Of a DNA stretch of 64,000 bases, positions 1 to 64,000 are shown one piece after another. Below the pieces are notes generated by a model. It had not been told where the DNA came from and ran no database searches. It saw only the letters and a list, made by a program, of their open reading frames with translations. The stretch's first letter is position 1. Every line of letters starts with the position of its first letter. The DNA is from Hyaloraphidium curvatum SAG 235-1 (taxonomy: Eukaryota; Fungi; Monoblepharomycota): NCBI GenBank assembly GCA_025558095.1, contig JAIVFI010000025.1, positions 186,001 to 250,000 on the forward strand. The letters are read 5' to 3'. The translations under genes and the position numbers were made by a program.

Positions 1-2393
1 CCGCTCGACACTGTTGGCCAGGTTGTCCAAAGCGAGCTGGAGGGTTTCCAATGCGTCTCGGGCGGCGGTGCTGGCGCTGGCGACAGCACTGTTTGCAGCC
101 GACATGTCGGCAGCGGGACCCGCGTCCATGGCATTGATCTGCAAAACCAGGTCCTCGGCAGCACGCTCTACCCTGAGAATCGCCGCCTGCACGGCGTCCG
201 GGGTGCCTGGCAGCACCTGATCCTCGGCGACACTGGATGCGAGCGCCGCAACGTCGGACCTCATGCGACCAAAGACGGCACCAAAGAGCGGGCGATTGCC
301 GAGGTTCTGCAGAGGAGCAAGAACCTGCCTGATGAGGTCCAACAGCTCCGTGACGGCCTCGCGCAGCTTCGCCTGGACTTTGTCCATGCCGTCGTTGACG
401 AAATCCACCGCCTTGTCCACCCCTGCGTCAATGGCAGCGTTGATCTCGTCGTTCTTTTCGCCGTTCAGGAGCTCCGACAGCTCTCGCACCGCAGCAGCGG
501 CCTTTTGCCAGCCCTCCTTTTGAACGAAGGGCAGCTGCAGTTGTGCGAGCAGCTCGTAGATCACTTCCACCGCGCTCTGACCCGCAGCGCATTGCAAGCG
601 CGCGGCGAAGATAGCGTTGACGTCCACGTTCGTGATGTTGATCCCGAGGAGCTGGTTCAGAGTAGGCAGGAGGGGCTCGAGCTTGTTGGCCCCGACCGCT
701 TGGCAGGTGGAAGCGATGGCAATGGCGACGGCAATGAACAAAACGGCGAAAATGAACCCAATGACACCAATAGTGAAGCTGGCGAGCAGGCAGTGGCCGA
801 CAAGTCGCGGGTTCCTCAGGTAAATTCCGACAAAGACGACAATCATCGCGACGACGGAGGCGATCAACATCAGGGATGCAAAAGCAAGGTTCACGGAGTC
901 CACTTTGCGCAGAAGAGAGATCAAGGCTTGCCACTGCTGGTCGCTGCGAGGCGGCAGGGGCATCGGTCAACGCGCTGATGCATGAAAGGCGCTAAGGACC
1001 CCCAACTTACACATTGCTCAGGAAGTTGAGCATCGGTGCAATGTCCTCGTTCCAGATCGTCTCGATCTTCTGAATGATGGCTCTGGCGGGCGGGGACAGG
1101 ATGCCCAAAACGTAGCGCGCAGCAGCCGCGGCCCCCCCTCGCAGCTTCTGGGCAAACGCCGTCCCGTTGTATCCGAGAAGAGCTTCCTCAGTTTCGTCGA
1201 GGATCTTCTCGACCTTGTCGACGAAAGTCTCAAGCTTGCCCGCTTCTGTAGCCGGATCCGAGTCGTCCGTGGCAAGAGCCTCCCCTTGGGCAGGAACGGC
1301 CAGGGGATTCCTCAGCTCGATGTTGATGGCATCGCGCACCCTGGACCCGACCGCGTCCGCGGCTGACGACAGAGCCCGCTTCGCAACCGCCTTGGGGCCG
1401 GAGGTCGCGTTCAGGATCCCGATCCGCTCCCGCACGGCCTGCAGCTTGTCCCGGGCGTCCGCCATGTTCTGGCCGGCCTGCTGCACCGCGGGCTCAATCG
1501 CAACCAGAGCCTCCTGGAGGGGAATGCGAGACATGGCCAGGTCAAACGCCTGATGGATCGTGGAGTTCAAATCCGAGAACACGTAGTTGCCAAAGGGCAG
1601 AATGCCGATCACTTTGAGGCCAGAGAGGGTGAAAAGATCATCAACTGCCGTGTTTGCAGTTTTCATTGATTCGCTGAACTTGACTGCACCGTCCATGAAG
1701 CAGATTGATGACCAGATCACGAATGCAACCGTGCAGAGGAGGATGAAGGAGGGGAGAAGGTGCCTCTTGGCCGAAAACGGCCTAGAAAAGTTGAGCGGCT
1801 TCTCCACGTAGCGCTTCACGAGCGCAGGGTGGATCTTGGCGCAGAAAACGATGCCGACAACGACGGTGATCAGCGCCAAGACGATCCAAATGATGCACAT
1901 GATGGCCGCCGGCTTGTAGACCTCCCAGACCGTCTGCGCATCGAGGACCTGCCCGGGCTCGATCGCCTGCTCTTTCACAAGAAGGTCGCGAAGCGCCGCC
2001 CCGGGGTTCGCAAGGTTGGGACCGGGAAACATAATGGCGATGTAGCTGAGGTTGTTGGCGAGCGCCGTCCGCTGCGCATCGGTCAACGGGGTATCGCCTG
2101 AGCCGTCGGCGAAGGGCGGGAGGTGAAGGTGGCGGGAGGTGAAGGGCGGGAGGTGAAAGTGGCGGGAGGTGACGGGAGGTGAAGGTGTGGGAGGTGAAGC
2201 GCCGGATCAGCGCAGGCGGCAGGAAGGCCAGTGTCAGTGTTTGCCCATGAGGCGAAGACGTTCTTGCGCAAGGCTCACTTCGAAAGGGCAGGTTCGTCGC
2301 CTCGAGGAAGGAAATTGCGATGTCGCTGCCGGCGGCGGCATCAGCACCGTCCTCCACACGTTTGCCCCGTCGTGGGACCCACAGCACGCCCAT
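1..2393 (-). CDS. Multi-pass membrane protein with prominin/tweety/Prm1-like topology; 3' end runs off the window
   Basis: Spliced model: exon from ATG 2393, intron 2278-2098 (GTGAGC..CAG), exon to 1011, intron 1010-944 (GTAAGT..CAG), then open to position 1. Joins read PFR|SDTPLTD and LSNV|DQQWQ. Two hydrophobic TM pairs (AAIMCIIWIVLALITVVVGIVFC / LLPSFILLCTVAFVIWSSICF and LAFASLMLIASVVAMIVVFVGIYL / LLASFTIGVIGFIFAVLFIAVAIAI) are each followed by a long helical loop. Confidence 0.7.
2111..2200 (+). repeat. G-rich minisatellite, six copies of GGGAGGTGA, inside an intron
   Basis: Read directly; lies within intron 2098-2278. Confidence 0.85.
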
Positions 2394-2628
2394 TGCGGCC
2401 TCGGTGGGACGGGCGGAACCGTCACGCGATGCGGTAGGGCTCTCTGGTGCGGGAAAGGTGGCGGAGTGCGAGCGCGGAATCAGTATCCGCGCCCTGGTCG
2501 GACGGCGGCTGCGAGGCGGCTGGACCCCTACTCAGCCCCCTTTGGGGATGGAAGCCCTGACAGGTGGCGGAGCCAAGCCTATCTCGCCATTCGTGCACTC
2601 AATCCCAGCTAAAAGAATCGGAAACGAC

Positions 2629-4575
2629 CTAGACGCGCGAATCCCATGTCGGCAGCACCCCATCTCTCCCCTCCGCGCCCGGCTCCTCGTGATCCTCCTC
2701 GTCGTCGTCGTCCTCATCTCCATCCTTGTTAGCGTCCGTCACCGCCGCCGTGGTCGGGTACTCCGCGACCGCGGTGGTGAATGCATGCGCCAGCGTCGGC
2801 CTGCGCACCGGGCGCTTCCGCTCCACACTCCCGGCATCCGGTTCCGCAGCGGCCGGCGCGCGATCGGCCAGCAGCGGGGTCCGTTCCGACGCCTCCGCCG
2901 GCGCCGGCGCCGCCTCCCCCTTGGCCTTGCTCGGATCGCGGCTCGAGAGCGGCACGTGCTTGATGCAGAACGAGAGCACCGAGGCGAGGAGCACGACGGG
3001 CACCAGTCCCAGAAAGACGCCCTGCAGCCCGCGCCTGTTGACCTCGAACATGCCCTCGCGGAGCTGCTCCATCTGCCCGGGCGTGATCTCGGGGTACTTT
3101 CCCCGCAGGTCCAGCACCGCGTCCAGCCCGCCCTGCTTGAACGCCGTGACGACGGCCTGCAGCGTCGCCTCGGGCCACGGAAACGACCTCAGTATGGGCG
3201 CGATCACGGGCTTGGTCGCGGCCGCGATCAGCTCGTTCATGACCGCGCCGAGCAGCGAGATCCCCGTGACCCCGCCCAGGCCCTGCACCGCAGACCGGGT
3301 GACCGTCGACGCCGCGAGGTCCGCGCGGGCGACGTTGCTCTGCATGGCCAGGGACATGGGCTGGGTGAGCACGCCCAGGCCGACGCCCGTGGCGACCTGG
3401 AAGCCCAGGACCTCGGCCAGGGGCGAGGCGCGGGAGAGGGTGGAGAGGAGGTACACGCCGCCGGCGACGACGAGGAGGCCGGCGGTGTTGAGGGCGACGT
3501 AGATGCCCGTGCGGGTGATGAACATGCCGGCAGCGATGGTGGTGAAGATCATCGTGAGCCGCATGGGGATGCTGTGGGTTCCGCTGCTGATCGGATCGTC
3601 GCCCCATACGGTCTGAAGGAAAAATGGCATGAAGAAGGGCAAGGATTGGACGGACATACCGCCGAGGAAGGAGTTTGCGACGACGAGCGCCACGTTGCGG
3701 TTTTTGAAGATGTGCAGCGGGATGAGCGGGTTGGCCGTCCTGGACTCCCAAAAGACAAAGGCCGCGATCCCCAGGAACACGAGCGAAAACGCGACCGCCG
3801 TCTGCCACGATGCCCACTCCCACAGCTCGCCGCTGAACTGGAGCGACAGCAGAAGGAGCGAGGTCGTCGACGCCCAGAGCACCGAGCCGAAGTAGTCGAT
3901 CTTGGAGAAGCTGGGCGGCTCCTTGTCCGGCTTGGCCACGTACGTCTCCTTGAGGAAGAAAACGAAGCCCAGGAGCGCGACGGCGCCCAGGCCCGCGGAA
4001 ACGTGGAAGAGAGACCTCCAATCGTAGTTCTGGGTCAGCCAGCCGCCGATCAGCGGGCCCACGACCGACGAGACCATCATCGTGAGCGAGAATAGAGTCT
4101 GGTAAGTCGGCCTCTCGCGCGGCGGCAGGAGCTCCGAGAGGATGACCAGCTGCAGCGCTTGGAGCATGCCGCCCCCCAGTCCCTGGAGCGTGCGGCCGGC
4201 CACGAGCGCGCCGAACGACGGTGCCAGCCCGCAGAGCAGGGAGAAGGCGGTGAAAATGACCATGCCCGTGGCGATGGTCGCGCGGCGGCCCGTCACGTCC
4301 GAGACGGCGACCCAGAGCGGCTGGAAGCTCGTCACGCTGAGGCTGAACCCCGTTACGACCCATGATATGGATTCCTCGGCGTCCAGCTGCGATGCGATCC
4401 GAGGTAGCGACGTCATTATCATGTTCTGCGTGAGGCCGTTGGCGAGCGAGGAGAAGCAGAGGGAGACAATGGAGAGCATGACGGGACGCGTCATGCGGAA
4501 CCGTTCCGAGTCCAGGGTCTTGCGACGCGACAGCTGCCCGCGGCCATTGCTCGCGGGCGTCGCCGCATCGCCCAT
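2629..4575 (-). CDS. MFS transporter, DHA2 (14-TM drug:H+ antiporter) family
   Basis: Intronless ORF with TSLPRIASQL, motif A (SDVTGRR), GRTLQGLGGG, GPLIGGWLTQNYDWRSLF and PLIPLHIFKNRN. Probable ATG 4575. Confidence 0.92.
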   Translation of the reverse strand: MGDAATPASNGRGQLSRRKTLDSERFRMTRPVMLSIVSLCFSSLANGLTQNMIMTSLPRIASQLDAEESISWVVTGFSLSVTSFQPLWVAVSDVTGRRATIATGMVIFTAFSLLCGLAPSFGALVAGRTLQGLGGGMLQALQLVILSELLPPRERPTYQTLFSLTMMVSSVVGPLIGGWLTQNYDWRSLFHVSAGLGAVALLGFVFFLKETYVAKPDKEPPSFSKIDYFGSVLWASTTSLLLLSLQFSGELWEWASWQTAVAFSLVFLGIAAFVFWESRTANPLIPLHIFKNRNVALVVANSFLGGMSVQSLPFFMPFFLQTVWGDDPISSGTHSIPMRLTMIFTTIAAGMFITRTGIYVALNTAGLLVVAGGVYLLSTLSRASPLAEVLGFQVATGVGLGVLTQPMSLAMQSNVARADLAASTVTRSAVQGLGGVTGISLLGAVMNELIAAATKPVIAPILRSFPWPEATLQAVVTAFKQGGLDAVLDLRGKYPEITPGQMEQLREGMFEVNRRGLQGVFLGLVPVVLLASVLSFCIKHVPLSSRDPSKAKGEAAPAPAEASERTPLLADRAPAAAEPDAGSVERKRPVRRPTLAHAFTTAVAEYPTTAAVTDANKDGDEDDDDEEDHEEPGAEGRDGVLPTWDSRV

Positions 4576-4688
4576 CGTTCGGTCCGTCAATTAGAATGAT
4601 GATTCGTGGCGTCAAGCCCTTGCTTTACGCGAGTTCGCTCGGAGGCAGGGAACGTAATTCATTTCTTGATCCCTCGTCGCTCGCACGG

Positions 4689-6437
4689 ATGCGGACGAAT
4701 CAGGTCTGCATGCTTGTCCTCGCGGGGCTCCTCGCGGTGCTCTTCCTCCCGGGGAGCCCCCCGCCGGCCCCTCGCGCGCCGCATCTCGAGGACCTCCCGC
4801 CACGCGCGTCGATTCCGCCGCCGCCTTCTCCTGCACCTCCTGCACCTCCCCCGCCGCCTCCGCCTTCTCCGCCGCCTCCGCCTTCTCCGCCCCCTCCGCC
4901 GCCTCCGCCTTCTCCGCCCTCTCCGAATCCTTCCCCGCCCCCGCTACCCCCGCCTCCCCCGCCCGAGCCCGAGACCCGCGCGCAGGAGGTCGCGCGCATC
5001 GACGACGAGCAGGCCGCCGCCCGCGGAGCCCGCCGCGCATTCTCCGAGGGCTCCAAGCCCGTGATCCGCTGGGTCAAGGGCGTCTCGACCAACGACGACA
5101 ACGTGACGCGGGCCGCGATCGGCCAGGCCACGCGGCTGTTCGGCGCCTCGGTCGATTACTGCCTGCTCACGACTCCCGGCGTGTCGGCCGAGCGCGCGCG
5201 TGCGATTCTGGAGTGGTCGACCGAGCCGGTCGAATGGTGGCCGGTCGACGAGGGCGACAACCCCCAGCTGGGGAAGCGGCTGCGCGCCGCGGACTGCCCG
5301 CCGCCCGATTGCTTCGGTTATTGGTGGAAATGGTTCCCGGAGCGCGTGCGGCCCGGCGCGCCGGAGCTGAACCTCGACGGGGACATGGTGATCACGGCCA
5401 AGGCGCCCTTCTTCGACGACTGGGCGGCCGGCAAGGACCGCCTCAGGGTGACGTCGGACGACAACTGGCCGCTCAAGGACATGTACGGCTCGTACGTGGA
5501 CCGGATCAACGAGACCCTTCGGCTCTATTCGGGCGCCATCTGGGTCCCGCCCAACCTGCGCTACATGCACCTCTTGCTGGACGTCCTGGATACGTATCCC
5601 CTGAAGCGCCCCCACAACGGGACCAAGGACCTGGACGAGCAGGGCGTGGTCGCGATCGCGCTCGCCAGGCTGGACCCCATCCCCATCCCCCTCTCGCAGT
5701 TCCCGTTCGGCCGCTCTTTCCTCCCGAACCTCGAGTACGGCCTTCGCGGGGACCGCGGCGAGGCATGGGGCTACCATTTCGGCAGGGCATACGAGACGCC
5801 CAACCACCACTTCGCGAACCTCTCGGCGGCGGGCACCGTGCTCCGCCTGGACGCGCGGCCGTCGCCCGCGGAGCGGACGCGGTGGCTCGGGGGGCTGGGA
5901 CAGTGGGGAGTTCCCGGCTGGGGAATGCCGGTCGAGATGACCGCCTTGATCGGGGAGCTGGCGGAGAAGTGGAAGGGGCAGAGGGTGCTGGAGCTGGGCA
6001 CTTCGAGGGGCAAGCAAACAGCGGTGCTGGCGCAGCTCGGCTTGAAGGTGACGACGGTCGACCGGCACGACAGGGGTGCGAAGAAGAACCTCGAGGGGCT
6101 CGGGGTGAACGTGGTGCTGGGCGTCGCGGCCGAGTTCCTGGCATCCACTGCGGAAAGGTGGCCGCTCGTCATCGTGGACGTGCACGGCAACGGACCCAAG
6201 GAGTGGAAGCTCCACGGGCCGCTGATCGAGAGGGTGCTCGAGCCCGGAGGGACGGTGCTGGCGAGCAACGCGGCGCTGTACAAGATCAAGGACTGGGAGG
6301 CGGAGAACGGGGTGAAGATGTGGCTGGAGGGGCTGCCCAAGGACTGGAAGTACGAGGTCAGGGAGCAGCCTGTTCCTGGGCTCGCGATCGTCACCAAGCC
6401 GGGCGGGGACGCAAGCACGGCCGGCGGGGCGGCGTGA
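4689..6437 (+). CDS. Type II membrane protein: Pro-rich stalk, GT-A-like glycosyltransferase domain, class I SAM methyltransferase
   Basis: N-terminal anchor (MLVLAGLLAVLFL) and poly-Pro stalk; DxD motif (LNLDGDMVI) and DEQG; C-terminal VLELGTSRG..VTTVD..LVIVDVHG..LEPGG, typical of Methyltransf_24-like domains. Confidence 0.75.
   Translation: MRTNQVCMLVLAGLLAVLFLPGSPPPAPRAPHLEDLPPRASIPPPPSPAPPAPPPPPPPSPPPPPSPPPPPPPPSPPSPNPSPPPLPPPPPPEPETRAQEVARIDDEQAAARGARRAFSEGSKPVIRWVKGVSTNDDNVTRAAIGQATRLFGASVDYCLLTTPGVSAERARAILEWSTEPVEWWPVDEGDNPQLGKRLRAADCPPPDCFGYWWKWFPERVRPGAPELNLDGDMVITAKAPFFDDWAAGKDRLRVTSDDNWPLKDMYGSYVDRINETLRLYSGAIWVPPNLRYMHLLLDVLDTYPLKRPHNGTKDLDEQGVVAIALARLDPIPIPLSQFPFGRSFLPNLEYGLRGDRGEAWGYHFGRAYETPNHHFANLSAAGTVLRLDARPSPAERTRWLGGLGQWGVPGWGMPVEMTALIGELAEKWKGQRVLELGTSRGKQTAVLAQLGLKVTTVDRHDRGAKKNLEGLGVNVVLGVAAEFLASTAERWPLVIVDVHGNGPKEWKLHGPLIERVLEPGGTVLASNAALYKIKDWEAENGVKMWLEGLPKDWKYEVREQPVPGLAIVTKPGGDASTAGGAA
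4810..4965 (+). repeat. Low-complexity CCG/CCT repeat encoding an extensin-like SPPPP stalk
   Basis: Translates as PPPPSPAPPAPPPPPPPSPPPPPSPPPP. Confidence 0.85.
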
Positions 6438-6570
6438 GGCGCGATGACGACTGGACTCGAGGTGACTCGATCACTGTGTCTCGCGCTGCCTCGAAACTCC
6501 GGTTGTCCGCCTCGAAACCGAACCCGAATCCGTTTGCCGACGTAGAACAGCGCCTTGACGCGCGGAAACG

Positions 6571-7424
6571 ATGTCTGTCTCGCGGCCCGCGGCGCCCGCG
6601 GCCCGTGCCAACCTCCTCGCCCTCCAAAGGTATATCAAGCCCGAGCCCGGCCTCGAGAACGTCGCCCCGCGCGTCAAGCAGGAGCCCGGGATAAAGGCCG
6701 AGCCCGGCGTCCGGATCAAGCCTGAGCCGCGCGGCGATGCCCCCCCCGTGAAGCCGGAACCGCGCCGGGGCGGCGGTCCCGGCCCCATTCGCGCGACCCA
6801 ACTCTCGCTAGAGGCGAATGGTTATCGTGCCGAGGCGCGGCCGCCTCCTCTTGCGCCCAAGGCGAGCAGGAAGGTGGAGCCGTACGGGCAGAAGCCGCCA
6901 AAGAAGAAGCCGAGCGCACCGCGGCCCCCAAGGCCACCTTCGTGGGCCACCTTTCCCGCCGAATCCGGACCCTCCTGATCGATCTCTCTCTCTACCGCAG
7001 GGCATACAACATCTACGTCCGCGACATCCTGCCCAAGATCAAGGCAGCCAACCCCACATTCACGCACCAAGAGGCGTTCAGGGTGGCGGCAGCCAACTGG
7101 ACCAAGTCGCCCCTGAATCCCGCCAATGCGCACCTGGCCGCCGCACCAGCCGCAGCGGACGACTGGGCACCCGAACCGGAGGCACAGGATGGGATCGGGG
7201 CCGCGGAGATGGAAACGGTGGACCTGACGAGCGACGGTCCGTCGATGGAGGAGGCGGGGTACGTGAAGGAGGAACTTTCCGCAGTTTCCGAGATTGTGAA
7301 GGACGAGCCGGTCGTGAAGGATGAGCCTGCAGTGAAGGACGAGGTCGCAGCGGAGGGAGAGACCGCTTCGGAGCCCGACCGGAAGCCCGAGGTGGAGGCT
7401 GAGGGCGGCGCCGAGAGCGAGTGA
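6571..7424 (+). CDS. YABBY-type (HMG-box-like) DNA-binding protein
   Basis: Intron 6942-7000 joins RPPS|AYNIYVRDILPKIKAANPTFTHQEAFRVAAANWTKSP, matching the YABBY C-terminal consensus. Acidic tail. Confidence 0.85.
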
Positions 7425-8088
7425 AGCAGACGGCAGACGCGTGCTCGTGCGCGGCTAGCTTGCTTATGGGATGGCGGCGTGTATGGGGTCTCGCAGGTGG
7501 CATCCGATCGGGGGCGATTGTGTGCCACCGGGAAAGTGCCTATAACGGACGCTGTCTTCCCCACGATCAGACCCTCGCATAGTGCGACTGTATCCTTGGG
7601 CTCCCCGGCTGTCAACTCGGAAGTGCATCGGGACATTGCTTCGGCTGTCCGACCACTCGATTCCCAATGTGGCGCACCTGTGAGGCAGGTGACTGCGTAG
7701 CACCGATTTGTGGGGCCAGACGCGGCTGATTCGGGAGTTCACGATGTTTCATTTGGTTTCCGGCGTTTTGAAGACCCGTACCGCCGCTGATGTGCTCATG
7801 GGGAATGTCGCGAGGGGTGCGATCGGGGTCCCCCGGCCGATCCTGCGCAACTGTCCGCAGGGGCCCCGACATCATGCCCACGCTACTTGCGGGGCCGCCC
7901 GCGCGGCCGCCCGGCTTCCGGGCCGGATGCCAGCGGCACATCGCAAAGCCAGCGCCTTGGCCACGGCGCCTCAACTCGGTTGAATCGGGTGCCGTTGCGC
8001 TGGGCCATCCCAAGAAAAAAAAAACACCAGCCCACCCCCTAGGTCCCCGTGGTGCCCGGACGTCATCTCCACGCATCGCGCCGCGACG

Positions 8089-10069
8089 ATGGCCGGATCG
8101 CGCCGCCGACACCTCCCGAAGGCCGCATGGCTGCTGGCCGCGGCTGCCGGCGCGCTGTGGGCCGTCCCGCACGGCGCCGCCGCGGTGTCCCTGTTCGGCA
8201 GCGCCGAGCCCGCCGACATCTTCTCCTTCCAATCGGCGGACCTGCCCACCATCACTGAAAGCATGAAACACGACAACGACGTGGAGCAGAGCAACCTGAC
8301 GCTCGCCCACTCGCCGTACCGCCGCTACCGGCGGGGCCCGGCCCGCAACTGGGGTGTCAGCCTCGGCGGCGCCTCCGACGTTCCGGTGGGCACCGCGGAT
8401 CGCAATGTGCTTCGTTTGTCTTGCATGTCTGATCGACGCCCGTTCCACCGTGTCGATCGCGCGGCCGCCGGGCGGTGCCTGAACCTTCTCCCATGCCGTT
8501 GCGTTGCCGTAATGCCGACGCCCTTGCGCCGCCTCGCCGCAACAGAACACGATGCAGAACCCGGCCTACCACGTGTTCCCGGACAGCCACCTCACGGTGA
8601 TCGATTCGCCCGACGGATGGGTGCACTTTGTGAGGCCGGCCAGCAGCATGCCGCGGGGAGAGAACTGACTCGCTCGCGCAGTGGTCCGAGTGTGAAAACT
8701 ACCGGACGGTCGCATCGGACCGCTGGCTCGACGCTCCAGGATACCAAGTTCCCTACACGCCATACCCTCAGGTGAGGGCGAGGGCTGTCTCGGCCGTTTC
8801 TTGTCCAAATTCTAAGCTGAGGCACTTCGCAATCCACCTCCAGATCTATTTCGGAGGGCGCAGGGACTACCGCGGCTATGACAACGGTGGGGGGATTGGG
8901 GATAGCTTGTGAGATTTATGCTAAAGTCGTAGAAGGCGGGAAGTGGTTGATGGCAGTTCACCGGCACCCCACGGATGGCAACCCACGGGTGAGCTGAGGC
9001 GGTGCCTGCATTGCGGAGTTTCTCATCCGCACCCACACAGCACTACATCGGCTTTTACCACGCCGAAGATGGCTACTGGCCTAGATACCCCGCCGGCGGC
9101 CCCGCATGGAAGTCAGTCGGCCTCGTGCACTCCTGGGACGCCGTGAGTTGTTTGCGGGCTGGCAGGAACATTCGCGCTTACGCTTCGGCGGCAGGGCATC
9201 ACCTGGCAGCACATGGGCCAGATCGTGAGCAGCCCGATCGGCAGGCCGCACGACGACAACGCCCACTTTGGCGGTATAGGAAACCAGATTGTCACCTGTG
9301 TGTAATGCGCCGATTACGGTGATTCTGTTTGTGCTGACCGCTCGCGGCCCACAGGGGACAAGGGCAGCAACCGCTGGATCATGGTGCGCAGTTCTGAGAA
9401 TGAATGCTCCTCTCGTGCTCACCGCCTTCCTCAGATCTTTGCTGAGCACCAGCTGGGTGCTGCCGTCAGCTACGACCCGAACGGGTACCCCAACACCTGG
9501 TGCGTGCTCTGCACGCCCTGTTCTGCAAGACTAAATCCCGCCCCCGGCCCCCGTCACGCAGGTTCAAGTGGTCTGGCGACGGCTTCAACTCGCCCGGCCT
9601 CGGCGGGCGATACGTCCCCCTTCCCGGACTCGACTGGGTGAGTACATCGAGAGTGTGATTTGGCACTTCAGTCACGAACCTCAATCTCGTCCCTTCCATG
9701 CCATGATGAATCAGGTGCCCGGCTCCAACCCCTCGCTGCACTGGAACGTCCTGCTCGAGAAATGGATCATCATCTACAACTCCTGGGACAATTGCCTGCA
9801 CATTTCGGCGTCGGACGACTCGATCCACTGGGAGGGCGTGCGCACGCTGACCTGCTCCATGGACGGCACCCGGGCGTGGTACGCCTCCATCATCGGCCCC
9901 GAGGGCTCGTCCTTCTGGAGCGGCAACTGGATGAGACTTTATTATGCCGAGTGAGCAAAGAAGGCCGGACGTTTTGATTCGGGCTGATCGTTGCCCCCGC
10001 AGCCGCTTCGCCTGGCCCGACATCCGCAGGCTAGTTCAGCGACAAATGAACGTCTGGCGGGGTGATTGA
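8089..10069 (+). CDS. Secreted beta-propeller protein, glycoside-hydrolase-like (GH43/GH32-like fold); about 10 introns
   Basis: Signal peptide. Spliced exons give FPDSHLTVI, YDNGGKWLMAV, YIGFYHAED, Asp-box SWDA|GITW, GGIGN, W|FKWSGDGFNSPGLGG, NPSLHWN and SASDDSIHW. Stop TGA 10067-10069. One junction near 8620-8680 is uncertain. Confidence 0.65.
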
Positions 10070-10341
10070 AGGCTCCTATTATTCCTACGTCGTCTTTCCT
10101 CCTTCGCCTCTTCATCTCTGGCACCTTTTGACTAGTTCGCGCTAAAGTGGCTTTTGGGAAACAAGAGAGTTGTTGTACAGTAGCCGGGCAATGATATCAC
10201 GTAGTGCGCTGCACCTTGATGGGACGAGTTCTGATGCTGCATGACACACGAGCTTCGATGCGGCCGCGGGCGCCCCTCTGTCGAGGGGTGGCGCCGCCTG
10301 TAAACAACAACACGCTTCACTTCCGAACGTCCCACGCTGCG

Positions 10342-12433
10342 ATGGCTCTAAGATTATCGGCCCGATTATTACCTCGGTTACGCGCCGCCGCCCTGCCGCC
10401 CCTGCGGGGCCTGCGTGCGGCGCCCGCTCTCGCCGCGGCGATGCCCCGACGCGTCGCGGACTTCGCGGCGCCGTCCCCCGTCGACGCCGCCGCCACCTCG
10501 ACTACGCTGCGGGGCCTGTCGACCTCGCTCGTCGTCAAGGCCCGCAAGACGGGTGCGTCCGGATCGGGCACGATGGCCGCCGTCGCGGCGGTGTCGGACG
10601 AAGACGATTCAGTGTTAAGACATGAAATCGAAGACGAGGGCGGGGGGACACTGCGGCTGCGCAAAAGCTCGAAGCGCATGGATGAAGCCGACGAGGGCGT
10701 CGACGAGGATGTGCTGGACGAGGATGTTTCCTTTCCCGGGGTCGCGCACCTGCCCGGGGAGGCCGCACCTGCCCCGCCGCGGAACCTGCCCGCGACGCAG
10801 CTGTCGGCCCTCCAGCGCGGCCATTTGATGTTGCCAAAGCAGATCCAGGATTCGGTGCGCGGGATTCTGAAGCGGAACAAGCACCTTTTGGACGCGGGCG
10901 GCATGAAGACGGAGGTCGAGGGCATGATCACGGCGCTGGCGAGCAACAGGGTGAAAGAGGGCTTGGTAGTCGACGAGGACGGTGAAAAGAGTGGGTTTGG
11001 CTTGCCGCTTTTGCCAAAGAACTACTTCATCGAAGTTCCGCGTCCGCAGCCCGCGTGGAGCCCCATCTTCACCCTTTGAACACGGTTCCTGCTGCCTTGG
11101 CTTACGCGGCTTTCAGATTACCGGTGTCTTATGCCGCCGCGACCAACGTTTTGGGGCAGCTTGTAAGGCGGGCACCCGCCATGGCCGACGCCAGTGGCCA
11201 GGGCTGGAAGTGTCGCCGGGTCCTCGACTTCGGCTCCGGCCCGGGCACGGCAACCCTGTGAGTGACCAACTACGAGCCACTTGTTGCCCTTCCTGATTGG
11301 GTTTGTTCGGGATCGACAGGGCCCTCCAGCACCTGATCGCTGACTTGCCGACGACCAACCCTTTCGCGCACGTCTCGAACGTCTCAATAGTGGACACTTC
11401 CGACGCCATGCTGCGGGTTGCCAAGACGTTGGTGGAGCCCGTGGATGCCGAGGATCCCGTTCACGAGGAAAACCCCGCGGGCGGCCAGCTCCACTACACC
11501 TACTCGCGTTTCCTCCCAAAGTCGTCGGACAAACACGACCTCGTCATTGCGTCCTACTCGTTTGCGGAAATGGAACCCTTCAACCCGCTCTCCGAGCTCT
11601 CGGCGCTGCAGGTGGCCGTGCTCGACTCCCTGTGGAACCTCGTCGCCTCCGACGGCATGCTCGTCCTCATCGAGCGTTCCAACCCCCACGGCTTCGGCAC
11701 CATCCTCTCTGCGCGATCGCACCTCCTGGCCAAGGGAGGCGGCTTCGTCTTTGCGCCCTGCCCGCACGACAAGGCGTGCCCCCTGACGCTGCTGCCCCCC
11801 CGTTCGCCGCACCAGCGGGAATGCGGGTTCTCGCAGCAGCTCCGGACGACCGAAACCCTCCGCACCATCTCTCCGGGCCGGAATAAGGAGGTGCTGGATT
11901 CGCGGTTCAGCTACCTCGTCGTACGCCGAGGGGAGCGGCCCGCGGTCCCCAAGCCGCTCCCCGACCTGTACTCGCCCGACACCCCGCTTCGGGATCTCGA
12001 CGCCGCGTCGTTCCGCTGGCCGCGGCTGATCGTCCCGCCTTTGAAGCGCAAGGGCCACGTGATCTTCGACTGGTGCGCGCCGTCGGGGATGCTGGAGCGG
12101 GCCAGGGTGCCCAAGAGCATGGGCAAGGTCGAGTACCGCGAGGCGCGCGGCTCGCGCTGGGGCGACATGTGGCCGTGGGGATCCAAGGGCGCGGTGCAGG
12201 AGCGGGAGGTGATGAGCGAGGAGGAGCGGCGCCGCGTCGAGAAGCGCAAGGCCGCCGAGGAGAAGGCGGAGGCGGACGCGCGGAGGCCCAAGAGGGTCAA
12301 GGGCTACGTCGACTTTTACGGCAAGCACGTGCCGCGGGAGGACCTCATGCCCATGAGGGAGCTGGAGACCGAGGTGGCGTCGCGCAAGTACAGGGGCTTG
12401 AAGCGGGCCGGGCTGGGGAGGAAGAGGCTGTGA
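10342..12433 (+). CDS. RSM22: Mitochondrial small-subunit assembly factor Rsm22/METTL17
   Basis: Arg/Leu/Ala-rich presequence; VLDFGSGPGT, DLVIASY, LVLIE, APCPHDKACP..CGFSQ, WPRLIVPPLKRKGHVIFDWC, ARGSRWGDMWP. Introns near 11.03-11.08 kb and 11.26-11.32 kb. Confidence 0.92.
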
Positions 12434-12547
12434 TTTGGAACCTTCAAATGGGAAGGCTGTGTCGCGAATCTTGAAACACACGACGAAAGCAAAAGCGCTC
12501 CCATGAATGTCGTCCAAAGGTCTATTTGTTGTCGACTGTACCGCCGA

Positions 12548-14158
12548 TCATGCCAGCGCCGGCATGTCGAGTATCCGCAGGCACTGCTTGCCAATGACCT
12601 CGTTGTCCTCCTTCCAGCCCCCAGCGCCCGCAATGTGGCCCCAGCACGACTCGATGACCACCAGCTCGGCGTTTTTCATGTGGGAGACCTCGATCTCCGA
12701 GTCCTCGGGGGGAAAGTACAGGTCTCTGAAAGGCGTGGGCGGGAAACAGTTATCAGCAGGGCACAAATCACAGATCGAACCGGCTTGGCCCACGTTCGGC
12801 ACGGCATCACAATCGCCCTGCACTTGAGAGACGACAGCGCCAGCGCGTAGTCCTTCTTGTACCTGCCCGCGGATGCTTCAGCCCGGCGCCGCGCTCTGCG
12901 GCGCCGCTGTCCACCCACTCCTCCGTGTCGCTCAGGTCCATGTTCTGCCACGTCCACAGCATGCACAGCAAGTCGTTCGGATCCTGCCTGCACCAGAACG
13001 CCTCCCGCTTGCCCACGAGCCAGTCCTCCAGCCCGTTGCACCCGTGCACGGTCTCGTACAGTTTGCGGCGGAACCACTCCTGCGAAAAGGCCCAGCCCGA
13101 GTAGACCCGCGCAAAGGCGCGCATCCCGCGCTCCGGGTACAGGTTGCGCTTGTAGTACCACCCGTCGAAGAAGTCCGGGTCGGCGAGGAGCGCGGATTTG
13201 GGGCCCTCGAGGAAGACGAAGTTGTGCGGGGACGTGCGGGCCGAGCCGCAGAAGGGGAGGATGCGCTCGACGAGGTCGGGGTACATGGATGCCCTGTCGG
13301 CCGAGGGGGGTGGGTTCAGCAGGAGCCGGTACTACGTATGTCGGGCCGGGCCCACCACATGTACGACTGCTGCGCGCCCATGCTCCACCCGACCACCAGC
13401 CTCGCCTTCTTCATCCCCAGCGCCTCGCACACGATCTTTTGCGCGCGAACGTTGTCCTGGCACATGATCTTGGGGAACTTGGGCCCGTCGAACGGGAACG
13501 GCGTGTTGCTGGGGGAGCTCGACTGCCCGTTGCCAAACATGCAGAGGGTGACGACGAAGTTCTGCTCCGGCCGGAGGTACTCGACCAGCCATTCGTTGTC
13601 CTGCCAGGTGCCGGCGTAGCTGGTGGTGGAGGCGCGCTGGGATCAGCTTTCCGCTCGCGGGACTGATCTCGGCCCCGAATGAAGCCCGGCGCCGTCCGAA
13701 ACCCGCAGTCCCGATCCTCCGCGTTTCGAATCGCGCTCATCCAGCGCGAAAGCGGGGTCATCCCCGGTCCCCACGCGCCTCTCGGCCCCAATCGCGTCCG
13801 CCACTCCCCGACCGCGTACCACGGCTTCGCACGCGCCCTACGCCCTTTCTCCCCCCAAGCACCCGCATCGCAACCCTCCCCGATCAAAAGCACCGCCGAC
13901 ACCCACCAAGACGGGATAACGACCACTGCCGCCCCACCACAAACATACCAGGCACGGCAACGCGTCCCGTAAGCTCCCATCGCCCATCCCGTGCGCGGGA
14001 AACGCACCATTGTCGCCCGCCGCGTTCACCTCCCCCCACGTCTTGAAGACCACCTTGGCATCGGGGATGCGGCCGCCACGGAGGAGGGTAAAGTCGCCGA
14101 GGTGGAAGGTGGAGGAGCCGTCGGCGTTGGGTGTTATCTGGGGGGAGTTGGCGGCCAT
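12548..14158 (-). CDS. Homoserine O-acetyltransferase-family alpha/beta hydrolase
   Basis: FHLGDFTL..KTWGEVN, MFGNGQSSSPSN, nucleophile elbow VGWSMGAQQ, DLYFPPED and WGHIAG. Several introns and a 19-nt micro-exon (13907-13925). Confidence 0.88.
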
Positions 14159-14420
14159 CGTGGGGCGGGGGCCGCGGGGCGGGGGGATGGGAGGGGCGGG
14201 AAGGGGGTGGAGGGGCGGGAAGACGGTTCGATGGCAGCAGAGAGGGTGGGATATCGCTCGATAATCGTTCGATGATCGTGACGCTCGTCCCGCTGGTTTG
14301 ATCGGGCGATCGGAGGCGCCGTCACATTGGGCCTCGTCGGCCCGCTACAAAGGCAGCCAGGACCGCGACCGTCGATCCTCATCCTCAACAAGAAACGCAA
14401 CCCACGCACCGCGGGACCGA

Positions 14421-15696
14421 TCATGCCGCCACCCTCCTCGCCTCCCTCAGCTCCCTCTCCAGCGCCTCCTCCTCCTCCTCGAGCTCCCTCAGCCGCCTGA
14501 GTATCTCGGCGCGGTCCATGTCGGCCTTGCTCGCCGGTTCCGGCGAGGCGGGCGCGGGACCGACGATCTCGGCCGCGGCGGGCTTGGGTGGGAAGGCGAG
14601 GGGGAGGGGCAGCGAGTTCTCCTTGCCTCCAACGGGCCCGTTGTCGCCGGCACGGGTACGGGAGCGCGTGGCGCGGGGTTCGAGGGGTGCGGGGGCGGGG
14701 CGGGGGCGGAGGGAGCGGGTGGGGCGGGGTTCGAGGGGGGGGGGGGCGGACGGGTCGGGAGCGGGTTCGGGAGCTGCAATCTCCGAGGCGTCGACGGTCG
14801 GTTCTAGAACGACGTGTCAGATGATCCTGCCATAGCAACGTGCGCGGGAACGGCCCACCAAAGAGCACCCTCCCCCCGCCCTCCATCTCCGCCACCGCGG
14901 CCCCCAGCCTCCTCGCGCTCCGCGCCTGCCTCTCCCGCGGCGTCTCGGGGTCCAGCACGCCCCTGCCCGGCGTCCGCGGGGCGCCGGCGTTGCGGCCGAG
15001 GTACCCTTCGATGGCACGGTTGAGCTTGCTCATGGGCTGCGGGGCGGCGTGCTGGGTGTGGGAGGGTTGCGAGAGCTGGGAGGACTGCGACGCCTGCGAG
15101 GCCTGCGATGCCGGGGCGGCGTCCGAACCCTGCGACGACGACGGGTCGCCACCCTCGAACAGCATCTTGGGCTTCTTTGGCATGCGCACGGCGCCCGAGT
15201 AGATGGACGCGCGCTTGTCGATCGTCCGCCTCGCCGTGGTCGGCGCCTCCCTGCGCACAGTCGTCGGGGGCGGCAGCTGCGCCGGGGGGGCCGCGGGGCG
15301 TGTCGCACGCCGGGCTGCACCGCCGAGCAGCGTGGGTCTGCCCGTAGTCGCGGGTTCTGCGAGGATGGCACGCAGCGACGCTGTTTCCTGACGGAAACCG
15401 GGCGGGCGGTGCGGAGCGGCGGCCGGTTTGCGCACGGGGGCGCGTGCGGCGGGGGCGGTGCGGCCGAGGGAGGATTGGAAGGTGAATCGGGGCGCCGCGG
15501 CGGTTGTCTGGCCGGCGGGGGGAGCCGAGGGCGCGGCAGGAGCAGGGGCAGGATGGGCAGGCCGGGTTTGGGCCGGGCGTGCGGGGGCAGCCGGAGGCGA
15601 CGGCCTCACTGGCGCCTTCACGGCCACCCGCTGAGACACCAACGGCTTCGCCTGCGACCGCGCCTGGAACGGGCGAGCGGGCCGCGGCGGCGGCAT
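14421..15696 (-). CDS. Hypothetical Pro/Ala-rich disordered protein with a C-terminal coiled coil
   Basis: ORF MPPPRPARPF...; probable intron ~14805-14860; last exon ends DRAEILRRLRELEEEEEALERELREARRVAA*. Confidence 0.6.
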
Positions 15697-17608
15697 GTTG
15701 TCCAACCGCGGGATCCGCGAGTCCCCCGCGCCGGCAACGAAGCGCTGAGAATGAATCCCGTTACCAACGCCGCCAACCGCGGACCGTGCGGAAGAATCAG
15801 CGTGCCGCGAGGAGGAGGCCGAGGGGCCGGCGGCGCCCGGGGAGGTGCGCGGGCGGGCGGGGGGCGCGGCGGGGCGCGCGGGCGCCGCGGGCCGCGGGGC
15901 CGGGCGGGCCGCTCCGGGGCGGTTCCTGCGAATTGCGGCGTCATTTAACTGGCATCTTGTTCCGGGCAGACGAGGCGGAGAGAGCTCCTACATGGGGATA
16001 CGGCGTCGGCGAATTCAGCGTGTGTTGCGAGAAGGTCAGTAGTCAAAATCGATGATTGCGAGCTACGAATCTGGTCTCCCTGGCCTCGCCTAGGCTGCGC
16101 TGCAAGCTTCTCCATTGCCGAAAAATGCTCGGATCTCTCCGAACCGTGTCGTGGTGCCCTCACATCAAGGGGCGTCTCCGTTGTGCTGGCGATTGAGTCA
16201 GGAGCCTGGAAGCCGCCGAATCCTGGCGACAGCCCGCCCCGGAGTCACCCAGGTGACTTCAGCTCTCGATTGAATCCACCTGCGCGGTCGTGGTTCGCCC
16301 TGGCGCTACGTGGCGGATTACAGGCGTCCCGACTGCGCTCGACGGCGCATCGGACAGCGAGCTCCGGACGACGAATCCCGCGCACCTCGCGCAGAGGAAT
16401 GGTCGGAGAGTCATTTTTTTCCTTCAATTTCGATAGGGCACAGGCGTCAGGGGAACCCCAACGTTTCGGGTGCCGTCCCGGTGATCGGTGACGACGGGCA
16501 ACGCGGCTTTCTCACCACTCCCGCATGCACCGCCATCCCCGAGCAGTCGATCCGGAGTTCAGCTTTCCTCGGCCCTCGCGCACATTGATCGCGTCGATGC
16601 TATCCCGGCCTCGCCGCCCCGCCGCGTCCCCGCGCGCGGCCCGCCATCCGCTCGCGCGACTTCACCCACGCGAAGTCAACCTCCCCGCGACCCTTGACTC
16701 CACTTTCCGGTTTACCCTCTCCAGCCGCCGTCGCTCGAGGAGCCGGAGGCGTCACGCGCGAATAATCGGACCGCCGCCTACGTGGCACCAGCCGCGCGGT
16801 GCGAAGGAACTCCCGGCCCGCCGAGCCGGACCTCCCACCCGCGACTACCGCTCCGCACCGGGGGAGGACCTTAGCCATGTGGATCTCCCATTTTTTTGCG
16901 GCGGCGGTTCGGACGCCCCCGGGAAATCGGCAAATCGGCCCCGCGAGCGATTTCCGCCCCGCCGCAGCCGAACCGCCGCCCGCCCGCCGACCGGGGTCCC
17001 GGCCGACCGGGCGGCCACCGCCCGGGCGTCGGAGAGCGGCTGCGGCGCGGACGCAGGACCGCCCGTGCGAGGGGATGCCGGCCCGCCGCCTCCCGGTGTC
17101 CGCATCCGGACCCGCGGCCCGCATCGGCTGCCGGGGGTTGCGGGGAGGCGGCCGGGAGACGCGCGGGGAGCGGCGCGACCGGGTGCATGGGCGGAATGTG
17201 CGTACTTTGCGAGCTTTGGGATGCGCGGCATGCTGCCGTTCCGACATTTTCTCGGGGGCAGCGGGCCGCAACAAGGAGGACGCCTGGAGCCAGCCAGCGT
17301 GAAAGCCAAGTGCCGTTTCTGCCGGGGATCGTCGACGTGCGATTTCGGGCCTGCTCCAGCCTTGCAGCCCGCCAAACGCCTGCTGATAAGGTGGAGTAAT
17401 CCGCCCGGCCGTGGCCTCGCATGCCTTTGGCGGGCCGTGCGCGCTCAGGGGCCTCAAAGGTTACGTCATTGCTCTGGACAAAAAGAGGCGACAGGGATCT
17501 ACGAGCCGCTGGTCCGGCCACGGCCACCGGGGACCCTGCCCGCGGACATTCGGCCACCCCCTCTCGCGCCGCGGCCGACTCGGCCACCCTCCCCCACGGC
17601 ACACTCAT

Positions 17609-19825
17609 ATGGTGCCCGCAGCGATGCCCGTGGCCGAGCCACCGCGGCCTTCCTGCAGCGTATGTTCTCAAATGAAGACCAAATGTGTCTACACGGACTC
17701 GCAGGGACCGTGCCAGCGGTGCTCGCGGCTGTCGCGGGCGTGCGCGCCGCCGGACGGGACGCTCAGCAGGCGCAAGCGCGAGAAGCTGCGGCGGGCACAG
17801 CGGGCGGCCGCCGCGCCGGCGGGCTCCGGCAGCGGGGATTCCAACTCGCCGTCGCCCCCGCCGTCGGCCGGGCCCCCGCCGCTCTCCCTCCCGGCACCCT
17901 CGCCGCGCGCCCCGGCATCGGGCGTCGACGTCCTCGCCGCCGCGGCTTTCGGATGGGCCGACGCCACCCCCGCGCCGCCGCCGGCGGCTTCCCCCTGGCC
18001 CTCGCACGCCTCGCTGGCACCGCTGCCCGGGCTCAGCGGCTCGCTCGGCCCCGCCCCTCCCTCCCCCGGGCCCTTCATGTCGGGCGGCCTCGCGCCCCGG
18101 GCCACCCCGCTCCTCGGGCTCGCCACCGCAACCGGACCCTCTCCCTCGCAGGGGATCGGTTTCGCCCCCGGCTTCGTCGCCCGCGTGCCCCGATCGCACA
18201 TCTCGCCCGACGCCCCGCACAAAGACGTCCTCCTGCAGGCCCTGATCGGCTACTGGGCCTGCATGCACCGCCTCAACCCGCTGGTTCACAGGGGCTGCTT
18301 CGAGCGCGCCTTCCTGCCCGGCCCGCACAGCCCCGTGTACGGGCGCAACCCGCCCGAGGCGCTCCTGTACGCCCTCGCGGCCAACGGCACCCGCTTCGCT
18401 CTGCTCCCGGGCCTCTCGGACGCCGAGCGGCTGCGCTGCGGCAAGGCCCTCTGCGAGCGCGCCCGGGACGCCGTGCTGGCGGGGTACTACGGCCACGAGG
18501 AGGGCCACCGCACCATGACCGACTTTGAGGCGCTGCAGACGCTCTTCATGATGCACTCGTTCTGGGTGCCCTACGGCACGTCGGCGCAGGCGCGCCCGCT
18601 GCTGGAGCGCTTGGTCGAGGTCGGTCGCAAGCTGCGGAAGCGCACGCTGTGGTTCTCCGCTCGGGTGCCTGCCACGGGCACCGAGTGGATCATGGACGAG
18701 ATGGTCGGCCGCGGCTGGATCTCGGTCGCCATCACGGACCTCAGCCTTGCCTACGCCGGGTTCGGCACGCAGGAAAACGACTATTTCGCCGGCCCGTTCT
18801 TCGTCCCGTGCAACGAGCAGTACTTTGACATGGACTCGCAGGACGAGGCCTTTGGTCTGCTGTGCGAGCGGTACGGGCCCACGGCCGCCTGCGCCTCGAT
18901 CGACCTCGCCCCGCTCCTGGACCCGGCCACCGACCCCGCCGCGCGCGCGGGCATCATGCGGGACCTGGTCGGCCCCACATTTTACGGGAGGGCGAGCCTG
19001 CTCACGATGGTGCTGGCCAACACCGTCTTCCGCGAGCTGCGCCTGCGCATGCGGGCCATCGTGGACCGGGACGCTATCGACCCCGCGACGCTGCTGGTCC
19101 GCGGGGCGGCGCAGGACTCCCCCGCCGAGGCGGCTTACCGCCGCCTGGCGCTGCACTGCGACTCGCTTCTCGCGGACCTCTACTCGTCGTTCCCCCAGGA
19201 GCTCGGCACCGCCCTCGCCATCGGCGACCCGGACCCTTTCTTCCGCGCCTGGCCCGCCTACTTCGGGGACCTCGGCTGCGCCCACGCCTTCTTCTCGTCC
19301 TGCACCATCGCCCACTTCTTCCACCTCGAGAACCACCTCGTCGGCCGCGGAATGCCCCCGGCCTCGGTGCTGGCGCACCCCGCCGCCCAGGGCGCCCTCG
19401 GCGCGGCGTCGGCGCTGCTCCGCCTGCTGGGCGGGCAGCTCGCCGACGACCCGGCGCTGCGGTGGACCCACTTCAACCTGCACTTTGTCGTCCTGCGGAC
19501 GGGGTACCTGCTCGTGCGGGCGCTTGAGGTGGTGCCGGCCGCGGCGAGGACGCTGATCGAGAACGAGGTCAGGTTCGTGGCCAGGGTGCTGGGGCTCATG
19601 GGACGGACGCTGCAGCCAATGGGTGGGTCGACCTTTCTTGCCCGTTGTTCTGGCACCGGTCTGACGCGTTTCTCGCTTTCCGCAGGGCCGAAGCTGGCGC
19701 GCGAGTTTGCGATCGCGGCCGCGGACGTGGGTGTCCTTGCGAACGGGGGCGAGATCGCCGTGCTAGATCACTGGGACGTGCCGGCGTGGATGCCGGAGGT
19801 CGCGGCCGTCCCGCAGGAGGCGTAG
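17609..19825 (+). CDS. Zn(II)2Cys6 fungal transcription factor with middle-homology region
   Basis: CSVCSQMKTKC-x8-CQRCSRLSRAC; YWACMHRLNPLVHRGCF, ALQTLFMM, EMVGRGWISVAITD. Probable short intron ~19623-19685. Confidence 0.9.
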   Translation: MVPAAMPVAEPPRPSCSVCSQMKTKCVYTDSQGPCQRCSRLSRACAPPDGTLSRRKREKLRRAQRAAAAPAGSGSGDSNSPSPPPSAGPPPLSLPAPSPRAPASGVDVLAAAAFGWADATPAPPPAASPWPSHASLAPLPGLSGSLGPAPPSPGPFMSGGLAPRATPLLGLATATGPSPSQGIGFAPGFVARVPRSHISPDAPHKDVLLQALIGYWACMHRLNPLVHRGCFERAFLPGPHSPVYGRNPPEALLYALAANGTRFALLPGLSDAERLRCGKALCERARDAVLAGYYGHEEGHRTMTDFEALQTLFMMHSFWVPYGTSAQARPLLERLVEVGRKLRKRTLWFSARVPATGTEWIMDEMVGRGWISVAITDLSLAYAGFGTQENDYFAGPFFVPCNEQYFDMDSQDEAFGLLCERYGPTAACASIDLAPLLDPATDPAARAGIMRDLVGPTFYGRASLLTMVLANTVFRELRLRMRAIVDRDAIDPATLLVRGAAQDSPAEAAYRRLALHCDSLLADLYSSFPQELGTALAIGDPDPFFRAWPAYFGDLGCAHAFFSSCTIAHFFHLENHLVGRGMPPASVLAHPAAQGALGAASALLRLLGGQLADDPALRWTHFNLHFVVLRTGYLLVRALEVVPAAARTLIENEVRFVARVLGLMGRTLQPMGGSTFLARCSGTGLTRFSLSAGPKLAREFAIAAADVGVLANGGEIAVLDHWDVPAWMPEVAAVPQEA

Positions 19826-20072
19826 CCGTTCTGCACCACGAGGCGGGGAGTTGGCCTGTTTCCATCAACGGCACATGTCTGTTGCTCGAATTGAATTGGA
19901 TTGCTGGTCACGCTGTCATCTGCGAACAGGCTTTCAGACGTTGATGCCACGTTGATGCCACGCTTTCGTCGATGGAACCCGCCACCTGTGCTGTGCTCCC
20001 GAAATCCGCATCGCGGCATCTCGCAGCCAGCCGCCGAATCGCCCATCAGTTGTGCGGTGGAAGCGCGCCGCG

Positions 20073-21030
20073 ATGACGGCCCATCTCGCCGCTTTCCTGT
20101 CCTGCATCGGGCTGAAGAGACCCGAGCATTCCAAAGTCTTCTTTGTCGGGCAGGACTGCGCCGGGAAGACCACCCTTCTGTACCGACTCAAGTTGCCCGA
20201 GCAGGACATCGTGAGGACCATCCCGACACTCGGTTTCAACGTCGAGTACGTGCGAGTACGGTCGCCTGCCGGCGCGAGAGACTTCGTGATTTGGGACGTC
20301 GGCGGTAGCGGCAAGATGAGGTCGCTGTGGAAGCACTACTTTGAGGGCACGGAACTTGTCGTGTTCTTTGCCGCCGGCGAGGGTTGCTGCGCCGGACGGG
20401 CGGAGGAAGTGAGCTCAATGCTCGCGGAGCTGGCCGAGGACGAAAGTGTGTGCTCCAAGCCGTTCCTCGTCCTGGTCACCAAGCAGGACCTACCTGGAGC
20501 TGCCGGGCCAGACGAGTTTCGGCGTGTGCATGCGAAGGACCTGCAGAAGTTTCCGGTGATGCCACCGGTTCTCGGCATCTCCGTGACCACGCGGCAGGGC
20601 TTCGACGAGCTGGCTTCCTACATGGTGGAAGCTTGCAGCGGCAAACAGAACGGCGTCAGCTCACCAGCTGGGGACACCGAACGTTGCTTCGGTTGATGTG
20701 GACGGTCGTCACCGCCGCGAACGTGAAGGGAAGGCGGAGAGCGGAAGCTGTGGACGAACTCTTTGAGCTACTGCGGGGCCAGCAAGCCGGTGCTTCAACT
20801 TGCGGCTCGCCTACTTCTGGATGCACATGGTGTGCCTGGCGTGAGCCAGCGGTCCTCGCGGATGCTCTTTCGACTATGCTGTCGGCTCGCTCCGCAAGGG
20901 GTACGATCTGGAGGATGCTCGATTGTGGAAGAAGTTCTAATCGGATGCCGCCATGTTTGCAGAACCTACGGACTCGATGACGTTCCCGGACAAGCGGCCG
21001 CCTCCGAGCACGGTTGCGAAGCAGTGACGG
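20073..21030 (+). pseudogene. Deleted tandem paralog of the Arf-fusion gene: intact Arf ORF 20073-20696 plus an out-of-frame relic of the C-terminal repeat
   Basis: Co-linear with 21316-22896 apart from a deletion equal to 21897-22521 of the full copy. GQDCAGKT, WDVGGS, TKQD. Confidence 0.75.
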
Positions 21031-21315
21031 AACCAAGTCAGCCTCATGTATCGAGAATTAGAAACAACGATCTGCTGTCATACACGTTACCACCAATTGC
21101 GTAGCTCTCTTCCTGCTGCTTGAATCTCATTGGATTGCTGGTCACGATTTCCACAGCGGGCGTTCGTTTGTATATAAGTCTGTTCCAGTGGTCGCGTGTC
21201 GAGAAGCGCCACGCCACCTGTGTTTCCCCCAAATCCGCATCGTGGCATCTCGCAGCCCGCGGCCGAATCGCTCATCAAGTTCTGCGGCGGAAGCGTCCAC
21301 GACCTTCGTGCCACG

Positions 21316-22896
21316 ATGGCTGCCTACCTCGACGCGTTCCTGTCCCGCATCGGCCTGAGGGGACCCGAGGAGTCGAAGGTCCTCTTCATCGGACAGGACG
21401 CTGCCGGCAAGACCGCTTTGCTGTACCGCCTCAAGTTCCCCGAGCAGGACATGCTCACGACAATTCCGACCATCGGCTTCAACGTCGAGTCGGTGCGGGT
21501 CCGGTCGCCTGCGGGGGCGAGGGGCTTGCAAATTTGGGACGTCGGCGGCTGCGACAGGATCAGGCCGCTGTGGAGGCACTATTTCGCCGGCACGGACCTC
21601 GTCGTGATCTTCATGACCGGCGAGGATTGCTGCGCCGGACGGGCGGAAGAAGCCGGCTTGATACTTTCGGAGCTCGCCGAGGACGAAACGGTGCGCAGGC
21701 CTTTTCTCATCCTGGTAACAAAGCAGGACCTGCCTGGAGCTGCCGGACCGGACGAGTTTCGGCGCGTGCATGCGAAGGAGCTGCGAAAGTTTGCGGTGAT
21801 GTCACCGGTTCTCGGCATCTCCGTGACCACGCGCAAGGGCTTCGACGAGCTGGCTTCCTTCATGGTCGAAGCTTGCAGCAGCAAACAGAGCGGCGTTCCT
21901 TCTATCCTACCTCCCAAAGGCTCCGAGGAAAACGAGAAACCGAAGCTTTTGGAGTGGCTTGAACGGCAAGATGAGCCGAACGACGAGTTCCTGGCCAAGC
22001 TCGCCGACTGCACCCTGGACTCGTGGGATCACCGCACGCACCTGCGCATCGCCTGGCTCCACTTAACCCGGTTTGGCCGGCGCGAGGGCCTGGAACGGAC
22101 CTTTAACTCGATCCGGAACTTCATCGCCAACAGCGAGCGGGCGCGCAAGACCACCTTCCACTTTACAATGACCTACTTCTTCATCCACCTGGTCCACTAC
22201 GCCATTGTTTCGACGCTCAACCCCACGGGCGATTTCCCTGGGTTCCTGGCCGCGAATCCGCAGCTCAGCGACGGCGGCATCTATTTGCGCTACTATTCGA
22301 AACAGCTGATGCTACACACGCCCGAGTCCAGGGAGCGGATGGTGCTGCCGGATTTGAAGCCTCTGCCGAGCATCATCACGGGCGCCGTCAACCTGAAGGG
22401 CACCTTACTTCCGGATTCGTTGCCGCCAGTTGCCGATGATGATGGCCCGAGCCTCGCGACCCTGGCTCTGAACGATGGCGAGCTCACGGACGAAGAGTTC
22501 CTGGCGCGATTCAAGCAGCGACAGCTCAGCAGCTGGGGACACCGCACGATGCTGCGGTTGATATGGATCGTGATCACCGCCGCGAGCGCGAAAGGAAGGC
22601 GGAGAACGGAAGCTGCCGACCAGATCTTTGAGCTGCTGCGGGGCCAGATGGGCGGCGCCTTTAACCTGCGGCTCGCCTACTTCTGGATGCACATGGTGTA
22701 CCTGGCAGCTGCCAGCGCCCCTCGCGGATGCTCTTTCAACCATACTGTCGGCTCGCTCCGTAAGGAGTACGATCTGGAGGACGCCGGCCTGTGGAAGAAG
22801 TTCTATTCGGATGCCGTCATGTTTGCAGAGCCGACAGACTCGATGGCGTTCCCGGACAAGAGGCCACTTCCGAGCACGGTTGCAATAAAGCGATGA
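21316..22896 (+). CDS. Atypical Arf-family GTPase fused to two tandem uncharacterised helical domains
   Basis: GQDAAGKT, TIPTIGFNVE, WDVGGCDRIRPLWRHYF, TKQD; then two repeats (EFLAKL..SWDHRTHLRIAW..FHFTMTYF..PDLKPLP and EFLARF..SWGHRTMLRLIW..FNLRLAYF..PDKRPLP). Intronless. Confidence 0.88.
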   Translation: MAAYLDAFLSRIGLRGPEESKVLFIGQDAAGKTALLYRLKFPEQDMLTTIPTIGFNVESVRVRSPAGARGLQIWDVGGCDRIRPLWRHYFAGTDLVVIFMTGEDCCAGRAEEAGLILSELAEDETVRRPFLILVTKQDLPGAAGPDEFRRVHAKELRKFAVMSPVLGISVTTRKGFDELASFMVEACSSKQSGVPSILPPKGSEENEKPKLLEWLERQDEPNDEFLAKLADCTLDSWDHRTHLRIAWLHLTRFGRREGLERTFNSIRNFIANSERARKTTFHFTMTYFFIHLVHYAIVSTLNPTGDFPGFLAANPQLSDGGIYLRYYSKQLMLHTPESRERMVLPDLKPLPSIITGAVNLKGTLLPDSLPPVADDDGPSLATLALNDGELTDEEFLARFKQRQLSSWGHRTMLRLIWIVITAASAKGRRRTEAADQIFELLRGQMGGAFNLRLAYFWMHMVYLAAASAPRGCSFNHTVGSLRKEYDLEDAGLWKKFYSDAVMFAEPTDSMAFPDKRPLPSTVAIKR

Positions 22897-23041
22897 TGCT
22901 GTCAACCGCGGACCTCTACAATGGGCAAGAAAAGAGAAGGTCGGCCTTTGTATCGAGAATGAGAGAAACAATCTGCAGGTCCAATGCAAGGCCGACCCCA
23001 ATCGACGTTTGTACGATCGCGTGGCTCTCTCCCCCGCGACG

Positions 23042-24034
23042 TTAGTCGCTTGCACACATGTTGTCGAGGACGAACTTGCTCGTCTTTTCGAAGCAGTCCA
23101 GCGCGTTCCGCTTGATCAGCTCGTCCTGGAAGTCGCCTCTGATGCAGAGAGTTAGCAACAATGGCGCGGTGGACCCCAGCCAGCAACCAACCGCGCCGTG
23201 CAGAAGCCGTGCGGAACTTCGTCGTACCGGTAGTGCAGCACCGTCCGGCTCTTTGGCTCGGGGATCTTGGGGTTCTTCATCATCGTTTCAGCGCATTCCG
23301 TGAAATCAGGGTCGTTGTTGCCGGGGAGCAGGGCCACGGGCATCTTGACGTTCTCCGAATCGCGGACCGTGATGAATGCCGGGTGGACGCCCACGACGGC
23401 CTTGACGGGGCCGACCATGTCGTCGTCTTGGGCAGCCTGCGACGAGGCTTCGTCAGAACTAGTTTGCGGAACTCAAGCGCACGACACGCGGACCTTGATG
23501 ATGATCTCTGCAAGAAGAGGAGACTGAGCAACGAAAGCACCGAAAGCAACCACAGGACTTACCACCACCGTAGCAAAACCCCACCATAGAGAACTTCTCA
23601 ACCCCGCGGGTCTCCTTGAGGAACTTTATCGTCGCGAGCAAGTCGTTCTTGACGACCTTCTTGTACGATCCGTCACCCTCCGTCGTGAAGCTGATAATTT
23701 GGTCCCAAACAGCGCGAGAGAGCCCAAGCTCGGCAATCTCCGCCCCAGGAGTGCCCGGCTCCGGCGGGTTGGCAAAGAACTCGGCGATGGGCACCCGGCC
23801 GCGGAAGACATCCGGCTGGATCGCCACGAGGCCACTCGCATCTGCCAGGTAGTCACACGCTTGCTTGTTGTTGATATGCCCCGTCCCCACGATGTCGTAT
23901 ATAACAATTAGAGCCTCCTTGGTCGACTGAATCCCGCCTTGGGGCTCGACGATGTAGTACGGGAGATCACCCAGTTTTCCCTCTGTTCCGCGAGGAGTGA
24001 AGACCTCCGGCGGAACAAGAACGGGCTGAGCCAT
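23042..24034 (-). CDS. Dienelactone hydrolase family protein
   Basis: IVIYDIVG, PDVFRG, nucleophile GFCYGG, HPAF, PGNND, VPHGF. Three introns. Confidence 0.9.
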
Positions 24035-24365
24035 GTTCGCGCCGCAGCAGGACCTTCAGTTCGCAGGTGGAACATAGATTGATGTGCCGAGGTGTCCACG
24101 GAGCGGATGCAGGGTGTCCGGGAGCGGGAGCAGAAGTTGGTCGCACATCGGCAGAGATGCGGGTCGAAACCCACTCGGCGACGAGCGGCTTGTCTTTCGG
24201 GTCCTGGGCCGCCATTCTTTTGTCCTCCTAGGGAGACCTGGTTCGCGTGTGGGAGACGGGATCGGCGTGCAAATGGGAGACGGCGGCCAATGGAGCCGCC
24301 GCGATCCCTCCGCAACTTGCACTGAAAGAATTGGGCAAGACAGCCTTCTCTTGGACCCCATACAT

Positions 24366-27300
24366 TCAATCATCGTCAAATTCTGAATCGTCATCGTCCA
24401 GAAGTCGTCGACGTTTGCGCGCTGGCGCCCTGCGAGAATCCGCCGCCTGCCGCGGCGACGTGCGAGTGCCGCCCGAGCCCGACTTCTTCGCGGGCGGTCG
24501 CTTCCGTAGCCTGCGCCCGGAAGGTTCCGAGTCCGAGTCCTCGGATTCGTCCGAGCTGTCGTGGCTCGACTCCTCGTCATCTTCAGACTCTTCATCGTCT
24601 TCGGCGGTAAAGGCGCTGCTCTCCTCTTCGTCGCCTGTTCCGCCGCCGCGATTCCGCGAAGCGCTCGCTCCCCGGCCAGCGCGCCGGATAGACCGACCAG
24701 GTTGCGGTACCGAGGGATGAGGTTGTTGCGGATAAACGCCGCCAGCCTGTTCCTCAGGCACGTCATAGTCCCTCATCCTCCCGTTGAGCCTGATAGTCAG
24801 CGGCCTGGGCACCGCGGCGGCGGAGGCCAAATCGGCGGTTTCCTGCGCGGCACGAGAGCGTCTCGTTTGCCGTCCACCCACGGCGGCCTCCGTATGCTCG
24901 GGATCGTGGCCGTGAGCTTCGTCCGGCTGCGTCTCCGGGGTCGCCGTGCGGTGTGCAGATCGCCTCGTGCTCCGGGTAGATCCAGCGGAAGCCGGGGTGT
25001 CCAGGTGCTCCTGTCCCGCAATTGCGTTGGTGCCCAGAAAAGGCAGCTCCGGCACGGGTTCCATTGCCGCACGGCTGTTCCGAGTCTGTCTGCCGTGCTC
25101 CGCGGTGCCAGGACGGTGCAAAGGAGCGTCCGCGTGCCCTGCATTTGCCTGCCCTTCGCCGTTGCCGGAAGAAGAGCGCATGACCAGGGAGATTGCACGC
25201 TGGGGCTGGTCATCCCGCTGCCTGATGCGCAGGGAAATGGGCCTCGTCCGCTCCGTTGGAGCGTTACCGCGGCCCCGGGGCTGGGGAATGTCGGGTTGCT
25301 CTCCTGCTTGTATCTGTTCGACCAGGCGTCGGAACTCCACATTGGCGAGCTCGTAGATGTAGCTGTCCGGAGCATTGTAATGCATGGCGTTGACGCGGAT
25401 CCGATCCAGATCCCAGACCACGGCCTTGGGAAACGTCAGAAGATGCTCCAAAACAAGCACGCCGCAAGCAACGTACCTCGGGCCTGCGATAGAAGCCAGC
25501 CTGCAACCGAGCCGTGATCAACGAAAAGTGCATCGGATACGCGATCTGCTGGTAGTATTCGGGGTACTGGTCCCGATCGACCGCATCCACGAAGACGGAA
25601 AACCGCTCCGTGTCGGAAAGCTCCATGAGCACCGTGATAAAGCGCGCGACCTCGCTTTCCGAGACCGTCGGCAACGGAGGGGGCACGTCGTCCGGTCGCT
25701 GGATCTCCCACGGGCTGAAAGTGTCCGTTCCGCCGTCGGGCCACCGCACGCGGTAGCAGCTCCAAGGTTCGATCTTCGGCGGCGACGCGCTCGAAGAGCC
25801 GGCGGTGGCGGCAACGGCAGCGGCTGGCTTGCCCTTTCCCTTCCTGTCCCTCAAGCCAAACGGCGCGTCCGACGGGTCGGACGGTTCTGCTGCGAGCAGG
25901 CTGCCGTCCGGCGCGAGCTTGGCGCTGAGCCTGCCTTCGTGCTGCTCGTCGTCCCCGTACTCAACGAGCACCGTGTCCCCGATCTCGTGCGGAATGGAGA
26001 GGCTCCAGTGGTACCGGTCAAAGAGCACGAGAAAGTCCGCGGCGCCTTCTTTGTCAAAGTAGTTGAACTTGAGCAGGCTCGTCGTGGGCGTCAGAGCGTG
26101 CAGACCCTCGGGAAGGTACGTGACGGTCCACTCCGGGTTCGCGGGCGAGGGCGCGTCCGGATTCTCCTTGGCCGCCGTGTTTTCGAAGATCTCGATCTCG
26201 ACGCGGCACACCGCCGGGGGGCCCACGTTGTACTCGATCTTGCGCACGGCACCAAAGACGACGGGTGGGTAGGCGACGGTCGTGCGGTCCCACGGCAGGT
26301 TCCTCGTCACCCTCGCCACCAGGAACGGCGGCTCGGGCGGAACCACCAGGTCGCCCGACGAATCGGTGATGCCCTCCTTGACGGCCCGCACCCAGGACCG
26401 GTGGCCCTGCTGCACGTAGGCGACGACGTCGCCGACCTGCGGCCGGTAGGGCGTTGCCTGCGGCTCGACCCGCGAAATCCACTCGGTCGGGAAGTAGTCC
26501 TCGGCCGCGAGCCCGTCGGGCCGCTTGTCCTTGCGCGACTTCTTGTCGCCCCTGGAAACGGCTTCCTCCTCCCTCTCCCGCTTGGGAGGCCGCGGCCGCC
26601 GCGGCAGCTGCTCCGGCTCGTCGTACGCGTCGCTCGTGTCCGCCGCGGCGTCCGATCCGTCCGACTCCCTGTACGACCGCCCGTTCCTCCGCCGCCGCAG
26701 GCCGAGCTCCTCCGAACCGTCGCTCAGGTACAGCTCCGGCTCCGGCGTCGCGTCCTCGACGGACGCGCGCCGCCGGTTCCTCCTGTCGCGCCGGTCCTGC
26801 CTGTCGCGCCTCTGCCGCGACCGCCGGTCCCGCCGGTCCCTCCGATCCCGGCGGCGCGGGGACCGCCCCTCGTGCCCCGCATCCGCGTCCTCGCCGTCGT
26901 CGGACTCCGATTCCTCGCTCGTGTCGGAGAACGAGGCGCCGTAGTCGTCGTCGCTGGATTCGGGCAGGGGCACGATCGGCTGCGCCGACTCCCAGGCCGG
27001 ACCGTCGTCGTCGTCCTCCTCGACCTCGCGCCGCTGCTTGCGCCGCTTCTGGATCGCCGTCTTGGCGCGCCTGATCTCTTCCCTGAGGCTGTGGGGCGAA
27101 GTGATTTCCGGTCAGGGTGCTCCAAACGCGAGAGCCATTGGCGCGACACCCACTTGCTCTCCGATTCCAGCGGGATCGGATGCCGCTTCCTGCTCCTGAT
27201 CCACGCCAGCTTCCTCTCCCTCTCGGCCTCGATCACGCTCGCCGGGAGCGGCGGCAGGTGCGTCCCGTGGTCCTCCCTGCCGACCATCTGCGGCCACGGC

Positions 27301-30079
27301 ACGCCAAAGTAGCTCGACACGGGCACGCGGGGCATAAGGTGCGGCGCGAGCTGGGTCTGCTCGTCGACGACCCAGGAGTTGGCGTCGATCCTGAGCGCCG
27401 TGTAGTCCGAGGGGAAGAACTGCTCGTAGGCGATGTTGGCGTACGTCTCGACGTCGTCCACGCCCGAGAAGAGGTGCACGTATCCGACCGAGTCCACCGC
27501 GACGATCCGGGTTCCGTCCTCGCTGAACCGCGCCTCGAGCACCGAAAAGTCGCAGAGCAGCTCCTTGATCGCGCGGCCCGTGACAATGTCCCACAGGACC
27601 AGCTTCCCGTCGTGCCCCGCGCTCAGAAACACCCTGGGATCCGTTGGATGCACGTCGATCACGTAGATCTCGTCCTCGTGGGACCGCATGGTGCGGAGCA
27701 GCTCCCCCGTGCGGGAATCGAAGGTCCGCAGGACGTGGTCCGTCGACGCGACCACGATCCGCGAGTCGTCGCGGGACCACGCGGCCATGGTCACCTTGAC
27801 CCGGCCTTCCTTGGGGGCCGCGGCGCGGGTGCGGGTCTGCTCGGCGTTGGCGCCCGCCGCGGGGGCGGGGGGCAGCTCCTCGTCCGTCTCGGCGGGGTCC
27901 GGCTGTGGGGCGGGCGCCGGCTCGGGGGGTGCCTGCTCGCCCGCGGGGCGGCGCAGGCGGCTGCGCATCTCCGCCATGGCGCGGCCGACGCGCTCGCGGT
28001 CCACGTTGCCCTGGCTCCGCCGGGGCACGGAGCGCGAGGTCGTCCGCGGGCCGGCAGAGGCGGCGGCCGAAGGCGGACCCGAAGGTCCCGCCGAGCCGGT
28101 GCCGAAACCCGAAGGTCCCGCCGACGGAGGCGCAATGGGAACCGCAAACTCGGCCGGCGACTGGGGAAAGAGGGGCGAGATCGGCGATCCCGGCCCCACG
28201 GAAGCGCGCGAGGGCCCGTCCTCGGGCACCTCGGGCCCGGCATCCCCGTCCGCGGGACGATCTCGGTCCGCCATCTCGACGTCCTCGGCGCCCGCCGCCG
28301 GGACGGAATCCTGGCCCATGCCGTCCACCAGCTCCTGCGCAGCAGCCTCCTCGGGAACCGCGGGTGCCGGAACGTCGTCGTCCAGCACGACCACCTCCGG
28401 CATCGGAGCCGGCGCTGGCGCGGGCGCCGGTTCCTCCTGCAGCCGCTCCTCCGCCCCCCCGTCGACCGAGACGTACTTGTTGACATCCACTGCGAACCAG
28501 CATCAAGCAGCGCACCGAAACCACGTTCGCGGGCCACCCACCGACGAGCTGCTCCCACCGCACCGGCCTGAACGGCTCCATCACCGGCCTCCACACCCTC
28601 GCCGTCCCGTCCACGCTCCCCGAAAGCACGCTCTCCCCGTCCCCCGCGTGCGCCACGCACGCGACGGCGCCCGTGTGCCCCGACCCGTCGGCGCCCAGCA
28701 GCGCCGGGCCCCTTGCGGCGCCCGTGTCGGGGTCCAGGGCAAACACGCGGACGATGCCGTCGGTGGAGCCCACGCAGAACTGCGTGCCGGCGTCGTTGAA
28801 GGAGTAGCAGCGGACCTCGTCCCGCTGGAGCAGGGTGCAGTTGATGACGAGCGGGTCGCGGGAAAAGGTGCCCGCCGCCGCGTCCCACTTCCACAGCCGG
28901 GAGTTGCCGTCGACGCCCGTCGCCAGGAGGTACCTCAGGTCCGGCGTGGGTCCGGGGGCAAAGGTGACCCCCGTGAAGCCCTTTTTCTTGCCCGTGGCCG
29001 GCCCCAGGAGGACCGCGACGGGCTCCGCCGAGCCGAGCTTCCACACGCGCACCGTGTTGTCGAGCGACGCCGAGGCGACGAGCTCGTTGTCCGGCGACAC
29101 GGCGACGTCCACAATCACGCTCATGTGGCCGCGGAGCGAGTGCACGAGCCAGCCGGCGTCGGCGTCCCAGACCTTGACGAGGTAGTCGTCGCTGCCCGTG
29201 ACGATGCGCCGGCCGGTGCGGTCGAAGACGGCGCAGTAGATGGGCTGGATGTGGCCCTGGATGGCGAACATCTGGAGATGGGGGGAGATGAGGGGCGTTT
29301 CGGTGTGGGCACGGGGAAGAACCAACCCGAGCGAAGCGACGCAGGTAGAAGCGCAGGGGGTGCTCGCGGCCGTACCTGCGGGCCCCCAGCTCGTTGGCGC
29401 CGACACGCAGCACTGCATCCCGTGCAGTTAGCATACTGTAATCCGTCGGTGCCCCAGGTAAGTGCGATCGACCCACCGACGTTCTGCATGCCCCTGCCCG
29501 CTCCGATGCCCGCGACCGAGGCCAGCAGGCCCGCCCGCGGCCGCAGATCCGCCTGCGAGCGGTAGCACCCCGGCGGCATCTCCTCTGCCGGCACGTGGCG
29601 TGCGATCGGCGCCGCCAGCGGCCAGCCGGCGTTTGCGGCCAGCAGCGAGGCGATGCCGGGAGCGGGGCCGGGCGCGTGCGCGTCGGCCAGCGCGAGCAGA
29701 CGACCCAGCAGGCCCGGCAGCCGTTGCGGGTCGGCGGCATAGTCCGCCAATGGCCGCGCGTGCGGCGCGCCCGTCCAGTCGAGCCGCGGCGGCAGCGGCG
29801 CCGTGCGGTCGCCCCGCGCCAGCGCGGCCGCCTGCGCCGCCTCGAGCTCCGTGCCGAGCGCCGCCGCCGCGCGCGCAAACGGCCCGCCGGCGAGGAACGC
29901 GTGGATCAGCAGATACAGCTCTAAGCGCGGGAATAGGGAATGGCGAGCACACATTAGGTTGCAAAGGTGGGAGGTTAGAGGGAGGGGCGCCGCGGTTAGC
30001 CCGCGGCAGCAGCCGGCACCCGCAGGCGCCCACCAGACGTCACGCCCGCCGCGCTGGCGGACGACGGCGGCCCGGACAT
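24366..30079 (-). CDS. PHIP: PHIP/BRWD-family WD40-Tudor-bromodomain protein
   Basis: N-terminal ELYLLIHAFLAGGPF; WD40 repeats (IVTGSDDYLVKVWD, SASLDNTVRVW, SAGHDGKLVLWD); EQFFPSDY..DEQTQLAPHLMP; YRPQVGDVVAYVQQGH; SPWEI; bromodomain YPEYYQQIAYPMHFSLITARL..NAMHYN. Several introns. Confidence 0.92.
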
Positions 30080-30666
30080 GGCGGGGCCGCGCGGCGTGGG
30101 GGCGAACTCGAGTGGGGAGGTCGGATCCCTTCGCGGAGCAATCACCACGTTCGACGTCCCCCTGGACCCAAGAACGCCTTTGACGGTCGCTGCCTCTAGC
30201 GGATGGATGGATGGCAGAGTGGACTGGCCCGCTGGGCTGGACTCGATCGCACGCGACACCCGCCGGGGCGCCATCCCGAGCCCCACGGCCGCTACTGCGC
30301 AAAGATTTGGAGAGGGCGGATTCTGGGCGAGACGATCCGCCACCGAGCGCCGCACGGCCGCTTTCGAAAACACTTTGCTGTGGGGTGAATGAGAGGAGGC
30401 AGATCGAGTCCGGGTCCACCAGATCAGGTCAAAAACACCGCAGGGAAAGCTGTAACGGTGGAAGGAACCTAGATTGATCGTAACCTGCCCTTCTCTTGAG
30501 CGCTGAAGTTCGAAATGGTTTTGGGTGGTGAGGTGCCGCTTCAACAACGGTCCCCCGTGGAGGCACCACACACGCCAAGCTCCTCGGAGCCCCAAAGACC
30601 CTCTATAGACAGAAGGGGACGCGAGAAATCGCTTATCGGACAGCGCCCGGCGCGCCACGGCCCGCG

Positions 30667-32450
30667 ATGCCGCGCGATGGCGGCCCCGCGGACCCCGAGG
30701 AAGGCAGAGCATCCCGCCCGCGCCCGGTCCCCCCGCGGCGCCGTTCCACGATCCGCGACGCGGTGCAGAGCTACTCGCGCTCCATCGATTTCATCGCGGA
30801 CTACGGCGGCGCGCTGTCGCGCTCGTCGGCGTCGGTGCGTCCGCTGACGCCGGCGAGGCAGGGATCGCTGGTGCGGAACGAGGCGGCCGGGACGGGGCAG
30901 GCGGGGCCGGGGAGGCAGGGGTCTGTTGTGCGGAACGAGTCGTTCGGCCCGGCGGTGCGGACAGAGTCCTCGTTCGCGGGGGCAGCGCGGACCGAATCGT
31001 TCGGCCCCGCGCCGCCGACGTCGCCCACCTCGCCGACCAGCGAGGTCAGCTCCGTCGCGGTCGAGGAGGACGAGGGACCCGGGCCGCTGTCTCCTGCCGA
31101 CGAGACCACCCCCCTCGTCGCGGACGCGAGGCGCGCGTCGCGCATCTACGCCGAGAAACCGCCCGAGCCCGGCGACCCGCACGGCGGGGCGCAGGCGCAT
31201 GCCAAGTCGACCTTCATGCAGTCGCTGTTCAATTCGGCCAACATCCTCGTCGGGATCGGCGTCTTGAGCCTGCCGTTTGCCCTCCGCCTGACTTCCTTCG
31301 CCGTGGGCCTGGGGCTGCTCGCGGTGTTCTGCATCCTCACGCTCTACACCGCCCGAGTGCTCGCGCGGCTCGTGGACCTGGCGGGCGACGTGACCACCTA
31401 CGCCGACGTGGGCCAAATGGCGCTCGGCAACAACGGACGCATCTTCATCGCCTACTTCTTCCTCACCGAGCTAGTCTGTGCCTCTGTCGCTCTCATTATC
31501 CTCGCTTCGGATTCGATCCACGCGCTGATTCCGTCCTGGCACCCCTACACCGTCAAGCTGGCCCTCTTCCTCGTCGTCGCCCCCACGACCTGGCCCCGCT
31601 CCCTCGGCTTCCTGTCCTACTTCTCCCTCCTCGGCATCGTCTCCTCCCTCAACCTCATGGCCATCACGTTCTACCTCGGGCTCTCCACCCCCGAGGCCCC
31701 GGGCTCGCTGCACGAACCCGCGGACGGCGTGGAATGGCTCCTCCCGCGGTCGTGGATGGGCATGCCCCTCGCCACGGGCCTGCTGATGGGCTCATTCGCC
31801 GGGCACGCGGTGTTCCCGAGCATCTACGTGGACATGGAGGACAGGAAGGGGTACCCGGCCCTGATCACGCTCACCTACGGGATGCTGGTCGTGCTCTACG
31901 GCGCCCTCGCGGCGGCCGGGTACTACATGTTCGGTTCCTCGACCGCCCAAGAGGTGCGCCATCCCGTGCCGCCCGCCCGTCGAACGCCGTCTCACCTCCC
32001 CGCCAGATCACCCTCAACTTTGCCCGCACCCCGGCCTACCCCCCCGCCCTCGTCCACTGGACCGTGGCCCTCGTCGCCATCAACCCCCTCTCCAAGTTCG
32101 CCCTCACCCTTTCCCCCGTCAACGCCTTCCTCGAGCGCGCGCTGCTGCCGCCCTCCCTCTCGTCGGCGACGCGCGCCGCCCTGCGCACCGCGTCGCGGAC
32201 CGCCGTCGCGGCCGCCGTGTTCCTCGTCGCGGCGCTGTTCCCGGCGTTCGAGAGGGCAATGGGCGTCCTGGGGAGCCTGTTCTCGTTCACGGTCTCGGCG
32301 GCTTTTCCCTGCGCGTGCGTGCTGGTGCTCGCTTCGTCGGGGGGGATGCGAGTGTCGCTCGCCGAGAGGATCGCGTGCGGAGTGATACTGGTCGCGTCCG
32401 TGGTGCTGGGGGCGAGCGGGACGCTGTGGAGCGTGATGGGCTGGGCTTGA
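30667..32450 (+). CDS. AVT1: Vacuolar amino acid transporter (AAAP, Avt1-like)
   Basis: STFMQSLFNSANILVGIGVLSLPFA, TYADVG, FAGHAVFPSIYVDM, GYYMFG, INPLSKFAL. Intron ~31954-32006. Confidence 0.9.
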
Positions 32451-32564
32451 AGGAGCGAACGCTGTTGGTTTGGAAGGTCTAATTCATGGCGTGAAGTTAC
32501 GTACAGTGCCATCGTGCGAGCTATGTACATGATGGTCAATCGATCAGCGTCCCCTCTGTACACT

Positions 32565-33539
32565 TCACTGGGCCCAGCTCCCAAAGAGCATGCGCCGCAC
32601 GGCCGACCCGAACCCTTCGTGGCGCTCCTTTTCCCTGTGCTCCTCGGCAGGTCCGTCCACGAGGGTCAGCTGCGACAAGGCGAGGGCGGCCTGCGCCGCG
32701 GCAAGCTCCGCGAGGTCCTCCTCGGGCGTGTGCATCTCGTCCGTCGGCGAGACCGGCATCTCGTCCATGCCGTCCGGCGAGCGCCGCGTCGGGGACTCGG
32801 GGGAGGCCAACGCCGCCGGCCGCGGGTGGAACTTGGTCTGGATGAGGTACAGCGTGCGCCGCAGCATGTCCGCGCCCTCGGCGTGGTGGCCGCGCGGGCC
32901 GGCGAGCTCCTCCTCCAGGTCCTCGGCGGTGTAGCAGTACCTTCCCAGAGCGCTGCGGGCGATCACGGCGTCCCGGATGCGGGTGATGGTGACGGTGTTT
33001 GCCGGCACCCGGTGGAACGCGGCGGGGATGGGGAGCATCGCGCGGCTCCGGCGGATGAGGTTCACGGCGTTGCGCCACAGCACGAGCCGCCGCTCGAAGC
33101 CCGCGACCTCGCGCTTGCGCTTGTGCTTCCGCCTGCGCGTGCCGTCGCGCGGGCGGAACCTCCGGGCAAGGGCCTCGTCCGAGTTGCGGTCAAACACGAT
33201 GCCGTCGTCCTCGCCCGGCGGAACGGGCGGCGAGAAAAAGTAGTCGAACGTCTGCTGGTCGCACGTGGCGCCGCCGCCCTGCCTGGCCAGCGCGACCGCG
33301 TGGAGCGTCCGGAACAGGCTTTGCGCCTGCATCTCCAGCACGTCGGCCGGATGCATGAGCCGGCAGAAGCGCAGGTGCGCCTCGAGCTCCTCGGAGTTGG
33401 GCGCCGTCGTCCGGCACAGCAGCGGCGGGGGCCCATCGAAGTGGCCGTGCTGCGTTTCCGGGTCGGCGTCGTCGGCGTCGGCCCAGATGCCGTACGGGCC
33501 GAAGCCGCGGAGCTCGGCAAAAGCCAGGGCAATGTCCAT
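32565..33539 (-). CDS. Hypothetical protein, 324 aa
   Basis: Intronless ORF with strong GC3 bias that fills the gap between two known genes. No motif recognised. Confidence 0.65.
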   Translation of the reverse strand: MDIALAFAELRGFGPYGIWADADDADPETQHGHFDGPPPLLCRTTAPNSEELEAHLRFCRLMHPADVLEMQAQSLFRTLHAVALARQGGGATCDQQTFDYFFSPPVPPGEDDGIVFDRNSDEALARRFRPRDGTRRRKHKRKREVAGFERRLVLWRNAVNLIRRSRAMLPIPAAFHRVPANTVTITRIRDAVIARSALGRYCYTAEDLEEELAGPRGHHAEGADMLRRTLYLIQTKFHPRPAALASPESPTRRSPDGMDEMPVSPTDEMHTPEEDLAELAAAQAALALSQLTLVDGPAEEHREKERHEGFGSAVRRMLFGSWAQ

Positions 33540-33703
33540 TGCGTGTAAACGGGCGTACCGGGTTCCCCGTCAATTCATCTGCCCTGTTTGCTTGCCGCTG
33601 TGTTTGGCTGAAGCGGATTTGGCGATGTGTTTGGCAGTTCCGTTGAACTGTTTGGTGCAGTTTTCGCACTTGCCACACCCGGCCGATCGTTCCGGCCAAG
33701 ACA

Positions 33704-34896
33704 ATGGACGCCGCGTTGCGCCGGCTGCGTGCGCTCCTGGCCTACATCGTTCCGCTTCCTTCGACCGCTGGCGGAGATGCTGCGTCTCCCGTGCCGGAGC
33801 CGGAGGTCGCGGCCACCGCTCCCGAGGAAGCACGCGCTCCAGTCGAGACGGCCAGCGCGTCCACGGACGACGAGATCGACAAGGGGGTGCCGGAGGACGT
33901 GAAGGAGTACAAAGACTCGCCTGAGGTTGTGCAGCGCAAGGCCAAGGAGCTCGCAAATGTGCGACGTCGTGGGCTGGTTTTCGGGAGACACGCTCAACCC
34001 CTATGCAGATGCTCCGGGAGTCTACACACTGTGTGGTCTTTACGGGCGCCGGGATCTCGACTTCGTCTGGCATCCCGGACTTCCGCGGGCCCCAGGGCGT
34101 ATGGACCCGGGAGGCCATGGGTCTGCCCCCGCCGCCGATGAAGGACTTCAAAACGATCAAGCCGACCCTGACCCATATGGCGCTGGCCAAGCTGGTGGAG
34201 GAGAAGATCGTCAAGGGTATTGTTAGCCAGAACGTCGACGGGCTCCATCTTAGATCTGGAGTACCGGCAACGGCGTTGGCCGAGATGCATGGCAACTACT
34301 CGATCGAACGGTGAGCGACCCGCGGGGAGGACTCCGTTCCCTCCGCGAAGGCTCATTTTGCTTCACCAGATGCCCGACCTGCGGCGAGGAGTACTATCGT
34401 TCGGCAGAGGCACACAGTTTCAAGTTCGACGGGAAGAACAGGGAGACGGGGCGGGTGTGTCTCAAGTGCGGGGACAAGCTGCGCGACACCATCGTGAAGT
34501 GCGTTCTTTTGGAGCTGTGTACTGACCCCTGCTAACTGAATGATTCTGTGATTGTTCCACAGCTTCAACGAATCGCTCCCTCGCAATGCGCTGCGCTTCG
34601 CTTCGGCCCACACCTTTGCCGCCGACCTCTACCTGTGTCTCGGGTCCTCTCTCTCCGTCTATCCCGCCGCCTCGTTCCCGGAGTCACATATGAACCGCGG
34701 GAAAAGGGCCGTCATAGTAAACCTCCAGCGCACGCATTTGGACGACGAAGCCACACTGCGAATCGGGGCACCGGTCGACGTGGTGATGAAGCTCGTCATG
34801 GACGAGCTGGATATCCCCATCCCGGAAACAAAGGACCTGGACGCCGAGCTGGCCGAGGCGACGATGCGGAAGTACAGGGAGTGGGGGTTGGACTGA
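33704..34896 (+). CDS. NAD-dependent deacylase, class IV sirtuin (SIRT6/SIRT7-like)
   Basis: [81 protein letters not shown]. Three introns. Confidence 0.92.
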
Positions 34897-34986
34897 GTGT
34901 GTCAATGTCGTTTTGGTTTCAATCCATCGTGTTGCGGCGGGACGCCCTGCCCGCCTGCGGTATTGTACAGCGGAGGCGGTCCTCCC

Positions 34987-35310
34987 TCACTTCAGTCGCC
35001 GCGCTTCGCGTTCGGACTCTGCAAGGCAAACCGGTAAGCGGGGCCGCGGCCATCAGCTCGGCGCGACACTTGCCCATGAGCACGAGGATGTCGTTCTCCC
35101 TGACCGGTCCCTTGACGTTGCGGATGATGGAGCGGGTCTTGTCGTCCAGGAACTCGACGCGAACCTGGGTGACACCACCACTGTAACCGGGGCAACGACT
35201 GGTGAGCGGGTGCCACTGGGCAGGAAGGCAGCAAACACCGACCGCGAACCCGTCCGGCCGAGGACCTTCGTCACACGCGCCCGCTTAATGTCGCTCTTCG
35301 CGTCGGCGTT
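34987..35310 (-). CDS. RPS28: 40S ribosomal protein S28 (eS28); first exon/start not resolved, lies upstream of 35310
   Basis: Spliced [13 protein letters not shown]|[35 protein letters not shown]|[10 protein letters not shown]. Confidence 0.95.
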
Positions 35311-35873
35311 CTGTTCCGGCGAGAAGGATTCGGTTAGAAGCTGTTCTTCGCAACCCTCGCAGCCGCCGAGATGCCCGACGACATGCCAGACTCCCGCGAA
35401 TCCAACACAAAGTGTCAAAGATGGACCACTGCTGCACGGTTCCCAGGCGCACGCAGAGCGGCGTCCACGAGGCGCTCGTCTCAACGGATAGACCGCGGTG
35501 TCGCGCACGAACGGGAAACCGCCAGAACCGCCCCCTCCATGCCATCAGCCGGCCCACACGGTCCTCCCAGTCCAGTTGCCAAAACTGAACCCAGAGAGCG
35601 TGCCAGGGAAGCCGGCCACTAACTTCCCAACCGGCCCCAGATGTTCCCCGAGCGGCTAGCCACCAGCCATGGCTATCCAGCGCCGCCGGGCCACCGCACC
35701 CGGTTCGGCGCAAGCTCCAGAGCCCTATTCAGTCCCGAATCAGTGACACCGACCATTTCGGAAGCTGGGCGTGGCGGTAGGAGGATCGGGAGTGTGGGTC
35801 GTCGGGGTCGCTGAAAATTCCACCCCAAGCAAACCTAACACGCCCTCCAATCCCTCAACCCCCAATCTCAAAG

Positions 35874-36586
35874 ATGGCGGTGGTACCCGCCGACGTGGTG
35901 TACGTGCAGAGCAAAATCCGCATCATTCCCGACTTTCCAATCAAGGTGGGTCCCCGGCGGCACCATCAGCCCGCGATGCGTGCGGGAACTGACCCCCGCG
36001 TCTCCAGGGCATCATGTTCCAGGCAAGCCTTGCGCGCCTCCAGTATAAGCTCCGCGTCCAACCCGCAGCTCCTGTAGGACATCATGCCGATCTTCCAGGA
36101 TCCGCTGGCCGTGGAGGCCATCATCACCCACTTTACGCACCACCTCCTCGTCGCCGGCCCCAAGGTCGACGTGATCGTCGGCCTGGACGCGCGGGGCTTC
36201 CTCTTCGGTCCGATCCTCGCCCAGCGGCTGCACTGCTCCTTTGTTCCGGTGCGGAAGAAGGGCAAGCTTCCTGGCGACGTCATCGTCTACCAGTATGTTG
36301 CTCCGTGCCCCACATGGCCTTCTGCTGACGGAGGCCACGCAGGTACAAGAAAGAGTACGGGGTCGACGAGTTCGAGATGCAGAAGGACTCTGTCAAGCCG
36401 GGCCAGAACGTCGTGGTCGTCGACGACCTCATCGCCACGGGAGGATCCGCAAAGGGGGCGGGCGAGCTGGTGACGCAGCTTGGCGGGAAAGTGATCGAGT
36501 ACCTCTTTGTCGTGGAGCTCGTCGCGCTCAAGGGGGCGGAAGCGCTCTCCGCGCCAGTATATAGCTTCATCAAGTCTGATGATTGA
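35874..36586 (+). CDS. APT1: Adenine phosphoribosyltransferase
   Basis: IPDFPIK|GIMFQ|[32 protein letters not shown] motif [13 protein letters not shown]. Three introns. Confidence 0.95.
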
Positions 36587-36657
36587 GCCGGTACATTGGT
36601 TTATTTGTTCCCCGTGATACCCCATAGATTGCGCCCCAAACACCCGCCCCAACTCGT

Positions 36658-37443
36658 CTACTTCCGAGCCACCTTCGCGGCCGCGCGCCTTTCCATGGCG
36701 GAGACGATGCGCCTCGCGATGTAGACCGTGGCCGCGGCTTCGAGCGGCACAAGCGGCGTGGTGATGGTGAATGCAACGGCGAGGACGACGGGGTCCAGTC
36801 CGAAGTTGTCGACAAAGAAGCGCATCACCGCGTTGGGCTCGGCGGGAGCGGACTCCTTCTCCGCGTCCTTTGGGTCCGAACCCATGCCCACGAAAGCCTT
36901 TGCCTTGTCCAGCTGCCGAAGAAGGTACTCCGTGTCCATGCCGAGGGTAACGAACAAAGCGTAGGTCGAGAGAAGCAGAATGGTGGAAATGACGAAGTAT
37001 ACAACAGCGCCGACGGCCCCGTACTTGGCGATGATCGCCTTGAAGTCCGTTTTAGGCTCTGTGCCCTTCTGGTCCCCGGAGGGCTGCGGCGCGGCCGCGT
37101 TTCCCGCGCCCGCCTGGCCCGCCGAGGATTGCGACGCGTCCGCGTTCCCCGCGTTCGGTTTGGAAGACATGGCGCGCGTTGTGTGGGTGAGTCCTACTAG
37201 GGCGGAAGCGTTGCCAAAGTGCGAGAAGGAGCACGGCCCCAGAAACAGGCTCTTGGAGCCGAGCGTGTTGAGCTTCCAGCGCTCCAGCAGCTGCGACGAC
37301 GAGGGCGAGCCCGCGAGGGACGTGCCCATCGTCGACGACGGGAACCGCACGGTCGCCGCGATGCGCTTCGAGCAGGGGCCGACATCGACGCGGATGGCGT
37401 TGAGCGCCGTGCGCGTCGCGACGTAGATGCGCGACTTGACCAT
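36658..37443 (-). CDS. FAM210/DUF1279-like mitochondrial membrane protein
   Basis: FKAIIAKYGAVGAVVYFVIS..LAVAFTITTPLVPLEAAAT pattern; basic N-terminus. Start uncertain (37443 or 37329). Confidence 0.7.
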   Translation of the reverse strand: MVKSRIYVATRTALNAIRVDVGPCSKRIAATVRFPSSTMGTSLAGSPSSSQLLERWKLNTLGSKSLFLGPCSFSHFGNASALVGLTHTTRAMSSKPNAGNADASQSSAGQAGAGNAAAPQPSGDQKGTEPKTDFKAIIAKYGAVGAVVYFVISTILLLSTYALFVTLGMDTEYLLRQLDKAKAFVGMGSDPKDAEKESAPAEPNAVMRFFVDNFGLDPVVLAVAFTITTPLVPLEAAATVYIARRIVSAMERRAAAKVARK

Positions 37444-37728
37444 CGCGGCCTCCGTGGCGAGCGCGATTCCGTTTGTTTGACAGAACGCGGTGGGCGGCGG
37501 GGGCGGTCCCTCGTGCGCCTGACTGAAGTCCACTTCCCTGATGATCCCACTGCCCAGCGGGTACAATACGCAATCCATCAACCATCTGCGGATGGATGGC
37601 AAGCAAAGAGCTGTTCCCTGAGTAGAAGAAAGTCTCCCGGTCCGGACACGATCGGTTCCATTGTGTGGCAGCTCTCCCCACCGAGCACACGAGCCTGATG
37701 CCCCGAATGCTTCCGTCTTCCATCTCGT

Positions 37729-37880
37729 TTTGATCAAGCTTTGATCAAGTGATACTGTACGGACTCCCGCCTCATCACCTTGGGGGGTTTGCGGCCAACC
37801 ACGTGATCGGTCCCGCCGTCCCATCAAGACTTTCCCCCAAATTCCCCATCTGGGCCGCCTCCATCTCGAATCGATTCGCG
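37729..37880. promoter_or_regulatory. Candidate cis-elements in the divergent FAM210/TLK promoter
   Basis: TTTGATCAAG-C-TTTGATCAAG (37729-37749), CACGTG (37800-37805), palindrome GAATCGATTC (37868-37877). Confidence 0.3.
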
Positions 37881-37971
37881 TTCTGTGATTCGATTCTGAT
37901 TTGTGCCGGGCTTCGGCTCGGCGCCGCTGCGTCCGCGGGCCCCTGCTGTGCCCAGAGATTCGGACGCCGCG

Positions 37972-40900
37972 ATGCTGTCCCACCTGGAACCCGACGAGGA
38001 TGGCGCCAAAACGGCGGTCCAGGCGCTGTCGCCCTTCTCGCCGCGCTCTCACAAGAGGAAAGCGCCTGCAGTTGCAGCCATCGACGACGTGGCGTCGCCC
38101 GCAAAGAAGGCGAAGCCGCCCGCGGACGGTGCCTCGCGCCAGGGCTCCTTCTCCCCGGCCACGCCGCGCCGAGCCCGTGATCAGGTGTCTCAATCGTCTC
38201 CGGTGCGCGCCCGCTCCTTCGTGGACGCGTCGGGCTTCTTCAGCTCCCCTCCCGGGAAGGCAAAAGGACGCGACCTTTCTCTGCCGGACTTGGACCAGCG
38301 GAAACTCGAGCTGCTCGAAGCGAGGCTGCTAGGGCGGAAAGCCGGAACGACTCCGAGCGCCGTCTTTTCCCCGCCTAGATCCACCCGAAGCGGAGACCGC
38401 GGCAGCAGGTCCGCTTTCCGAACGCGCGACCTGTCGGGGCCAGGGGACGGCTTGTTCAACGTGGCGTCGCCGCAATCGTCGCAGGCCTCGTCTCCTTCGG
38501 CAACACCTCGCTCTAGACGGAGTCAAGCGAGCGTCGCGCGATCCGGACGTGCTTCGAACGACGCTTTGGCGGTGGCCCCGTTGCCGTCGGGAGTGGCGCC
38601 TCGACCTCTGCCTGCGCTTTCTCCGCGAACCAAAGGAGGCGGTCCCGACGACTCGTTCGAAGAAGAGACGGAGGACGAGGACGATGAAGACGAGGTCGAG
38701 GAGATGGTCACCTTCGAGGGCGATGCGGACGACCACCGCACGACCAAAACGCCGGCGGACCGCGAATCCCAGGCTTCCCCAAACGGCAACCGCATCGTTC
38801 TGCAAATGACGGACAGCATGATTCACTCGCAGGTCGGGCCCGATCGCAGCCCGACGCATTCCGGCGCAGTGCACGTTTCGTCGCAGGGAAGCCCGGTGCG
38901 GTCACACGCGGAGGACGCCCACCCTTTCCAATTCCGCAGCCTGCTCGACGGCGAGTTCTACTCTCCTCCTCCTGGATCGCATCCTCCTGTCGCGGCTCCA
39001 TCGAAACCTGCACCTGGAACGGGGACTGGGGAGAAGAAGCGCATCCGGAAGTTCACGGAGGCCGAGGACCAGCTGCTGACCGGCGGAGTTGCGCGGCACG
39101 GGACCGACTGGGAGGAAGTCGCCAAGTTTGCCTTTCCCGGCGGCGATCGCACTGCCGAGCAAGTCAAGAGTAGGTGGAAGCGTCTTACCAAGAAGAAGAA
39201 GGACGAAGCACAGGGATCGCAACTGGCTTCAGAAGCAACACCCCTGGCTTCCGAGGCGGTCAAACCGCTGCATTCGAGTCCCGTGGCCGGCGAGGTGACC
39301 GCACCGCGGGCATTGGCGGACGTCGTGGACCTTACATCGCCGATCAAGCTCGGCGGCAAAGGCCACCGACCTTACGTGAACTCTCCGCACGAGGACGCCG
39401 TGGGATCCGGGGGCCCCTCGGCCGTCAACAGCCCGACGAAGCTGGGCTCGGCTGCGAAAGGCCACCATGCACGGCCGATCTACGAGTACTTTTCTCGCAG
39501 GGACGGGGCGTCGATGCCTGTGCCGGGGAAGGGTTCCCGTTTCCCGGAACGAGAGCACACCGTGGACGGGAGCGGTGCGAGGGAGTTTCCCGATTCCTGG
39601 CGCCGCGAGCAGGAGCAGATGAAGCTGCAAGCGGCGCAGCTGCTGGCAAAGCTGCAAGAGCAGGAGAAGGAGAAGGCTTCGTTGCAGAACAAGCTGGATG
39701 AACTGGAGCGGCAGCGCGAGGACTTGGTCCAGCGGCATTCGAGCGTCGTCAGGGAGGCCGAAAGCAAGATCCTCGAAGCGCAGCAAAACAAGAAGGCGCA
39801 GCTGGAGCGGTCGAGGACGATACTCACGGAGCTTCTGACAACTCAAGCACGCGAAAAAGCGCGCGAGAAGCGCCGCAAGTGCAACGAGAACAGCCTCCGC
39901 CTCGCAAGCATGACGGTCGAAAGGTGAGCGTCAGAGCCGAAACTGCTTCTCGAAGCGTCCTCAATGATCTATGTAGAAGCGGCATGGAGCTCCAAGAACG
40001 CTGGGAAGAGGGGTACGAGTTCCAGGAAGTCGAGGACAAGATCTCCCGCATCGCCGTCGAGAAGGAGGAGATCGAGAAGCGTCGGAAGCTGTTGACCAAG
40101 CGTCGGAACCTGGTTCCGAAACCCGCTCCGGCCGCGGATGGAGTCTTCGCCGTTCCGGATCCGCCACAGAAGGACGCTACGGCAAAGCCGCGGAAGGGCG
40201 CTGGATCTTCGCGGACGGCGACGGAAGAAGAGCCTCTGTCCCTTCAGGACTTCTACGAGCAGGACGAGATCCTGAAGCTCCGCATCGGGACTCTACGGAA
40301 GGAGGAGGCAGAGCTGAATGCATATCTCGCCAAGCTTCAGATCGACAGGAACCAGCACGTGCGCGAGATGCGTCGCATTCGGGACGAAAATGCTTCGCGC
40401 TTCAACAACAACCCGATCCTGTGCGAACGCTATCTTCTGATGGAATTGCTCGGACGCGGTGGCTTTAGCGAAGTATGGAAGGCTTGGGATCTGAACGAGA
40501 TGACGATTGTCGCCGTCAAGTGCGTTTTGTGTCTGCTCGTCAGTTCGACCAATCTAACGCCTCCACAGGATCCATTCTCTCAATTCGCAGTGGAGCGAGG
40601 AGCGCAAACGGTCCTACACTCGGCATGCAATTCGCGAGTACCGGATTCACAAGTCTCTTGTGCATCCGCGCATCATCCGGCTGTGGGACGTCTTCGAGAT
40701 CGACGACACGAGCTTCGCAACTGTGCTGGATTTCAACGACGGGGTCGATCTCGAGACGTACCTTCAGACAGTGAAGACCATTCCGGAACGGGAGGCCCGC
40801 TCGATCATTACTCAGGTTGTCAGCGCCTTGAAGTGGGTTGCAAGGGCTGCTGAAAGCTGCACCTTAACTTTTGAATGCCCAGGTACCTCAATGAGTTGCC

Positions 40901-41507
40901 GAAGCCCATCATCCACTACGATCTCAAGCCCGGCAACATCCTGCTGTCCAATGGCGAAGTTCGCATCACGGACTTTGGGCTCAGCAAGATCCTGGAGCCT
41001 GCCTCGACGGAAGATGGAGACGCTGGCTTTGGAGGCCGCCGCGAGTTCGGTCCGCGCGAGATGGAGCTCACAAGCCAGGGTGCCGGGACCTACTGGTACC
41101 TGCCCCCGGAGGTCTTTGAGCGATCCAGGGGCGGCCCGCCCATGATCTCGTCGAAAGTCGACGTGTGGAGCCTCGGCGTCATCTTCTACGAGATCCTCTA
41201 CGGCGAGAAGCCTTTCGCCAACGACAAGTCGCAGCAGTCGATCCTTCGCACTGATACCATCACAATGGAAGCGCACAGCTTAGTCTTCCCCGCAAAACCG
41301 GCCGTCAGTCAGGAGACGAAGGTGACTGTTTGCTCATGCCTTGTTGGGCCCCGGGCCTCATTCTGATAACCTTCGCAGGATTTCATCCGCCGGCTGCTGG
41401 AGTACCGAAAGGACAAGCGGCCGGATGTGCTGGCGATCGCGAACGACCCATACATCAATGTGGCCCTGGGAAAGCAGTCGACGGCAAAGAGCGGAGCGAC
41501 GCTGTAG
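37972..41507 (+). CDS. TLK: Tousled-like kinase with an N-terminal Myb/SANT domain
   Basis: Coiled coil ending [12 protein letters not shown]|[15 protein letters not shown]; [71 protein letters not shown]. Four introns. Myb repeat at ~39040-39190. Confidence 0.93.
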
Positions 41508-41544
41508 AGATTTGGCTTGGCATTGGAAGACTACAGGCAATTGA

Positions 41545-42726
41545 TCATCTCGATCTCCCTCTCGTGATGATCGTGCGAGCGAGCCGACCAAAGGCGCTGG
41601 ATAACGTCCGCCGAAGGGCAGCAGGATTGCGCAAAATGCTGCGACTGAATCCCCTCGCCAAGACCCGCGCCAAGTTTCTGCGCCCGCCTTTGGTAACGGC
41701 TTGCCTGACACTGTTGCGAAACAAGGAAAACACAGCCTTCCTTGCCGAACTGCGAGATGCATTGGTGATGACGTCCGTGATGGAAGTCCCGGCTGGTGCG
41801 TGCCGCCAGTCGACCAGCCTAGCACGCACGAACTCGATTGGTGTAGCCAGTAGGACGGCCATGAACGAGCTCGCGGCGCCGATCCCGGCCAGCTGAAGAA
41901 GCGGCAGTTCTCCGCTCAGGTCCTTGCCCCCTCGTTCCTCTTCCTTCTGCTTCGCCCTTACCACGAGGGCATCGGAGATGCCGTAGTACAGGGAAATCGT
42001 CGGAAAGGTAGCAGCGAACGACGTGACTGCCCCACGGTACAGCGGTCGAGGTCCTTCGCGAAACAGCGTTTGCAGGAGCAGCCGGCTGACACTCGGGGCC
42101 GGCGCTCCCGTTGCCAGGAGCCGATCGCGCGCAAGCTGAGTGTTCGAGATCGGTGCCCAAATCGACGTCTCCAGAAGCTGTGCTATTGTGGCCGCCGCCG
42201 CACCGTGTAGCAGGTAGTCCATTGGAGACCCTGCGCCGCTGGGAACCAGGCCAGCGTTCCTCAACCCCTGGCGCACGACCTCATACGAGGCAACGAGGAG
42301 GCCGGTTGCGGGCGCTTTCCTCGTTGCTACAAGCTTCAAGTCCTCCGAAATGGGCTTCATTTTCCAGCCGTGCTTCGACCCTCCTCCTTCTATCCAGAAT
42401 AGCACGAACTCGGCCACGAACCCAGCAGCAGATCCGAGAAGCACGGTCTGGAAGAATGACGTGCTTTCCAGCAGCCTTTCGACGCGCTTTTCACGTTCCT
42501 CGAGCTCGATATCGCCGTCCAAAGGTAAGCCCGGCGCGGTTGAAGGCCGGGCGCCCGGCGACAGCGACGAGGTCGACGGGACCTCCGGCCCCGCCACACC
42601 GCCATCGTGTCCGCCATCGGCCGATGAGCGAAGCTCCCTCTTCTCCGATGCCGTGGTTGCTTCTCCAAGGGGACCCAGCGCCGTCGCGTCTTGGCTGGGC
42701 ACCGCCATTTGCGAGTCACGGACCAT
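41545..42726 (-). CDS. Degenerate mitochondrial carrier (SLC25) family protein
   Basis: Carrier-like repeats (LLHGAAAATIA..WAPISN..EGPRPLYRG..ISLYYGISD; AGIGAASSFMAVLLATPIEFVRARL). Only one canonical Px[DE]xx[KR] motif. Confidence 0.75.
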   Translation of the reverse strand: MVRDSQMAVPSQDATALGPLGEATTASEKRELRSSADGGHDGGVAGPEVPSTSSLSPGARPSTAPGLPLDGDIELEEREKRVERLLESTSFFQTVLLGSAAGFVAEFVLFWIEGGGSKHGWKMKPISEDLKLVATRKAPATGLLVASYEVVRQGLRNAGLVPSGAGSPMDYLLHGAAAATIAQLLETSIWAPISNTQLARDRLLATGAPAPSVSRLLLQTLFREGPRPLYRGAVTSFAATFPTISLYYGISDALVVRAKQKEEERGGKDLSGELPLLQLAGIGAASSFMAVLLATPIEFVRARLVDWRHAPAGTSITDVITNASRSSARKAVFSLFRNSVRQAVTKGGRRNLARVLARGFSRSILRNPAALRRTLSSAFGRLARTIITRGRSR

Positions 42727-42873
42727 GACTCGTTTGTCGCACAGCGAGCCGTGAGGACGATCAACCAGGGACGCTCCGCTTCCCCGCCAACTTTCTGTAC
42801 ACGGTATGGCAGGAGGTCACTCCATGAGCCTCCTTGCCATCACCGTCCCGATCCTTGGCAATCAAGAGTCATT

Positions 42874-43925
42874 CTATTGAGCCTTCTTGCCATCGTTACC
42901 CCGGTACTTGGCAATCAAACGATCTTCCACGTCCTCCATGTCCCAGACGTGGGTCGTCAGCTTCAGGTTTTCCACCTCGGCAAGGAACGCCTTGTGAAGA
43001 TCCTGCTGCGGAGCGCCCTGCGGCGCGGCACCGGGCGTAAAGGCCTGCATGGCGCGCAAATCGTCCGTCACTAGCGTGGTGATCTTGGTCAACTTCAGCG
43101 TCGACGCGAGTAGCGGGTCACTCACCATTTTCCTCGCCTAGGATCAACGTGAAGATCCCTCTCAACCCAAAGAGGTTAAGGAAGTACCACGACAGCGACG
43201 ACACCCAGGTGACATCCATGTCGGCGGTCTCAATGCCCCGCTGCAGCATGGACTTGAACCTCAGGGTCAAGGGAAACGGCAGCTTCACTGGACGCCAATT
43301 AGAGCCACGACCAAGCGCCCGCTTGCGAATGTACACCCACATGACACGAATCCGGAAAAGAAGAACGTCACCCAGCTCATGATGACGGTTTGCGGAACGA
43401 ACATGGCCATGTTCTTCTTCATCCCGTCCATCATGCCCTCCATGGCAGCCGGATCCGTCATGATGTTCGGCGGCGTCGTCGAGTCCTTGGACTCGGGGTT
43501 TTTCAGGTACTTGCCGGCTTCGAACTGCTCTTGCAGGAACTTGCGCCGCGCCTGGAAGGAGTTCGGGGGGATCTGGCGGCAGAAGGTCCGCAGGCGGCCA
43601 GCACGAGTCAGCGCTTGACTGATTTGTAGGATGGAACGTCCACACGCGGGGCGGAGTACTTGAGATTACGCGCTGGAGGAAGTAGCAACCAGAAGGACCC
43701 ACGTCTCGCGCACCCCCTTCACGTTGACTTTCGGAGGAGAATTCATGAGAGCCGTGAGGTGCTGACGAAGAATCCCCACGAGCACCATGACAATCATTAT
43801 GGGAAATAGCACCTGGTGCGCGAACGCGTATTCAGGCCCGGGTCCGACGGCGCTTCGCGAGCTCCACGAACCCAATCCCGAATGGACGGGTCCAGGTACA
43901 TCGACTGCGTCTCCTGGATCGACAT
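42874..43925 (-). CDS. EMC3: ER membrane protein complex subunit 3
   Basis: LDPSIRDW|[56 protein letters not shown]. Four introns. Confidence 0.96.
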
Positions 43926-44182
43926 CCTGGCGACTGTCCCGGGGAGAACAAAGGTCGATGTGGGGGGAACTGGCGAACCGAAGTCCCGAAGAGACGCAGC
44001 CCACAGGCTCGTCCCCGGCGACGCGCGTTCGGGTGCCTCGCGGCGCCGACGGCCCGAGGATGGGCGCCTACGCCGTCGCGGGCTTTCTCGCCCTCGCCCG
44101 TCGGCTTCGACACGAGGCACCGGCTGTTTGGTCGCGTTGGAGCGTCGCCTCTCATCGATCCTTCCTCTTTGAATCTCCCTTA

Positions 44183-47100
44183 CTACATCAAGCCGCGATT
44201 CTCGATCTGCGTCGCCACCGCCACGGCCTCCATGAAAAAGTCGTCATCGTCCCCAAAGAAAGAGTCCTGCTCCCCGAAGTCATTCGCCGTGCCGTTCGAC
44301 TCCACGGCCTGGATCGCCGGCTTCGGCTTCTCTGCAAGCGCTGGCGCCGGAAGACTCTGGCCCTCCAAACCACTTGGTGCTCCTCGCGAACGGTCCACTA
44401 GCACCGGCTCCGGTGCTGAGCTCGCCCCCATGTGCCCGCGCGGGGCAAAGTCTCTCGGCGCACGATCCGGGGCTTCGTCGCCCGAATCGGAGCTCAAAGT
44501 CGGATCCCGCGGTGGACGCGCCGTCGTCAGCGGACGACCAGTGCCTTGCGCTCCAGACTTGCGCCGCAGGGGGAGATCCGCAGGAGCCGACATCGTGCCG
44601 GTCATCTGCCTCCCAAAGTCTTCACCGATCGCCGCTGGGCCCCTCTTTTGAGGCCGAGATCGAGCTCCCAGATCCTCGTCCTCGTCCGAACAGGCAGATC
44701 GTCCTCGTTTCCTCTGGCGGGCTTGATGTAAAGAACGATCTGCCACGGGCGGAGAATCGGTCTCCGGATCTGCGATCGGCTCTGCCTCCTCGCGCCCGAG
44801 GTCCATCATGACCCGCTCAAAATCGTCGTCCACGATTTCGTCTACCTCGTCGCCGTCGGGTGCAGCCCCCGTGCCTCCGTCCGCCCCGGGTCGGAAGAAG
44901 TTGGTGATGGTGGACTGATCCTTGGCCGCGCGATTCGAAGACTGTCGAGGTCCTTTCGGAAGATTGATGCCGTCCGTCTCCTCGATGTTGATGTCCTTGC
45001 TGTTGCCGTCGACGCTGCGGCCCACGACTTCGAGCTTCTTCCGCACCAGCGGCCACTGCCTGTCGTCCAACGAGTTGCTGGCAATTATGTACTTCACCGC
45101 GACCGGACCCTCCCGCCCGATTCTGTGCGCACGATCCTCGCCTTGGAGCAGATCGCCAGGATTCCAGAAAAGCTCTGGAGGTGGCGGCTCGTTCAGTATA
45201 CGCGTGGTCCCTGCATCGGAAGCAGACGGACCTGCGAAGATAACGTAATCCGCCTTGTTGAGGGTGAGCCCAACGCCCGCGGCCTTGATGCTGAGGATAG
45301 CAATCCTGGTCAAAGGGTCCGTCTGGAACTGGTCGCACAGAATTTGGCGATCCCGCTGTGGCGTCGCGCCGTCGATGCGAATGTACTCGGTCTGTGACGA
45401 AAGCTCGATCACAAAGAGCGTCGTCGCCTGGCATGATCGACCACACCTTCAGCACGTTCGACGCGAATGCAGCGAGCCCGTCGAGAACCTCCTTGTGGTG
45501 ACCAAACACGATGATTTTGAGGGTGTCGCTCTTTTGGTAAACCTCCTGAAGGTACTCGGTGACCGCGGGCAGCTTCGCGTGACCCGTTTGCGTGTACTGG
45601 CCAACTTGTAAGCCTTGAACGAAATCGCTGACAGTCGGAACCCACCAGATCCGTGTACATGCTCCTGCACTGCACCTCGATGCCCTTGATTTTGTTCGGG
45701 TCCGCCCCGCCGGCGAGCATGCCCTTCTTCATCTCTTCGAGACGCAGGAGGTCGGCCATCATCTTGTCCACGATCTTGCGGCTGCTGGCGGGCATCTCGA
45801 CGAAAATGCACTGCCGCTGCTTCTCCGGGAGCTCTTTCAGCACGTCCTTCTTCAGGCGGCGCACGAGGACCGTCTTGTCCAGGATGAAGTGCAGTTCCTG
45901 CAGGTTGGTGGCTCCGCGGTACTCTGTCGCCCCCTTTTTGAAGCGCGAATTCTGTGGATCGCAGTAGCGCTTTCCGAACTCGTCGAGCTTCTTGAACAGC
46001 TCAGGCTTCAGGCACGCCAGCTGGGGAAATAGCTCGATGGGGCGTGACAACGCTGGGGTCCCGGAGATGAGGATGGCGTGCCGTGCCTGCTGAAGCAAAG
46101 GGGTGATCGATCTCGTGCGCTTCGAATCGGGCGATTTCAAGTTGTGAGATTCGTCCGCCACCACGCAGGCGAAGCCGAGGCGCAGCAACTCCTCGGCAAT
46201 CTCCTCCTTGGCCGCGAGATCGTACGAGATGATGGTCATGAGCTTCCTGTCGTCGATCCGATCCTTTCCCGCGGAGATGACCTGGATGTCGTCGTCCTCG
46301 AGCTTCAACCACCTCTTCATCTCGCCCTTCCAAGTGTGCCGCAGCGAAGAAGGGCAGATGATGAGCGCCGGCCACGCACTCTTGTAGTAGGACAGGACCG
46401 TCAAGGCCTGGATCGTCTTGCCGAGGCCCATTTCGTCGCAAAAGAAGACGCGTCCGCCGTTTTCGATGGCCTTGCGCACACCTGTGCGCTGGAAAGGAAG
46501 CAGCGTGGCGAAAAGCGCCGCAGGAATCTTCCTTTGCAGGTCCTGTGCCAGCTCCGCGCGCTCGTCCGGGTTCACGACCATGCGGTTCCTGATCTCCTTA
46601 ACCGCCATTTCCACAAAGTCCGGAATCTCCTGAATGCGCAGGGAGACCTTGTTTTCCAGGTCCTTGTCCGCCTCCATCTCCTTGAGGACCTCCAAGTACT
46701 TGTGCTGCTCAAAGATCCAGAGCCGCGATTCGCCATCGAACCTCACGTTGGGCACCTTGTCCTTCAACCATCGGTTGAGGACGTCGCTCATGCCCATCCG
46801 CACTCCCACGCGGTCCGCATCGAAGACCGAGAACACGACATCGCACGAAGGTTTTGCGCCCGCCATGCCCTTGGGCGGGCTCGCGCTCCCGTACTTGCCG
46901 GCGCCCTGATTCGGAGCCCAGCTGCGGTTCCCGCCGCTGTTTGCGCCGCCGCGGTTCGCGCCGCGACCGCCGCCGCCTTCGGCCCAGCCGGGGTTTGGAG
47001 TCCAGCTCGAGTTTGGGTTCCCGCCGCTCGCCGCACCTCCTCTGCCCTGCCAGGAGCCTTTCATGCCGCCAAAGCCACCCCGACCGCGCCCAGCAGAGTC

Positions 47101-47412
47101 GTGGAACGGCTGGTTCGGTTCCACAGGAGGACCCCCCGCCGACGGGCCCGCGCCGGGCTGCTGCCCCGCGTTGAAGCTGCTGAACATCTGGTCCCGAGGC
47201 GTCGCGTCATCCCAGGCAAAGAACTTGCAGCTTCCCGTTGCGCACTGCAGACGAGTGAGAAATCTCCGGCGGGAGGGACGGTAGGCCCAACTCACGCTGA
47301 AGAACCATCGCCCCTTGTTCGCGTTCTCCTTCCTGGTCTGCAGGTGTTTTGGCGGCGCTCCGCAGTGACAGTTGTCGACGCGCGGCGGGCCGCCGGGGTG
47401 GTTGGAGGACAT
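44183..47412 (-). CDS. SMARCAL1: SMARCAL1/HARP-like SNF2 annealing helicase with an N-terminal GRF zinc finger
   Basis: CHCG..KENANKGRWFFS|CATGSCKFFAWDD; HARP-like VPNVRFDGESRLWIF; DEMGLGKTIQAL, DESHNLK, SGTPALSRPIELF, IRIDGAT, ELFWNPGDLLQGEDRAHRIG. Confidence 0.92.
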
Positions 47413-47633
47413 CTCCGTGGTCGAAGACCGTCAGGGCCGAGTCGCTCCTGCCGACTCCCGCCGTCGCCCAACGCCGCACGGTCCAGCGAGAGGGTCCGTC
47501 CGCCAACTAAGAGCTCCTTTGCCGTCCCATCAACAGCCAACGCGTCCCGACGGGCCGACGCAGAGGGAAGCTCTATCGGGCGCTCGCGAAGTGGTTTCAG
47601 AAACTCGCGAACCTGCCCCCGCTCCCGACCAAC

Positions 47634-48749
47634 ATGAAGCGACTCTATACGGCGGCTCTATTCCGAGGATTCGCACCGTCCGTCTCTTCCCGGACACGCG
47701 GACTCCACTTAGCCCCGCCGTATCTCGTGGACCCGCCGTACATTCCTCGAGCCGCACGAATGGCGGCACAGCGGCCGGACCTTCTCTCCCGCAAGGTGGC
47801 CAAGGCCCAGGCCGCCCTCTCGGAATGCAACATGTGTCCGAGGAAATGCGGCGTGAACCGATTCGAGAAGAAAGGGGTGTGCATGGTCGGCGACCGGGCC
47901 CCCGTCAACGTGGTGGCGCCGCATTTCGGGGAGGAGGCGTCGCTCATCGGAGTCAACGGCTCAGGGACCATCTTCTTCAGCGGGTGCAGCCTGAAGTGCA
48001 GCTTCTGCCAGAACCATGAGATCTCGCACTCGGTGCAGGGTTACAACTTGGGGCCGGAGGAAATCGGGGACTGGATCCTGAAGCTGCAGGAGGCGGGCAC
48101 GCATAACTTGAACCTCGTGACGCCGGAGCACGTGGTGCCGCAAGTCGTGCTGGCGCTGGCGGCCATTGCGGATCGCCTGGAGATGCCTGTGGTCTACAAC
48201 ACTAGTAGCTACGACTGTCAGGAGGCCCTTGATCTTATGGACGGGCTCGTCGACATCTACCTTGCCGGTACTGTTCAAATCACTCCCCTGGTTGTTGTGA
48301 TTCTCACACGCTCCGCAGACTTTAAGGTCTGGGAACCTGCGACCGCCGCACGCCTCCTCAAGGCCAAAGACTACCCCGAGCACGCTCGCAACGCGATCAA
48401 GCTCATGAACGAGCAGGTCGGCTTTCTTCGCTTCTCTCCCGACGGCCTGGCCAAGGAGGGCCTGCTGGTGCGGCACCTGGTGATGCCCGGGCAGACCTCC
48501 GAGGCCGAGCGGATCCTCGAGTGGCTCGCGAAGGAGATCGGCACGGACACGTACGTCAACATCATGCAGCAGTACCGCCCGGACGGGAGCGTGGGGAAGC
48601 AGGATCGGCGGAGGGACGGGACGACGACGACGCGGTACGAGGAGCTGAACAGGGCGCCTACATCGGAGGAGTACGACGCAGCGGTGCAGGCAGCGAAGCG
48701 GGCGGGGCTGTTTCGGTTCGAGGAGGCTCCGAGGCACGGCGGGTTTTAG
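47634..48749 (+). CDS. Radical SAM protein, PflX-like, with a probable mitochondrial presequence
   Basis: CNMCPRKCGVNR, PHFGEE, GTIFFSGCSLKCSFCQN (CxxxCxxC), NLVTPEH, DIYLA|DFK, VRHLVMPG, NIMQQYRP. Intron ~48268-48318. Confidence 0.92.
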   Translation: MKRLYTAALFRGFAPSVSSRTRGLHLAPPYLVDPPYIPRAARMAAQRPDLLSRKVAKAQAALSECNMCPRKCGVNRFEKKGVCMVGDRAPVNVVAPHFGEEASLIGVNGSGTIFFSGCSLKCSFCQNHEISHSVQGYNLGPEEIGDWILKLQEAGTHNLNLVTPEHVVPQVVLALAAIADRLEMPVVYNTSSYDCQEALDLMDGLVDIYLAGTVQITPLVVVILTRSADFKVWEPATAARLLKAKDYPEHARNAIKLMNEQVGFLRFSPDGLAKEGLLVRHLVMPGQTSEAERILEWLAKEIGTDTYVNIMQQYRPDGSVGKQDRRRDGTTTTRYEELNRAPTSEEYDAAVQAAKRAGLFRFEEAPRHGGF

Positions 48750-50277
48750 TGGGATAGTACGTATTGGTTCGACAGAGTTGAATCACAAGATCAAGAAGCT
48801 ATGTTACAAAGTGCCCTCGTCCGATCAGACCCTGCGGTTAACGTTGTTGTCGTAACCAGCACCGGCGTAGCCAGAGTCGGTCGCGGTGGTCGTGGCGGCG
48901 GGCGCGCTGGCGACCGTGTCGAGGAACGAGATGCCGTTCAAGAAGGGGATCAGGTAGTACCTGGCGGGGGCGTCAGCGGACAGGCACACCTCGGTGGCCG
49001 ATCACTACCCACGGGATTGCCTGGATGTAGTAGGAAGCCAGCAGTGCCTTGGCAGACGAAGTCATGAAGCCCGTATTGAAGGTGAGGTCGTTGATGCGGA
49101 TCGTGGCAAAGACGGCAGCAATCGCGGCGTAGACTGACGAGGAACAAAGATCAGGCCGAAACCGACGGCGTTGAGAGCAGGCCACGAAACTCACTGGAGC
49201 AGGGGATACGGTACTTGACCACGGAGCCCGAGCGGGCGTCGACCACAAGAACGAACAGGATGAGAACTGCGGAACGACATGGGGTCAGATCAGGCACCAA
49301 GAAGGCATCAACAGTCTGTACAAACGGTTGACGAAGGTGAAGAACGCAAACAGGAACCTGTATGGTAGGTACCAGTCAGCTCGAGCGTCCCGGGAATGCC
49401 CCAGATCTGCCTCACCAGTCGAAAGACAGGTAGTTCTGCTCGACCCTCCCCGCGGCCTGGTTCACGAACGGGAACACGCCGGCGGGCTCCGTCGACTCAG
49501 CGCTCAGCCTGCCCTGCAGGTTGGACTGGACGACCGAGTCTGGTTCACTGATTCCAGGTCGCGCGGCGAATGGTCTCTCTCTGATTCCAGGTCGTTTGGC
49601 TGCTGGTATCGCCCCCCCCCCCCCCGCCGCTACCTGCCATGTAGCTTTGCCGCGGAGCGGCCCGCGAGCGCCAGCGAGCCCCGCGCCAGCGGGCACGTAC
49701 CCCACCGCCGCAGGCACGCACGTCTCCCGCCGCTACCCGCCAGCGAGCTTCGGGTGGCTGCGGAGGGGCGGAGCCCCGACCAAGAGGGCAGCAGGCTACA
49801 ATAACTTTTCGCGCCCAGATCATTCCCGGGTGGACGGCCGCCGGCGGCGCGCGGGATTCGGACGTTGAGATGCATACGCACGCTTTTCATGCAATAAAAC
49901 CCGTTGGGAAATGCATGGGTAGTGAGATCCCCTGCCGGGGGGCTTCCGGGCCGGTGGTGGCCGGACCCCGGGCGGAGCGCGCGCCCAACACCCCCTCGCC
50001 CAAACCGGCTCCCACGTCCACCGGAACGGCTCCCTGGGCCGGAGGACACCACCGCGGTGACGGCGGGCGCGTTCCTGTGCGGCGGCGGCGCGGCGCGGCG
50101 GCGGGACGAGGCGCGGTGGGGGCAACCCGGCGCCGCTCCCCGTCGGACCTCCCTCACGCGCTGCACCCCTCGGCGCCCCTCGACCGCAGCCACGGTCGAC
50201 GGCGGCGGACGGCAAAATGGCGGGCACGAAGGGGGACGGCGGCGGCAACACGGCTGAGGGGTGGGAGGGCGGTCGGC

Positions 50278-50812
50278 ATGCCGGGACCGCCGTACCTTCT
50301 CACGCCCGGCGCTCCCCGCGACAGGTTCGACGTTCAAGGGGCCGGGGCCGACGAGGAGCGCGAGGTGGAGGAGGAGTACGACGACCTCCCCCCGCTCGAG
50401 TACATCTCGGAGGGGGGAGTAGAGGAGGAGCATGGCGAGGACCGTTCGGACAAGGGCGACGCTCCCCGGCAGCAGCAGCAGCAGCAGCAGGCGGTTCGCC
50501 CCTCTCCCCTCGAGATCTGCACCCTCCTCGCCCTCCTCCGCCTCGGGAATGTTGGCTTCTGCCCCTCGCGCACGCGCCCGCTGTTCTGCGACACAGCCCG
50601 GCCGGGGTGGTGCGCCAACGCCGACCACTCGCCCGAGAAGTGGGTCTGGGGGCCGGGCGTCTGGAGGAGATCTGCTCACGCTCGTGCCTGCCTACAATCG
50701 CAGGTCCGAAGTCTCCGTGATCCCGGTCAAGTACGTGTTCGGCACCTGCACCATGGCCGATTTGACGACGACGCGAGGCGGCGGGTGCGCGCGGATCCGC
50801 AGCAAGCTTTAG
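50278..50812 (+). CDS. Hypothetical ORF or fragment inside the insertion (acidic/poly-Q, Cys-containing), probably one intron
   Basis: MPGPPYLL..EEEYDDLPPLEY..QQQQQQQ..CANADHSPE; probable intron ~50640-50703; then SEVSVIPVKYVFGTCTMADL..*. Confidence 0.35.
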
Positions 50813-50847
50813 CTCGCAGCCCGGTGGCGGGTCGGGGTGTGCCTGAT

Positions 50848-50952
50848 GGCGGTTCGGCAAAACACGCCAATGCGCGTGATCACGGCGGTTCGGCAAAACA
50901 CGCCAATGCGCGTGATCACGGCGGACGGATCGGCGGACGGATCGGCGGACGG
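50848..50952 (+). repeat. Exact 36-bp tandem duplication followed by 12-bp repeats
   Basis: GGCGGTTCGGCAAAACACGCCAATGCGCGTGATCAC x2, then GGCGGACGGATC x2 plus a partial copy. Confidence 0.9.
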
Positions 50953-51101
50953 GGTGCGGGGCATGGCGGATCTGCGGCGTGGCTTTGTGGATTGTCTCTG
51001 GACGGACTGTTTCACGGACTGTTTCGACTGGTTGGGCAAGGTTTCGGGTACTGGTTGCGCAATTGCGCGGGTGTAGACACTCGACACGGATTCAAAAGGA
51101 C

Positions 51102-51685
51102 CTACTTCCTTCTCCAGAGGGAGAGCATGGCCTCGTCCGATCTCGCGAACTTGTGCTTGGCCTCCAGCTCCTTCCATGCCTCCTCCAGCGCCCACCAGCT
51201 CCGGACCCAATCGCAGAGGTTCAGGGGATCCGGCGGCGGCGTCTCCGCCGCGGCCGCGCCGGCTTCCGCGCTCCGGATGCGCCTGCTCTCCGCCGCGGCC
51301 CTCCCGACGCCCTCCAGAAAGGCCCTGGCCCCGCGGGATGGGCGTATGGATCCGACGGCCGACGAAAGCAGCTGCTCGAATGCGGCCGGAGACTTCACCT
51401 GGCTGGCGACCCGCGTGAGATCGGTGGCGCACGCTGAAAAGAGGATGGCGTGCAGCGTCCCCAACAGCAGCGTCCAGTCGGCCTCCGCTGCCAGGTCCAG
51501 GGAGCGGCCGGCAAGCTCCTGCGCGGCGAGCCGGGTCGCCTTCATGATCCGGTTCCCGATCACGGTGTTCTGCCTGAAGAGCGTCAGGTGCTCGTCCGTG
51601 GCGCCGGGAGTGGCCGACATGAACACCGCGGCGTGCCAGTCGGACTCGTTGGCGTACAGGAACCTCTTCTTCTTGTGCCCGATCC
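51102..51685 (-). pseudogene. 5'-truncated coding fragment abutting the insertion boundary
   Basis: Strong GC3 frame RIGHKKKRFLYANESDWHAAVF..LCDWVRSWWALEEAW..* begins at the junction with no start codon of its own there. Confidence 0.45.
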
Positions 51686-52211
51686 GCTGACCAGTTGAAC
51701 GATCTGTTTGGGGAGGGGAGGGTGAGAGACTTCCCGAGGGGGGAGACGGCCCCGCGAGGCCACAGGGCGGGCCACAGGGCGGGCACGTACCCAGCCTCCA
51801 AGGAGAAGGAGGACGCAGACGCCAATGGCGGCGCGGAGGCGGGTGCTGGTGGCGGGAGCGATGGCCATTTCTCGAACGGGGACTGTACTTGGAGTGGCGG
51901 TGCGCTGTTGACGGTGCGGGCGAGTCGACGTCGATTCGACGGCCGTGGGAAGAGGGCGGAAGGAGCTTTTTGCTCACGTCTGGAGTGACAGGAAAGTCGG
52001 GTCGGCTCGGGAGCGGCTTCGCGCGGAGGTCTTTCGTAGGTAGGTGGGGCCACGTCACCGCGCGGAAGAACACCGTACGATCGCCGAATACATGGGAGAG
52101 AGTCCCCAGCACGTGAGATCTTCTCGCCGAAAAAAGGGACCACCTCAACATCCTCGATCAATGTGTTGTAACGAACTGCTATGCCACCGAGCTCGATTTC
52201 GCTACCGCAGT

Positions 52212-52283
52212 GGTAGTGGATGCGATGTCCGGCTGTCAGGTTCGCTCGGTAGTGGATGCGATGTCCGGCTGTCAGGTTCGCTC
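52212..52283 (+). repeat. Exact 36-bp tandem duplication
   Basis: GGTAGTGGATGCGATGTCCGGCTGTCAGGTTCGCTC x2. Confidence 0.9.
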
Positions 52284-52841
52284 ACGTAACGATTGCCTGT
52301 CGAACGGCTCTCGGTCCGACATGCAATGGGCATTTATCCACGATTCCGCTCCGTTGGTCAGCATCGCCGAATGCGCATTCGGGACGCGTCACGATGACAA
52401 CTCTGATGCGAGCTCCTCACGAGCCGGCTCTGTGGCTCGCCGAGCAACTCAGCGCGTAAGCACTACGCTTACCAAGGCCACTAGGCTACCTCGGGTGCGA
52501 ACAATAGTTCGCCCCCGGGCGATTTCGGGAGGCGCCTGCCAGCCCCCCCTACGAGGTTTGGCCGCCCGAGTGTCCGATGTCCTCGTCGGCGGCAAGCTGT
52601 CCGACGACCTGAAGAACAACACTAACCTGGTCATTCCACGCCATATCCATCGTCGGCGATCCGCGTCCACCCAATCAATCCAGCAAAAGCCGAAAGGGAG
52701 GGCGAGGGCGACCCGGGGGAAGGGGGAGGGCCAGGGCGTTAGCTCCGGTCGTAGGGCACGGGGGTCGACGGAGTCCGAGCGCGCGCGCCGGGAGAGGACA
52801 GTCGGGGCGACTCGAACGGCAGAAGCCACGCGGGCGGGTGC

Positions 52842-53879
52842 TTGGCAGCCGATGAGGTCCAAATCCCTACTGATCCGGGGTCGCTGGCGGCCACAAGGGA
52901 CGCGTACTTTCCCTGGCTGCGGGGGTGGGACGTGGCGGCGAGGCTCAACCAGGGGCCCCGGCATCCGCAGCTGCCCGAGAAGGTCGAGCGGATGATTTGT
53001 AAGGCGCTACAGGGCGGCTACGAGCTGTACCGGTACGCGCAGAGGCGCGTGCGGGTGCAGCTCGCGGCCGCACCGCCGAAACCGACGACGGAGCTCGTCA
53101 CCCACGCGGAGACGGGCATCCGCGTGCACGTGGTCTACTTTGCGCACATTGCCGCGGCCGCGAACCCGGACTGGGAGACCCTGGTTTCGGCGCAGCTGGC
53201 GGACGTGCGGGACACCGGGCTGGCGGCGGCGGCGGCCACCCTCGATGTGGTGCTGCAGGCCGACGGCGCCGACGCCGGCGCCCTGCTCTCCCGCACGTCG
53301 GAACTCTCTCTTTCCCTGGTCCCCCAGGCCGTCGTGCAGATCCACCGCGGGAACCTGTTCGAGTACCACGGGATCCGGAAAGCTCGGTCGCGCGCCTGGG
53401 CGGCGCCCGGCGACGGCACGGGATCGGTGATCATGTACCACCACTCCAAGGGCATGGTGCACAGCCGCGATGCCGACCGGAACCGCACGGCCAAGAACCT
53501 GATGATCACGAGAGCGGTGGTGCTCCCGTGGAAGCGGATCGCTGCGCGGTTCGCCGCCGAACCGCGGGTGAGGCGGGCCGCGTACGCCGTGGCACCCGCG
53601 GGGATAGGGTGGTACAACTTTTGGTGGGCGAGGGCAGAGGTGCTCCGAAAGCGGCCCGAGCCGAGGCCGTCGCAGGACAGGTTCGACCACGAGTGCTGGC
53701 TTGGCCTGTCGACGACCGAGCCAGCGCCGGGGGCGGTGACAAAGGAGTGGGACTACGCCGGGCTGAAGACGTGGTACACCACGGATCCGCACGGGTCGGT
53801 ATCGCTCTGCCGGAAGACGTGGGAGGCTGAGGTGAACACCACGACCCCGGCCGACATGATGTCGAAGCTGTGCAACTGA
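52842..53879 (+). CDS. Putative glycosyltransferase-like protein (YxHxKG..NFWWAR..ExWLG family); start uncertain
   Basis: Intronless ORF with NLFEYHGI, VIMYHHSKGM, GWYNFWWARAEVL and DRFDHECWLG. Confidence 0.6.
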   Translation: MAADEVQIPTDPGSLAATRDAYFPWLRGWDVAARLNQGPRHPQLPEKVERMICKALQGGYELYRYAQRRVRVQLAAAPPKPTTELVTHAETGIRVHVVYFAHIAAAANPDWETLVSAQLADVRDTGLAAAAATLDVVLQADGADAGALLSRTSELSLSLVPQAVVQIHRGNLFEYHGIRKARSRAWAAPGDGTGSVIMYHHSKGMVHSRDADRNRTAKNLMITRAVVLPWKRIAARFAAEPRVRRAAYAVAPAGIGWYNFWWARAEVLRKRPEPRPSQDRFDHECWLGLSTTEPAPGAVTKEWDYAGLKTWYTTDPHGSVSLCRKTWEAEVNTTTPADMMSKLCN

Positions 53880-54715
53880 TGAGGCCAATACACGATCTGG
53901 CTCGCATGCATCTGTTCGGGTGTTCGATCCGGCGTGCATCCGCAGTGGCGTCCCGGCGGCTCAGAAGGAGAACATGGTTGGCGATCCGATCTCGAAGCTG
54001 TCAAATCGTGGAGCTGGGTGTGCATGTACGGACCGAATTCCCCATCCGTGCCGTATTCAGCACAAACAAACCGCATCTAACGATTCGGCCGCGCCGTCCA
54101 CGTCTCGGAATCCGCACGCGGAGGCGGTCGTGTTGGCCCTTTTGGGCGTGGGAGGACCCGGACGGAGGAAGAGCAGAACGTGGGGTCTCAGGCACACTAA
54201 GCCACGATGCGAATCTAGAAAGTGTCCGCGGCGTCTACAATGAACGCACGATGCAGACGGATGCACTTCTGGCCGTGTGGACGGCGCCGGAGCTTCACCC
54301 GGTGGGAGACGCTCTTGGCGGAGGCGGGCAACGTCTGCCCCCGGCGGCAGCCCCAGAGGCATCCGGGCGACTCCGTGTACTTTAGAACGATGCATTCGCC
54401 GGGTCGAAGCGGTCCGTACAAGTGTGAAATGGTGGAATCTGTAGTGTGGCAAATCGATCTGGTGGGAAGGCAGGTCGCCGGCAGCGCAAGGACGGAGCGG
54501 CGGCGCGCCTGGCCGTAGATTCCGCGATGCGGCCTCTACTTCTTGCTAGCATAATTGCGACAGCGGTCTTGGCCGGGCGTGTCGAGCACGGAGCCCAGCT
54601 GAGTGGGAATCAAAAGCACATAGCGGCCGGGCCGATACTTCTGCCCCCGGAGTTTCGTTTCACTCGCTTCGGACCACCCACTTCCCGGAGGTTTAGCGGG
54701 GAGCCAGCCGGGCCG

Positions 54716-57700
54716 ATGGTGGCGGCGCAGGGCTACGGCACGCCGGCTGCGGCACGGGCCGCGGGCGTCGTTGTTCCGGGGGCGGCGCCGGGGGTTGCCG
54801 ACGGCCCCGAGTTCCCCGACGTGGTCAGCAAGGGCCGGCTGTGGGTGCGCATCGTCGAGGCGCGCAGCCTGGCGCCGCGGCGCACCGCGGGGCCGCGCAG
54901 CCCGCTGCCGCACTCGCCGCCGGCGCGGTCGCCGCACTCGCCGCCCCACTCGGCCGCGCTGGCCGTGCCGGCGTCGCACACGCCGCCCGACCTCGCCATG
55001 CTGTCGTCGCCGCCGCGGCCGGTGCCGCTGCCCTCGCCGGCCCACGCCCCGCCGCCGCGCAGGGGCCACGCCCGCAAGCCGTCGGCCGTGCCCGCGCTGA
55101 GGCTGCAGGACCGCTTCCACCCGTACTGCGTCGTCGAGTTCGAGAAGAACGAGCTCATCACCCGCGAGGCGTACTACCTCGAGGAGCTGGTGGCCGCGCC
55201 CTCGGCACCCGACGCCCCGCGATCGCGCCGCCCCAGGCGCGGCAGCCGCCCCGATCACGTCCCCGGCGGCGCACCCGACGACGGCGACGACGGCATGGAC
55301 GGCCTCGAGTTCGACGAGGACCTCGACGCCAGGGAGGACGACGTGTTCTCGCGGACAGAAACGATCGCCCTGCGCGACGACGACGACGACGACCCGCCGC
55401 GGCGCCCGCTGCGCAGGGCGTCAAAGGCGCCCGCCAACGGGCGCCTGGCAGGCACGCCCAGCGGATCGGGCGCGAAGTTTACGCTCGGCGCGGCGGGGAG
55501 CTTCTCGGACGAGGAGTCGGACGGCGGCGAGTCGGACGGCGACGTGCCCATGCCGGAGCCCGAGCCCCCGGTGGCGCCGCAGGACACGTACTACGACGGC
55601 ATGTCGTACGGCTACGACGCAAACCGCATGGAGCCGGTGCTCGTGGCCGGGGCCACCGCCGCCGTTGGCGGGGGTGCAGCCCCGATGGACGTCGACGGCG
55701 AGCGGGCAAAGTCCCCGCCGCCGGACCCGCGGATCGCCAAACCGCCCACGGCGGAAACGCCCGCCGAGGCGGAGCCAGTGAAGCGCATCAACTCGTGGGG
55801 CTTTGGCGGCGGCCGCGGCTTCTTTGCCAGCATGTTTGGCGGCGGCGCCTCCTCGTCGAACGGTGCCCCCGGCGGCAATCCCAACGGCAGCGCCGTACCC
55901 TCGCCGCTGGCCCGCAGCGCCACCGGGGCGCCGCAGGTCCCTCCATCCAAGTTTCCCCCCAACTCTGGCGTCGCCTCGCCCGCCGGCATCCAGCGCACCA
56001 TCAGCGCCGTCAGCCTCCCCCTCCCCTACAACCCCAGCGCCTTCCCCTACCGGCAGCAGAAGCCCGACGACGGCGGCCCGCTGCACCGCGTGGGCTCGGG
56101 CTTCCTCAACGGCACGGGACCCAAGCTCGGCAAGGCCGCCGAGCGCGTCGGCGCGTGGACGCCCACCGCCGTCTCGGGCCGCTCCAACAGCCCCTCCTCC
56201 GTCTCCACCGCATCTGAGCCCGTCGGCGTCCCCCCGTCCTCCTCCTCCTCCGCCAACGGCGCCGCCAAGCCGACCCCCGGCATCGCGCCCCCCGGCGTCC
56301 CGCTGGAGCCCGCCGACCCCCCCGGCCCCGCCGTCTCCAACCCCATCTGGAAGCACGAGGCCACCTTCGACGTGCAGCGCACCGACGGCGACGTGACCAT
56401 CTCCATCTGGGACCGCGAGGGCGCCGGAAGGGAGGACGAGACGTTCCTGGGGATGCTCAAGATCCGGCTGCCGAGCCTGCACGGGAAGGTGCACGACAAC
56501 TGGTTCAGGCTGCTGCCGCGGCCGGAGGAGAACGGGCTCAAGGACGACGTGAGGGGGGAGCTGAGGGTGCAGATGTCGTGGAAGCCGCTCGAGGTTGGTA
56601 TCGCGGCACTTGCTTGTCGTTGGGCGGGGCGCGGGAAGCTAACTCCGCTCGTACGTCCAGCCGAAAACGGTCGGCTCGTCCGAGTTCGAGCTGCTCAAGG
56701 TGGTCGGCAAGGGCTCCTTCGGCAAGGTCCTCCAGGTCCGCAAGAAGGACACGAACCGCATCTACGCGATGAAGATCCTGCACAAGAAGGACATCATCGA
56801 GCGCCAGGAGATTGCGCACACGCTCTCGGAGCGCAACGTGCTGATCCAGGCCACCAGCCCCTTCCTCGTCGGCCTCAAGTTCTCTTTCCAGACCTCGGCC
56901 AAGCTGTACCTGGTCCTGGACTACATGAACGGGGGCGAGCTGTTTTACCACCTCCAGAAGGAGACGGCATTCAGCGAGGAGCGCGCCAAGTTCTACACGG
57001 CCGAGCTGGTGCTGGCGCTGGACCACCTGCACAAGTACAATGTGGTCTACAGGGACCTGAAGCCGGAAAACATCCTGCTCGACTCGAACGGGCACGTGGC
57101 GCTGACGGACTTCGGCCTGTGCAAGGAGAACGTGGCGTACGACGACACGACCAACACCGTGGGTTGCTTGTCGTGTTTGTGTGTGGAGCATTGTGCTGAC
57201 GCGACGATTTGCAGTTCTGCGGCACGGCCGAGTACCTTGCGCCCGAGGTGCTGACGGGCAAGGGGTACGGCAAGTCGGTCGACTGGTGGTCGCTCGGCAT
57301 CCTGTTCTACGGTGCGTTTCACCTTGAAGAGTCCTCCGTCGGTCGGTTCTCACTGTCGCTGACAGAAATGACGACGGGCCTGCCGCCCTTCTACTCGGAG
57401 AACGTGAACGTCATGTACAAGAAGATCCTGCACAACCAGCTCACGTTCCCGCCTGGATTCTCGGAAGCGGCGCAGTCGCTCGTTCGCGGGGTGGGCGGCG
57501 ACGCGTTTGACTTCCCCGGATCCGCCTAACCCCTTTCCCGCCCAGCTCCTCACCCGGGACCCGCGGCGGCGCCTCGGCGGCGGTCCCAACGACGCCGCCG
57601 ACATCAAGCGCCACCCGTACTTCGCGGACCTGGACTGGGTCAAGCTGCAGCGCAAGCAGCTTCGCCCCCCGTTCAAGCCCAAGGTGACCTCCGAGACGGA

Positions 57701-57854
57701 CACGAGCAACTTCGACCCGGCATTCACCGAGGGCATCCCCGTGGACTCGCTTCCCAACCGGGACGCGCCCATCTCGGAGACGCTGCAGCAGCATTTCCAG
57801 GGGTTCTCGTTCGTCGAGGACTCGCACCTGCTGCCGGCCGGCGGCGACGAGTGA
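54716..57854 (+). CDS. SCH9: AGC kinase of the Sch9/Ypk type with a split C2 domain
   Basis: C2 pieces [24 protein letters not shown] and [15 protein letters not shown]; kinase [19 protein letters not shown]|[11 protein letters not shown]; tail PPFKP..NFDPAFT..FQGFSF. Four introns. Sch9 versus Ypk1 not fully resolved. Confidence 0.85.
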
Positions 57855-58029
57855 CCGCCGGTCTGGGGGGGGAGAGGAACTGTGTACATAGCCTGGCACG
57901 ATGCCGGTCGGTGCGGGCACTGTTATTTTAGACGCCAAACTCTGTCGTACATAAAGCTGAATCGCCCGTCGATCGCACCTCGCAATGTCCGTCTGGTCTG
58001 CCCTCAAGTCAGCGGATCGCCACGCACGC

Positions 58030-59971
58030 TCAAGGTGAAAACCTGGGCCTCGGCGTGTCCTGCAACTCCTGGGGAGGCGCAACGCGGCCGTCGTCCGTCT
58101 CGTAGCCCTGCGCATCGGCGGGAACGTCCTCGCCGTTGTGCGCATCTTCCTCAGCCTGCACACCGTCCTCGCCCTCCTGCGCCTGCCCGTCGTACGTGTT
58201 CTGCAGGTCCGCCATGAGCTCCTCTTGCATCGACATGAGCACCGCGTTGTTCCTGCAACGGACCGCGAACCGTCAGGATCATCCCGGATCGTGGTGGATC
58301 GAGCACGCACTCCTTCTCCTGCCTCAGCTCGTCCGCCACCTCCTCGAACGCCTTCCTGAACTCGTCGTTGTTCTCGAGCATCTGCTGGTACATGGCCGCG
58401 TTGCCGAACCGCAGCAGCTTGGACTCGAGCACGGCGCGGTTGGCGTCGGCAAACAGGCGGTCCCAGGGGTGGTCGTCCGTCTGCGCGTCCGCTTCCGCGG
58501 TCTCGGCGCGGGACCGGGGCGTGTCGGGGTCCGAGGCGAGGGGCGTGCGGCTCTCGAGCGCCCTGACCCGTTCGTGGAGCTGGAATGCAGGGTGGGGCGT
58601 CAATCGGCCGCTGCCTCACGCAAAGTTGCATGCTCACCTGCTCGTTCTCGGCCAGCGCCTCGGCCAGCGCGGCCTGCAGCTCCTCCGCCCTGCACCTCTC
58701 CCCCACCAGGTCCTTCTGCGCCTTGAACTTCTCGATCTCCATCTCCATGTACCTGTCGTCCAGGTCCTCGATCACGGCCCGCAGCCGCGCCTCCTCGGCC
58801 GCGGCCTGGTCGGGGGAGATCCAGTCCTCGCGGGCCTGCAGCACGTCGATGACCTCGTAGGCGTCGCGGAGCTCCGCGCGGATGGCGGCGAGGGCCTCGA
58901 GGGTCTCGGGGTCGGCGGCCGGTGCGGCGGCGGCGGCGGCGGCGGCAGCAGCAGAGGCTTCCGCCGCGGCGGCGAGGTCCTCGGACAACCTGGCGACCTC
59001 GGCCTCGAGCTCCGCCGCGCGCTCCTCGGCTGCCGCACGGGCAGCGTCGGAACCGTCCTTCTCGGCCCGCAGCCGCCCCAGCTCCGCCTCGAGCCCGGCG
59101 ATCCTCGCCGCATGCGCCGCGATGAGCTCGTTCAGCGCGTCCGACGCGGGCGGGCTGCGCGGGGAGGGAGAAGCTGGCAGGCGGGAGGCGGCCTTGGGCG
59201 ACCTCCGGCGCGGGCCGAAGATGCCGTCCGCGACGGGGCCCGGGCGCGGGGCGGGGCTGCCGATTTCCTCGATGAGCATGGCGCCATCCTGCTTCGGGGG
59301 CGAGTCGGAGGGCGGGCCGGCGAGTCGGGGGAAGGCGGGGGCGGTGCCGGCGGAGAAGAGCTCGTCGAGGGTGACGAGGTCCCGCGGGGGCGAGTCGCGG
59401 GCCGTGCGGGCCGCGGGGGTCGGGGTGTGCTTGGCGGATGTCTGGAATGCGAGCAAAGGCAGATTGAATGCAGAGGCAGGCAGAGCGAGGGCGGCACTGA
59501 GTTAGAACGATTGGGTTGCCAGTTCCACTGCAGCGCATCCACCTTTGGAGTCTTGTCGTCCGGGCTGCGGGACTGCGACTTGTACACGCTAAAGTCGCGG
59601 CGGATCTTTGTAGCATGCACCGGTGCGGTCCTGCTGCGCAGGTTGTAGTCGCTGGGCACGGCCGTCGCCGACCCGGGGGGGCGTGCGACGGGCCTGGTCT
59701 GCGGCCGCTTCTGCACGGCGGTCTGCGGCCCGGCGGGTATGGCCGGCCTGGGAGCGTGCGCCGGCGTCGCCGCGGCCTTCTTTGCGTCCGGCGGGCGGGC
59801 GGTGCGCGGCGCGACGTTTGCCGAGTTGACGTTCGCCTGCAGCGGGCGCCGTGCGGACCCGCCCGGCCTGCCGCCCGACGCCTTCAGCTTCGCCTCTGCG
59901 CGGCTGCGGCGCCACTCGGCGAGCTGCTCCTCGCGGCTCCGCGGCGCGGCGACGGCGGCGTTCTCGTCCAT
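58030..59971 (-). CDS. Hypothetical coiled-coil protein with a basic disordered N-terminus
   Basis: MDENA..REEQLAEWRR, long heptad-rich segment, acidic tail; about three introns. Confidence 0.65.
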
Positions 59972-60221
59972 CGCGGCGGCGGCTGCCTCCCCGCTGCCCC
60001 TCCGCTGCCCCGTCCTCCGCGTGCGGCGCGCGCCCCGACGGCCTGCGAGTGCCGGCGGCCCGCGGAGGCGTCCCCTCAAAGCGCGGGGCGCTCCTGCTTT
60101 GGGGCTGCTTTGGCGGTTGGGCGCGCCGTTGTCGCGAGCTCTAACCGGGAAACGGTATCACGCCGGAAACAGTATCATCGGCACTCCTTAGGGACCGCGC
60201 CCGGCGTCCCCGAATCTCGCG

Positions 60222-62353
60222 ATGAAGCGCGGGCAGTCGCTGGCCGAGCTGCGCGAGGCGCAGGCTGCGAAACGCGCCGCCGCACGCGAGGCGCCGCCCG
60301 AGGACGCGCTGGCAAAGGCCGCGCGCGACGGCGTCACGTCGTTCAAGGGCCTCTTCGCGGGAGACGCGCCGCCCGCCGCTCAACGCCAAAACGGCCTGCC
60401 GCCGGCGCGCCCGTTCGCCTCGCTGGCAAGATCGGCAACCGTCGCCGCGCCCTCCCGCCCGCGCAGCTTCAACCCGTTCGACCAGCGGTCCACGGGGCCC
60501 GATGTGAACCCAGCCAGCTCGCGCAGCACGGACCCGTGGGCGATCCTAGACAGCCTGTCGAACCCGCCATACGAGGCCGCGGACGGGAATCACGAGGGTG
60601 CACGGGAGGCGGAACCCGGCCACGACCATGAGGAACGCGAGAATGCGCCTCCAGGGCCGCCTCCCCAGCACCGGGGCAAGGAGCTGTTGCGCAGTAAGGC
60701 GTTCGAGCGGACAAATTCCTGTCCGCCACTCTTTGCGGCCCTGAGCACCGGGGGTGCGGCGGACGGGTCGTCGCAGGCCGACGGACCGCGGAGGAACCAG
60801 TCGGTGGGGCGGCTCACCTCGGCGCTGAACCGGACCTCGGATCGCAGAGCGGTGCGTTTGCCAGTCGCATTCTGTGGCCTGCAGATCTCTGGAACCATTT
60901 CCGGCAGTCCTCGAGCACCGACTTTATGACCGCCCTCAAATCCATCGACGAGGAACGCGAAAAGGCCAAGGCCCTCCCTCTGCCGGTCCCCGAGGTGGTT
61001 CTCGCACCCACGTTCCCCACATTCTCGTCTCACGCGCACCTGCAGGTTATGACCGAGACATCGGTGCCGCCCTTCTGGCAGCTCTACCGCAAGGTCGTCG
61101 TCTCCTCCCCGAACCCCCTCATCGACCTCTTTGCCAAAGCCTCCTGGGCGCAGGAAGTCTCCTCCATGTCCTCCTTTGCCGGCGGTCCCTCCGCCGACGC
61201 TGCACCCGACGCGGGCGCGGCGATCCCGCCGTGCCTGCACTCGTGGGAGTTCCACGAGCGCCCCGGCCCCGCGTCGGCCGAGGTGCTCCGGCGCGCGTTC
61301 GGGATCGCGAGGGATGCGGCGGCGGTGCCGACGATGCGGGGGGAGGACAGGAAGGAGCTGGAGTGGTGGCTTGGGGTGGAGGAACGCTGGTGCGTGGCGG
61401 CGGTACTGCAACTGCGTGGTCAGACGCTGAACCCTCGCCGGCCTTGCAGGAAGGCCGCGTTCCAGTCCCTCTACGGCACGTACCGCTCGGGCGACACGCC
61501 CTACTTCTACTGCATCGGCGCCGATACCTGCGCGCTGTTCCTGGGCAAAGGCTACTCGCCGGCCAACGATCTTCAGGTCATCATGAGCAAGACGACGGCC
61601 GGGTTCCGGGAGAAGCTGGACGGGGAAGGTGGGTCGAAGCTCAACTCGTCCGAGATTCTCGGCTGAAGGTTTTCTTGCCCAGGCATCGTGTACGAGATCC
61701 TGAGGGACGCCACGGCGGGCCAGCCCGCTTCGTCGTCGACGGTCGCACCGGACGAAGCGCACGCCGAGCCGGAGCCCGAGGAAGACGGCGACGCGAGCGA
61801 CGACGAGGAGACCGCGGATCCCACCGCGACCATCGGCCCCAAGTTCCGCGCGCGGACCGGCACCCGCCTCGCCATCCGCTGCTCGGGCGCGCGCAACGTG
61901 CACTCGCTCTGCGACTTCCTCCTGAACTGGAAGGACCCGCAGCCCCAGCGCCGCGCGGAATACGGCACCCCGTGCCTCGTTTCCCCGCGGCTCTTCCTGC
62001 ACGCCTCGCTGCGCCGCGCGCAGCTCGCCGACCGGGGCGTCTCGCAGCGGCCCGTCCGCGAGGGCGCCGCGCGGACCCTGGCGGACCAGTACCAGGTGGA
62101 GCTGCTGGGGGCGCACATGCTGCCGACCGACCTGCGGGCGTGGATTGCGCGGCTGGTGGCGCTGGGTGTCGAGGCCGAGGTGCAGCTCGCGGACGTGGAC
62201 CCGTCGACGGAGGCGCTGTGCGCCGTCGCGGCGGAGGACGGGGGCAGGGCGGCGGACGCGGGGCAGTACCAGGCGGGGTGGAAGGTGCTCTCGCGCGTCG
62301 ATACCAGGGGCGGGCTGCTTGCGAGCAAATACCGGTCGCGGCGAGATTCGTAG
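60222..62353 (+). CDS. DONSON: DONSON replisome assembly factor homolog
   Basis: AFQSLYGTYRSGDTPYFYC..ALFLG..MSKTTAGFREKLDGE|GI; VHSLCDFLLN..PCLVSPRLFLHASL..VELLGAHMLP. Two introns. Confidence 0.85.
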
Positions 62354-62431
62354 ATGGTTGATCGGCGTCGCCGTAAACACACCCCAGAACTATCACCTAT
62401 ACCCATCGGTTCCGCCTGTGGACGCGCCAGA

Positions 62432-64000
62432 ATGGCGTCCGGCGTGAAGCGCAAGGCCGCAGAGGCGCCGATCTTCTCCTGCCCGACAATCATGAAGGTG
62501 CCTGGCTCCCGCAGCCTTCGCAATGCCGCTCGCTCAACCTCGCGTCCCCGCGAAGAAACGCGTCGGCACGCTCGAGGTCTTTGGCGACGGCATCGCGTGG
62601 ACCGAGGCGCCGGACGTGGGCGCTGCGCCGGCCATCGGCGCGGTGTTCGTGCCGTTCGAGCGCATCAAGAGCCAGGCCGTCAACGCGGCGACGTCGGCAA
62701 AGGTGCTCCTGCGCGTCAACCTCGCCGAGCGGCTGCCCGACGGCACCGACGCCTTGACCTTCAACTTCCCCGGCGGGCCCGAGGAGGCCGCCGAGGCGCG
62801 CGACGCGCTCAAGGAGGTGATCGGCGGCGCCCTCAAGCGCGCCGTCGCGCAGCCGCAGTTGTCGGCCGGCCCGCTGCCGACTGCGGAGGACCTCACGCTG
62901 CGGCGGGCGCTGCTCGAGGGGGACCGGGACCTGAAGCGGCTGCACCGCGAGCTGGTCGTCGAGGGCGCCGTGGCCGAGGAGGACTTTTGGGAGCTGCGAC
63001 AGGACCTACTGGCGGACTTCCGGCTGCAGCGAAACCAGCGCAAGGGAATCGCGCACGGCGCCGCGGCGGAGGCGCCGGTCAAGGCGTCCGGCCGCAGCAG
63101 CAAGGTCTCCTTGACGCCCGAGGCGATCCAGAAGATCTTTGCGCAGAACCCGGCCGTGTACCGGGCGTACCAGGAGAACGTGCCGGACAAGGTGTCGGAG
63201 AAGGATTTCTGGACGCGGTACCTTGCCGAGCAGATGCGCGATGATGGGCCTCTGGCAAAGAGTCACGACGCGTTGTTCGACAGCACGCTTCCTGCGGACG
63301 GTGGGCGTGGCCGTGGACTCTTCTTTTCGCGCGTGACCTCAGGGACGACAGACGGCGATCGCCCGCTGCCCCGCCCGAGCATGCCCTTTATCGACCTGGA
63401 AGCGACTGCGGAGGACAATGTCAAAGTGCGAATCGCACTACTCCGGCGTGGTTTGCTCGGCTAATGCTCGGCTCCAGGACTACCAATACGGCAACAAGCC
63501 CGACCCGACAATGGTCCCGGGTGCCAACGAAAGCCGAATGGACCTGCTGCGTCGCCTCAACAAGTACTCGTCCATGGTATTGGATCAGACCGTGTCGGCC
63601 GCGCGCGGTGCGGAAGGCAGGAAGGGCATCGTCGAAAAGGTCGGCGGCCTCTTGCGCCCCCATGTCGGTCGTGGTGCTGACGGGTAACGGACGTTCCAGG
63701 AGATTGTGATCGAGGACCTTGCCGGAGAGGATCTGCAGCGGGGAATGGAGCTCCGCGTCACGGACCAGGCGCGGTACTTCCCATCCCAAACGGACAGTGC
63801 CGGCCAGCCGACAGGCATGGTAAGGGCGTTGAGGGATGCGTCTCCCTGTTCTTACGCCTCTCCGTAGACCGTGGACGCGGACGACCTGGAAGCCTTCCTC
63901 CAAAACGCAACGCAGTACAACCCGGCTCCGCAACAGGTAGGGATCTTTGGGCAGGTGATGGCTGTTGATTAAATGCGGGGCGTGTTGCAGCTTGTTGTGG
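62432..64000 (+). CDS. TFB1: TFIIH subunit p62/Tfb1; 3' end runs off the window
   Basis: PH domain (IKSQAVNAATSAKVLLRV) and two BSD domains (LKRLHRELVVEGAVAEEDFW; LTPEAIQKIFAQNPAVYRAYQENVPDKVSEKDFWTRYL); IDLEAT..YGN..LLRRLNKYSSMVL. Confidence 0.92.

What the first reader, a model, noticed from the sequence alone, without database searches (positions are those of the whole stretch)
39040..39190. Myb/SANT domain inside a Tousled-like kinase
Seen: [47 protein letters not shown] lies in the same uninterrupted exon as the TLK coiled coil, so it is not a gene-merging artefact. Known: animal and plant TLKs have a disordered N-terminus, coiled coils and a kinase, with no DNA-binding domain, and yeasts lack TLK. 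The repeat resembles TRF/telobox-type Myb. Inference: a histone-supply kinase that targets DNA or chromatin directly, perhaps telomeres. The N-terminus is also rich in SP/TP sites.
Basis: partly seen in the sequence, partly recalled or inferred. Interest (0 to 1): 0.8.

Follow-up and report, generated by a model that had tools for sequence, protein, structure and literature searches.

The report
Ancient Myb repeat in Tousled-like kinase
The Myb domain inside this fungal Tousled-like kinase is real and present in the mRNA, but it is not a local oddity: TLKs of many protists, algae and chytrid fungi carry the same module, while animal and land-plant TLKs lack it.

Summary
Observation confirmed. 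The window is from Hyaloraphidium curvatum, a monoblepharid fungus. A five-exon gene (37972-41507, +) encodes a 1108-aa Tousled-like kinase (TLK). One Myb repeat lies at residues 359-405 (window 39046-39186). It scores 37.5-38 bits against Pfam PF00249 (cut-off 24.4).

A spliced transcript contig removes exactly the four predicted introns and runs unbroken through exon 1, so the Myb stays in the mRNA. The repeat sits between two TLK hallmarks: an ASF1-docking motif (residues 107-121) and the coiled-coil plus kinase region, which aligns end to end with human TLK2 (E 3e-140). This is not a merger of two genes. TLK is single-copy here and ASF1 is present.

The implied uniqueness is wrong. TLKs of chytrids, Capsaspora, Amoebozoa, Naegleria and Pharyngomonas, Anaeramoeba, Cyanophora and Chlorokybus carry the same Myb subtype at the same position. 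A profile built from those domains picks the TLK locus far above any other Myb in this genome (73 versus 33 bits). The kinase tree follows organism groups, with Myb-less TLKs nested among Myb-bearing ones. The module therefore looks ancestral and repeatedly lost.

Binding to DNA or chromatin is plausible but untested. A TRF or telomere identity is not supported. I found no paper describing a Myb domain in TLKs.

The parts
37972..39923 (+). Exon 1 of the TLK gene (residues 1-650 and two bases of codon 651). It holds the disordered S/P-rich N-terminus, the ASF1-docking motif, an acidic tract, the Myb repeat, a linker and the first coiled-coil segment.
   Evidence: ORF. Identical to annotated protein P0001. 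The transcript contig is continuous over 37824-39921.
38290..38334 (+). ASF1-docking (histone H3-mimic) motif [15 protein letters not shown], residues 107-121.
   Evidence: Matches the motif found in many TLKs in the hit set. The TLK2 contact residues Arg12, Leu16, Arg19 and Phe20 (PMC8826447) correspond to K111, L115, R118 and L119.
39034..39051 (+). Basic patch KKRIRK directly upstream of the Myb repeat (residues 355-360). It could be an NLS and/or a DNA-contacting arm.
   Evidence: Basic cluster listed. A basic patch at this position is conserved in nearly all TLK-Myb sequences (alignment).
39046..39186 (+). Myb/SANT repeat core, residues 359-405, with aromatic triad F361, W380 and W402. 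The predicted third helix runs on to residue 415 (window 39216).
   Evidence: Pfam PF00249, 37.5-38 bits. The TLK-Myb profile from other taxa scores 73.2 bits at window 39025-39216. AF2 model. 76% identical to the metagenome relative, against 35-36% in the flanks.
39190..39201 (+). KKKK tract at the end of Myb helix 3 (residues 407-410).
   Evidence: A basic tail is common in the TLK-Myb alignment.
39607..40436 (+). Coiled-coil region, residues about 546-804. Intron 1 (39924-39976) interrupts it.
   Evidence: Aligns with human TLK2 chain 5o0y_A residues 24-572 together with the kinase, E 3.4e-140. 97-98% coverage against animal TLKs.
40437..41456 (+). Protein kinase domain, residues 805-1092, interrupted by introns 2-4 (40520-40568, 40833-40882, 41322-41378). 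Catalytic motifs are VAVK (829), HYDLKPGN (931) and DFG (950).
   Evidence: Pfam PF00069, 191.5 bits. Motifs. Introns confirmed by the transcript contig.
41379..41507 (+). Exon 5, ending in the stop codon TAG at 41505-41507.
   Evidence: Sequence, P0001 C-terminus, transcript contig.

Best explanation
This is the single, expressed Tousled-like kinase of Hyaloraphidium curvatum. It keeps an old, TLK-specific module that the well-studied animal and land-plant TLKs lack: one Myb repeat with basic flanks. The repeat lies between the N-terminal ASF1-docking motif and the coiled coils that precede the kinase. Shown here: the domain is real; it is in the mature mRNA; it is under strong purifying selection; it is orthologous to the Myb repeats of TLKs from at least five eukaryotic supergroups. 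Inferred: the Myb repeat, through its basic third helix and basic flanks, tethers the kinase to DNA or chromatin. Each complex would then present two or more Myb repeats, as single-Myb proteins that act as dimers do. The ASF1 bound at the N-terminal motif would be phosphorylated close to the DNA where histones are being deposited. Animals and land plants would reach chromatin through other partners after losing the module.
For: Reality and expression:
- Pfam Myb is above the cut-off.
- The model shows a three-helix fold with a core pLDDT above 90, and only Myb, SANT and TRF folds are retrieved.
- The spliced transcript contig has no joint inside exon 1.

One gene, not two:
- The ASF1-docking motif lies N-terminal to the Myb.
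- The TLK2-like coiled coil and kinase lie C-terminal to it (E 3.4e-140).
- All of this sits in one open frame.

Genome context: TLK is single-copy and ASF1 is present.

Conservation:
- The Myb is 76% identical to a metagenome relative that has the same gene layout, against 35-36% in the flanks.
- 24 of the 150 best TLK cluster representatives, and every full-length named chytrid TLK in the lists, carry the repeat. Homolaphlyctis, a 510-aa entry, does not.
- All 27 tested segments hit PF00249.
- Named carriers span Fungi, Filasterea, Amoebozoa, Heterolobosea, Metamonada, Glaucophyta and Streptophyta.

Orthology of the Myb: a profile built without monoblepharid sequences scores 73.2 bits at the TLK locus. 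The next best Myb in the genome scores 33.1 bits.

Ancestral state: the kinase tree follows organism groups, and Myb-less TLKs are nested among Myb-bearing ones.

DNA-type leaning:
- Helix 3 carries invariant Arg residues plus further Lys/Arg, and basic patches flank the domain.
- The profile matches DNA-binding Myb, SNAPc4, Cdc5 and TRF domains (35-47 bits per domain) better than the best SANT of a remodeller (RSC8, 26.6 bits).
Against: - No binding data exist.
- The 45-50-residue core is net neutral in H. curvatum (pI 6.8) and acidic in most chytrids (pI 4.9-5.7). Only the flanks make it basic, and an acidic helix 1 is also a SANT-like trait.
- The fold search ranks a SANT domain second and cannot separate the subtypes.
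- The upstream basic patch could simply be a nuclear localisation signal.
- Transcript evidence is one assembled contig from one run. It cannot exclude a minor isoform that lacks the Myb.
- Ancestral presence is inferred from an unrooted tree with weak deep branches and a hand-picked set of 40 sequences.
Confidence: 0.6

Rival explanations
1. The repeat works as a SANT-type module. It binds histone tails or nucleosome surfaces rather than DNA, and so links the ASF1 kinase to its histone cargo or to newly assembled nucleosomes.
For: The core domain is neutral to acidic in many orthologues, with a conserved acidic helix 1 (invariant E and D). Foldseek ranks a human SANT domain second, at rmsd 1.2 A. 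TLK's pathway concerns histones H3-H4 (PMC8826447).
Against: Helix 3 is strongly basic with invariant arginines, and the domain has basic flanks. Sequence profiles favour DNA-binding Myb, TRF, SNAPc4 and Cdc5 domains (35-47 bits per domain) over remodeller SANT (26.6 bits).
Confidence: 0.22
2. The repeat is a TRF/telobox-type telomeric DNA binder that takes TLK to telomeres.
For: It is a single Myb repeat in a protein expected to dimerise, as in TRF1 and TRF2. The TLK-Myb profile reaches 42 bits on the TRF1 Myb. TRF2, NgTRF and Terfa are among the fold matches.
Against: - The H. curvatum repeat scores higher with Trichomonas MYB21 (28.7 bits) than with Terfa (25.8), TRF2 (18) or TRF1 (15.8).
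- The profile's best per-domain match is MYB21 R1, at 47 bits.
- The repeat is internal rather than C-terminal, and Pfam finds no TRFH domain.
- Helix 3 reads RT..Q.K.R.xR, closer to c-Myb R1/R2 than to the TRF pattern visible in the alignments.
Confidence: 0.08
3. The repeat is a protein-protein docking or regulatory module with no direct chromatin contact. It might bind a partner or hold the kinase in check, and the basic patches would be nuclear localisation signals only.
For: Some Myb/SANT folds serve only as protein interaction modules. One example is the FLASH/YARP SANT/Myb domain that binds NPAT (PMC7432317, title and abstract seen). Basic clusters next to the domain fit NLS patterns.
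Against: The most conserved positions lie on the third helix, which is the recognition helix in DNA-binding Myb domains (from established knowledge of Myb structures); these positions are R, T, R and R. No partner is known.
Confidence: 0.08
4. The fusion is an artefact (merged gene model, misassembly) or a recent lineage-specific capture of a Myb exon.
For: None found. The only transcript evidence is an assembled contig, which in principle could join overlapping transcripts.
Against: - One open frame holds TLK-specific motifs on both sides of the Myb.
- The contig shows spliced introns.
- A metagenome relative has the same layout on an independent contig, and so do more than 20 named species.
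- The TLK-Myb profile prefers this locus by 40 bits over any other Myb in the genome.
Confidence: 0.02

Closest known systems
Animal Tousled-like kinases TLK1/TLK2 (human TLK2, PDB 5O0Y)
   Same: The coiled-coil plus kinase region aligns end to end (E 3.4e-140), with 46-48% identity to animal TLKs over 97% of residues 560-1108. The catalytic motifs are present. The N-terminal ASF1-docking H3-mimic motif has conserved contact residues. The N-terminus is disordered and rich in S/P.
   Different: Animal TLKs have no Myb repeat: none of the animal entries listed is hit by the TLK-Myb profile. Here the ASF1 motif lies about 107 residues in from the N-terminus, rather than at the extreme N-terminus as in human TLK2 (residues 2-22, PMC8826447).
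Myb-bearing TLKs in public protein sets, uncharacterised (e.g. Naegleria gruberi XP_002670108, Capsaspora owczarzaki 'tousled-Like Kinase family member', Cyanophora, Chlorokybus, Anaeramoeba, chytrids such as Rhizophlyctis rosea and Gonapodya)
   Same: The order of parts is the same: basic patch, one Myb repeat, basic tail, coiled coils, kinase. They share the signature FT.EED...G...G..W..I......RT..Q...R[YFW].R. In the kinase tree Gonapodya is the nearest named relative (64% identity, support 94).
   Different: H. curvatum has a longer N-terminus, so its Myb starts at residue 359. Its helix 2-3 loop is FAFPGGD instead of the usual W..LD. Its third aromatic residue is W, where most have Y or F.
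Single-Myb DNA binders that act as dimers (TRF1/TRF2, plant telomere-binding Myb proteins) and R-type Myb repeats (c-Myb, Trichomonas MYB21)
   Same: Three-helix Myb fold at rmsd 1.1-1.5 A. Basic recognition helix and a basic N-terminal arm. One repeat per chain in a protein expected to oligomerise.
   Different: No TRFH domain or other TRF feature. There is no preferential similarity to TRF over R-type Myb. DNA binding is untested.

Membership tests
Tousled-like kinase (TLK) | Kinase domain orthologous to TLK1/2, outside the major kinase groups | tested here: met
   The only PDB match below 1e-30 is human TLK2 (E 3.4e-140). The best database hits are annotated TLKs. In the kinase tree it sits in a starred chytrid TLK clade, within a wider grouping with the animal TLKs (support 89, not starred).
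Tousled-like kinase (TLK) | Coiled-coil region directly N-terminal to the kinase | tested here: met
   Residues 549-1099 align with 5o0y_A 24-572, which includes the region upstream of the kinase. Coverage against animal TLKs is 97-98%. No separate coiled-coil predictor was run.
Tousled-like kinase (TLK) | N-terminal ASF1-docking motif that mimics histone H3 helix alpha3 | tested here: met
   [15 protein letters not shown] at residues 107-121. The contact positions named in PMC8826447 are conserved as K, L, R and L. This is sequence evidence only.
Tousled-like kinase (TLK) | Intact catalytic residues | tested here: met
   VAVK at 829, HYDLKPGN at 931, DFG at 950, GTYWYLPPE at 988.
Tousled-like kinase (TLK) | Phosphorylates ASF1 | not testable with these tools
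   An ASF1 gene is present in the genome (PF04729, 102.9 and 87.8 bits).
Myb/SANT repeat (Pfam PF00249) | Profile match above the curated cut-off | tested here: met
   37.5-38 bits against a cut-off of 24.4. PF13921 scores 31-36 bits against 22.9.
Myb/SANT repeat (Pfam PF00249) | Three-helix bundle with regularly spaced aromatic residues | tested here: met
   AF2 helices at 363-376, 380-387 and 395-415, with core pLDDT above 90. F361, W380 and W402 are read from the sequence. Fold matches at rmsd 1.1-1.5 A.
Myb/SANT repeat (Pfam PF00249) | Binds DNA (Myb type) rather than histones (SANT type) | tested here: inconclusive
   Basic helix 3 and flanks, but a neutral or acidic core. Profiles lean towards DNA-binding Myb. 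The fold search does not discriminate.
TRF/telobox telomeric Myb | Closer to TRF-type Myb than to other Myb classes | tested here: not met
   MYB21 28.7 bits, then Terfa 25.8, TRF2 18 and TRF1 15.8. For the profile: MYB21 R1 47, TRF1 42, c-Myb R1 35.
TRF/telobox telomeric Myb | C-terminal Myb together with a TRFH dimerisation domain | tested here: not met
   The Myb is internal (359-405 of 1108). Pfam finds no TRFH domain.
TRF/telobox telomeric Myb | Binds telomeric repeat DNA | not testable with these tools
   Needs EMSA, SELEX or ChIP.

The most novel reading that the evidence does not exclude
The Myb repeat was part of TLK in the last common ancestor of eukaryotes and binds DNA directly. 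The original TLK would then have been a DNA-tethered, dimeric ASF1 kinase. Animals, land plants and others lost the tether independently and replaced it with protein-mediated recruitment. If so, model-organism work has missed a basic feature of how histone supply was first coupled to DNA.
Probability: 0.35. Interest if true: 0.7.

Novelty: new variant of a known kind. Interest (0 to 1): 0.55.

Why it matters
TLKs are described from animals and plants as kinases with a disordered N-terminus, coiled coils and a kinase domain, and no nucleic-acid-binding module. How they find replicating or damaged chromatin is still being worked out through partners such as ASF1 and PCNA (PMC8826447; PMC11879137, title and abstract seen). 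A conserved, TLK-specific Myb repeat occurs in fungi, a close unicellular relative of animals, amoebae, excavates and basal algae. That suggests the familiar architecture is a reduced one, and it offers a direct experimental handle on how TLK is targeted. Some carriers, such as Capsaspora, Naegleria and chytrids, are to my knowledge genetically tractable.

Tried and rejected
- Gene-merging or assembly artefact: rejected.
- In-frame removal of the Myb by splicing: the one transcript contig has no joint in exon 1. A rare isoform cannot be excluded, because contigs drop minor variants.
- A second, Myb-less TLK paralogue in the genome: none. The next kinase hit is only 39% identical.
- Recent capture from another Myb gene of the same genome: rejected by the 73 versus 33 bit gap.
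- TRF/telobox identity: not supported.
- Charge as a Myb-versus-SANT discriminator: the first figure (pI 9.7) came from the basic flanks. The core alone is neutral, so this argument was dropped.
- Literature: searches pairing Tousled or TLK with Myb, SANT, chytrid, fungi, protists, Naegleria and Capsaspora found no paper describing a Myb domain in a TLK. An Entamoeba Myb survey does not mention kinases. This is absence from a limited open-access library, not proof.
- Frame errors: two calls failed on a wrong reading frame and were corrected.
Exons were translated by reference, and the identical database protein P0001 was used wherever a full-length sequence was needed.
- dN/dS against the metagenome relative was not computed, because about 49% protein identity implies saturated synonymous sites. 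Regional amino-acid identity was used instead.
- The third word-index protein search was left unused.
Full report
**Source and gene model.** The window is from Hyaloraphidium curvatum, a monoblepharid fungus. The exon 1 translation is 100% identical to NCBI protein DFJ74DRAFT_681313 (P0001, 1108 aa), whose precomputed Pfam domains are already PF00249 plus PF00069. Read exon by exon from the sequence, the gene is:
- ATG at 37972;
- exons 37972-39923, 39977-40519, 40569-40832, 40883-41321 and 41379-41507;
- stop codon TAG at 41505-41507.

I did not type or join a spliced model. Where a full-length protein was needed I used P0001, which a tool returned and which matches the exon translations.

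- The peptide lies at window 39046-39186, residues 359-405.
- Pfam PF00249 scores 38 bits on the ORF and 37.5 bits on P0001, against a cut-off of 24.4. PF13921 also passes.
- With an alignment of 30 TLK Myb segments, AlphaFold2 predicts three helices (363-376, 380-387, 395-415) with core pLDDT above 90.
- Foldseek against the PDB returns only Myb, SANT and TRF domains, at rmsd 1.1-1.5 A over 45-52 residues.
- The aromatic triad is F361, W380 and W402.
- SP/TP dipeptides are enriched in the N-terminus: 18 in residues 1-355 against about 7.8 expected, and none in the coiled coil or kinase. Seven fit [ST]Px[KR].

**Is it in the mRNA and in one gene?**
- One public run holds a 4691-nt contig that lies on 37824-39921 without interruption. 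It then skips exactly four GT..AG introns (53, 49, 50 and 57 nt) at the predicted borders. The precise splicing shows the contig comes from RNA, so the Myb is retained.
- The Myb is bracketed by TLK-specific features within one open frame.
- Upstream, at residues 107-121, is [15 protein letters not shown]. This matches the TLK2 N-terminal peptide that docks on ASF1 by mimicking histone H3. The contact residues Arg12, Leu16, Arg19 and Phe20 named in PMC8826447 appear here as K, L, R and L.
- Downstream, residues 549-1099 align end to end with human TLK2 (5o0y_A residues 24-572, E 3.4e-140). That is the only PDB hit below 1e-30.
- The catalytic motifs are intact.
- TLK is single-copy in the 31.9-Mb assembly, and an ASF1 gene is present.
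- A gene-merging artefact is therefore excluded as far as these data go. The caveat is that this is one assembled contig from one run, so a minor isoform cannot be ruled out.

**Is the architecture unusual?** Only relative to animals and land plants. An exhaustive HMMER search with P0001 returned the 150 best TLK cluster representatives. A local phmmer search, followed by hmmsearch with a profile of the first hits, found an N-terminal Myb repeat in 24 of them. Names from cluster look-ups and the word search place the carriers in these groups:

| Group | Taxa |
|---|---|
| Chytrid fungi | Gonapodya, Fimicolochytrium, Thoreauomyces, Gaertneriomyces, Geranomyces, Borealophlyctis, Rhizophlyctis, Synchytrium, Polyrhizophydium |
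| Filasterea | Capsaspora |
| Amoebozoa | Planoprotostelium, Thecamoeba, Pellita, Luapelamoeba |
| Heterolobosea | Naegleria, Pharyngomonas |
| Metamonada | two Anaeramoeba species |
| Glaucophyta | Cyanophora |
| Streptophyte algae | Chlorokybus |

- All 27 segments tested hit PF00249.
- Six full-length named proteins pass Pfam's cut-off.
- None of the animal TLKs listed is hit by the TLK-Myb profile. Neither are Ilex, Porphyra and the nucleariid Nk52.
- A 4-kb metagenome contig from a relative of Hyaloraphidium has the same layout: Myb, coiled coil ending at the same exon border, then kinase.

**Same Myb or repeated fusions?**
- The repeats share position and a signature: a basic patch, then FT.EED...G...G..W..I......RT..Q...R[YFW].R, then a basic tail.
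- A profile built only from non-monoblepharid TLKs scores 73.2 bits at window 39025-39216 when run against the whole H. curvatum genome. The next best Myb in the genome scores 33.1 bits. The H. curvatum repeat is therefore an orthologous member of a TLK-specific Myb subfamily.
- A 40-row tree of the kinase region follows organism groups. Support values: chytrids 99, Hyaloraphidium with Gonapodya 94, animals 100, Ilex with Chlorokybus and Porphyra 93, and an amoebozoan group of three 91 (Planoprotostelium falls outside it).
- In that tree the Myb-less TLKs are nested among Myb-bearing ones, and at least five changes of state are needed.
- The simplest reading is one ancient origin followed by several losses. 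One 'loss', Homolaphlyctis at 510 aa, is probably a truncated gene model.
- Deep branches are weak, the tree is unrooted, and I chose the rows by availability of names. I dropped two fragmentary rows, P0168 and P0135.

**Selection.** Against the metagenome relative, the Myb block with its basic flanks is 76% identical. The preceding region is 35% identical, the following linker 36%, and the coiled coil 67%. The kinase is 80% identical.

**What does it do?** This part is inferred.

For DNA binding:
- Helix 3 carries invariant Arg residues and further Lys/Arg, and basic patches flank the domain in almost all orthologues.
- The TLK-Myb profile matches DNA-binding Myb repeats best: Trichomonas MYB21 R1 at 47 bits, TRF1 at 42, c-Myb R1 at 35 and R3 at 34, plus SNAPc4 and Cdc5. 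The best remodeller SANT, RSC8, reaches 26.6 bits.

Against, or neutral:
- The 45-50-residue core is net neutral here and acidic in most chytrids.
- Helix 1 carries an invariant acidic pair.
- The fold search ranks a SANT domain second.

My preferred model is that the coiled coils bring two or more Myb repeats together, so the complex binds DNA or chromatin while the N-terminal motif holds ASF1 for phosphorylation. The oligomerisation is from my own knowledge of TLK2, not tested here. I put about 0.5 on direct DNA binding and about 0.95 on the architecture being genuine and ancient.

The telomere idea has no specific support. TRF-type domains are not the best matches, the repeat is internal, and no TRFH domain is present.

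**Known or new?** The domain combination is visible in automatic annotation of public proteins. Some carriers are even named 'tousled-like kinase'. I found no paper that describes or discusses a Myb domain in TLKs. The ASF1-docking paper compares TLK N-termini across animals, plants and some protists and never mentions Myb. I therefore rate it a new variant of a known kind.

Noticed in passing
window 38290-38334: The TLK N-terminus carries the ASF1-docking H3-mimic motif [15 protein letters not shown] about 107 residues in from the start, not at the extreme N-terminus as in human TLK2. Gaertneriomyces, Borealophlyctis and Chlorokybus Myb-TLKs also have it upstream of the Myb. My simple pattern did not find it in many other Myb-TLKs, including Naegleria, Capsaspora and the amoebozoans.
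   Followed up: partly
window 38794-38820, 38932-38952, 39325-39345, 39469-39510: Short islands are conserved between H. curvatum and the metagenome relative inside otherwise diverged disordered regions: [22 protein letters not shown] and [17 protein letters not shown] is also present in Gonapodya. They may be monoblepharid-specific linear motifs of unknown function.
   Followed up: partly
window 41505-41547: The TLK stop codon (41505-41507) and the stop of the convergent minus-strand gene (ORF 41545-42726) are only about 38 nt apart. The transcript contig runs more than 1.1 kb beyond 41600, so the two genes' 3' ends probably overlap, or their transcripts were assembled together.
   Followed up: no
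L005:1-4050 (JGI metagenome 3300043314): An environmental contig (56% GC) encodes a TLK with 80% identity in the kinase and the same Myb and exon layout. It presumably comes from an unsequenced relative of Hyaloraphidium.
   Followed up: partly
window 36084-36586 (+) and 36658-37170 (-): Upstream neighbours are an adenine phosphoribosyltransferase-like ORF and, on the minus strand, a small protein with hydrophobic segments. The intergenic space before the TLK start is about 800 nt. Identities are judged by eye only.
   Followed up: no
proteins P0168 and P0179: Two TLK entries labelled 'UNVERIFIED_CONTAM ... [Acipenser sinensis]' rank among the best hits. P0168 carries a vertebrate-type ASF1 motif. 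P0168 was left out of the tree as fragmentary and was not examined further.
   Followed up: no
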